Source of the DNA: Octopus vulgaris
Taxonomy: Eukaryota
Length of the DNA: 64,000 nucleotides
Assembly (NCBI GenBank): GCA_951406725.2
Contig: OX597822.1
Coordinates: forward strand, 24,986,001 to 25,050,000
Reading direction: 5' to 3'
Below the pieces are notes generated by a model. The model was not told the origin of the DNA and searched no databases. It was given only the letters and a program-made list of their open reading frames with translations. The translations under genes and the position numbers were made by a program. Of the stretch, positions 1 to 64,000 are shown in pieces; position 1 is the first letter of the stretch; each line of letters begins with the position of its first letter.

Positions 1-156
1 TTTCTTCCTGACATAGTTATGTGGAAGACGCTATATTTAGGCGAGAATCTTCTTATCTCCCAACTGCATTACAAGAGATAACATTATACGTACATAAGTA
101 CGCATGTAAACATGTGTGTGCATGTGTGTGTGTGTATATATATATGTATATATATA

Positions 157-557
157 TGGCAGAATCGTTAGCACGCCGGGCGAAATGCTTAGCGGTATTT
201 CGGTTGCCGTTAAGTTCTGAGCTCAAATTTCGCCGAGGTCGACTTTGCCTTTCATCCTTTCCGGGTCGATTAAATAAGTACCAGTTGCGCACTGGGGTTG
301 ATATAATCGACTTAATCCGTTTGTCTGTCCTTGTTTGTCCTCTCTGTGTTTAGCCCCTTGTGGGTAGTAAAGAAATAGTTATTTCGGCTGCCTATAAGTT
401 CTGAGCTCAAATTTCGCCGAGATCGACTTTGCTTTTCATTCTTTCAGGGTCGACTAAGTAAGTACCAGTTACTCACTGGGGTCGATGTTATCGACTTAAT
501 CCCTTTGTCCTTGTGTGTCCCCTCTATGTTTAACCCCCTGTGAGCAATTAAGAAATA
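157..557 (+). mobile_element. SINE family A, tandem dimer; both units end in the 'long' tail (...GCCCCTTGTGGGTAGTAAAGAAATA)
   Basis: Pol III-like head (TGGCAGAATCGTTAG; GAGCTCAAATT, cf. GAGTTCAAATTCC in other copies) and core GTCGACTTTGCCTTTCATCCTTT...AAGTACCAG...CTGGGGTCGAT shared with many copies in the window. The second unit restarts at ~378 without a head. Confidence 0.85.
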
Positions 558-568
558 AATATATATAT

Positions 569-637
<69 letters not shown>

Positions 638-972
638 TGTATGTGTGTGTATGTATGTATCTATCAACCTATCTAAAAGTATATAGACATGCAACGTTCA
701 TATCTTCCAATCTTCCAACAGTATTGACATTGTAGCTAACATTAAACATATGCATGCATCATACATATATATGTATCCCTGTATGTGTGTATATATATCT
801 ATGACCTATATCATGTATGTGTATATCCATATCCATCTTTCTATGTAAATATATATACTTGTGTATATATATATATATATATATACATATATATTATATA
901 CATGTATACGCACAAACGCGCGCACACAGGCACACGCCACTATTCACACATACATATATATGTATTTGTGCT

Positions 973-1042
<70 letters not shown>

Positions 1043-1410
1043 CATACCAAAGTTTCAGTTCCACTGAAACTGCAATCTGCATCTTGTTTGCGTTAGAGTA
1101 TATAGGGATATCATGTTCCAGTTTACCTTTAAGGTAGGACTTACGCCACCGTGAAATAACTTCTGAAAACTGTGTCAATGCGAAATTCCATCCCATTTCA
1201 TTACATCAAACAGGTTATTTCTTTCATAGGCAAAATACTTTCTGCCTTTCTTTTTCTGCTATATTTTTTTAACATTTTACTTCTCTTTTTGTCTTTTCTT
1301 TAATAACTAAGTGACACGATTCGCTGTAGTCTCTCAAATTTCAGCTATATCCTTTATAGCCGGATATACATACATACATACGTACATACATACATACACA
1401 CATACATACA

Positions 1411-1505
<95 letters not shown>

Positions 1506-1712
1506 GGTGTGAAAGTATATTTTGATACAGTGTACGTTAAATGATATTCATTTCTCACTGATATAAAACTTTCTTTTCTTGATCCTACCTATAACGGAAC
1601 AGTAAATTACACACACACATACATAACTCATAAATAAGGGTGCAATTGCTAGAAATAAGAACTAAAAAATATAACCCGAATAACACACAAAATCACCAAC
1701 CTCATGAAATGG

Positions 1713-1753
<41 letters not shown>

Positions 1754-2819
1754 TATACACATACATTTATGTGTGTGTGTGTATTAAAGTGACAAGTTTT
1801 GTATGGGAGTGGATGACTTCAATTAACTGATTAAGTCAAACCTCAACATATTACTGATATCTATGAAGGCGCCTATACATTGCCGACCTACTTTCTGGAT
1901 ATGCCCGCTAAACCTCCCTAAGATTAAGCAATAATGATTTAAAGCAGACAACACATTTTTGTTAACACACTATGTTTAAAACTACCAAACGAGATGGTCA
2001 TACCTAGAATGACTTCAATCATAATTCTGATCAATCACAGTTTCTTTGGTTATGAACAATCACCCCACATATCACAGTGTATGATGGTGGTCACTCGTAA
2101 TCCGAGAAAGATAGTTCTGCAATTTCTTGTTGATCAAACCTTTTAAGAAGTTATTTCATAAATGATTTGTTTATAATGATCAAATGTTGGTGTTGTACAT
2201 TAGCTCTCTCCAGCCGTCGGATCGATGTTACCTGAACAGGTGCACGATGTATAGCACATCAGATGTCGAAATGATCGCAAAGCAACCTAAGACGAAGTGT
2301 TTAGCTCAAGAATCGTTTCAAATTTTGGCTCAAGATTGGCAATGTTTAGAGGAATGGGTTAGGTGATTTCATCGACCTCCGGGTACTCGACTGGCGTTTT
2401 GTTTTATCAACCCCGTTAAGATGAAAGGCAAAACTGATGTTGAAGGAATTTGAACTCAAAACGTACAGAGCAGAAGAAAAAAAAAACGTAAGAACGAAAA
2501 ATGACGAAAATGAAAGAAAGAACATATAAAACAATTTAGAACGAATCGTGACGATTTAGCAATCAAGTTAATTTGAAATAAAATAAAAGACAAAAAAAAG
2601 AAAAATTTCTTCAGCGACCCACGTATCTGAACTTCAGTGCCAAGATATGGAGCTAGATTAGCAGACAAGGAAGATAATTTCAAAGATAAACTGAGACAGA
2701 ATAATTTGCTCCGGAATTTTTTTGTTGTTGTTGCTGTTGTCAAGATAAATCTTATAGATGAATCTTATACGTCTGTTCAAAATTGTCCTGACTCTTTTGT
2801 TGAGAACTCAAAATAACAA

Positions 2820-3225
2820 GCTAGCCGAGCGAGCGAGCGAGCGGGTGACCAAAAACTCGTCCACTCAACCAACCAAGTAACCATGCATCAAAGCAATTAA
2901 GCAAGCAAACAGCCAGGTAAGCAAGTAAGCAACTTGTCTGCCAGCAAGCCGGCTAGCAAGCCAGCCAGCTAGACATCGAACAACCGACCGACCGACCGAC
3001 CGACATAACACCCACCAAAATTACCAACCAAGCAACTAGCCAGCCAAACATCCATCCATCCATCCATCCAACCAACCAACCAACCAACCAACCAACCAAC
3101 CAACCAACCAACCAACCAACCAACCAACCAACCAAAAAAATCCAACTCTGCAATGACCAAACCGATCAACCAGCCAGCCAGCCAGCCAGCCAGTTAGTCA
3201 ACTAGCCAATCAGCCAACCAACTTT
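2820..3225. repeat. Compound tetranucleotide microsatellite (GAGC/CAAG/CCGA/CCAT/CCAA/CCAG)n
   Basis: Directly visible runs of related 4-mers. Confidence 0.9.
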
Positions 3226-3352
3226 CATGAGCGCGCATCTAGTTGAACCACTTGACAATGGGACAGCCGAACCAGCTAGAAAATAACGAGTAGTTTCAAT
3301 TTTGAGTTCGAATTCTCAGAAAGCTTTGCAAATTATTATTATTATTATTTAA

Positions 3353-3804
3353 GGCGTCAAGCTGGGAAAATCGTTAGCACACTGGGCAAAATGCTTAGCA
3401 GTATTTCGTCTGTCTTTGCGTTCTGAGTTCAAATTCCACCGAGGTCGACTTTGCCTTTCATCCTTTCGGGGTGGGGTGGGGGGTAAATTAACTACCAGTT
3501 GCGTACTGGGGTCGATCTAATCGACTGGCCTCCTCCCAAAATTTCGGGTCTTGTGCCTAGAGTAGAAAAGTTTATCAATTATTATTATATTTAAGGCGGT
3601 GAGCTGGGAGAATCGTTAGCACGCTGGGTAGAATACTTAGCGGCATTTCGTTTATCTTTATGCTTTGAGTTCAAATTCCATCGCGGTCGATTTTGCCTTT
3701 CATCCTTCCAGGATCGATAAAATAAGTACCAGCTGCAAATTGAGGACGATGTAATCGACTATCCCCTCCCCCAAATTTCAGGCCTTGTGCCTATAGTAGA
3801 AAGG

Positions 3805-3851
<47 letters not shown>

Positions 3852-4050
3852 TGAGGCGGCGAGCTGGCAGAATTGTTCGTACGTTCGTCTTTGCGTTTTG
3901 AGCTCATATTCTCCATAGGTCGTCTTTGCCTTTCATCTTATGGGGGAGGGTTTGATAAAATAGGTACCAGTTAAGTGCTGGGGTCGATGTAATCGACTTA
4001 TCCCTCCCCAGAATCGCTGGAATTGTGCCAATAGTTGAAATCATTATTAT
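3353..4050 (+). mobile_element. Three head-to-tail SINE A copies with the 'short' tail ending in (ATT)n
   Basis: Starts at ~3353, ~3595 and ~3855 (GGCG..GAGCTGG). Each ends CCCCAAATTTCAGGCCTTGTGCC...AGAAAGG-like followed by (ATT)n. Confidence 0.85.
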
Positions 4051-4552
4051 TACTTTTTTTATTATTCACTCTCATTCTCCTTACCCCAAAATGTTTCTCT
4101 CCCTGTAATATTCCATTTTGTCACGGTGGACTTATGTGTTAGAAGGAACAGCAGACACTTAAACATTAATGTTTTAAAATAATACAGCTCTTACACACAC
4201 ATACACACACGTATGTATGTGTTGGCAGCTCCCCTTCTCTTTTTGAAGAAAAAAACCTACGTTTAACCGACTGTTTTGTTTGTTTTTATTTTAGCTTGGC
4301 TATTGAATTAACTGAACGTCTACCCTCTGCGAATTCCTTTCACCTTATTTACATTTTCTCTTCTGAGGATTTTTTTCATCATCTTTATAAGTTTTGGATA
4401 TGAGCCAAGTATGTTGGTGAAGGATAGAAATAAGAGAAAAGTGCGCGCAGGGTTGATCATCGAGATGTGTTACTTACATAGGAGAAGGAAGAGGAGAGAG
4501 CGAAAGAGAAGGGTAAGGGGTGTGTGTGTGTATGTGGGTGTGTGTGTGTGTA

Positions 4553-4620
<68 letters not shown>

Positions 4621-4999
4621 GTCTTTCCTATTTGCACATCTTTGTAGTGTAATAGAGGAATGATCAAGATGTTAGTTATAAGAAGAGAGAGCGAAAGAGG
4701 ATAAACTGAATGAGTGAAAGAGAGAGAGAGAGAGAGAGAGAGGGGGGAGAAGAGATAGAGGACAGAAATAGATGGATATATAGATGGATAGAGAGGGTGA
4801 TAGAGAGAGAGAGCGAGAAGTATACAGAGAAGGAATAGGAAAGGAAGAAAGACAGAAAGGAAAGGGCCTTTTCTATTTACACATCTCCGTAGAATGGTAA
4901 AGGAATTTTCATTACCAACTCCAAATACCATTAAAATACCTCCAGTTATTTTTATGACTTTCGATCAACAATGTCAAAGTTACAAGTCATTTATTTATA

Positions 5000-5760
5000 T
5001 CACACTAAAGACTCACGTGGCAATCAATCGACACGGTTTCGCTTCTTGTTTGACACAACTTTTATTTCACTTGAAGTTGACATTGCCTTTCATTCCTTTG
5101 GGGTACCATTTGAACACTGGGGCCGATGTAATCGATTTAAACCTGCTGGGCTTGAGTCAAAATTTGGAAACGTTATTTGCTTCAGTTCATAAGACGGTAA
5201 AGATGGCAGGGTCGTAAGAGCATCGAACAAAATGCTTAGCGGCATTCCTTCTGGTTCTTTATGTTCGGAGCTCAAATCCCGCCGCAGTCAACGTTGCCTT
5301 TCATCCTTTCTGGGTCGATAAAATAAAGTACCAGTCAAGTACTGGCGTCAATTTAATCGGCTTTCTCCTCCCTTCAGAACTGTTAACCTTGTATCAAAAT
5401 TAGAAAGAATTATTTATTCTGGTTCTACGATCCGAGTTCAAACCCTAGCGAGGTCATATCTGACAGTCTTTTATCTTTTCGCTGTCGATAAAATAGAGTA
5501 AAATAAAGAACCAGATAAGCACTGAGGTCTTCCTCTAAATTTGTTGCCTCGTGTCTGTGCTGGAAACAATTGTTAAATGCTATCAGGGTAGTGGGGTGGC
5601 AGAATCGTTAGAATGCAGGATTGAACGAATATCTTGCAGTATTTAATTACGACACTTTTCATTCTTCGAGCTTCAAATCCCATTACAGTTGCTTATGTTT
5701 TTAATCCTAAGGCTGATAAAAATAAACAACAGGAAAAGTCAGTCATTTTAATCCTGCATC
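5000..5760 (+). mobile_element. Cluster of diverged SINE A copies
   Basis: Repeated degenerate GCCTTTCATCCTTTC.GGGTCGATAAAATAAAGTACCAG cores. Confidence 0.7.
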
Positions 5761-5776
5761 TACAAAACAAATACAC

Positions 5777-5862
<86 letters not shown>

Positions 5863-7159
5863 TTTTATATCCCAAAATATACTTGCTCTCACTGTTAAAT
5901 TATGTCCCTCGGTTTCACCCAATATGAGAAATTATCAATGGTGGTATTATCTTAGCAACATTGTTCAATACATATGGAATTATTATTAATCATTATCAAT
6001 GAAGATATTTTATTGATGTTGTTCCATACATACGAAGCCCAATATGTTTTGAAAAATAATAATATATATTTCTTGAAAATATAGAAGTGAGAAGTTTGTT
6101 TCATTTCATTTTACTTTAAAGTAATAAATATTTTTCTTTAGAAAATTACTATTCATGCCATCCTTTTGCATTAGCGCCAAGATATTTGGTAAAAGTTAAA
6201 TTATAATTATTGTACATATTCCATATTTTCTTGTATTACCCAGTGGCAAACGTATACTTCCAAATTTTCCCATTATATAACAGGTATAATCTAGTTTGTT
6301 GATATTCATTAAGGTTATATTATTCATACGACGAAAATAGATCATTAACGACAGTAATTATATACAGGTACTTCAAACACAGGCATCTCATTGGTACACG
6401 GCCACATACCTGTGATTTAACCAAGGGTTCTAATTTCACAATGAAACCAAATGTATATGGGATATAATACTATTTGAAAATTTGAATTATTTGGAGGGTC
6501 AAACTAACCTTTCACCGTTAAACATTTAGCTTTTGGGGTGCTATTTTCAATTGTTCTGTAATTCTATCTTATGAGATTACTCACGGTAAAATAGCATATG
6601 AAACAAGAACCCATAAAATGAAAGAGCGAAAGAATGAAATATATAAAAGTAAGTACAGAAACAAAGAAAGAAAGGTGGAATGGAAGAGAGAAAGCAAGAA
6701 TTAGTAAAAGTGGCTTTCAGAGGCTCAACACCTCCCCCTCTTAGCTAGAATGGAAAGTGGGAGTAAAACAGATTAGAAATCTCGTAAGAATGACTGCTGC
6801 TCTCAACTATTTACAGGTGAATGTTATACGATACATGCCAGTCATGTCGGATTCTGCTACTAGTTCTTACTAATGAAACTAACAGTATTTTTGTATCTAC
6901 TACAATACAATGTACGTTTGCAATTATTTTTCTCTGTAAGATATAAAAAATATGTACTTAGAATATAATTCCTTTCCTCCCTCTAGTGAGTCGCTTAGCT
7001 TAAGTTTCTCGCTTCTATTTTTTTCTGTAAGAGCTTAGTGAACGATGGTTGACTATGAAGATCTCTTAGAGTCAAAAACAGGAATTTAAAGTGAAGGAGA
7101 TAAAAAATTAGGAACAGGAGATTGTGTGACGTTCATGCTATTATCAAAGGTTTGAAAAG

Positions 7160-7560
7160 ATATATATAATTACCAGAATTGCGGAGAACTATGATGCTGC
7201 TTAAGCTTTTATTAGCTCTGATCGAATAGCCCTATGATCTACAATATTCTAGTTGTGACTACCGCATCTTTATTTGAACATAGTATATCTATGATTAGTA
7301 TATCTATGACTACTTTATTTCAGCACGTCTACCTATTATCAAGTATCGTTGTTCTTTGATTAAATACAATATATAATTACCAGAATATGAGGAGGTCACT
7401 GATGTTGTTTAAGTCCAAATTGATTCTAATCGAAAAGACTTATGACAATGATATTCCAACCGTGATTACCACACATTTATTTAAAGGTACTATGTCTACG
7501 AGCGCTTTATTTTAATGTCTCCTTCCATTTTAAAAACATTTTTAATGTGGCATTAGATAG
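7160..7560 (+). repeat. Two diverged tandem ~210-bp copies of an old dispersed repeat (family E)
   Basis: ATATAATTACCAGAAT...TGATG.TG.TTAAG...CT.ATCGAA.AG.C.TATGA occurs at ~7164 and ~7371. Related pieces lie near 1.9, 19.9, 26.4, 28.4, 31.4, 44.3 and 57.3 kb. Confidence 0.55.
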
Positions 7561-8088
7561 AAATTTAACTGTTACATTCACACGTTACTTGGCATTATCA
7601 GGGTTAAAAAAATTGGAGCTCAGAATTGGAACTGGAATCGCAAGCAGGGTTCAACGAGAACTGAGCTATATAATTAAGTAGATTACTGTATCGGCATAGG
7701 GATAGCTTTCTGTATAATTGAAAATTAATTAAATTTCTATATGAGTATTGGAGATAGTTTGCTGTGTAATTGGCAATTGCACATGTACGCTCATATATAT
7801 ATATATTGTCAGAAGAGGGGCAAACGATTATAGATGGGAATAGTTTATTTATATGAGATGTTACATAAACATATCCATATAAAACGTAGAAACTATCTTT
7901 ACAGCTGTTTCAAAGATGCGATGATTCGCTGATTTCCATGCTTATCTATTCTAAACTAATGTTTTCCCCTATATACATGTGTGTATGTGTGTGTGCGTGT
8001 GTGTGTATGAGTGTGTGTATTTATGTGACTGTATATATATAAATGTATATATATATATATATATATATATGCCTATACACACACACAC

Positions 8089-8119
<31 letters not shown>

Positions 8120-9595
8120 TATTACTGCTTATGTCAAATTATATATTGAACCAATTTAACCGGAAGCTGAAAGACTACTCACTACTTTTTAGTAGAGTAC
8201 TAGTCTAGGTCTCTTACAAGGAAAATTTGACTTCGAAGGTTTGGCTCGCCTCTCTGATGACGGTTGGTAAGGCGAAACTTCAAAGTAACTGTCAATCTTT
8301 TCGATGTAAAAATATACATACGTGTGTGTGTATGTGTGTGTGCATGTATGTATGTATATAACAGATAGACGAAGAATGAGAGAGGAGGAGGAAGAGAAAG
8401 TCCTGTGAGGCGCCACTTAACAGATTTTTATGTCTTCAGAGATCTAATGGAGATATAGTATTTTTAGAATGCCTCCCTGTCCATACGTATGCTTAAGTAA
8501 ATGTCGAAATCCATTCACATTAGATAGCTGTGTCTCGTATCTATGTGATTTCACATATCTTAGCCACTGGAATTATCAAACTGCTTGTTCTTTACCTTCA
8601 TTTACACAACACTTGAAACACGATACCCATTGTGCAATAGTAATTAGTTTGTGTGTACATGTATGTGTGTGTGTGTGTGTGTGAGTGTGTGTGAGTGTGT
8701 GTATGTAGATGCAGACATCAGTGAATGGCTGGCTAAGAAGTTTGCTTGGAAATACATAAAAAATTATACAAACCAATACATGTAGTTAGCTACCACCTTG
8801 CTTGCAAATAGAAATAAGGATTTCCTCCTCTAAGTACGAAAATTGAGTATCTTTTGATGAAATGAATTCTTAATTTTTTGAAATGATTTCTCATTTTTTA
8901 ATGGAGCAATTTTCAATTCATTAGCTTTTTTTTGCATACGTCGTTTAATACATCAACATCTTATCTAAATCCATTCTAATAGTTCACTAGTTCACTCGTG
9001 GTATTTGTCTTATCTCACGCGTTATAGTCATGCAAGTTATACTTGCGTAATAGCTCCATAACACTTTTTCTATTTGTAAAATGTTCTGTCCACTTCTCAA
9101 AAGAGTTTGTAGACAACTGCTACACTGATAAAGACTTACAAGACCGAAACATAACTGTATTTTCTGTGAAATTTATTCTGAATTCCTTAAAGATATCTCC
9201 CTTCTTTTTTCGAGAGTCGCTAACCATAGCCAGTAGGGTTCGCATTTCTTCTACTACGAAAAGGCAAGTTTCAATTATTTATGTATATTTTGGTGGCTTG
9301 AAAAACGGATTTGTGTAGCTGGTTTCAACTCTACATAGAGTTATCATCAGAAAGCATGCATTCAGTCAATCAGTCTACAAGGAGAGATAAATCTTACAGT
9401 AAGTTATTGTTATAGTATAATATAACTTCGTTAAGTGAAATCTGTTAACCTAATTTTCATAATAATGGTTTCTGACGAACATTGTCAATCAATGTGTGAA
9501 CCCTAATCAACTTATTTCGAATAATCTCAAATATAAAATACGAAATTTCTAATGAGATATAGTACAAACTTTTATCATCAGATATATTCTTTAAT

Positions 9596-9790
9596 TTACT
9601 GGTTTCAGTCATTTGACTGCGGCCATGCAGGAGCACCACCTTTAGTCGAACGAATCGGCCCCAGGAATTATTCTTTGGAAACCTAGTACTTATTCTATCG
9701 CCGTCTTTTGCCGAACCGCTAAGTTACGGGTACGTACACGCAGCAACATCGGTTGTCAACCGATGTTGGGGGGGACAAACACAGATACAC
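9596..9790 (-). mobile_element. SINE family B, 3' half
   Basis: Reverse complement of the 3' half of the full copy at 29599-29980. Confidence 0.85.
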
Positions 9791-9792
9791 AC

Positions 9793-9870
<78 letters not shown>

Positions 9871-9917
9871 GTATGTATGTATGTCGTGTGTGTGTGTGTG
9901 TGTGTGTATTCCACAAT

Positions 9918-10199
9918 GGCACTCCGTCGGTTATGACAATGAGGGTTCCAGCTGATCCGATAAACGGAGCATTTTGCTCGTGAAATTAACGTGCAAGTGG
10001 CTGAGCACTCCACAGACACGTAGTTGACGTACTTCAGCGTGGCAATGAATATGACAAGGCCGGCCCTTTGCCAGCTGAGTGAACTGGCGCAACGTGAAAT
10101 AAAGTGTTTTGCTCAAGAACACAACACGCTGCCGGGAATCGAACTCACGACCTCACGATAGTTAGCGGATTATTCTAAACACTAAGCCACACGCTTTCA
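9918..10199 (-). mobile_element. tRNA-derived SINE (family D-type head) sharing its 3' tail with family C
   Basis: Minus strand shows A box TGGCTTAGTG, B box GTTCGATTCCC and body TTGTGTTCTTGAGCAAAACACTT. The tail GTGTCTGTGGAGTGCTCAGCCACTT...AACCGACGGAGTGCC matches 39594-39695. Confidence 0.8.
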
Positions 10200-10251
10200 T
10201 ACATACATACACACACACTTGTCTTGAGTTCTATTTATCTTCTCTGTATCA

Positions 10252-10298
<47 letters not shown>

Positions 10299-10661
10299 TC
10301 TGATATATTCTATTTAATAGTATAAATATTTATGACGTATATGTTTGTATATAAACATATATGTGTATTTCCAGGTATAAACATACAAACACACATACAC
10401 ACACGTACATACGGGTAACTGCTCAGAAATTACATGTATGTACCCTTATATAACACTTATATACAGTTATCTCAACATGCACGCATTTGCAGGTATAAAT
10501 CCCAACCCTTATCAACAGAAGCATGTACCCAGTTATACACCAGCAGGTATATAAACAGACGTATACACAGCAGGTATGAACATAAAAATACAGACACGCG
10601 CCCACATAAGCTCAAATGTACACAGATAAGTGTCAGTAGGTGTGTATGTGTACATGAATAC

Positions 10662-10692
<31 letters not shown>

Positions 10693-10962
10693 TGTATGTA
10701 TGTATGTATGTATGTATGTATGTATGTATGGTTGGATGTATATATATATTTATGGATGGCTACATGTTTGTATATCTTTCATCCCGGGCACGCACATTTA
10801 ACTATTTACTGATGAAATTCAATAAGACCCTATTGCATTATCTAAGGTTTGTCTACAAGTAGCTATTTAAGGTTTGGAAGGTATCGTCTTTCCATAGCCG
10901 TACTTACCTGGTGCGGAGGCAGTGTAACACACACGCCCGCAAACACACACACACGCACACAC

Positions 10963-11024
<62 letters not shown>

Positions 11025-11201
11025 ATAAGCACAGCTCCAGCTGTCATATCTTTTTTTTCGTAGTCATCCTTCATAAAAATGCAATCTGGTTTGTTTTATC
11101 TCATGCCTCCCTGATGCTTCACTGCACGTTAGAACGATTAAGATAATGAAGGGTTAGTAAACAGCTCAACACAACAAAATTAGGGGACTCCAGCTTATTA
11201 A

Positions 11202-11940
11202 GGCGGCGAGTTGGCAAAATGGTTAGAGTGTCTGGAAAAATCCTTTTAGAGTATTTTTTTTCTGCCCCTTTTACGTTCTGAGTTCAAATCCCGCTGAAGT
11301 CATCTTTGCTTTTTCGTCCTTTCTGGGCAAATGAAATAAAATACCAATCAAGTTCTGGGGGTTGGTATAATCAACTAGCTCCCTCCTCTAAATTTCAGGC
11401 CTTGTGCCTTTAGTTGGGAGGGTTATTATCATTATTATTATTGATTAAAAATTATGGTACAGGTTCATTAATTTCGGGAGAGGAGGTAAGTCAATAACAT
11501 CGACCTCAGTGCGTAACTGGTACTTAATTTATCAACCCCGAAAGAATGAAAGGCAAAGTCGACCTCGGTGGAATTTGAACTCAGGGCGTAAAGACGGACG
11601 AAATGACGATAAGTATTTTTCCCGGCGTGCTAACGATTCTGCCAGCTCCCCACCTTAATTATTATCATTATTAAGGCAGCGAAGGCGGTTTGCGGGCAGA
11701 ATCATTAGCATGCCGGACAAAATGTTTAGAGGCATTTCGACCGTCTTTATGTTCTGAGTTTAAATTCCGCCGAGGTCGACTTTACTTTTCATGCTTTCGG
11801 GGGTTGATGAAATGAGTAACATTTTAGTACATGATTGACTAGCTCCTCCTCAACAATAGCGGACCTTGTGCCCATAGAAGAAAGGATTATCGAGGCGGTG
11901 AGCTTTCAGAAATGTTAGAATGTCGGATAAAAGGCAAGTA
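11202..11940. mobile_element. SINE A cluster: + (11202-11430), - (11455-11656), + (11683-11890), plus a further head
   Basis: Family A core visible in alternating orientations. Confidence 0.8.
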
Positions 11941-12850
11941 TCTACTGCTGTATACGTGACTGTGTGTGTGTGTTTGTCTCTGTAGTTTGTTCCATGCATT
12001 AAGTTATACAATTTCTTATGCAACGTAGCATTGAAAGAAATTTAGAAGCATATAACCCAGCACTGAAGACAAAATTTCTCTATGTATGCACGAGAAGTGT
12101 TTTTCAGTCGTTGCACTGTTTTTTTTATAACATTGTTGATATTAACAGAATTGTAAACCAAATAAATAGATAAATAAAAGAATTCAAAGCCAGCCATTTT
12201 CACAATTTTTTCCAGAGTAATTAAAATAACAAACAAATAGCGTTCGTTACAGACAACAAACAATAACAATAGAAACACCAACAGCAATAACAAATCACAG
12301 CGCCTATAACTAAAATTACAACAATAATTCTTTAAAATGGAGGGACTTTGAAAGCGAAAAAAAATTTACATAAAAAATGGTTAGTTATTGCTTTATAAGT
12401 CTTCTCTCGTCTTTTATCCTTCTCCATTACACCATATTGGTCGGATTTCCGTAAATTTAATCGTGGTCCAGAATAATTGCTTACAGTGGCGCCCTCCGGT
12501 GACAGCTTTATAAAACGCTAATCTTTAGATAGCATCAATTTTTGTAGATAGCATCAAAACTGAATAAAAGCTGAAATAAAATACCATGGAGATATTTTGC
12601 TAAACTGAAAAAGCTACAACAGCATTATTTTCGTACAACACTTTGAAAGAAAACAAACAGCAAGGTCCCATTTCAAAGATTAATATCTTAAACGAATGTG
12701 ATAAAAACTTTCCAGTAAGCGGAAATTCGTATATTTAACAAGAATCATGTCTCTTCTCTGCCATTTCCTTTCGTCTTTGTTTTTCTTTTCCTTTCTCCCT
12801 CACTTCTCGCTCTCATTCTTTCTTTCTTTTTTCTTTCTTTTTTTACATCC

Positions 12851-12891
<41 letters not shown>

Positions 12892-13051
12892 TCTCTTTTT
12901 CTTCCTTGCTTTCACAATGGAATTTTAAGTTCTGAGAACTTTGATGCAAGTTATTTATGAATTAGAATTAATATAATATGTCGCATGATTTCCTTTATAT
13001 TTACGTTACAAATGACCGTTAAGAAAATTCCGATATGTGTGTGTGTGTGCA

Positions 13052-13087
<36 letters not shown>

Positions 13088-13208
13088 TGTATGTATGTAT
13101 GTATGTATGTATGTTTGTGTACAGCATATATTTCATATATATTCTTCGTTACATATGACACCAATGCAGATTCGCACACACACACACACACACACGCACG
13201 CACACACA

Positions 13209-13274
<66 letters not shown>

Positions 13275-13944
13275 TATACACCAAAATAATATACTCATTA
13301 ATTATCGATGTTACGGCATGTCTAACTTCCGAATTTTGCCGTATGATCATAAACTAATATTTGTCGCCGTTGAATTACGAAATACAATTTAGTTCATACA
13401 TATAACATTCTGCTTACATTTTTACGCTCCTTATTCGCCAATATGTCATCATAATGTCTTGAAATAAGTCTAGTGTATGTATATGTATGTATATACACGT
13501 ATGAATATGTATGTACGTGTATACACACACGCATCCACAAACATACACAGAGATCCACAAACACACACACATAGTAGTGTATATATACTCATAGACATAT
13601 ACACGCATTTTACATGTGGGTCGTGGATATTTATGAATGTATGTTTGTTTAGATACAGTACACCTCTACTCACGCTCTCAAGGCCGTTTCTAAAATTCTT
13701 AAAATAAACTCTCTTGAAAAATTTAATTTAATTCGTTTCTTACTTTTTAATGGAATCAACTAAGACTGTTTCTTTTTCCCGTTTTGTCTTACATAACTTG
13801 CTATGTATATATGTATGTACGTACGTGTGTGTATGTGTATATATGTATGTACCTGTGTATGTATGAACGTATGAATGTATGTATAAACATACGCATACAT
13901 ACACATGTATGTGTATATGTGTGCATGTGTGTGTGTTAGAGGGG

Positions 13945-14760
13945 GACGCAGCGGATTGGCAGAATTGTTTAAGAGTTGGATGAATTGCTTTGTATCATTT
14001 GTTCCGTCTCTTTATGTCGTGAGTTCAAATCCCGTGTCAATACAATACAGTACCAGTGAAATACTTGAATGGAAGTTGTCGGCTAAAACGCTTCCGTCAA
14101 AATTGCTGGCTTTCGGTCTAAATCCGAAACCATTATTTATTTCTTTATTGCCCACAAGGGGCTAAACATAGAGGGGACAAACAAGGACAAACAAAGGGAT
14201 TAAGTCGACTACATCGATCCCAATGCGTAACTGGTACTTATTTAATCGACCCCGAAAGGATGAAAGGCAAAGTCGACGTGGGCGGAATTTGAACTCAGAA
14301 CATAACTGCAGACGAAATACGGCTATGCATTTCGCCCAGCGTGCTAACGACTCTGCCAGCTCGCCGAAGGCGGCGAAGTGGCATAAACGTTAGCACGCCA
14401 GGCGAAATGCGTAGCCGTATTTCGTCTGCCGTTACGTTTTGACTTTGCCCTTCATCCTTTCGGGGTCGATTAAATAAGAACCAGTTACGCACTGAGGTCG
14501 ATGTAATCGACTTCATTTCTTTCCCCAAATTTGAGGCCTTGTGCTTCCAGTAGAAAGGATTATTAGTTAGGTGGCGAATTGGATTGCTTGGCAGTATTTC
14601 CGTATTTACGTTCTGAGTTCAAATTCCACCAAGGTCAACATTGCTTTCGTTCTTGATGAAATAAGTACCAGTTAGAGAACTAGAGTCGATGTAATCGATT
14701 ATCCCCTTCCCTCTCCTTGTGCTTATAGTAGAAAGGATTATTATTATTATTATTATTGAT
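13945..14760. mobile_element. SINE A cluster with a long-tail minus copy (14138-14366) head-to-head with a plus copy (from 14369)
   Basis: Junction CTGCCAGCTCGCCG-AA-GGCGGCGAAGTGGC, with family core on both sides. Confidence 0.85.
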
Positions 14761-15506
14761 ATAACTACCAGATTTAACGAAGGCAAGATATCTATTATTA
14801 CGCACACAGTCTAGTGGCCGAAGATTAGGTTTTAGTATCAGCTCGGGCCACATTCCTGACTACGAAGCCTGTTTTCGCTCACCAACTGTCAGATCTTCAT
14901 TTGACTGCAGTGAAGCCTCTTAGAATAAACACAGATGTTTTATTTTCTTTTTATTGGAAAAATTTACGGAAGAAAAGGGAGAAAAGAGAAAAAGACAGAG
15001 AGAAGGTAAGAGGAGAGGGAATAGCTGTAAGCATTTTGAAGCGAACGCTATTTTCGAGTAGATGTATGTATACGCATCTGTTCGTAATGGACAGAACATT
15101 TGTTGTATTTAATGCTAAATAAGCTTTTAAAGAAAGCCACACCGTTTACATTACGAGGATAACGAAATCGATTCCTAAAATGCCAAAGAGATATATGCAC
15201 TTTATAAAAACGAATCTCAGCAGAAACCTAGGCTGTTCAGTAATGTTTCAGAATTTTGGCCTTTGATCCGTTGAATATCACGTGACTATACCGTGCTATG
15301 TCGGTTTCTGTTGTGTGTGGATGTGTCGGTTAAGAGGTTGAAGTGTATCTCGTAACTACGTAATTCTGTACGCAATTCTCGTTGCATGGCAGGCTCTTTT
15401 GATGCCTTCTACCATAAGCTTTGAGTTGACCAATACCTTGTGAACGAAATCTGATGGACGGAAACTGTTTGGAAGCCTGATTCTCTCTCTCTCTCTCTCT
15501 CTCTCT

Positions 15507-15562
<56 letters not shown>

Positions 15563-15734
15563 ATGTGTGTATGTGTACATGTGTAGGCACACGTGATTTC
15601 ACGTTCAATACCACTGCGTGGCACTTAGGCTAGCGTCTTCTACTACAGCACCAGATCGATTAATGCTTTGTGTGAAAACTGTATGGAAGCTCGTCGCCAT
15701 TACATATATACATACATACACACAAACACACACA

Positions 15735-15801
<67 letters not shown>

Positions 15802-15869
15802 AAGAATTTTTTGCGTAATGAGATAAAAAAACAAGGCTGTATAGATACTAGAACATTTATAGATAAAAG

Positions 15870-15922
15870 GTCTTACAGCTGTTTCTAGGATATTAATTAA
15901 TAATATTCCTTCATCGGAGACG
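15870..15922 (-). ncRNA. Minimal type I hammerhead-like motif (Penelope pLTR type)
   Basis: Minus strand: GUCU-CCGAUGA-AGGA(AU-rich)UCCU-A-GAAAC-AGCU-GUA-AGAC. Stem I is GUCU/AGAC, stem III is palindromic, and the core has U4C. Confidence 0.6.
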
Positions 15923-16376
15923 GTGTGAGAGGATGGTTAAGTCATAGTTAGTTTAGATGTGATACAAAATAGAGAGTGAGGTGGGGGAAAGAAAACAGAT
16001 GCAAGATATGTAGGGATATTGAAGTTGTAGATCCATTTTTTTAGGTAGAATGATATATGTAGGATTCCAGTACATATATACACACACAGGAACATACACA
16101 CACACACAAACACACACACACACACACGCATGTTTGCGTGTCTGTTTGTGTTTCTGCTTGTCTTTTCACAGCTTGATAACCGGTGTTGGTGTATCTACTC
16201 GCAACTAAAAAAGCCCAATAGAATAAGTACCGAACTTAGGATTATATAGTGGTGCAGATCTGTTCGACTAGCTCTACAAGGATGGAGGGTGGGGGATGTC
16301 CAGTATGGCCACTGAGTGGAACAAGTAAAAGAAAGAAAAAAAACAACAAAAGAATTAGCAAACTAAGAACTGAATA

Positions 16377-16508
16377 TGGCACACAACTTAGAACTAGCTT
16401 ATAACAAGGTGTGGTTACCTAGATACATGAGATATGAAAAAAGCAGACAACCAGAGTTGTGTATGTTTTAGATTTGTGCTATTAGAAGCTAGTTCTGAAG
16501 TTATGCCA
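16377..16508. mobile_element. Small MITE-like element with ~27-bp imperfect terminal inverted repeats
   Basis: TGGCACACAACTTAGAACTAGCTTATAA versus TGGCATAACTTCAGAACTAGCTTCTAA (reverse complement of 16482-16508). Confidence 0.5.
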
Positions 16509-17589
16509 CCAAAATTTAATTCGTAAAGAGATAAAAGCATTCAAAGTATAAATAAAAAATAATTAATATTTTAAAGATAATGAACAAAATGGCGGCTAAA
16601 AGGAATGTTGCTGTATATTTTGATTGGTTGACTGAGTCGGTGTTAGTCGTTAGCAACTATTTTAATCAAAGCTGGAATTTTTGTGAGCGATAAGGGGGTG
16701 GTGGCGGTGAGTTGGTAGAGTCGTTAGAGCGTCGGCAAAAGGTATCATGTGGAATTTAGTTTCGGTCCTTTAGATTCTGAGTTCAAATCTCACAACGATC
16801 AATTTTTACCTTTCGGCTTTCGGCTTTCTCAGATTGGACAACTGCTTCCAGTTTTGGCACAAGACTAGCAGTCATAGGGGTGGGGCTAAGTCGATTCCAG
16901 TGACCACCATGCTCAACGCGTACTTAATCTATCGACCTCAAAAGAACGAAAGGCAAAGTCCACCTTAGCACCGCTTAAACTCAAAAAGTAAAGCCAGAAG
17001 AAATGCTAGAAGAATTGTCCCGTGTTCTAACGATTCTGCGAGCTCGCCATCTTCTCAGAATTGAACGTCCGAAGAAATACTATGGAGTATTTATCTCGGC
17101 TTTTTATATTCTGGGTCGAAATTCTTCCGAGGCCAACTTTGCTTTTTATTCCTCCAGGGTCGATAATGTAAAGTTCCAGTGCAGATACTAAGTATCGATG
17201 GTGTCGAATGAACCTTTCCACTCAGGATTACTGGCCTTTGCTTCTAAATAAGAAGCATTTTTTTAATTCTGCAATTTCCGTTTCTAATTCAGAGATAAAT
17301 TATTGCTTCAAATTATATACATACGCCATCATATACAGAGCAACCATCAACACCATATAATGATACATAAATCTTATACAGATTAACGTTGTTAATGTCG
17401 TTGTTGTTGCTAGTGGGAGTGGTGTTACTATGCTACTGTTATTGTTGCTGTTGGTGGTGATGGTGGTGGTGGTGATGCTGTTACTACTGTTACATGAATT
17501 CGCCTATTTTGTAGGAATGTAAAAGGAAATATATACATATATGCGTGTGTGAGTGTGTATGTATGCATGTATATATTCTTTTCTTTCTT

Positions 17590-17967
17590 TTATTCTTTAA
17601 CTTCATTCAGTCATTTGACTGTGGCCATGCTGGAGCACCGCCTTTAGTCGAACAAATCGACCCCAGGACATAATTTTTGTAAGCTTAGTACTTAATCTAT
17701 TGGTCTCTTTTGCCGAACCGCTACGTTACGGGGATGTAAACACACCAACATCGGTTGTCAAGCGATGGTGGGGGGATAAACACAGACACACAAATACTTA
17801 ATTCACACACACATATACGATGGGCTTCTTTCAGTTTCCGTCTATCAAATCCACTCACAAGGCTTTGGTCGGCCCGAGGCTATAGTAGAAGACACTTGCC
17901 CAAGGTGCCACACAGTGAGACTGAACCCGAAACCATGTGTTTGGGAAGCAAGCTCCTTACCCCACAG
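17590..17967 (-). mobile_element. SINE family B, near full length
   Basis: Reverse complement of the family B consensus, including CACCTTGGGCAAGTGTCTTCTACTATAGCCTCGGG. Confidence 0.85.
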
Positions 17968-18120
17968 GATCAAAACAGTTTCAATTCATATTCCCACTGG
18001 GTGAAGATTAGCATCACGCTTGAAACTCGGAGTATTAACGATTTTGAATCAAACTACTTTGATCCATACATGTAACTCCCAATGTGTTGAGTGCCCTACT
18101 TTCGTTTGTTCACTCACTCG

Positions 18121-18173
<53 letters not shown>

Positions 18174-18286
18174 GCATACATACAAACATACATAATACAT
18201 ACATACATATATACATATACAACCCAGCAGCTATCCGTAAACAAGCTTCCAGCACTATATAAATAGACACACACATATCATATATA

Positions 18287-18363
<77 letters not shown>

Positions 18364-18487
18364 TCATATATATTTGTACAAGGAGAAAGAACGAGAGATA
18401 GACATTTATATAAATACATATATACATATATTTGTGTGTGTGTGTGTGTGTATATTTATATATATATATATATCCATACATACATAA

Positions 18488-18579
<92 letters not shown>

Positions 18580-18665
18580 CATAGTATATAAAACTTATAC
18601 ACACATATTAGGAGAGTGGGAAGAAAGAAGTAATGAGAGAGTGAGAGAAACAGAGGGAGAGAGAA

Positions 18666-18698
<33 letters not shown>

Positions 18699-18821
18699 AA
18701 GTGGAAAAGGATATTGCAAGTGACTACATTTGACAACGACACTTCTCCAATTTTGATGGATCTGATTGTCGATAAGAAAAGGGGACTGTACATCTTTCCT
18801 TTGTCGTGAGCTAAAAGAAAT

Positions 18822-18866
<45 letters not shown>

Positions 18867-19347
18867 ATATAAGTAAAATATAAGTAAAAGATGGCTGCCA
18901 AATTTACAAGTTCATGTCCTAATAAACTCCGGCACAAGACAATGCCATCGATGCTATTTCGTGCTCCCACCCCCAGCCTTCCTTTCTTCCCTAATCAGTG
19001 GGACATCAACTCTATTTTTTCTTTCGTGCACCAATTGATTTTCGTCCATACACAAACGCATCTACAACGACGCACACTACACGGCAGAATCAATGACAAC
19101 AACAACAATAACAACAACTGCAGCACCACCACCACCACCAACTACAACAACAATAATAATAATAATAATTTATAGAGAAATATGTTGTACACCTGTTTTT
19201 AGAAATTACTCTGAACAGACCAGAAGTTATCTTCTGATCGTGACAGGCACAGTGGAGGTGATATGTTTTCGTCCCTTTGCTCAAAAGAAAGTATCGCTCT
19301 CACAGTGTGAACTAAATAGTAAATACACACACACACACGCACGTACG

Positions 19348-19397
<50 letters not shown>

Positions 19398-19650
19398 CAT
19401 ATATATATATATATACACACACGTACATACACACATATATACTATTACAAATAATTTTTCCCTTTTCCTATATTCCGACCTCTGTGCCTCCATACATATG
19501 CACCTATCATATATCATATATATATATATATACATACAAAAATACACACACACACACACATACGCACGTTTGTGTGTGTATGTATGTGTAGATATATGTA
19601 TACATGTGTGCTCGCGCGTGTATATATACATCTATACATCTATACATACA

Positions 19651-19744
<94 letters not shown>

Positions 19745-20625
19745 AAATAGACATGAACTTTTCATTGGTGCTATTGAAAAAGGAGATAAACAGATGTTTG
19801 TCAAGCTGAGATTATGACTAGAGCCGGTGTTTCGAATCTTGATGGATGTAAGTACATTTCTCTTAAACTGCTACTTATTTGAGAAGAACGTAGATACCTC
19901 TCGAATATCAACCAAAGAAGGAATCAACATGGCCGCAAGACTGTTAGAAATTGCACTCGAATCCCCCTCAAGTTATTCCCTTCTCTCTTAAAGAAATGAA
20001 ATTACACCATAGCTAACGAAGTCTAGAAAAAATGAAATGGTCATTCCTGGTACGCCTTTGACCATATGTCTTTTTGGGTTGAGACATATAAACCTATGTA
20101 TAGAATATGACATACTTCTTTATGATTTTAACCATGTTTTTGTTATAGCACTTTTCGCAAAAATGGTAACATATTTAATATATATTAAACCAGGAAATCA
20201 TACATAAGAATAGTTACATGTACATAGCAGAAATACAGGTAATAAGTAAAACTATTCGTTCAGACGGTGGGACTCGTGGGAATGTTTTCATGTTTAAGTT
20301 GCATAACAAATATAGTAAGATACTGAATAATTTTATAGCCCTGGGAGCAACAGAGACCGGAAGTGTCTCTCTTTAGGGACTCACTTAGTCTTTTTTAATC
20401 ACTTTTGGATGTTGGCCAATGATTTCCAAAATACACTTTGAAGAAATTTGGCCATATATTGTTATAGTACACGCAAATCTCTCGCTGTTAAATGATCGTG
20501 CAATCTCTGGGAACAAAATTATCTATGATCAAAGTAGCTCTAGTCGTTATCCCATCTTTTTATATTTATATCAGGGACTACATTGTTTATTAATATTATT
20601 GTATTGTCTTTTATTATTATTATTA

Positions 20626-20698
<73 letters not shown>

Positions 20699-20910
20699 CA
20701 TCATTAATCCTTTTATTAAAACGGTAGGGAATGATCACCGACAGAGGTGGCTACCATTTCTTGACGATAACGTAGTTGCCTTCGAGGCTCATTCATATCT
20801 AGTATTTGCTTTAGTTTATGCAACAGTCGGAAATAGGGGCTAAAAATTCTGGGTACGTTACTTGCGTCTTTTCCAGGGAGCATATATCTTCCGTATCCTT
20901 AATACTAGAG

Positions 20911-21229
20911 TAGTGCTTTTCAATGTTTTGCATTTCGTGGAACACTCAAAATCAAATAATAATAATAATAATAATAACAATAAATTTCTGGCGCCCATCG
21001 CATGGTTATTTAAAAAACATTTATTGTGAAAAAGCTCTATGAAAAATATATAAAACTACTGCATATCCAGTTTCATTAATCATACTTGTGCATAACAAAA
21101 TCGCGCGCATTAAATTCTGAAGCACGTAAGCTAATTTAATATAAATCATCTAAAGCCTTTTACCATATATTCTTAAAATTCTACAACGCACTTATGTATT
21201 TCTGACGTTGCTTCGTTTCAGAAGCAATG
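20911..21229. mobile_element. hAT (Charlie-like) MITE
   Basis: Ends TAGTGCTTTTCAA...TTCAGAAGCAATG resemble CAGTGCTTCTCAA-type TIRs. 8-bp TSD TACTAGAG (20903-20910) / CACTAGAG (21230-21237) is typical of hAT elements. Confidence 0.65.
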
Positions 21230-21527
21230 CACTAGAGAAGTCGAACTTAAAACAAAAGCTGTTTTAAACACTTGAAATTTGTGAAATGATAAGATTTTTA
21301 ATTCAATTTTTGATACGTGTAACGTCTATGTTGTTGCTTTTAAAACCCTGTGTTTGTCTTAAGCCGACCATAATATCATTTTAAAACGGTGAAAGGTTCT
21401 CATTAAAGACAATATAGACTGCTCCGCTAGATATCTTAATGTAAATACTGTCAAAATATAAGATTAGTATATTAGTAGCTAAGTAAATTATTCAAAGTAG
21501 TTATTTCCACTGCATTCTAGCTATAAA

Positions 21528-21594
<67 letters not shown>

Positions 21595-21814
21595 GATACT
21601 GGAGATTATTACGTAGTTGACATCAATCAACAACGTATATAAAGCTAGCAGAAATAGGCACGTAAAACTAACATAAAGAAATCAATAACATCTTTCGTCT
21701 GTCGTTGTTTTTAGCTGAAGTTTCGTACTAACGTCCGTTCAAATGGAGACAAAGAAAGGACATAATGCTTAGCTAAGAGAGAAAGGGTGAAAAGTGAAAC
21801 CTAGAAAGAGAGGG

Positions 21815-21869
<55 letters not shown>

Positions 21870-22297
21870 AGAACGAGAAGAGAGGAAGGAAGAAAACGAA
21901 AGATCAAAATAGCTCAGGTGATTATATGTGGAATTTGATCGATCACCAGGTATTAGGGTCTAAATCAGAGAATTTAAATTGCTTGTCTTATGCAAATTCA
22001 AAGTGACTGTGTCCTCTTGCCATCTGTTGTACGTCTTACTCTTATGTTATTAGCCACCATCGAAAGGTGGTGGTGATGCAGGTTGTGATTAGATTAAGCC
22101 ATTTTCTAGCATCAACTTTACAGTTTTTGTCTTGCCTTCATGCTGTTGACAAATCTCTCTTTTGAGGCATGATACGTACTCCCTTGCACATATACATAAA
22201 CACACACACGTATGTATGTATCTATGCATATATATATACTTATGTATTTATATATATTTATACATATAACTGTATGTATTTATGTATTTATGCATAT

Positions 22298-22344
<47 letters not shown>

Positions 22345-22346
22345 CA

Positions 22347-22530
22347 TATCGCTAGCCACTACACATTCTCTATTTTCTCTCCTTGTTTCTTTCTGTGTTC
22401 CTTTCTGTGGAAGAGCGTAGGCTCGAAACGTTAAAGATTTTTTCACTTTCCGAATGTTATACTAATACATCTATTTGTTGTCTACACCACCTATCTTCGT
22501 CTTTTGTTTTTTTTTTTGTGAATTTTCCCT
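22347..22530 (+). mobile_element. Penelope pLTR-like repeat containing a hammerhead-like motif (22401-22436)
   Basis: Highly similar to 45505-45686 and related to 58470-58633. Motif CUUU-CUGUGGA-A-GAGC-GUAG-GCUC-GAAAC-GUU-AAAG. Flanked by (TA)n. Confidence 0.65.
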
Positions 22531-22540
22531 ATATATATTT

Positions 22541-22965
22541 ATAAAGAAATCAGAAAATGGAGAAGTATTGATGAACAACAATTGACTTACATCAATTGTT
22601 ATATATTAATTGAATGCAGATAGACTGCATCCCTTCTAACAGCTGTTTCTGCTTCCAGTATTATATATGGTATTGGCATTGATATGCAAAAATATGTAAA
22701 AATATTAATCATATTTGGTAATAAAACCGATCTGAAACAAGGAGCTACATTAGAGTGAAGAATAAATAAAGAAGACGAGCATAGAGAAGAAAAAGGGAAA
22801 AAGTTGAATATGGTTGCGACCATACCATTTTGCTTGTGTGTCTCATTGGAAGCAGAAACAGTTGTTAGATGGGATGGAGTATATGTGCATTGAATTAATA
22901 AATAATAATTGGTCTAAGTTAATTGCTATTCATCAGTACTTCTCCATTTTCTATTTTCTTTAAAT
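22541..22965. repeat. Long imperfect inverted repeat (arms ~22541-22660 and ~22843-22965)
   Basis: AGAAAATGGAGAAGTATTGATGAA...CTAACAGCTGTTTCTGCTTCCA matches the reverse complement of the right arm. Each arm carries GAAACAG(C/T)TGTT. Confidence 0.8.
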
Positions 22966-23138
22966 GTTGATTCTTGATAAACCCATGTTTATCCTTTTCT
23001 TAACCTACATATTATGAACGTAATATGTTTGCATATATATAGGCCCATGGTTAAATATATGTAATATACCGGTAGTGTAATGGATAATTCTATCCCTTAG
23101 ACGGTTATTTTGACATCTAACTCAACTAATCTTATACA

Positions 23139-23225
<87 letters not shown>

Positions 23226-23588
23226 ATGTGTATATATACACTTACGTATTTATATATATTTATACATGTAACTATGTGTGTGAGTGTATATATATATATA
23301 TATATTTGTATATATGCATGCATATTGTATGTATATGTGTATGTGTTCGCGAGTAGACATACGTACGTATCTATACACGCACGTGCACACACATATGAAA
23401 CTACGTATACATATATATATATATATATACGTATATATATACATGTATATATATACATACATATATATATACATGTATATACATACATATACATATGTAT
23501 ACATACTTGTATATGTATATGTGTATGCATGTGTATTCGTATACTTTTGTATGTGTGTATATGTATGTATGTATGTAAGCATATACAT

Positions 23589-23623
<35 letters not shown>

Positions 23624-24967
23624 CTTTTAAAATAACCATCACTGATATGAGTGAGTTCAAAAGGCTGTTAGAGATGGCCAAGATAGTTAAAGTGCTGATA
23701 AAATTTAGTTGGGTTCCTATCGGTCGGTTACGTGTTGAAATCTCGTAGACGTTGAATTTTGCCTTTCATCTCTCCCATGTTGATAACGTAAATATCAGTA
23801 AATAGTAGATAATGGCGAATATAGCCGGGTTAAGCCAATGGAGAGTAACTCTCCCGCACAACAGGCCCACGTATGGTTGTGTGGTTTAATGTTTAAGAAG
23901 TTCGTTTCGCAACTCACGGCGTTTCGGGCTCAATTCCACTGAGCGACAGATTTGGTACGTATACTCAGATTCTTCATTAAGTACGTAAATTGATTTTGTG
24001 AAATGAATTATGTTTTGTCTTTTTACTTGTTCCAGTCATTGGACTGCGGATACGCTGGTGCACCGCCTTGAAAGAGGTTTTATTGGTGTCACATGCAGAA
24101 CCTCTAAGCTACAGGGACGTAAACAAACCAATACCGATTGACAAGCGGCTGTGGACCACAAACACACACATACACACTCTCACACGTATACAAGACAGTC
24201 TTCTTTCAGTTTTTATCTGCCATATCCACTCAGAAGTCTTTGGTCTGCCCGGGGTTATAGAAGATACTTCCTCAAAGGGACCACACGGAATTGAACACAG
24301 AACTATGTGGCCGGAAAACAAACTTCTTACCACATAGAAACGTCAATTGGGGAGCTCGTCAATTTGGCTAAACAATTATTCATTCCAGTTTTGAAAGTTG
24401 TTAACAAATTACTGCTAGAATTTTGCTTAAGCGTTTCACTTTGCAACTAGGAGTGTTGTGGGTTCGAATTTATTTTGCGACACATTCGATAACTGTCCTT
24501 AGATTCCCCACAAAATGTCTGATTTAATTTTGTCAAATAATTCTTATTTTTGTTAAATGTCGCTAACAATCAGCGCAAAGGATTCAATTAAGAGGTTCGT
24601 TTGCAATTAAAAAGGGGTTTCAGGTCAGATTATGTAGTACAACACGCTCGATAAGTATCCTCAGATTCCCCGTTACGAACGGGAGATTATCGTAATATAA
24701 TTTTGTGAAATTAATTCTTAATTTCTTAAAGTTATCTCCCTTTTGTTTTGAGGATTGTTAACAAATGCATCCAGGGTATGGATTTCGTTCTCCAACAGCG
24801 AGATAATCTTGCATATATGAGTAACTGTTGGCCTTTCATTGAAAAGCAAAAGAAAAAGAAATGCCCTGATCTGTGTCTTGGCGTTTTGGAAAGAAACATT
24901 CAGATGCCATGAGACGTACAAAGGTCTCCAATATATGCATACATACACACACATATATATATATGTA

Positions 24968-25104
<137 letters not shown>

Positions 25105-25184
25105 TATACATATACACACATATACAAAAAGACCCGCACAAACTTACATATGAAACACAGCTACACATATACATACATACACAC

Positions 25185-25249
<65 letters not shown>

Positions 25250-25574
25250 TGTGTGTACACGGGTACACACACGTATACTAACGGCTAACTTTTTCTCTCC
25301 ATACACTACAACTGTGACATTTAACAGGTTTTATGGATACAGGTTGAAATTAAAAACTATTGATTTTCTTGTTAAGTGAGGTTATTGTTATTGAGATAGA
25401 CAGAGAGAGAGAGAAACAAGGGAGAGAGAGCTCGGGTGATAAAGTGCAGAAGATATAAGAGGTGACAGAAGAAAAAGATGATCAAAAAGAAGATGAATAA
25501 AATAATGATGATGAAGTTTTAGACAGATGAAGAAAAAGAAGAAGGGTAAGAGGAAGAAAAAGAAAAAGAAGCAG

Positions 25575-25610
<36 letters not shown>

Positions 25611-26611
25611 AAGAAGAAGAAGAAGAAGAAGAAGAAGAAGAAGAAGAAGAAGAAGAAGAAGAGATAAGATGAAGACGTTCTGGTAATGATCCGAAAACGT
25701 TAACCACAAGGCCACGCGCCTCCACTGTTCAAGGTATTTTTAATGGTTACGGCAAACCCCCTCTAATATTTACAAATCTCGATATGCATTTTCACAATAA
25801 ACGTCCGATATCTACTTATCTAAATCATATTAGTAACACAAAGCATCAAACAATGAAACATTAGCTACTTAAAGAGACCCTTGTCATCTGTCTAACTTTA
25901 ATAGTACCACATCAGTAGCCGTGCAAAATGTGGGAGGTTTTTCTGCCGCACCCTGCATGCAGTAGTCAAGATTGTTAGTTACTGTAATTCTCACTTGACA
26001 CTAATCTGTCACGTTAATCTGTCTCACTATTGGTTTTACAAATAAACAATATCACATTGATGGTTGTGATATTTGCTATTGGTGCTGTTGTTAATAAGCC
26101 TCAGGAGAGTGCTGATTGAGTAAAATTTCTGGTTACCTTGAGGCTTTTAATTTCTGATGATGAATAAGATAAGTGTGCTGTTGCGACATACTTCATCATG
26201 TCTAGGATATTTTAAAACCTGGTAGAGCCTATCGCTATCGCTCACCAGTTCTAAACACAGCCGATATCTGAGAGAAAGAGAGGGGGAAGGTGGGGGAGAG
26301 GTAAGGGAGAGAGAAAAATATGTAAACGAGAAAAAAAAAGGAGAAAAGGGATAAAAGATAATAATTGTGTGGATAAAGAAAAAAAAACCAAACAGGCGAG
26401 TGCTATGGTCAAAAGCGTTCCACTCGTGACCATCTTGTTTCCTTTCTCTACTTTGTAAAAGAGTAACGAGTAGTCACATTATCGATTGTGACTTTTTTTA
26501 AGATTATAAAAAACGTGTGTGATTAAAGGGGGGTTTTGGCTGTTGCCGTTATCATTGATGAAGGCAGCATTCTTAATTGACCTTAATTAAAGACATTAGT
26601 TGTCGAGAAGA

Positions 26612-27110
26612 AGGCGGCGAGCTAGCAGAGTTGTTAACACGCCGGACAAAATGCGTAGTAGCAAACTTTTCGTCCGTCTGTATGTTCTGCGCTCAAATTC
26701 CACCGTCTGTATGTTCTGCGCTGAAATTTCCCCGAGGTCGACTTTGCCTTTCATCCTTTCGAGGTCGATAAAATAAATACCTATTTCTTTACTACCCACA
26801 AGGGGCTAAACACAGAGATAACAAACAAAGACAGACAAACGGATTAAGTCGATTACATCGACCCCAGTGCGTAACTGGTACTTGATTTATCGACCCCGAA
26901 AGGATGAAAGGCAAAGTTGACCTCGGTGGAATTTGAACTCAGAACGTAACGCCAGACAAAATACCGCTAAGCATTTCGCCCGGCGTGCTAACGTTTCTGC
27001 CAGCTCGCCGTTAAAATAAATACCACTTGAACACTGGGGTCGATGATATCATTTTACCGAGCCCCACTCCCCGAAATTGTTGTCCTTGTGCCTAAATTCG
27101 GATTCTAATA
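26612..27110. mobile_element. SINE A (+) interrupted by a long-tail SINE A (-, 26782-27011)
   Basis: 13-bp TSD TAAAATAAATACC at 26769-26781 and 27012-27024. The host copy resumes after the TSD. Confidence 0.9.
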
Positions 27111-27869
27111 GAATGCTTGTTATTCATCATTAACGGATTAACTCGACACGAATGTCTTTTAAAATTGTCATCAAGGAAAAACAAATAAATAAATAAATAA
27201 ATCGCACCCATTTTCTCAAAACAATAAGTAAAACGAGCTGAAATAAAAACGGCGGCGGTGGTGGTGATTGTAGTGGTGTGGTGATGTGTTATGGCGTAGG
27301 AGGTAACCAATTCGGGATTCCAAATCCTTTTTGCAGTATCATGAAAGCAAATATTTGTGACGTCTGCTTTACGAATAAATGAACCCGCTAGTATTTATAG
27401 GGTTTCATGAAGGGCAAATGTCACTTTAACTGTTATTTCCGTTCTAATACTTCCGTTAAATCGTTACTGTAAATATCATTATAAACTGACTGTAATTTTA
27501 CAGGCATTTTTCAACTGCTCTATAAACAATAAAACATAATTCAATGTTGACATATACAAGTAAGTGTTACAGACAGCGACGTTCTACTTGTAAAATCTGC
27601 AGGCCGGTTTCGATTTCCTATAGGAATGTTTTCGTTGACGCCCTAATGTTTTGTTTTTTTTTTTGTTACCGTCAATGCAATGATAATTGTCATCCACATC
27701 ACCAATTTATAAGGTACGGTATCTAATCCTTTCCTTTTCTCACCTTGTACCCTTAACCCCTTGGTGGAATTAAAGAAGGGCTCCCGCGATATACGGCGTG
27801 TCTTAAGCACTGGGGCATTTCAGAATCTGGCAGAGTCCCTTTTTCTCTAGCTTTTACTACCACTGACAT

Positions 27870-27933
<64 letters not shown>

Positions 27934-29185
27934 GATACTTTATTTTTCGACCCCTGTTAAAAAATATCTATTTTGTTAATAGAAAAAAGATGTGCCAATA
28001 GAACCGTTGTACAGTAAACAATAGAATGGTATAATGGACACTACGAACCAAGTTGTTTACTGAATTAACTGACAACTACACATACATACACACACATACA
28101 TACACACACATTCATACACACATACACACACAAAATTTACGCATAACACATAAACAGACAGCTACAACATACACCACAAACATAGCGACACATACACACA
28201 AACACGTACACATACGCAGATAGTAACACACGCACACACACACAAAACAAGCATATGCACAGACACATACATAGGAATGCACATGAATAGACAAAGACAC
28301 ACACACACACACACACACATACTGACAGAGACATACACAGCAGCAAAAAAACAAACAGCAACCACAAGAACAACGGGGGAAGGCTTTCTCTAAGAGGTCG
28401 GTTGACCGACTTGCTAGAAATAACAACCAGATCTCCTTTAAATCAAACATGAAGTAGATATTGAGTAATGTCGAATTTGACCACTATACAATGTCTGAAT
28501 AGAAGACAGGATGGACTGTCGGGACTGTGGAGAAGCAGTGGGCTAATCGAAGGGTTAGTCACTTTTGCCAGCTGAGTGAATTAGAATAATGTGAAGTGAA
28601 GTGAAGTGTCTTGTTTAAGAACACAACGCGTCAGCCGGTCCAGGTATCGAAACCACAATCGTTCTTTCGTGAGTTGAACACCGTAACTACTAAACCCGAA
28701 ATAGTGCAGTGAGCGTCCATTGTGGCCGCTTCCTTTTGAGTTTTTGGGATCGACATACTGAACAATCAGCTGTTTTTAAGCTGGTCAAAACTAGATGCAC
28801 ACACACGCACACACACACACACACACACCACACACACAAACACACACAAACACACACACACACACACATACACAGGCGCGTGCGCATGAAGACACATTCA
28901 TGCACATGCAGATGCACGTGTTCTCATCCGTTCACATATACACTCACATATATTACGTATGAAGCACAAAGCACCGACTTAGCGAAATGCGCAGAATCCA
29001 CACTCACACGCGCGCACCCTCCCGTATACACACACACTTACACGTAAGAACACACACTTAAACATGTGATAATAATTACACACATACACACACACTCGCG
29101 TGCACACGCCCATACTGGAACAAACACAAACTTACACACACAGACACACGCATGCATGCACTCACTCACACACACAAATATACAC

Positions 29186-29219
<34 letters not shown>

Positions 29220-29598
29220 CTACTCACACATACAAACATATACAAAAAAACATACACTCACACACATATAGTGGTGGGTCTTCGTCCGATGAAGATTCAG
29301 TTGTTTGATCAAGTGAATTACCCTGCTTCTAAATTGAAGCCTAAGTGGCTGTATATTCCACAGACACACCGTTATTAATTAATTTTTCGACAGAATCAGC
29401 GTGATTTTGAATTACAGGTAAAATCGCCTGACGGGCTTCGACTCAACTTCTCCCACAAATTATAGATTGATGAGAAAAAAAAATAAAGCGTAAAAATAGC
29501 TAAATGGCTCTCTGTGGATTCCGAGGTTGAATATTCCAGTGTTCGATCCGCTAAACTTGCCAGTTCCAATAAATTTTAGTGAAACTAGCTGAGAATTC

Positions 29599-29980
29599 CG
29601 CAGGAGTGGCTGTGTGGTAAGTAGCTTGCTTACGAACCACATGGCTCCGGGTTCAGTCCCACTGCGTGGCACCTTGGCCAAGTGTCTTCTACTATAGCCT
29701 CGGGCCGACCAAAGCCTTGTGAGTGGATTTGGTAGACGAAAACTGAGAGAATCCCGTCGTATATACATATGAATGTGTGTATATATGTTTGTGTGTGTGT
29801 GTCCCCCAACATCGCTTGACATCGATGCTGGTGTGTTTACATCCCGTAACTTAGCGGTTCGGCAAAAAAGACCGATAGAATAAGTACTAGGCTTACAAAG
29901 AATAAGTCCCGGGGTCGATTTGCTCGACTAAAGGCAGTGCACCAGCATAGCCGCAGTCAAAATGACTGAAACGAACAAAA
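29599..29980 (+). mobile_element. SINE family B, full length (tRNA-like head, CORE-like segment, internal microsatellite)
   Basis: A box TGGCTGTGTGG and B-box-like GGTTCAGTCCC. CACCTTGG(G/C)CAAGTG resembles the CORE-SINE motif. Internal (TA/TG)n; 3' end ATGACTGAAAC...AAAAGA. Confidence 0.85.
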
Positions 29981-30014
29981 GAATAAGAATAAAGAATATA
30001 TTCTTCTTTTTATT

Positions 30015-30205
30015 TATTCTTTTACTTGTTTCAGTCGTTTGCCTGCACTGCGGCCATACTGGAGCACCGCCTTGATGGGTTTTCGTCGAACAAATCAATC
30101 CCAGGACTTATTTCTTTTGCCGAGCCTCTAAATGACGAGGACATACGCACACCAACACCAGTTGTCAAGCGGTGAGGTGGGGTGGGGTGGTGAAGAGGCA
30201 CAAAG

Positions 30206-30250
<45 letters not shown>

Positions 30251-30390
30251 TATTTGCATACATAGAAAGCCGTCTACCAAATCCGCTCACAATGCTTTGC
30301 TCGGCCTGAGGCTACACTAGAAGACAGTTGCCCAAGGTGCCATGCAGTGGGACTGAACCTGGAACTATGAGCTTAGGAAGCAAGCTAAGC
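30015..30390 (-). mobile_element. SINE B, tail-to-tail with the preceding copy
   Basis: Reverse-complement match to family B. Confidence 0.8.
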
Positions 30391-30984
30391 GAATTTATAA
30401 TACCGCAATACGTGACAAAACTAGATAGACTAGCACAAATTATTCTCTGCGTTGTTTAATTCAAAAGGCTTGAGTAGAACTTACTCAAAGTGCGATGATT
30501 GCAAAACGAACTTTTACGTACACACGAAGGGGGCCTTGTGTCTAGAGTAGAAAAGATTCCTGCAGATGTGGATCTGCAAGAGTTTAAACAGAACATTAAC
30601 GGTATCAAGCGCACAGGTCTTGGAGAGTTTGCCAAAGTGATAGACACTGCCCTGACTCAGCAAGTAAAAATAGGTCCCTTGAAATTTATATATATATATA
30701 TATAAATATTCAGTTTCAGTCATTAGACTGCGGTCATGCTGGGGCAACACGCTGAACGGGTCAGTCGAGCAAACTGGCCGCAGTATTTTTACCGAACCGC
30801 TTGATAACGTGAACGTAAACAAACCAGCATCGGTCGTCAAGCAGTGGTGGGGGACAAACACAAGCTTGCACGCACACACACATACACACACAAACGCACA
30901 TTTTATATATATATATATATATATAACGGGCTTCTTTCAGTTTCCATCGACCAAAACCACTCAAAAGTGTGTGTGTGTGTGCGT

Positions 30985-31016
<32 letters not shown>

Positions 31017-31739
31017 ATGTGTGTATATGTTTGTGTTTGTGTGCATGTGTGTGTGTGTATGCATGTGTGTTTGTGTGCATGTATATCGTGTCAGTTAGTG
31101 ATCGGAGTCATCTATCAATCAATGATGAGATCTATTGAATGCTGACACCCCTGCAATTCTAGATTAGCATTATCGGTAACTAGGGGTAACATACTTTGAT
31201 TATATAGAATACAATGTCCTGTCCAGAAATATAACCAAATACTTAAAAGGATTTTGAACACATAGTCACTGAAGTGATATTGTAGTACAATACCACTTGA
31301 CCCTCTCGCCTTCCCTCCCTCCACCCTTCCCCGCTCTCTCTTCTCTACATCCAGTCGCACGAGCAAACAAGAAACGCCTCTAACTGGTCATTTGACGTGT
31401 TAGAAAGAACAGTTAAATTTTCAGCAAATTTTTCCCTCTACCGTTTTAAAACAAGGGTGAAAACAGATGATGAGTATATATTTGGATGCGATATGTCTGC
31501 AATGTTTTTGATCACAGGTCTGCTTCATCACGACTGACCTGGGGTTAAACAGCAACAACAACAACCACCACCACCACTACCACCACCACCACCACCACCA
31601 CTACAACAACCACTCATACATTCATCTGCCCATCTACCAGTTCTCTCGTCCGTCTCTCACTCGACCTCTACAATTCTTCTATCTTTCACACCATCCACAC
31701 ACATACATTTACCTAGACACACACACACTCACACACACA

Positions 31740-31777
<38 letters not shown>

Positions 31778-32124
31778 TATTTCCTCTTCTCTCTCTGCGA
31801 CTCACACACACACACTCACACACACACTCACACACACACACTCACACACACACACTCACACTCACACACACACTCACTCACACACACATACACACACAAA
31901 CACACACACTCTCACACACACATACACAAACACACATATTTCCCCTTCTCTCTCTGCGATTCACACGCGCATACACTTATATTCCCCTTCTCCCTCTGCG
32001 ACTCACCCCTTCCCATATACACACACACTCACGCACACACACTGTTTCTCCCTCTCTGTGTTTCTTTTTTAATCTCCCTCGAAGAAACTTCAGTGTATAT
32101 ATGTACATGTTTGTATGTGTGAGT

Positions 32125-32158
<34 letters not shown>

Positions 32159-32601
32159 TTCCGTGTGTGTGTGTGTATGTTATCATTGTCAAGTCTCTAG
32201 ATACGCCTGTCCAAACAGATCTACCATTAAATCCGTTGCAGCCATGACCATCCCGTCTTTGTCTTCAAACGCAATATGAAGAACATTGTCCAATGAAGGG
32301 CTTTTTACAAATTATTTAGGCGTAAATATAGTCAACAGTTGATATTTCGGTATCGCAAACGCCACAGTCATAGCTTACAGACGACAGATAAGGGAAAGGA
32401 GGAAAGTAATTAATTATAACAGAGTATTAGATAGAATATTTCCGACTAGCCTATGTCGTATTTCTGTCTGTAGGCTCACATAGCACTAAAACGGTCAAGC
32501 AGGATTTCATTCAGGATATATCTCTACAAAGACATTTCCGTGTGAATTCCACATGTATGTATGTATGTGCACGTGTGTCTGTGTGAATGTGTATATTAGT
32601 A

Positions 32602-32637
<36 letters not shown>

Positions 32638-33068
32638 TAAATAAAACATATACATATATGTATGTACCTACGTCTACATGTATATATACACGCATATATG
32701 AGTACAGGACACCAAAAAAACGTCAAACACAATGAGAAACGAAAACATAGACACAAACCCAAGGAACTGGACATTTTTCTTAAACAACAACAAAAAAATA
32801 GAGTACAGGACAAATAACACAAGGAAAAAACCCCTTCTTCAGTCGCCATATATATATATATTTATATATGTATATGTGTATGTGTATGTATGTATATATA
32901 TATACTTATACACATGTATATATATGTGTGTGTTTGTATGAATGTATATAAATATATACATATATATGTATATAAGCTTATGCTGGTGTGTATGTATGTA
33001 TGTGCGTGCGCGTGTACATGTGTGTGTGCATGTGTGTGTGTATGTGTGTATACGTGTGTATGAGGGTA

Positions 33069-33359
33069 CATGGGCTGGTGGTTATGGTGTTGCACTCACA
33101 ATCGCGAGATTGTGGTTTCAGTTCCTGATTCGAGTAGTGCGTATTGTCCTGGAGCAAAGCACCTCATCCCACGTTGCTCCGTGGTCACTTCACCGCCTGG
33201 TGCGCTGCATGCCGTGTACCGGTTCATGCAAAGTCGATTTGATGGAGGGAGAGAACTAATCTACAGCACATACATTTGATCACTGTAAACAAATCATCTT
33301 TCAAGATTGTTCAGCAAGAGATTACAGAACCGTCCTTCTCGGACCACGAGAGAATACCA
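33069..33359 (+). mobile_element. tRNA-derived SINE (family D-type), diverged
   Basis: TGGGCTGGTGGTTA...GGTTTCAGTTCC head and GTCCTGGAGCAAAGCAC...CACGTTGCTCC body, similar to 9918-10199 and 28560-28696. Confidence 0.6.
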
Positions 33360-33398
33360 TCATACATGCATAAATACATGCGTGTGTATGTGTGTGTG

Positions 33399-33436
<38 letters not shown>

Positions 33437-33590
33437 CCGAAATTGCGAGGATGATCCGGTTCTTGACTGATGATTGAAGGCTTCGAATGACCCGTCCGTG
33501 TTTTTTGTATCCTCTTCTGAATGTTTTGCGTTCTTGTCCCATTTTGTATTTTTATACATACATACATACAAAAATACATACATACATATA

Positions 33591-33703
<113 letters not shown>

Positions 33704-33740
33704 TTATAGATAGATAGACGGACAGACAGACAAGACAGAC

Positions 33741-34215
<475 letters not shown>

Positions 34216-34726
34216 GGTATGTGGCTGTATTACTGATTACTTGGCTGTTTAAATCCACACTCATCCCTGATCCTGCGGAAGAACTGTGACCAAAATCTTA
34301 TTTGCATGACCCGGAGCCCTTGTCACGGTGGCTGTACGTATTAGAAACAGCAACAAAATCTCCGCTAAATCGCATCCTTCCACCGTTTAACTGTATTTAG
34401 TGATGTACAACTGTAGATAATTAGAATCTCAGCGGAGTACCCCGCTCTATGAGCTACACTTTCACATTTATATTTCGTCCGTCTCTCTCTCTCTCTCTTT
34501 CTTTCTCTCTATCTTTCTCTGTCCATCAGTTCTCTCTTCGCTCATTCCTAGCACTTTCTTCTTTCTTTGTTTTGTTTGTTTATATAGTTGTTTTAGTCTG
34601 TCTATGATTTGTTTTTTTCGTTTCTACAAGAATATGAAAATCACACACATGTACTGCACACACGGATGCACATGCAGGCGCACGCACACACGCACACGCA
34701 CAACTTAGCCATATGTATGTTTGTGA

Positions 34727-34779
<53 letters not shown>

Positions 34780-34812
34780 CCTACCTATGTGTGTGTGCTA
34801 TACATATCTATC

Positions 34813-34852
<40 letters not shown>

Positions 34853-34853
34853 A

Positions 34854-34948
<95 letters not shown>

Positions 34949-34954
34949 GTTTAA

Positions 34955-35011
<57 letters not shown>

Positions 35012-35207
35012 TATGCCTGCGTGGTTGCGAACATGTCCATCCAAATAACTCGAAAGCGATTCACCACGCCGTACCATCCATGCCAAACCACACCTCGCCT
35101 CAACACAACACTAGTTATTGACATAACATTTAAACCGTTCTTATATTTTGCGATATTATTGTACTTTATCATCATCATCATCACCATCCACCAAGACCAT
35201 CACTACC

Positions 35208-35270
<63 letters not shown>

Positions 35271-35437
35271 TTCGTCATCATCATTTTTTACTCCAGCCTC
35301 TGTGTATGCACACACACACACACATAATACTTGTACAATGATACCCCCACCTCATCACCCACATACTTCTACATATGTTACGAGAAACAAATCAATAGAA
35401 ACAAATACGACAGATATATGGTTTTATATATATACAA

Positions 35438-35498
<61 letters not shown>

Positions 35499-37476
35499 AA
35501 CAGAACGAAAGACAATATAAGTTTTGTAATACTTACATAAGATAAACCAGCCGATGTTAAATCTACGGAGGGATACGACCGTAAATATGAAGTCATTTTG
35601 TGTTTGGTTCACGGAATTATAAGAGAGAAATCGCCAAATAAACCGCTGACCGATCGGTCTGTCTTTTTTTATTACTTATGTCATTGAATACTTTGAATAT
35701 TCGTGCGAATATTCTTGTGTTTATTTTCGTTTTCTGCGAGTGTCAAGAAGTCAGCAGTTAGCTTCCTTTATTTTCTGTGTATATTTTTGTTTGTGGTATG
35801 TCTTTTTATAACATTATCCGAAAATATAGATCCATTTCGATTGATTTTTTTTTCTGTTTGGTAACAATAATTGTAATAATTGTAATATGATATAATATAA
35901 TACAGAGTGAGAGAGATATATGCACAGGGACCAAATCAAGCCAGTGACCACATCTCAGAAACGTGTGTAAACAGAGAGAAGAAAGAAAGAAAAAAATGGA
36001 CAAACGCGAAGGCCTTTTCTTTCTGTCTATTTCTTTCAATCTCTGTCTCTCTCGTATATATATTTTACTCCATTTTCCTGTCTATCTTTCTAAATGTGTG
36101 TTTTCTTTTGCATCATGTTCAGTGTGTCTTCCTCTTTCGCTCTTTCTCTCTCTCTCTCTCTCTTTCACGCACTCTATCTCTCACGTTTGTTCCCTATCTC
36201 TCCCTTTCTTTCAATCTGTCAATCTTTCGCGAAGCGGGTAAGGCAGAAGAAGAAGAAGGAGAAAAATAACAAGGGAAGCTGTGAGGAAGATGTGAATAAT
36301 ACAAAAAGTCTTGTTTTAGGGAAGATATCATGCAAACATTAAAATGCCGTCGCGTTTTCTCGTATTCTATTCTCTTTTCGTTTATATTTTCCCTTTCGTT
36401 TCGTTGTTGTTTTTCTAAACAGTTTCTCTGGTTTTTGTTTTTGTTGTTCTTCATAGCAGTAGTAGCGGATTTGGAGGACTTTTCGCTCGTTCTTTCGTTC
36501 GTTCGCTCGCTCGCTCGCTCCTTCGTTCGTTTCTTAGTTCTCACTCATTCACACACATTAAAGCACACTGCATGTAATGATATATAAACTAATATTTTTA
36601 GACGAACTTGGGCAGTCAGACTAACAGACAGACAGACTGCCTAACTGATAGATAGACAGACAGATAGACATACATACCGACAGACAGACAGTCTGCCAGG
36701 AGATGCTGGTAGTTAGTCGGACTGACGAACAGACGAACAGATAGGTGAAGCGAAAGGTAAGGAGTGGTTAGAAGGGGGAGTGCTAGCTGTCAGGCTGGCA
36801 GACAGGCAAACAGGCGGCCTGCTCCCGTTCAACAGGCAAGTGTTGGATAGATGGATGGATGGATGGATGGATGAAGAAGGTAGCTGAAAGAGATAGATAG
36901 ATAGATGGATGGATAGGTTGTGCTTTGCCGGTTGCTGCCACATACCACATTTCTTTCTTTCGTTGGGTGGGGTTAGGTGGGCCTCCCTTTACGTTGCTGG
37001 GCTGTGTGGCTGGTAGTGCCTGGTGGCTGGTAACGAAACAGCTTTAAGCATAGCTACGATGGTTTGATGAAGTCTTGGGATGAAGTGGAAGAAAGAAAGA
37101 GTGAGAGGGTAAGATTAAGAGATAGGTAAATAGTGTATATGTGCGCGTGTGTGAAAAAACCGAAAGAGAGAAAGAGAGAGGGGGCAAAGAGAGTAAGATA
37201 TAGAATGTTTGTGATAATGAAATAGTAATAACAAATTTTCAAGTAGTTGATAGATACATACTCTGAGAGAGAGAAAGAGAGAGAGAGAGGGGAGAGGGAG
37301 AGAGAGAGAGAGGGGAGAGGGAGAGAGAGGGAGAGAGAAAGGGAGAGACAGATGAGCTTCGTGAAGTTAAAAAAAAGTGCAGACATTCCAGGATGTGAAT
37401 TTTGGAGATAGTTTGAGAATGAATAATAATAATAATAGTAATAATATTAATAATGATTTCTTTTATTTTTATATTT

Positions 37477-37511
<35 letters not shown>

Positions 37512-37611
37512 TAATAATTTAAAGAAGGAAATATAGATGTAAATAAAGAAGTGAAGAATCATGAGATGACGGATGGAAATAGATAGCAACCAGATTGGAT
37601 ATTCGTATATT

Positions 37612-37649
<38 letters not shown>

Positions 37650-37857
37650 ACGGGGTGTCAAGATGGACAGGTAGGTTGATGGCCAGATAGATGAACGGAG
37701 AACGAAAGGGAGATGGTTACAACGATAGAAAAATACCTGTCATTGCAACAGTGTAACAACTATTGTCATCACGCTGATGGGTACATCCCCCCCACACACA
37801 CCCTCACTCTCTAATTTACATACATACACAAGTATGCGCGCGCACATACGCACTCAC

Positions 37858-37911
<54 letters not shown>

Positions 37912-38299
37912 GTGTGTATGTATATATTGAATGATTATTTAAATATATAGATAGCCAGGTAAGCAGGTAGGTCGTCAGTGAGTGAGCGAGTTACATAGGT
38001 ATGTAGGCAGATAGACAGGTAACTCGATACAAGTATCAATAGGTATGCGATGTAGTTTGGTAAGCAGAAAGAAGCAGAGTTATACAGATGGATATTCAAG
38101 TATAGACGATAGGTAGATGCGACGAGATGATGAGGTAAATAGATAGGTATTAGTGACAGACAGACAGACAGATAGCTGAAGGGATAAACAGGTAGAACGC
38201 AGGTAGATAAAATAGATAGGTAACTAAGTAGACAAACTGTTAGCTAGTTAAATAGATAACCAGAAAAAAGAACAGAGAAAGAGATAGCTAGGTAGATTC

Positions 38300-38493
38300 T
38301 TTATCTTTTACTTGTTTTATTCACTGGACTGTAGCCATGCTGGAGCACCGCCTGAAAAGATTCGTCGTCGAACGAAGCGATCCCAGGACATTTTTTTTTT
38401 TTCAAGCTGGAACTTATAACTTTCTCTTTTTCGAACCGCTAAGTTGTGCGAACGTGAACAAACCATCACCTGTCGTCAAGCAATGGTGGGAGC

Positions 38494-38586
<93 letters not shown>

Positions 38587-39155
38587 ACACAGGCATATAT
38601 GTATATGCATGTATGTATATATATATATATATAGGCGTAGGAGTGGCTGCGTGGTAAGTAGTTTGTTTACGAACCACACTGTCCCAGGTTCAGTCCCACT
38701 GCGAGGCACCTTGGGCAAATGTCTTCTACTATAGCGTCGGGCCCACCAAAGGTTTGTGAGTGGATTTGGTAGACGGAAACTGAAAGAAGCCTGTCGTATA
38801 TATGTATATATATATATGTATGTGTGTGTATATGTTTGTGTGTCTATGTTTGTCCCTCCTCCCCAACATCGCTTGACAACCGATGCTGCTGTGTTTACGA
38901 CCCCGTAACTTAGCGGTTCGGCAAAAGAGACCGATAGAATAAGTACTAGGCTTACAAAGAATATATATACATATATATATGTATATATACATATATACAT
39001 GTATATATACATATATACATGTATATATACATATATATATGTATATATGTATATATGTATGCAAGGCTTTTAGTAGGCCTGAGGCTATAGCAGAAGACTC
39101 TTGCCCAAGGTGCCATGCAGTCGGACTGAACTCGGAACTCCTTACCACACGGCCC
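38300..39155. mobile_element. SINE B (-) split by a SINE B (+, 38633-38960) lying in its internal microsatellite
   Basis: Minus 3' half at 38300-38500, plus copy at 38633-38960, minus head at 39060-39155. Confidence 0.75.
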
Positions 39156-39314
39156 TTGATAGAAAACATGTGTGTGTGTGTGTGTGTATGTGTGTGTGTG
39201 TGCGTGCGTATGGTAGTGGAGCACCGTCGTTCTGCGACGAGGATTCAGTTGTTTGATAACAATTGAATTACTTGCTCCTGAATTAAAGTGTAAGCGGCTG
39301 TGTACTCCACAGAT

Positions 39315-39703
39315 GTGGAGGCGCAATGGCCCAGCGGTTAGGGCAGCGGACTCGCGGTCATAGGATCGTGCTTTCGATTCCCAGACCGGGCGTTGTGAGT
39401 GTTTATTGAGCGAAAACACCTAAAAGCTCCACGAGGCTCCGGCAGGGGATGGTGGTGATCCCTGCTGTACTCTTTCACCACAACTTTCTCTCACTCTTAC
39501 TTCCTGTTTCTGTTGTACCTGTACTTCAAAGGGCCGGCCTTGTCACTCTCTGTGTCACGCTGAATATCCCCGAGAACTACGTTAAGGGTACACGTGTCTG
39601 TGGAGTGCTCAGCCACTTACACGTTAATTTCACGAGCAGGCTGTTCCGTTGATCGGATCAACCGGAATCCTCGTCGTCGTAACCGACGGAGTGCTTCCAC
39701 ACC
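39315..39703 (+). mobile_element. Full-length tRNA-derived SINE (family C) with 11-bp TSD
   Basis: A box TGGCCCAGCGG, B-box-like TTCGATTCCC. TSD ACTCCACAGAT at 39304-39314 and 39704-39714. Confidence 0.9.
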
Positions 39704-39922
39704 ACTCCACAGATACGCGCCCTGACACATAAATAAATATTTCCAGGAAAAATTCAGTGTGACAACGCTGTATCATTTGAATTATTGTGAACAAACCACC
39801 CGAGGGTTCCTATACAGCTTATACAATCAGTCTGTCAGCTTCCTTCCACCAATTTTCATTCACAAATTATAGCTCGACTCGAAATTACAGGAAATGCATC
39901 ATATTTGCTCAAAATATCACAC

Positions 39923-40306
39923 TTTTGCGTTCCCAAAATCTATCCCCTCCTTACTGTGGTGGGGACGCTGGCAACGGGTAGTGTCAGAGCTATGCCGTCG
40001 GGAACTTCGGTTCCTGGTAGGGCCACCCAAGGTGGATTGGTCTGAGACCGAGTGGTATTAGGGCCACAACCCGGCAGACGGGGCTCTGGTGAAAATCCTC
40101 GGAGTGTCTGTTTCGGCAACCGACGGCTCCTCGGTAGTTCTGTCCCTGCGTCTGTGGACATTCTGCGGCAAACAGGATGTCTCCACATGCGGGATTGTTG
40201 GGGACCGTTTGTGAAATCCACATATTCCCACGAAACTTCTTCGATGAGTAGAAGAAGCCGACTCAACCAGCTCAGGGTGAATGTCACCACAAGTACAAGT
40301 ACAAGT
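39923..40306 (+). mobile_element. RTE-derived non-autonomous retroposon with (CAAGTA)n tail and 12-bp TSD
   Basis: TSD AAAATATCACAC at 39911-39922 and 40307-40318; tail CAAGTACAAGTACAAGTA. GAGCTATGCCG...CCTGGTAGGGCCACCCA resembles RTE-clade 5' UTRs (from memory). Inserted in a decayed SINE B head. Confidence 0.7.
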
Positions 40307-40381
40307 AAAATATCACACAATGGGATCGAAATCGGGACTCTGTGGTTGCTAGCGAACTGTGGGTCAACACGCGCGCACGCA

Positions 40382-40419
<38 letters not shown>

Positions 40420-40766
40420 GCACGCACACGTATTTAGAAGATGTGGGCCGCTTATTGTGATCACTTTCAGACAGCCTTTTTGATAACAGTCAGCTGATAA
40501 TATGCAGCAAAAGATAGAATAATATCCTGGGCGTATTTGGGACTCATCAACTTTGATAATAATAACCATTTGATAACATTATCTGATATAAACAACCAAC
40601 TTCCACTGAACATGTGTATGAGTGCGTGTTTGCATGTATGTATATATGTGCATGTATATATAAGTGTGTGTGTGCGTGCGTGTGTATAAGTATTATGCGC
40701 ATATATGTATTTGTATGCATATATATATATATATACATACACATATATACATACACATATATATAT

Positions 40767-40848
<82 letters not shown>

Positions 40849-41214
40849 GAGCTTGAGATAGATAATTAAGTAGATTGGGAGATGCTTATATTGATAAGCA
40901 ATACAAGACGTATAAAATATTTAGGAATAAAATAATAAAATATATGAGAAAAATAAAATAACAGAGTGATAGTGTGAGGAGGGAAATTAGAAGGAGTGAA
41001 ATTTGAAAACATTGATAGGTAACGAAGAATATCACAGTAAAACGGAAACACCCGGAAATAGGGGACGGGGTGAGTAACGCTGAAGGGGCAGAAAAAAGAA
41101 AATGACAAGCAAGGAGTTATTGTTTTGTTTATTTCTTTGTTTTTTGATGTTGACATTTTTTTTACAAGAAAAAGGAGAAAAAGTCTTGCTATTTAAATTG
41201 TTTTTTTTTTATCG

Positions 41215-41579
41215 TGTACTTGAATCAGTCATTTACTTGCGGCCATGCTGGAGCCGCACGTTAAAGGGTTTTAGTCGGAAAAAGAATTCCACCCCAGTCT
41301 ATCTACTTATTTTTTTGAAGTCTCGTACTTATTCTATCGGATGTTGTTGCCGAACCGCTAAGTTACAGAGCATAAGAAAATCTACACCGATTGATTGTCA
41401 AGTGACAGCGTTAGTGAACATACACACACGCACATAGAAAATACCTATCTTTCTACCCTTCTAGGACCTTATTATATATATGTCCCACTGCGTGGCACCT
41501 TCTACTATAGCCTCGGGCCGACCAAAGCCTTGTGAGTGGATTTGGTAGACGGAAACTGAAAGAAGCCCGTCATATATAC

Positions 41580-41672
<93 letters not shown>

Positions 41673-41890
41673 TGTGTGTGTGTACGCTTGTGTATCTGTG
41701 TTTGTCCCACCCCTCAGCATCGCTTGACAACCAATTCTGGTGTGTTACATCCCCGTAACTTAGAGGTTCTGTAAAAGAGACCTATAGTATAAGTACTAGG
41801 CTTACAAAGAATAAGTCCTGGGGCTGATTTGCTCGATTAAAGGCGGTGCTCCAGCATGGACACAGTGAAATGACTGAAACAAGTAAAAGA

Positions 41891-41944
<54 letters not shown>

Positions 41945-42135
41945 ATACATACATACATGTACATATGCCCACACACATACACACGCACGTATCGATCTAC
42001 CAAATTCGTTTACAACTCATTGGTTCTCTCAGGGGTTATAGTAGAAGACACTTGCCCAAGGTGCCGAGCATTGAGACTGATCCCGAAACCACTAGGTTAT
42101 AAAACGGAAACGAACTTCTTAACCACACAGCCATG
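41215..42135. mobile_element. SINE B (-) halves surrounding a SINE B (+, 41482-41890)
   Basis: Same nested arrangement as at 38300-39155. Confidence 0.7.
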
Positions 42136-42660
42136 CTGCTTATTTACTTATCATTTTCGAAAGAATGTGAAGAGCGTGGAAAGAGAGATAAAGTAAATAG
42201 GAAAATTGAGAAAAAAATGTATAAGTAAATAAATAATAAATATGATAAATAAAAATAGAAAATAAATAAAAATAGAAATGAAACAGTATATAAAAAAAAA
42301 AAAGAGAAACTACAAGATAATTTAAGTAGGTGAAAGGGGCTGCGAAGTTTATTGGTTAAGGCATACAGCGACAAGATGATGGTTGATTGAGTAACGGTAT
42401 GGGACCTAAGGAGGGAGAGAGGAGGAGGGAAAAGGAGAAGGAGCAGATGAGATGTGGTTAGGATTTTAGCAGTGGTAATAGTGGTGATGGTGGTGGTGGT
42501 GATAGTAGTAAATAGGTAAGTTGATAGGTCATTGGGTAGGTATGTATATATGTATGTATGTATGTATGCATGTATGTATGTATGTATGTATGTATGTATG
42601 TATGTATGTATGTATGTATGTATGTATGTACGAATGTATGCATGTATTTATGGATGTGTT

Positions 42661-42736
<76 letters not shown>

Positions 42737-43134
42737 GACGCACACACATGTAATAATGCATGAAGCTCTCATTACTTGAGTCACTTGTATTCTTTTATTC
42801 TTTATTCTTTTACATGTTTCAGCCCAAAGGCTGTGGCCATGCTGAAGCACCAACCATGTGGCTAAGTAGTATGTGTATGTTTGTAAATAAACATACATCT
42901 ATATCTGTATGTGTGTCTCTGTGTGTATATATATATATAGAGAGAGAGAGAAAGAGAAAGAGAGAGAGAGAGAGAGAGGTAGATATAGATATAGATATGT
43001 GTGTGTGCGCGCGCGTGTGTGTATAATAATATATATATATAATGTAAATAATATATATATGCATAGAAAGATATTTCTCCTCAATGTACCTCCATCACCG
43101 TCATCTCCATTCGAACACAACGCGCATCATTCAC

Positions 43135-43219
<85 letters not shown>

Positions 43220-43921
43220 GGATAGATAGATAGATGGATAGATAGATAGACAGATAGATGAAAAAAGCGGACAGAAATATAGTTATTTGATTAGTTAGAC
43301 AGACAGATAGAGAGACAGACAGACATTCAGAGAGACGGACAGATAGACGGGCAGACAGACCGACAGCTAGTTCGTTAGATAGACTTAAAGGTAGGTGAGT
43401 AAATGTATATTAGTAGGTAGCTAGACAGACGATGCTATGTATAAACTACTACAGAGTAGAAGTGACTCAAGGGAAATCTGGAAGCTGGTGTGAAGTCTCT
43501 CCCCTACAGTGAGTAAAGCTAACACTGAAATAATAAGGATTTCTTAGCTTGGCACGATGCCACATATCTGCACGGGGGAGGGTACAGTTGATTAAATCTA
43601 CACTGGTACATGCCTGGTACATATCTTACACGCCTGGAAGGCATGAAAGATATAGTGGACTTCAGCGCGGTTTGAACCTAGAAAGACACTGTTGCGTGAC
43701 TAATTAATTACTAACGCTGCTGCCAACTCAGATATCATAACAGAGAAATATTGATCTCTAATACTGGCACAAGGCCACACGATAGGGTGAAGGCTAATGG
43801 TCGATTATTCTGGTTTCAATACTTAACTGTAAAACCTTAGAATGAAAAAAAAAAAAAACTAAGTTGATCACATCGGGTTGTGAACCCAGAAGTTAGAAAG
43901 AAAAAAAACCGAAACCAAATC

Positions 43922-44134
43922 TATTTCTTTATTACCCACAAGGGGCTAAACATAGAGGGTACAAACGGATTAAGTCGATTACATCGACACCAGTGCGTAA
44001 CTGGTACTTAATTTATCGACCCTGAAAGGATGAAAGGCAAAGTCGACCTCGGCGGAATTTGAACTCGGACCGAAACGGCAGACGAAATACTGCTAAGCAT
44101 TTCGCCCGGGGTGCTAACGATTCTGCCAGCTCGC
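43922..44134 (-). mobile_element. Long-tail SINE A
   Basis: Family match; probable 7-bp TSD CCAAATC on both sides. Confidence 0.85.
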
Positions 44135-44459
44135 CCAAATCGGCGCTCAACCGAATCTGTCATCCATTTCTCTATGAGTGAAATGTAACGAACCAAAGTC
44201 GGAACCTCTATGTAGAAGCATGGAGTTCTAGATATACCAGTCAAATTTTCCTTACCTCAAAACGTACGATACATTACCAAAAAGGATAGGACACATTAGA
44301 TAAAATAGTCTAAGATACCCCATATCTGAAATAAAATGATGGGGCTATTATGGTTCATCTGGGGTGGAATAACAACAACAACAGTAGCAGCAATAGCCAT
44401 TAGCGAACCCCACTGGAATTTCAGTTCTAATTTTTATGTGGATGTAGATATACTACTTA

Positions 44460-44670
44460 ATACGAATCCCTAGTTGTAATGGTTACTTCGCCTCATATGT
44501 ACTCTCACCCTCAATGAACATTTTCCCTTATATGTACCCATAGCTTTTGTGAGTATCTCCTCCAATATGTACCTCCAACTTTGTTAGATATTTCCCCTTA
44601 AGAGTATCCACAACTTTAATGGATATTTCACATCATATTTACCCGCAGATATGGATGTCTTCTGCCATTT
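44460..44670. repeat. Degenerate 35-bp-period tandem repeat
   Basis: ATATGTAC-like anchors at 44495, 44530, 44565, 44600 and 44635. Related TACCCACAACT motifs continue to ~45350. Confidence 0.7.
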
Positions 44671-44847
44671 TGGATAGTTATGTTTGGTGACCATGTTAAT
44701 AATAGCACACAGAGTTGTCTCACCTAATACGTACCCATATCTTCGGTGGATATATCTCTAATGGCGTAGTTTGGCTTCCATGCAACTGGGCCACGCAAGT
44801 ATTGTGGGGGAGGGTATGCTATGTTTATTATTACTACCCAAAATTAA

Positions 44848-45068
44848 GGCAGCGAGCTGGCAGAATCGTTAGCGTACCGGGCAGGATGCTTGGCAGCATT
44901 TCGTCCGTCTTTACGTTCTGTATTCAAATTCCACAGAAGTCGACTTTGCCTTTCATACTTTCGAGATCGATAAAATAAGTGCCAGTTTAGCACTGGGGAT
45001 GATGTAATCGACTTAATCCATCCCCCCAAATTGCTGGCCTTGTGCCAAAATTTGAAGCCATTATTATT
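44848..45068 (+). mobile_element. SINE A, short tail
   Basis: Full family match ending in (ATT)n. Confidence 0.85.
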
Positions 45069-45504
45069 ACCGACTGTTGAAATTGCACGCCCTTAAGAAT
45101 TTTACACCCAGGGTAAACGCCTCTACGACTCCAGCCACACTATACTGCTGTATCTCTCTTAATACATACCCACAACTATGGGTATGTCATTTAATGGGTG
45201 CCCACGGCCTCTAATGGGTATGGGTTACCCACAACTTAGGGAAACTATTTTACTTAATGATTGCTCACACGTTCAGTGGTTATTTCACTAACACATACTT
45301 ACACCTTCAGTGACTCTCTTACGAATACGTAATTACATCTGTGGCGCCTACTCACAAAAACGTAGCCAGAAATTTGGTAGATCAACTGAAGATTGTTAGG
45401 ATCATTTTCAAGCAATTTACCCAGAATGTAATGAATTCCTGTCTAAATGTATTATTTTGGGTATTAATAAACCTGCACAAGACTGAGTATAGTTGCTAGT
45501 ACAT

Positions 45505-45686
45505 AGATCGCTAGCCACTACACATTCTTTATTTTCTCTCTTTGTTTCTTTTTGTGTTCCTTTCTGTGGAAGAGCATATGCTCGAAACGTTAAAGACTTT
45601 TTCACTTCCCGAGCGTTATACTAATACATCTGTTTGTTGTCTACACCACCTGTCTTCGTCTTTTGAATTTTTTGTGAATTCTCCCT
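45505..45686 (+). mobile_element. Penelope pLTR-like repeat with hammerhead-like motif (45560-45595)
   Basis: CUUU-CUGUGGA-A-GAGC-AUAU-GCUC-GAAAC-GUU-AAAG, followed by (TACA)n. Confidence 0.65.
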
Positions 45687-46376
45687 ACATACATACATAC
45701 ATACATACATACATACATACATACATACATACAATAGAATTTTCCAAAGATTCTCCCCCTGAGATTCTTTAGATGAATAGACACTTGGGACTTGGGTGCG
45801 TGCGTCGACAGCTCAACCAACACGAGCCAACTCAACCACACATTTACAAAGAACCGGAACTCTCTTGACTCAAAAAGTCTTGTCGCTTTGTTAGCGACCG
45901 GCTTGAACTCTCTTCAGAACTTAAAACTCAGAAAAACATACATACATACATGCATACATACACAAATATTCATACATACTAATATTGACGGAATTGATGA
46001 TATGGTTCCTTACAGTGATTGACTAGTTACATCTCTGTCGACAGGAATCTCGGAACGAGAAAATATTGATTTTAATCATTGTGAGGAATTATATATTTAA
46101 TTCCCTAAGCACAGGTTGCGGCAAAAAACTTCTCGCATTTAACGGACTTACAAAAGTTTTACCAGCAAACGTATGGTGTGCACCGACTCAAATCATACCA
46201 ATAATTATAAATAAAAAATGGTAAAACATTAGTTATATAAAGGCACCTTTAACATCTGCCCAACTTTATTAGCACTGTCCCAACAGGCATGTAAAAATAT
46301 GAGAGGTCGTTCTATCGCACACTGTACATACTCCAGGCAATGCATTGGGTTCAGTTGCTAGAGATGGCTGTCTAGC

Positions 46377-46456
<80 letters not shown>

Positions 46457-46457
46457 C

Positions 46458-46595
<138 letters not shown>

Positions 46596-46708
46596 GTATA
46601 CATATATATCAATGAATGTTTCGCATTTTTCCTGTAAAGTGAATTAACAAGAAAGCCGAGGGAATAGTCAAATTTAGAGCCATGGTACATAAACACTAAT
46701 GTATATGT

Positions 46709-46764
<56 letters not shown>

Positions 46765-47250
46765 AAGAATGAGAGAAAGAGAGTGAAAAAGAGAGAGAGA
46801 GAGGAATAGTGAACAAGAGTGTTTTTTCATATTTATATGTGTTTACGTACATGTTTTGCTTGTACTGAAATGCGTAGGCTAGTTGGCATACACGTTGGTG
46901 ATGAGTTTCCTAGATGTTCAACAAATCTATTTTTCTCCTAATATTTTCTCAAGCTCAGTAACATTTTAAATGGAAACCTATCAATTTACTATATCACCTA
47001 TTCACTTACTAAGAATATACTATCACGATCTTACGCTAACTAGTCAGTACATTTGATATAACTATTCTATTCTGATTTCCTTTGTACTGTTCTCTTCTGA
47101 ACATAAAATTCTGAAAGAGACAACGCTTGATCTTGTTTGGTCTGGTATATTCTATGTAAGGGGACAGCATCTGCTGTCAAAGGTCTCACAGGGTCTCTAT
47201 CCACACGTTATAAGCTTTGATACTTGGTTGTTAATTATCGTGGGAGACAT

Positions 47251-47499
47251 TCAACGGTCAAGTACCAATCTCAAAATCCTAGCTGTCCCCAGCAGCGCAA
47301 TTTTGGGGGCTTGCTCTGCTCTCATGTCAATTCCGATTTTTTTGACATATTTCTCGAAGCTCCTACAACTACTGGAATGACAAACATTCTTCTCGTAGTC
47401 CACATTCTTGCGATTTGGTCTTTTAGTAGTCTGCATTTTTCAATCTTTTCTAGTTCTTTGTCACTTATGCGCAAATCTCCAGCTATTGCTAATATCTAT
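47251..47499 (-). pseudogene. R4/Dong-type non-LTR retrotransposon, restriction-like endonuclease C-terminus (frameshifted fragment)
   Basis: Manual translation gives IDI/AIAGDLRISDKELEKIEKCRLLKDQIARMWTTRRMFVIPVVVGA, then FEKYVKKIGIDMRAEQAPKIALLGTARILRLVL. Both match the R4-clade RLE terminus (D.A.P.D...KE.EK..KY; VIPVV.GA; LLGTARILR). Confidence 0.8.
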
Positions 47500-47504
47500 A
47501 ATCT

Positions 47505-47819
47505 TGGTTTCCTTTTTGGTTTCCTCATCCCTAAAAATTTCAGGTCTTGTGCTTATAGTGGAAAAGATTATTATAAAGGCGGTGAGCTGGCAAAATTGTT
47601 AGCACGCAGGGCAAAATGCCTAGCGGTATTTCGTCTGTCGCTACGTTCTATGTTAAAATTCCACCGAGGTCAACTTTGCTTTTCATCCTGTGCGGTTCGA
47701 TAAATTAGTACCAGTGCAACACTGGGGATCGATGTAATCGATTAACTCCCCCCCACAAAATTTCAGGCCTTGTAGAAAGGATTATCACCGGCATCAAGAT
47801 TATTATTATTATTATTATA

Positions 47820-47882
<63 letters not shown>

Positions 47883-48290
47883 GTTGCGAACTGGCAAAAT
47901 CGTTAGCAAGCCGAGCAAAATGTTTAGTGGTATTTCGTCCGTCTCTACGTTCTGACTTCAAATTCAATGCCAAATACTAGCCAAATACTGGGAGGATGTA
48001 ATCAATTTCTCTCTTTCCCTCAAAATTTCAGGCAGTGTCGACAATAGAAAGAAATATTAAGTCACGATTACGGTGAACAACTCTATGGGTCGTCAGTACG
48101 TAGGACAAAATACTTGACCACATTTCTTCAGGAATTTTACTTTCTGAGTGCAAAGCCTACCAGACCACTTTTACCTTTTATCTTTTTGTATCGATAAAAT
48201 AAGTACCAGTCACGCACTGGGGTCGATGTAATCGACTTGGCCCTTCCCCTCAAAATGGCTGGCCTGGTGCCAAAATTAGAAAGAATTTAT
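47505..48290 (+). mobile_element. Array of SINE A copies separated by (ATT)n
   Basis: Family core at ~47578, ~47885 and ~48100. Confidence 0.75.
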
Positions 48291-50118
48291 TATTCGCGTA
48301 ATTAGAGTCGAATTTGGCTTAATAATAAGCAAACCAGACTAAAATGAAGGATCGCGGATATTTAGCTAATTCCCTCTACGTCATGAGTTCTAGTATAAAC
48401 TACACCGGTTTCTGGACAGCAAACATAAGCCCATGTATACATACGTGCGCGCACGCATGCACGCACGCATGCATGCATGCACACTTGCACGCACACATGC
48501 ACGCTATCCTGATGAAAAGTCAGAGTTGTTGCAAAAAGATGTATTTGGCGTCGATGCACAATGAGTACATTCCAGAGTCATTTACCTTTACTTAGCCATG
48601 TCTGTTATTGCCCAGCCTGTATTTATTTATGTTTAGATATTTCTCCTTCAGATTCCAAATATAACGCTATAAATATGTTGAATATCTTATTCGTACGTTG
48701 CACAAAAGAATGCATTTATGTAGGCATGTCAGCGGGGTTAATAATTCTAAACTGTAAGCATAAGCAAGCACACTCAAACGGACATTACACACATTACATA
48801 CATACTTGCACACACACGCATACATATAACACATACATACATATACGCATATACTCGAATATTCGACGAGTTTCCACACACTTTGTCTTAATCAAACACC
48901 TTCCATAAGATAGTATTCAACCCGAGAATATACTAGAGGACACTTGCTCAAGGTGCATTGCAATGGATTCGAACTCAAAATGACGACTGCACAGCGAAAT
49001 TATTAACATCAAGGCCATGCTTGCAACTACGCATTCTTCCTGCAGTACTTTTGTGGCGGTTTATTTGAATTTCCAGGAAAAATATTCTATTCATAAATAC
49101 AGATTTGGCAACGCAGAGGGCTATCACTATGCGTAAAAGGTTCTAGAAAATACCCTTTATATGTCGAGGGAATATACATCATTACGCAACAATTTTACCT
49201 ATCAACATTAATATTCTTACCTTACTGGTACAGCTAGAGGCGAACATAGAGCAATCAACGAAAATAATTGCTAGTATATAGATTATGCTAGCAGGATCAT
49301 AATAAAACCAACTTTATTTACATAACCTGATCACTATTACATTATCTATATAATAACGATGGCGTCTGTTTCTTAGTAACTGGAAATGGAGTAAGCGAAT
49401 CCTGACAATGGCTTTAACAAAAAATGGGAACCATTCAATTAAATGACTCACTATTGGATCTCTGTCGATCACTGAGTCTATTTTCAAGGAAAGGCTAAAA
49501 ATATGCATCTTAAACATATGATCGTATTTTTGTTTTAATCGTATATAAGCTACATCGCTGCTAGAGTTAATTAATTGTCAATTAATAACCAGCTGCTATG
49601 TAAATAAAGTGTAGCCTATCCGGAACAAGATCACATAATCCATATGGTAATGATTCATTATAGTCTCTCAGCAATTAGAGTTAAGTAAACGTGTATAGAC
49701 GGTGGGTCTCATGACGAAACTAATCAACTGGCTGACTTGAACTCGCGCCCCAGCAGTGGAGAGCCACGTGGTTTGACCACGGGGTCTATTTTCATGCTAA
49801 GGATAAAAACATTATAAATATGATCATAACATTTATTTACTATATAAACGCGTGCGTGCGTTTGGTGTGTGTGTTTGGTGGTGTGCGCGAGTGGTGTTAT
49901 GTGTGTGTACGGGGTGGTAGTGGTGGTGGTGGTGTGTGTGTATATTGTGTGTGTGTGTATATGGTGTATATGCGTGTGGTGGTGTGTGTGCGTATGTGTG
50001 TGTGTGTTTATAGTTCGCTCTCATCTAAATTGCAATGAAGCAAAGTACCCAATACTGATAATTAAGATCTGCATGATTAATTTTTCGTAGTTTCTTATTC
50101 ATCCAACCAGACACACAC

Positions 50119-50174
<56 letters not shown>

Positions 50175-50344
50175 ACACACACACAGACACACACGCACAC
50201 ACACACAAACACACACATATAGACAAGCCAACACACAGATGCGAGCGGGTAGGCGTACACGCATACAGTTATTTACCCATATATATATGTATGTGTGTGT
50301 GTGTGTGTGTGTATCTTTATGTGTGTATAACATACATGAATATA

Positions 50345-50391
<47 letters not shown>

Positions 50392-50775
50392 ATATATATG
50401 TATACAGACATACATGCATGTATATGTCTTAAATGCTATTATCTCAATGGAATTCAATTAAATAAACACACAATCGCTCATTCTCTGAGATGAGAGATTA
50501 GAGACAGATACTGCAAAAGAAAAAAACAAAAAAGAAAATTTACTCAAACAAGACTAACATTAAAAAATAATATGAGACTAAGAAAAACATATTTAAAAAC
50601 TCCCTAACAAATATACTTCCTGATAAATCTGATTGGTAAAAAAAATGCAACAAAAATTCAGAAAAATATGACAAACAAATACTAAACAACGGCTACCAGT
50701 TTGGCGTGTCATTTCACATCATTAACCACTCGAAAATTTAGTATTCTAAAGTAAATACACACACACACATATATA

Positions 50776-50995
50776 TATTTCTTTACTATCCACAAGGGGC
50801 TAAACATAGAGGAGGACAGACAAACGGATTAAGTCGAGTATATCGACCCCAGTGTGTAACTGGTACTTATTTAATCGACCCCGAAAGGATGAAAGGCAAA
50901 GTCGACCTCGGCGGAATTTGAACTCAGAGCGTAACGGCAGACGAAATACGGCTACGCATTTTGCCCGGCGTGCTAACGTTTCTGCCAGCTCGCCA
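50776..50995 (-). mobile_element. Long-tail SINE A
   Basis: Close reverse-complement match to 61894-62124. Confidence 0.9.
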
Positions 50996-51002
50996 CATAT
51001 AT

Positions 51003-51458
51003 AGGCGCAGGAGTGACTGTATGCTTGAATATTTGTAATGGACTATTAAGTCCAATAAGTAGCTTGAATATTTGTAATGGACTATTAAGTCCAATAATTG
51101 TAAAAACTGTCGTGAGAGGTTCAATACCTCGTTTTGTTTATTCTGTTGGAAAAAAACCCAAAACAACAACAATGTTTTAGAGAAGCAGAAAATCGGCGGG
51201 CGCTTTTTGCCCTCTCTCATCAATATCATCTTTGTTTCATCATTCACCTCATCAATGTATATGTCCAGCCCACAAGCTACTCTTTGTAATGCCTTTATGC
51301 CAAATCTTAATGAAATAAAGTAGCTTGCTTACGAACCACATGGCTCCGGTTTAATTCTCGGAGCGTGGCACCTTGGGCAAGTGTCTTCTACTTTAGCCTC
51401 GGGCCGATCAAAGCCTTCTGAGTGGATTTGCTAGACAGAAACTGAAAGAAACCCGTCG

Positions 51459-51549
<91 letters not shown>

Positions 51550-51660
51550 GTGTGAGACCGATAGAATAAGTACTAGGTTTACAAAGAATGTCCTGGAGTC
51601 GATTTGTTCGACTAAAGGTGGTGCTTCAGCATGGCTGCAGTCAAATGACTGAAACAGATA
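51003..51660 (+). mobile_element. SINE B interrupted in its head by a ~300-bp insertion
   Basis: Head GGAGTGACTGT breaks at ~51022 and resumes as AAGTAGCTTGCTTACGAACC at 51318. Confidence 0.8.
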
Positions 51661-52198
51661 TATATATAGATATATATAGATATATAGATATACATACATA
51701 CATACATACATACATACATACATACATACATACATACATACATACATGCATACATACATACAAATATATACGCGAACATTCATTTATTCATACATGTAAG
51801 CAAGCATACGTACATACGCACATACATACATATACAGAGAGAAAGTGAGAAAGAGAGAGATAGAGAATGAGAGAAACGCAGAGAGAGTGTGATATACATA
51901 TGCACCCATACACATGTCCACACACACACACACACACACGTACATCCCCACTCGTCTGCGTACACATGCCAACACATGCACACACATCCACACCCACCCT
52001 TTCACACACTCTTCAGACTGCCTCTCAACCACCCTTCAGACTGCTCCGACTCACTACTGACCATCCCATCGATGCACACATGCAAAAACACACAACCACC
52101 CATACATAAACCTGTCACCATAGCTGCTGACCTCTAACTACAACATTAACAGACATACGCAGATCACTCACATAAACATACACATGTAAACAGTTAAA

Positions 52199-52265
<67 letters not shown>

Positions 52266-52653
52266 AGTTACCACCACACGCACACACGCACTCAGTCATT
52301 ACCACACACATGCTACCATACACACACACGGTATCACACACACACACATACCACCACCATCACACGCGTACTCGCCACCACACACACACACATACATTCA
52401 GTTACTGTCACACACATACGCTACCATACACACATACGCTTTCACACACAGGCACACACATGCCACCACACACACACACTCGCGCAGACACCCACACATA
52501 CACACAGAAACCAACCATTCTTCACACTCTTATGTCCCAGAAAGCACTGTCTCCTTGTCCATCTACTTCCGGTCATTCCAAGAGGTAACTACACGCAGAC
52601 TGTTGGTAATTTTTTTCTTCCTCCTTTTTATTTTGGACTTTTCTTATGTCTCC

Positions 52654-52690
52654 TGTTTTTGAAGAAGAGCTTTGCACGAAAAGTAAAACA
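52654..52690 (+). ncRNA. Degenerate minimal hammerhead-like motif
   Basis: UGUUU-UUGAAGA-A-GAGC-UUU-GCAC-GAAAA-GUA-AAACA, with stem I UGUUU/AAACA. Confidence 0.45.
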
Positions 52691-52849
52691 ACCACTCTTT
52701 CTTTCCATCCTCACGTTGTTGTTTTTTTCCTGTTGTCTTTTTTCTCCGTTTTTTAAATTAATTATATATAAACACACATACATATCATATGCAAATATTT
52801 ATCCATACACATGTATGTATGTATGTATGTATGTATGTATGTATGTATG

Positions 52850-52899
<50 letters not shown>

Positions 52900-53319
52900 A
52901 GTGTCTGTATATCTAGTTAGCTATCTGTCTACATACGGTTCTCTTAACTATATTTGATGGCACTGGACCATTTTCATGACAGTTCCGCCAACACTGTAGG
53001 GATAGTATGAAAAAGTAAAACAAGAAATCTAAACATTAGTTTTGGTCCAAGTAAATTGAAACCTAACTTATTTCACAAAAAAAAAATAGTAAATAAATAT
53101 GTAAATAAATAAATTTTAAAAAAGAGAGGAAGGAGAAATGATTAAAATGATAAACTAACAAAAGGTAAAAAAATACAGGAAAAGAACAAATATATCTTTC
53201 TAGAACCAAAGATAAAGAAATGTAAAGTTTAAAATAACATAGTTTGAAGGAAGCATTACGTTGTTGTCAATATGCCTTCGAAAATAGTTATGAAACAAAA
53301 GAGAAGTTTGGCTATATAA

Positions 53320-53740
53320 TCTTTTCTACTAGAGACACAAAGCCTGAAATTTCGTGGGGAGTGGTTTGTTGATTACATCGACTTCCAGGGTTTAACTGGT
53401 ACTTAATTTATTGACTACGAAAAGGTGAAAGGCAAAGTCAACCACGATGGATTTTGAAGTCGGAACGTAAAGGCGGTGAGCTGGCAGAAACGTTAGCACG
53501 TTGGGCGAAATGCTTAACGGTATGTCGTCTGCCGTTGCGTTCTGAGTTCAAATTCCGCCGAGGTCGACTTTGCCTTTCATCCTTTCGGGGTCGATAAATT
53601 AAGTACCAGTTACGCATTGGGGTCGATGTAATCGACTTAATCCGTTTGTCTGTCCTTATTTGTCCTCTCTATGTTTAGCCCCTTGTGGGTAGTAAAGAAA
53701 CAGGAACGTAAAGCGCTCGAAGAAATGTTGAGAAGAAATT
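53320..53740. mobile_element. SINE A (-) interrupted by a long-tail SINE A (+, ~53472-53702)
   Basis: 11-bp TSD GGAACGTAAAG at 53462-53472 and 53703-53713. Confidence 0.9.
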
Positions 53741-53827
53741 GCTTGTATAAATAATTAGGATTACTAATTTAGGAACAATGCCAACAGTTTTAAGAGGAGG
53801 GTATTACTGATACATCGACTCCAGTCA

Positions 53828-54427
53828 ATTTCTTTATTAACCATGAGGTTGAGAAAAAGAGGAGACGATACGAGGACAAACAAAACAAACATTGGGGTCA
53901 GGGTATCGAATGAGACGAAACGTATGAATAAACAAACAATTAAAATATATACAATGAAATGAGAATGAGTGATTAACAAAAAATGAAGCGGAGGACGCGG
54001 TTGACCCACAAATCATTCTCGTTTAAACAGGTTCTTTCACTCGCAACACACTTTGCGACAGACATTTCTTCTCCAGCCTTATTTTCCGTTTCATGTGGGA
54101 AACGAAAAAGTCGATTAGCTCGAGACTGGAGATAAACATGTCTGTTGCAATTCCTTTCACTCTCGTCTTCCATACTACCTCTTTCGCCACAGCAACTACC
54201 GAGAGAAAACAGACTCACTCCTCCCTATTCAAGGAGGTCGGCGGAACAATCTTAATTACAGATTCGCTCGACAGTTGTACTCTTCTCGAATGCGACAGCA
54301 AGTGTTCGACATAAACCCAGAATTCAGTCACCTTGGGGCGTTGCACAATCGCGTGCAGGACAGATTCACTGTCCCTCTCACATCTTGCACAAACCGGCGA
54401 AGGTGCACACCCATGTATAAAGAGCTT
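53828..54427 (-). pseudogene. Tx1/L1-clade LINE 3' fragment: ORF2 C-terminal zinc-knuckle region (54023-54427) plus 3' UTR
   Basis: Manual translation KLFIHGCAPSPVCARCERDSESVLHAIVQRPKVTEFWVYVE...EE*VCFLSVVAVAKEVVWKTRVK...HMKRKIRLEKKCL. It shows CxxC-E-x3-H-x4-(C>R) and the AKxxxWxxR motif, with one stop at 54215-54217. The 3' UTR ends AATAAAGAAAT. Confidence 0.8.
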
Positions 54428-54761
54428 AAGGTGATTTAGCAGGATCGTTAAGAGCGTCGGATGGAATGTCGTGTGATATTTGTTACGGTTTTCTGCTCTA
54501 TGAGTTCAAATCTCACTGGTTAGATATGCCTTCCATCCGTTCGGGATTGACGAATAAGTACAGAGATTGATTCCTCCCCAACTTCTTGTCTGTCTGTTTG
54601 TCTAACATATAGTAGCAGTGATGAGTTGTTAGAAGGAAGTGAGTGACTTTTCATAATGTACCTCTTCTCAGGCCAGTTACTTTCATAAGATGAGTATGCT
54701 CGCCTTCGCTCTAATCGAGTACGGCACATGTTGATGATAAATGAGAGGGATAGACAGAAAA

Positions 54762-54792
<31 letters not shown>

Positions 54793-55972
54793 GATAGATA
54801 GATAGATAGGCTGAGAGAGAGAAAGGAGACTAGTTGTTATGACAGTGAAGACAAAATGTGTAGGGAAGGAAGGAATATATGAAAGAGGTGGGAGACATGT
54901 TAAGGCGCGGGGAAGCAGTAACATGTGTTAATGGTGTAAGGAAGCGGTCAGAGGGAGAAGAAAATAAAAGGAATGCCAAGAGACTATATAAAAAACAGAA
55001 CAACAAAAATTACAATGTTGACGGAAGAGAAGGGGTTAATGATAGAGAAACAAACGTTCAGTTGTTTGTTTCATGAAAATAATCAAGGCACTTTACTTGC
55101 CAATCAACTACGACTCGGAAAATAATTAGCTTTTTCTTTTAAATAACAGAAAGTGATAGTGTGGCAGAAGAATGTTTGTTTTTGCTATGGTTTTTGTTTT
55201 ACTTGCTTCTGTTCGTCAATTTTTGGGATTTTTTGTTGGGTGGGATGGGTGTCTTTTTAGATGATTTCAACTTTATGAATGGGAAAAGACCGGGTGAGTT
55301 ACAGGACTTGGGCTAACGACTCCAACTCATGGGTTGTTGAATTCAAATTTTTTTCCGGGTGTTACGGTTTAAGGGTTTAAAAACAAATGATAGAAAATTG
55401 ACTGGAAATAACGACAGTGAAATCCCATAATTTCACAAAGAGAACTGGTGAAATCCCTTAATTTATTTACAGAACTTCCTCATTAAGGCGAATCCATAGA
55501 CACGTACTTTTGAAGAATCCTCAAATTAGCGACCTGGTTCGAATCTGCGTTACAAAGTAGACTTCGGGATAAATCGGGTGGTGGATTAAATATACCATCC
55601 GAGTAAGCAGCGCTGGATTAACCATTAAGTAAAATAAGCAAGTACTTAGGGCATCAAGAGAAGGCTAGGGGGTACCACAGAAATGGTAAATGGTTTACGG
55701 CACAAAATAAATCACTTTAAACTTGCTAAAATGGTATTTGGTATGCCCTGTCTCTACTAAGTATAGAAGCAGGTGCGTAATTAAAATTAATTTTGAGGAT
55801 CTGATCATAGACTTTGCAATTAACAAAAGTCGGAGAAAATTTTCCAAATATAAATAAAGTAGAAGTCTACAAGGAAAAATATCAGTTTCGATTATATTTT
55901 TAGTTTTGTTCCATATTGAAAAATTAAAATTCACTTTATTGTTTATATTTTGAATTACAGATATATGGTGGT

Positions 55973-56310
55973 ACTCTTTTACTCTTTTATTTGTTTCAGT
56001 TATTTGACTGTGGCCATGCTAGAGCACCGCCTTTAGTCGAGGAAATCGACCCCAAGACATATTCTTTGTAAACCTAGTACTTATTCTATCGGTCACTTTT
56101 GCCGAACCGCTAAGTTACGGGGAAGGTAAACACACCAGCATCGGTTGTCAAGCGATGTTGGGTGGACAAACACAGACACACAAGCATATACACTCACAAG
56201 GCTTTGGTTGGCCCGAGGCTATACTTGCCCAAGGTGCCACGCAGTGGGACTGAACCCGGAACCATGTATTTGGTAAGCAAGCTACTTACCACACAGCCAC
56301 TTTTACGCCA
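55973..56310 (-). mobile_element. SINE B with internal deletions
   Basis: Reverse-complement family match. Confidence 0.85.
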
Positions 56311-57627
56311 TATCTAAAATCTTTTAAGTGCTTAGGGGCTCTGTAGCCATGATGAGATTTGAACTCAGAGTACAAAGAGCCGGAAAAAATACCGCAAGAC
56401 ATTCAGTTTAATATTTTTAAAGTTATGTCAAAACATCTCACAGGATTAGTACATTCTTTTTTCGTTGATCCTAAAATGAGATAAAAAAAAAAGAAGAAAC
56501 CGTTGGCCTCTGGAGGATTTGAACTCAGACCGCAACGCGTTGGAACAAATACTACGAAGTAGTTTGTCCGACTCTCTAAACTATACTGCAAATTCAACGC
56601 CCTGAGTTCAATCCTAATCTTGGAAATTGTTATTGTTATTGCTGTTGTTTGCGCTTGTTTAGCACCAGACCGGCCATGATGGAGCAAATAACAACCAAAT
56701 CTGCATCAGATCATATTCAAACGTGTTAGAAAGAGAAGGACATTTTAGATAACGCAGTCCTGCATAAAGTATGTGTGCATAACAAGAAAAATGGGACGGT
56801 CACAGTTGGAACGTCTTTCATCAGAAGAATGCGCCATGAAACCTGCGGATAAGCAACAGCTACAGCAACAGCATCAATAGTAACAACAAGGAGCAACAAC
56901 AACAACAACAACAACAAAAACGGTAACAACATTGATAGCAACGACAATAACAGTAGCTACAAGAACAACAGCAACGGCAAAAACCACCACCACCACCACC
57001 ACCACCACCATCACCGACACCGCCATAACCAGCACTACAACCCCCCCCCCAACAACAACAATAACAACGCTAATGACAACAGCAGTAACAGCAAAAATGA
57101 GCAACACTAGCAGCTATAATAGTAACATTGACAACAACAACAACAACAGCAATAGTAACAACAGCAGCAGCAGTAGCAGTATCAGTAGCAACAACAACAA
57201 CAACAAGTCGTGTAAGTGCTTCTACGAGCAGAACCGTTGCAGAAAAGAAGCGCAGCTGCAACAATCATTAAACTGCCAGCAGCAAACATGGCACGTCGGG
57301 CAGGGGCAAACGCTCGACCTGCTAAAATACAATATTAGCAGCAAAATCTCTTTAAGAGTACACCCTACCATTGGGTAATGTAGTCCTCAATACACTGTGC
57401 CTGTGTGGTGGTGGTGGTGGTGTCTATAGTGTAGGAGGGTTTCTGAAAGAATGCCTTTGATCATAGGCCTAGTCAATAAGGACTGGTATGAGGTTGAAAA
57501 GGGAGTGGGAGGAAGATGAAAATAAGAGGGATAAGGAAGAGGAGACAGGGAGGAGGACGGGGGGGGGGAGAAAGAGAAGAATGAAGAGGAGAAGGCGGAG
57601 AAGATCAGCAATACGACTTTAGCAATA

Positions 57628-57849
57628 TATCTTTGCTACCCACAAGAGGCTAAACATAGAGGGGACAAACAAGGACAGACAAACGGATTAAGTCGATTAC
57701 ATCGATCCCAGTGAGTAACGGGTACTTAATTTATCGACCCCAAAAGGATGAAAGGCAAAGTCGACCTCGGCGGAATTTGAACTCAGAACGTAACGGCAGA
57801 CGAAAAACAGCTACACATTTCGCCCGGGGTGCAAACGATTCTGCCAGCT
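57628..57849 (-). mobile_element. Long-tail SINE A
   Basis: Family match. Confidence 0.85.
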
Positions 57850-58178
57850 TGTATCAGCATCAACTAAAACTACAACGACGAACGACAGCAGCCATCACGA
57901 GTTATCTACATCATCACTACAGAAACTGTATATAAGTAATCCCATTTGAAATCAGAATGATTTGAACAAGGGTTTGTATCAACCATTTCATCAACTGAGA
58001 GAGAAAAAATGTAATTCTTTTGCTATTAAACAATTAACCTTCAGAAAAACAACAACAGCAGCAACAATAACAATTTAGAAGAACATTCAAATCCCACAAT
58101 CAAGTCTGAAAAAACATACTGGAGCCATAAGGCGGTGCCTCAGCATCGCCGCAGTCTGATGACTGAAACAAGTAAAAG

Positions 58179-58225
<47 letters not shown>

Positions 58226-58248
58226 ACGTACACACACACACTCATATA

Positions 58249-58361
58249 ATTCTTAAACAAGAATATTGTTGACAGTGACCTCGAAGTTCCAGCGAGCTGA
58301 AACAACGCGTCGGCTTAACTTAGGCGAAAGTCACTGCCAACAATATTCCTTGTTTAAGAAT
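58249..58361. repeat. ~113-nt foldback (long hairpin)
   Basis: ATTCTTAAACAAG-AATATTGTTGACAGTGAC pairs with GTCACTGCCAACAATATTCCTTGTTTAAGAAT. Confidence 0.85.
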
Positions 58362-58469
58362 ACTGAATTTGTACTCTATAAAAGAATCAAATAACCAATC
58401 AGAAACGATGTAAAATTGTTTTTATAACTGAACATAAACACAAACATTGATAACTGAAATCTACAAGTT

Positions 58470-58629
58470 TTTCATTCTCTCTCTGTTTATTTTCTCTTAT
58501 TCCTTTCTGTAGAAGAGCGTAGGCTCGAAACGTAAAAGACATTTTCATTTTTCCCGAGCGTCAAACTAAAACACTTGCTTGTTGTTCATACACCTCTCTT
58601 CGTCTTTTGTTTTACTTTTATAAATTTCA

Positions 58630-58633
<4 letters not shown>
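58470..58633 (+). mobile_element. Penelope pLTR-like repeat with hammerhead-like motif (58503-58538)
   Basis: CUUU-CUGUAGA-A-GAGC-GUAG-GCUC-GAAAC-GUA-AAAG, ending at (TA)n. Confidence 0.65.
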
Positions 58634-58670
<37 letters not shown>

Positions 58671-58933
58671 ATAAAACGGTAAGATAACAAAAGAAAGAAA
58701 GAGACCTCAATATTATGTAAATAGAGGAAATTTATCTATACAATATGTTACAATGTAACATATTGTATAGATATATATATATATATATATATATATGAAA
58801 ACAAGTCAAAATAGAAAATGCTAAAATAATTTTATAAAGAACATTTCAGTACCGGTTTCGATATATTATATATTATATATATATTATATATATATATATA
58901 TTTATTTTAACATATTGACATGTTTATTTATAA

Positions 58934-59345
58934 CATATTGACAGATGCACAAGAAATTAAACACCGAATTTCCATATTTTTACATTATACCAATGCATAG
59001 ATTCAATCTTCTCACAAGAACGCCTAAACAAGGAAAACCTGTTCATACAAAGGTACAGACCACATCTTAATATACAAACTTGACCACCTGATCGCTACAC
59101 ATTCCTATTTCAAAATCAAATTTATTTACCACTACTCAATAATGCTGAGGAGGTAATTGTCCCCCTTGCCACCTATTGCCTCCCTTTATCCACTCTCCCC
59201 ATCCATTCTTACTTTGCGAGAAATCCAAAATGGAGTGATTCCATTGTCTCAAGGAATGATTATTTCACAATGTCCCTTGAAAAGCTTATTCAAATAGCGA
59301 AAACCGGTTGGATATTACTACATTTTATGAGACTTTTACCAGCCA
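58934..59345 (+). mobile_element. Penelope-like element 3' end: GIY-YIG C-terminus (58934-59083), 3' region and hammerhead-like motif (59269-59316)
   Basis: HIDRCTRN*TPNFHIFTLYQCIDSIFSQERLNKENLFIQRYRPHLNIQT* has the R..KE..FI....P.LN GIY-YIG terminus. Downstream: AAUGUCC-CUUGAAAA-GCU..AGC-GAAA-ACCG-GUU-GGAUAUU. Confidence 0.75.
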
Positions 59346-59354
59346 TAAAATATG

Positions 59355-59553
59355 TCTTTTACTTGTTTCAGTCATTTGTCTGTGGCCATGCTGGAGCATC
59401 GCCTTTTAGTCGAGCAAATCGACCCCAGGACTTATTCTTTGTAAGCCTAGTACTTATTCTATCGGTCTCTTTCGCCGAACCGCTAAGTTACGGGGTTGTC
59501 AAGCGATGGTGGGTGGACAAAACACAGACACACAAACATATATACACACACAC

Positions 59554-59585
<32 letters not shown>

Positions 59586-59743
59586 GACGGGCTTCTTTCA
59601 GTTTCCGTCTACCAAATCCACTCACAAGGCTTTGGTCGGCCCGACGCTATTGTAGAAGACACTTGCCCAAGGTGCCACGCAGTGGGACTGAACGCGGAAC
59701 CATGTGGTTCGTAAGCAAGCTACTTACCACACAGCCACTTCTA

Positions 59744-59748
<5 letters not shown>
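59355..59748 (-). mobile_element. SINE B, full length
   Basis: Close reverse-complement match to 29599-29980. Confidence 0.9.
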
Positions 59749-59806
<58 letters not shown>

Positions 59807-59944
59807 ATATTAAAACTATGTGAAATGGTGGCATTTTTCTTGCCCTTTTTATATATGTTCTCTACATATTTTCACTTCATAATTTTGCCACGTGGCGTAT
59901 ACTGATTCTCCAGCATTTTTGCTCCCTATGTATGTATGTATGTG

Positions 59945-60025
<81 letters not shown>

Positions 60026-60589
60026 ATATAGTAGTAAGTATGTGTTCTATTTACACTTCAGGTTGACAGCAGAGATGTTCTCTGGAGAGATGGTGGCAAA
60101 GCGTTAAGACATTGATTGAGCAGTTGTTGGTATTTCATCGTTTATTTGTGATTTATTCTCTAGCATATTCAGAAATTAGCCTTTTGTATATCAATATTTT
60201 TTATTCTCTTCATAGACTGCGAGTCATTGACATCAAATCCTGCTGCTGCTGCTGCTCCTGCTGCTATACATGTTATCGTTTAGTCGGAAGTCAAACCAGA
60301 CCGAACGGGTCTATGATTAAGGATGTTCCAGCTTTGGTCATTTATATATGTTTCTAATTTTTTACTTGCTTCGGTAATTGGACTGCGGCCATCCTGGGAC
60401 ACCGTTTTGAAGAGTTTAGTTGAACAAATTGAACCAAATACTTATTCTTGATTTTAAATCTGGTAATATTTTATTGGTTTATTTTGCCGAACCGATAAGT
60501 CATGGTGGGGACGTAAACAAACCAGTACTCGGTGTTAGGCAGTGCGTGGACTAACACACACACACACACACACACACACATCTATCTAT

Positions 60590-60663
<74 letters not shown>

Positions 60664-60711
60664 GTCTGTCTGTCTGTCTGTCTGTCTGCCTGTTTGTCTG
60701 TCTGTGTGTCA

Positions 60712-60785
<74 letters not shown>

Positions 60786-61261
60786 GTGTCTATCTATCTA
60801 TGTGTATATGCGCGCGCGTATGTGTATATGCGCGTGCGTATGTGTATATGTATGTGTGTGTGTGTGTGTTTATGTATATATATATATATATGAAATTAAA
60901 TCCTGGTAGATGGCGCTGACAGGAAAACAGCAGAATTTTACAACCTCAAGCTATATCTTACATTAAACTTAAAGTAGCGTGTGATTTCCATATGCCAAGT
61001 AAACTTTCTAGTTTCTATATTATCATGTCCCACCCCTCATCTTACTCTGTATAACTTGTAGAGTTCTGGTGAATCCAGTAGATATAAACCAGCATTTGTT
61101 AATTTTTGGCAATTTGCTAAAATCTGTCTGTTATTTCCAAAATACTTGTTATCCTTCATTTATTTTTGTTTATTTCTTTTTTTATTGAAACGCCATTTCC
61201 TTTGAGTTTATTCGGAAAGCATTTTGGGGATAATAGATTGATGCAGGCATGCGTAAATACA

Positions 61262-61320
<59 letters not shown>

Positions 61321-61489
61321 ACACGTTTCCTATTGATCGTTTTTTTCTTTTATCCCCCCCCTTTTCCTTTCCCTTCTACGATCCCTTTTGATCGAAAACC
61401 TACCCCACTTTTTTTTCTCCCCAAAATGAAAAGCTCTACTTTGTAATCTGTCCCGTCTGTGTGCAGCCCTGTGTGGCTAATAAAGAAAC
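61321..61489 (+). mobile_element. 5'-truncated retroposon 3' end embedded in (TATC)n
   Basis: Homologous to 33781-34110. Ends GCAGCCCTGTGTGGCTAATAAAGAAAC, with (TATC)n on both sides. Confidence 0.75.
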
Positions 61490-61490
61490 A

Positions 61491-61572
<82 letters not shown>

Positions 61573-61893
61573 CACATTTATACACACACACAGTCACGCA
61601 CACACACAAACAAACATACACCGCCCCGCCCCATACACACGCAAATTACTTGGGCTGTTTTCTTACAAAAGATAATAAGAATTTAAGGTGTGATTCCCAC
61701 CTACAGCAAAAACACTAAACGGATATATCGAAGGAAATAAACCAGCACGAATACAAGTCTGAAAATGTATAACCCACCATTGGACATGCTCTCCACATGC
61801 TCGCACTATCCACAAACCCCCAACAGCCCTGAAAACTTCTCTCCAAAATGCATAATTCCCGTGAGCGTTCAAGCTCAATATATCTATACCTTA

Positions 61894-62272
61894 GGCGGCG
61901 AGCTGGCAGAAACGTTAGCACGCCGGGCGAAATGCTAAGCGGTATTTCGTCTGCCGCTACGTTCTGAGTTCAAATTCCGCTGAAGTAGACTTTGCCTTTC
62001 ATCCTTTCGGGGTTGATTAAATAAGTACCAGATACGCACTGGGGTCGATATAATCGACTTAATCCGTTTGTCTGTCCTTGTTTGCCCTCTATGTGTTTCG
62101 CCCCTTGTGGGTAGTAAAGAAATAGGTATTCCGTCTGCGGCTACGTTCCAAGTTCAAATTCCGCCCAGGTCGACTTTGCATTTCATGCTTTCGGTTGCGT
62201 ACTGGGGTCAATCTAGTCGACTGGCCCCCTCCCCCAAAATTTGGGGCTTTGTACCTAGTGTAAAAAAGAATA
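61894..62272 (+). mobile_element. SINE A dimer: long-tail unit followed by a headless short-tail unit
   Basis: Junction AAAGAAATA|GGTATTCCGTCTG at ~62124. Confidence 0.85.
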
Positions 62273-62483
62273 TATTTATACCTATAATATGGCCCAATGC
62301 AATTAAATACTCGCTCCTCGACTCCAGATTTATATTCTAATAAATAGTGACATTAAAAGTCTGATTCATTTCGCTCTTAGACTTAGTGTCATCATAGCGC
62401 GCGAAGTAGCCGTGTGTGGTTGTCTCTAATGACGATGATTGAGATAATTTTGCTGAATGTAACGATATAATAATGAATAACGA

Positions 62484-62524
<41 letters not shown>

Positions 62525-62772
62525 GTGCGTACGCTATATATGGGACAAGAACATCCAGACGGTTAGGTGATACAAGAAATGGACAGCATGTATATGTGTG
62601 TGTGTGTGTGTGTGTCTGCATGTGTTTGTTTGTGACTGCTTGACAATCGGTGTTGGTGAGTGTGTCCCCGTAACTAGTGGTTCGGCAAAAGGGATCGATT
62701 CATTTGATTAGAAATTCAAGGCGGTGCCCCAGAATGGCCGCAGTCTAATGACTGAAACAAGTAAGAACGTAA

Positions 62773-62829
<57 letters not shown>

Positions 62830-62831
<2 letters not shown>

Positions 62832-63344
62832 CTGGAGACATTCCAGAAGTTTTGAGACCATTTTAGAACTAGTTATAACTGTCCTTGATTATTGCAATTT
62901 TATCTTATAATTGCTGTACGTCTAATTAGCTGACCTGCTAACGTTCTTTTTATTCTAGATTGAAGGAGAAGGCTGTAACAACATTTTGAACATTCCCTAC
63001 TAAACATTGCTTGTTACAATTCCATCCTGGTAACCAACAATTTGACAGAGATGGGAGTCAAAACTGTCCTTCACCCTCCCAACAGTTCACACTTCGCTCC
63101 CTGTAACTTTATTTGTTCCCCAAGCTGAAGAAGACATTGAGAAGATGGAGTTTCAGAACAAATGTCTTGAACACAATCACTTTGGAGGACTTCCTTGGGG
63201 GCCTTCACACGATGATTGGAGCACTACAACAACTGCATTGAAGTCAGAGCATCTTACTTTGAAGGTGATTTGAATTTTGTACTTCTATCAAACTAATAAA
63301 TGTCTCTCCTGAAAAATTTCAAACCTTTGGTAATGTACCGCGTA
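62830..63344 (+). mobile_element. Internally deleted mariner DNA transposon (transposase C-terminal remnant ~63018-63270)
   Basis: SILVTNNLTEMGVKTVLHPPNSSHFAPCNF/LFPKLKKTLRRWSF matches the mariner HPPYSPDLAPCDF.LFPKLK motif; the end reads ...CIEVRASYFEGD. Degenerate TIR-like ends. Confidence 0.8.
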
Positions 63345-63847
63345 CACATACAAACACATACACGCACAAATAATAATAAACCACAGTTGACTGTGACGTT
63401 TATTTCATTAAGAGTTTACCACTCATCTATAAGAAAAGTGACAAGATATAATACGTCCAAAACAACGATCAAACAAGTTATTTCACTCTTTTCAAACCAC
63501 ATCTAATAATTCGGTAATAAGTCTACCATAATTCAAATGGCGGCGTTGGGATGAAGCGACTTATATTACAAATCCCTTCAGTATAGCCAACTTAGTTATA
63601 CAAAACTCGGTTCCATAATTAATTGCTAGAAAATCTTTGAAAACATGGAAAACCTCTCGGGTGTCGACATCAAAAGATGTACTTTGTGTACTTTGTAGTA
63701 TAATATATACAAAAAATAATCTCGCTTTAATGTTTATCGGATGATGGAGGAAGCGTGAACACCAGACGAGAGTATTTGAAATTATTTGTGAGTAAAATTT
63801 TTTAAATACGCGACTAATGCATATGTTACGTATACATATAGAAATTC

Positions 63848-63878
<31 letters not shown>

Positions 63879-64000
63879 CATACATACATACATACATACA
63901 TACATACATACATACGTACATACATACATACACATGAATAAACATACATACATATACATATATGTGTATGTCTCTTACATATACAAACGTAGAGACATAC

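Follow-up and report, generated by a model that had tools for sequence, protein, structure and literature searches.

The window (the whole 64,000-nt stretch of Octopus vulgaris DNA analysed here) carries three kinds of repeat whose 3' ends resemble one another, which raises the question of what enzyme copies the high-copy SINE among them, SINE A. The initial annotation proposed that a Tx1-type LINE mobilises this SINE together with related non-autonomous elements, and that a short stem near the end of their common tail keeps pairing while its sequence changes. All three 3' ends that it quoted are present, in a LINE fragment, in SINE A and in an element embedded in (TATC)n; the names F1 to F6, N3, N4, H1, H2, SINE A and SINE B are working names of this analysis.

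53828..54428, minus strand: 5'-truncated F1 LINE copy, comprising the ORF2 end and 3' UTR, from translation and family search
53828..53885, minus strand: tail of this F1 copy, aligning to the SINE A long tail (42 of 58 columns identical)
53839..53850, minus strand: terminal hairpin of this F1 copy, with a 4-nt loop; 3 bp in the family, fourth pair private
33778..34110, minus strand: 5'-truncated 3' UTR of LINE family F2a, inside (TATC)n; 94.9% to L046
61337..61494, plus strand: shorter F2-type LINE 3' UTR piece, inside (TATC)n; 84.5% to L046
61892..62123, plus strand: SINE A, long-tail form, full length, reference copy

SINE A is 232 nt long and non-coding, and 22 long-tail ends are found in the 204 kb around the window. 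By eye, its head contains motifs resembling tRNA promoter boxes; ARAGORN reported 0 genes and Rfam 0 matches in the head.

LINE families represented in the window

The LINE fragment at 53828-54428 contains the end of ORF2, with one internal stop and a terminal stop ending at 54023, followed by a 3' UTR of 195 nt, and matches the full-length F1 copy L031 at 82.7%. Young intact F1 copies exist, among them L031, whose ORF1 frame (534 aa) contains a zinc knuckle and whose ORF2 frame (1138 aa) encodes endonuclease, reverse transcriptase (RT) and zf-RVT domains. A genome search for F1 gave 2356 candidates, of which 40, the window's own copy among them, were scored and contained 44 matches; 38 of these 44 run continuously from the end of ORF2 through the tail. 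The tail is thus part of the LINE and not a SINE remnant abutting it, a possibility that the initial annotation had raised. TC-rich runs lie 3' of 28 of the 29 other F1 loci when judged by eye (two of these loci having identical flanks), and 17 of 30 F1 loci pass a strict period test for (TC)n, with the window copy among the exceptions.

The window fragment itself is not at (TC)n, and its tail continues into a degraded short-tail SINE A remnant at 53750-53806 (minus strand). We also note a piece matching the L031 flank at 39553-39695, and a further three-copy repeat in the window at 22343-22538, 45500-45694 and 58461-58668.

The element inside (TATC)n had been taken to be non-autonomous. Among its 30 best loci the shared DNA continues upstream in most, and an ORF2 homologue is present in 22; one locus (L108) has an 810-aa frame with RT and zf-RVT domains, and the F2a fragment has RVT_1 and zf-RVT. 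A non-autonomous element is ruled out by this coding family behind it, and the (TATC)n element is a 5'-truncated member of a second LINE family, F2, in which 39 of 47 ends lie at a 4-base repeat.

A 3' tail common to SINE A and the LINEs

The tail of the window LINE aligns to two SINE A copies with scores of 42 and 38. Dinucleotide shuffles score 19.0±2.6 and 20.0±3.2, with 0 of 200 reaching the observed score each time, and among genomic 520-mers 0 of 662 and 1 of 662 do so; the annotated similarity of LINE and SINE tails is therefore above chance. With the SINE long-tail consensus the scores are 60-67 for N4, 64 for H2, 48-62 for F5, 43-59 for F2, 42-52 for F1 and 46 for F6, against a maximum of 37 among 662 masked genomic 520-mers. 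Nineteen of the 24 LINE and ORF1-only 3' ends beat every one of these controls. The remaining five (F4b, N3a, F3old, F3young and N3b) do not, and with one query the score of young F1 is reached by 25 of 200 shuffles, as might be expected if the likeness arose by chance between pyrimidine-rich, A-ended sequences. Chance is nonetheless refuted at the level tested, and we consider it extremely improbable, because so many ends lie above all controls, the best alignment sits at the element's end with no anchor imposed, and the stem covaries (below).

The closest relatives of the SINE tail differ along its length. Its 5' half is nearest F5 (29 of 30 bases) and its 3' half nearest H1, H2 and N4; F1 aligns along the whole tail (44/59), and the terminal bases are as in F1, N3, F6 and H1. 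The genomic copies inspected have precise 3' ends without poly(A) runs. A LINE with the exact SINE tail was sought with a pattern requiring letters other than SINE sequence upstream; of its 1238 matches 100 were listed, and the 40 that were fetched comprise two F5-type LINE ends (L176 and L213), the pair L217 and L218, and for the rest SINE variants or truncations.

L217 and L218 lie 44 kb apart on C2 and are near-identical; neither has an ORF2 match, and in both a tail like that of the SINE stands immediately behind short tandem repeats. They may represent a LINE with an internal deletion or a segmental duplication.

A covarying terminal hairpin

Single-sequence folds place a short stem at the same position in most consensuses. 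Of the 20 family consensuses, all form pairs 1-3 and 15 also form pair 4. The first pair is C-G or U-A, the second C-G, U-A or G-C, and the third G-C, A-U, C-G or G-U. Across eight lineages 29 of 32 cells are paired, compared with a shuffle mean of 20.6 and a count matched by 0 of 50,000 shuffles, and slid-partner controls give 11 and 15 paired cells. In an alignment of the 12 of 20 consensus representatives that have 5-nt loops, 97.9% of cells pair, two-sided changes occur at all four pairs and 0 of 500 shuffles match either the paired cells or the covariation score, for what is a tiny stem, with windows picked from the folds of this analysis and shuffles that ignore relatedness. RNAalifold returns the same helix. 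As modelled, then, a 3-4 bp terminal hairpin covaries across families, and the strongest single case is N3, whose A-U-rich stem differs from that of N4 at all four pairs and is fully paired.

The initial annotation had drawn four pairs in each of the quoted tails. In F1 the fourth position is unpaired in the other 29 loci and mismatched in 26 of 26 other scored copies, so that the family stem is 3 bp and the fourth pair belongs to the window copy alone; of 39 copies of the (TATC)n family, 11 close this pair. The three quoted tails by themselves hold little covariation, and the proposal that the stem pairs despite sequence change is clearly borne out only by the wider family set. The SINE hairpin equals that of N4 in both stem and loop. 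F6 has the same stem as the SINE with a loop differing at 2 of 5 bases, F1 differs from it in loop length and third pair, and the SINE loop is also found in F3 and F4.

Two further stems may be noted here. Subfamilies of F5 differ by a U-A to C-G exchange within the stem, and L330 and L386 represent a further family, ~55% to N4 at the C-terminus, whose 3' end has an N4-type stem and a different loop.

Behind the stem most LINE families have an A-rich motif resembling a poly(A) signal, so the hairpin could serve 3'-end formation. It might then have been conserved for processing or stability, with a relaxed LINE enzyme and a SINE tail captured once by template switching, which would accord with the mostly relaxed L1-clade enzymes described in the relevant passages of PMC3472496. 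We regard this as distinctly unlikely, as the genomic copies inspected end precisely without poly(A), and the same end is kept both by a SINE that is likely a Pol III transcript and by ORF1-only elements with otherwise unrelated 3' UTRs.

A target-specific LINE lineage

Further families (F3, F4, F5, F6, N3 and N4) were found by protein, DNA and pattern searches of the host genome, which is 2.8 Gb in size and rich in microsatellites. A degenerate ORF2 pattern (4571 matches, 100 listed) yielded N3, N4, F2b and F2c; it missed F6 and F4, so the list of families is incomplete. Protein searches with outgroup C-termini had mostly F3 among their matches. F3 is young and intact and inserts at (ATT)n, with 35 of 37 ends at a 3-base repeat, and F4, known from two fragments, is found at (TTC)n-like runs. 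F5 (L233, L234, L183-L212, L235-L252) is also young, with intact 1150-aa copies, and inserts at one site in the head of SINE B (35 of 41 ends). N4 has intact 1132-aa copies.

Several of these families show additional structure. Many F3 loci (L123-L152, L223) have intact 1145-aa ORF2 frames, and F3 occurs in head-to-tail arrays of ~5.87 kb (about 5.9), including on the small contigs C47 and C50. Young N4 copies (L311, L345-L360) form 5.26-kb tandem arrays and have 5' ends that resemble the N4 target sequence. The F5 insertion L176 has a 15-nt duplication, and within the window the F5 target type, SINE B, is found at 55975-56316 (minus strand).

Exo_endo_phos, RVT_1 and zf-RVT domains are all present in F1, N4, F5, F3 and N3. 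Among 16 matches to solved structures, none of them CR1, L2 or RTE, the best relative of the F1 ORF2 (L031) is human L1 ORF2p (E 3.5e-71, residues 10-876) and the best R2 match has E 4.4e-23. The annotated origin of the SINE tail in an L1-group lineage is supported, and none of the three outcomes that would have counted against the initial annotation was seen, the clade comparison being with human L1 and R2. No named Tx1 element (Tx1, Keno, Kibi or Koshi) appeared among the protein-search matches, and the closest named relative is an Argonauta hians protein at 61% identity. In trees built without F4, F2b and F2c (long frames absent), the LINE families and the Argonauta protein form one cephalopod clade (100/100), within which N4 and F6 are sisters (100/100). 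A gag-like zinc knuckle in ORF1 is a feature of the Tx1 clade. The F1 ORF1 has a zf-CCHC match (E 1.2e-4), and the N4 ORF1 tested, 35% identical to that of F1, gave no Pfam match. F2, F3, F5 and F6 all lie at repeat targets, and a preference for repeats is described for the Tx1 clade in the passages of PMC4494074 on target choice. The lineage is thus a target-specific member of the L1 group and likely Tx1, a label that follows from domain layout and from repeat targeting as in those passages.

ORF1-only relatives

Upstream of N4 copies, often in tandem, lie units of 1.7-1.9 kb. Each has a single frame of 418-511 aa, which includes a zinc knuckle and is 29-41% identical to the ORF1s, and a search of eight stretches of 6.2-6.7 kb around them gave no ORF2 match. 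One kind, H2, matches N4 over its last ~45 nt and agrees with the SINE at 41 of 47 bases. Its UTR is otherwise only loosely alignable, and such retention of the end is expected under stringent recognition. These ORF1-only elements are true non-autonomous relatives, and the related elements that the initial annotation had sought in (TATC)n are thus present elsewhere in the genome.

Loci L365-L372 contain tandem arrays of at least two kinds of ORF1-only element, stacked with N4 at a common site and carrying the structured tail.

Insertion of SINE A into its own head

Besides the reference copy, the window contains the following SINE A copies:

62125..62194, plus strand: second SINE A unit, nested, running from head position 50 directly behind the tail of the reference copy
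157..556, plus strand: long-tail copy (157-376), then a unit from near position 50 (380-556, 79.6%, more diverged)
26783..27014, minus strand: long-tail copy with target-site duplication
53471..53700, plus strand: long-tail copy with 12-nt target-site duplication, 128 nt from the LINE fragment and on the opposite strand
14139..14366, minus strand: long-tail copy
43923..44135, minus strand: long-tail copy
50777..50994, minus strand: long-tail copy, then a dinucleotide run
57627..57849, minus strand: long-tail copy
44843..45075, plus strand: short-tail form, with the same body and another tail; same-sized hairpin with one pair swapped

Target-site duplications of at least 9 nt flank 7 of 16 non-nested near-full-length copies (control rate 0.6%). 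The sequence 3' of the tail was recorded for 40 long copies, made up of the ends in the 204 kb and of incidental copies in loci picked by LINE queries. In 17 of these 40 a SINE head follows, entered at position 50 in 15 and at position 17 in 2; the other 23 stand before dinucleotide runs (3) or before other DNA with a loose motif (20). Only 47 such head segments occur in the 204 kb, which excludes chance as the source of these landings. A pattern for interrupted heads gave 132 matches, and 9 of the 30 that were fetched (8 places) hold a full-length SINE nested at position 50 with a duplication. SINE A is site-biased and lands in its own head at position ~50.

Repeated insertion of this kind would give stacks. 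In 70 stacks examined, the downstream unit is long in 42, of one or other of two short types in 16 and 4, and unassigned in 8. Downstream units stand at 91.5% and upstream units at 94.7%, and the downstream unit is the more diverged in 43 pairs versus 13 (p 1.8e-5), in a set biased by loci picked with SINE queries and with short-type units scored against the long consensus. The mixture of types and the greater divergence downstream fit repeated targeting. Stacks could also descend from one dimeric master or from tandem duplication, and most of them do show no duplicated head, which a multimeric master would explain, while L269 and L285 look like re-copied composites. Such an origin is improbable given that the downstream units are of mixed kinds and more diverged, that full-length nested copies with duplications exist, and that an autonomous LINE, F6, uses the same site.

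A more complex arrangement is seen in L378 near position 230, where a SINE A head (position-50 site) is followed by a putative 5S rRNA-like sequence and then by another SINE head; this is possibly a template-switch product. The short-tail SINE A forms (window 3594-3812 and 44843-45075; L258 and L262) share the loop of the long form but differ from it by a swap of one stem pair, and they end within (ATT)n runs or next to them.

The N4/F6 branch as probable partner of SINE A

The window family F1 was the partner implied by the initial annotation, and it has the common terminal bases, an alignment over the whole SINE tail and intact young copies (L031) in its favour. It differs from the SINE in loop length and third pair, has a run of five T in its tails (the longest T run is 3 in 131 of 175 SINE A copies), and favours TC-rich targets, before which none of the 22 long-tail SINE A ends in the 204 kb was found. 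As the partner, F1 is largely refuted by the target data and is very improbable.

A closer match in target is provided by F6, a family recovered via L380, where it lies beside another insertion in an interrupted SINE head. A search for F6 gave 559 candidates, of which 30 copies were checked for site and 20 extended. Twenty-eight of the 30 end at SINE A head position ~50, and in 8 of the 20 extended copies the 5' junction itself falls within a SINE head and a 16-nt duplication is present; 1 further copy has a head upstream of it, and for the other 11 the search window contained none. F6 and the SINE both insert at the same point of the SINE head, duplicating ~16 nt, and at the 3' junction the older F6 copies L411-L417 are in exactly the same register as the SINE. 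None of the 20 F6 copies has an intact ORF2, the longest being 1101 aa. N4 uses other targets, with 0 of 38 fetched copies ending in a SINE A head.

The other insertion in L380 (minus strand, from ~257 of the reversed locus) is an N3-like LINE, 68-78% to N3 over longer stretches, which begins right behind a SINE A head, ~13 bases 3' of the F6 site. It is possibly another SINE-targeting family.

Judged from these sequence relationships, long-form SINE A, with a ~60-nt tail common to L1-group and likely Tx1 LINEs, is probably copied by an ORF2 of the N4/F6 branch that reads the predicted 3-4 bp hairpin; F1 would be an unlikely partner, and the branch whose member F6 inserts in the SINE head the more likely one. 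Some observations weigh against this branch: the F6 tail score of 46 equals that of the window F1 copy, the best fit to the 5' half of the SINE tail is F5, which targets another SINE, and F6 is nearly exclusive to its site whereas 23 of 40 SINE copies are found at other places. As the whole tail is matched by none of the families sampled, most copies probably owe their spread to an older member of the branch or to one outside the sample.

The tail might instead be a lineage-wide signal, with N4, F6, F5 and other families mobilising the SINE in turn or in parallel. The mosaic look of the SINE tail (5' half as in F5, hairpin as in N4, terminal bases as in F1, N3, F6 and H1) is in keeping with several drivers, as are the use of two head sites, loose sites and dinucleotide runs and the recurrence of the same loop in F3 and F4; but by eye none of the 22 long ends in the 204 kb stands before the (TC)n, (TATC)n or SINE B sites of F1, F2 and F5, and we consider this reading rather unlikely. 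For the short-tail SINE A, one form scores 35-37 against F3 tails, a level reached by 3 of 662 controls, and the other gives no signal; a partnership with F3 is possible, though weakly supported.

The simplest scenario, returning to the N4/F6 branch, is that this branch was the source of the SINE tail and that most copies spread through members of it that are older or lie outside the sample. SINE A would be transcribed by Pol III, the long form mostly avoiding runs of four T, and ORF2 would bind the hairpin at the RNA end in place of poly(A). By analogy with L2 elements, target-primed reverse transcription would start at a fixed point just 3' of the hairpin, which would explain the precise ends without poly(A). 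The endonuclease would nick the SINE head at position ~50, and in most nested copies the 5' end would be resolved by pairing with the identical target head, giving stacks of the form head-body-tail-(body-tail)n. Read-through RNA from nested copies may also anneal to the nicked target and reinforce the bias, and the SINE would be passenger and landing site at once. More broadly, an animal Tx1 lineage may have kept structure-based, poly(A)-independent recognition through a radiation of targets, with one branch locked in a loop with its SINE through capture of the tail and cutting of the SINE head, in a three-tier system of LINE, ORF1-only element and SINE; we hold the case for this larger picture to be evenly balanced.

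Relationship to known systems

The comparisons that follow refer to those passages of the cited papers that deal with the elements named. In crocodilians, the SINEs of the SINEU and Tx1-Mar system are inferred to be mobilised by Tx1 LINEs from a common target preference (Kojima 2015, PMC4494074), and that system resembles the present one in having tandem insertions at one site and Tx1 families that target another transposon. It differs in that SINEU ends in poly(A), no LINE with the 3' end of SINEU-1 was found there, and the Tx1-Mar target is a Mariner element, whereas here the target is the passenger SINE, with a homologous and structured tail. F1 prefers (TC)n like Kibi, and F4 lies at (TTC)n-like runs like Koshi; this likeness to the crocodilian microsatellite-specific Tx1 elements is one of target, and here a single cephalopod clade is found on (TC)n, (TATC)n, (ATT)n, two SINE heads and other repeats.

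ZmSINE2/3, paired with LINE1-1_ZM, and the members of an algal L1-clade pair (Ohshima 2012, PMC3472496; PMC3747384) likewise have a conserved 3' end of ~45-50 nt that is common to LINE and SINEs, and compensatory changes are seen in the hairpin within it. The LINEs there are L1 elements of plants and an alga, compared with an animal target-specific lineage here; L1 tails account for only 3 of 58 SINE/LINE pairs in these sources, from plants and an alga, and Tx1 is mentioned in PMC3747384 only within phylogeny passages. For ZfL2-1 and ZfL2-2, experiments showed that ORF2 reads the stem generally and the loop specifically (Hayashi 2014, PMC4176376); these belong to the L2 clade, whereas recognition of the smaller octopus hairpin is inferred. 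HAL1, HeT-A and Ag-Sponge are ORF1-only elements (PMC5786205), encoding only an ORF1-like protein as do the units in L365-L372, which differ in carrying the structured tail of the lineage and in stacking with N4 at one site.

The octopus SINEs OR1 and OR2 are abundant and tRNA-derived (Ohshima and Okada 1994, via PMC4824008 and PMC4758252), and SINE A may be one of them, a likeness that is by description; no partner LINE for OR1 or OR2 is named in the passages of these two papers that describe them. In the parts of octopus repeat surveys that treat these families, both L1-Tx1 and SINE families are listed but not paired with each other (PMC13282606, PMC8967140). The pairing of SINE A with a Tx1 lineage, and a LINE that targets its own passenger SINE, were not found in the open full-text papers searched; the Zenodo library of PMC13282606, Repbase, Dfam, SINEBase and the supplements of these papers may already contain these families or the pairing.

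In the system described here, the proposed self-targeting loop is the more striking part. Enzymes of the L1 group are the textbook relaxed type, and a hairpin that covaries across animal target-specific families would show stringent recognition on the Tx1 side of this group. With young intact copies of N4, F5, F3 and F1, the proposed shift from stringent to relaxed recognition could be tested on naturally occurring variants of stem, loop and target. If the proposed partnership is true, a likely driver is named for one of the commonest repeats of the octopus genome, and the passenger SINE multiplies the landing sites of the LINE that drives it.
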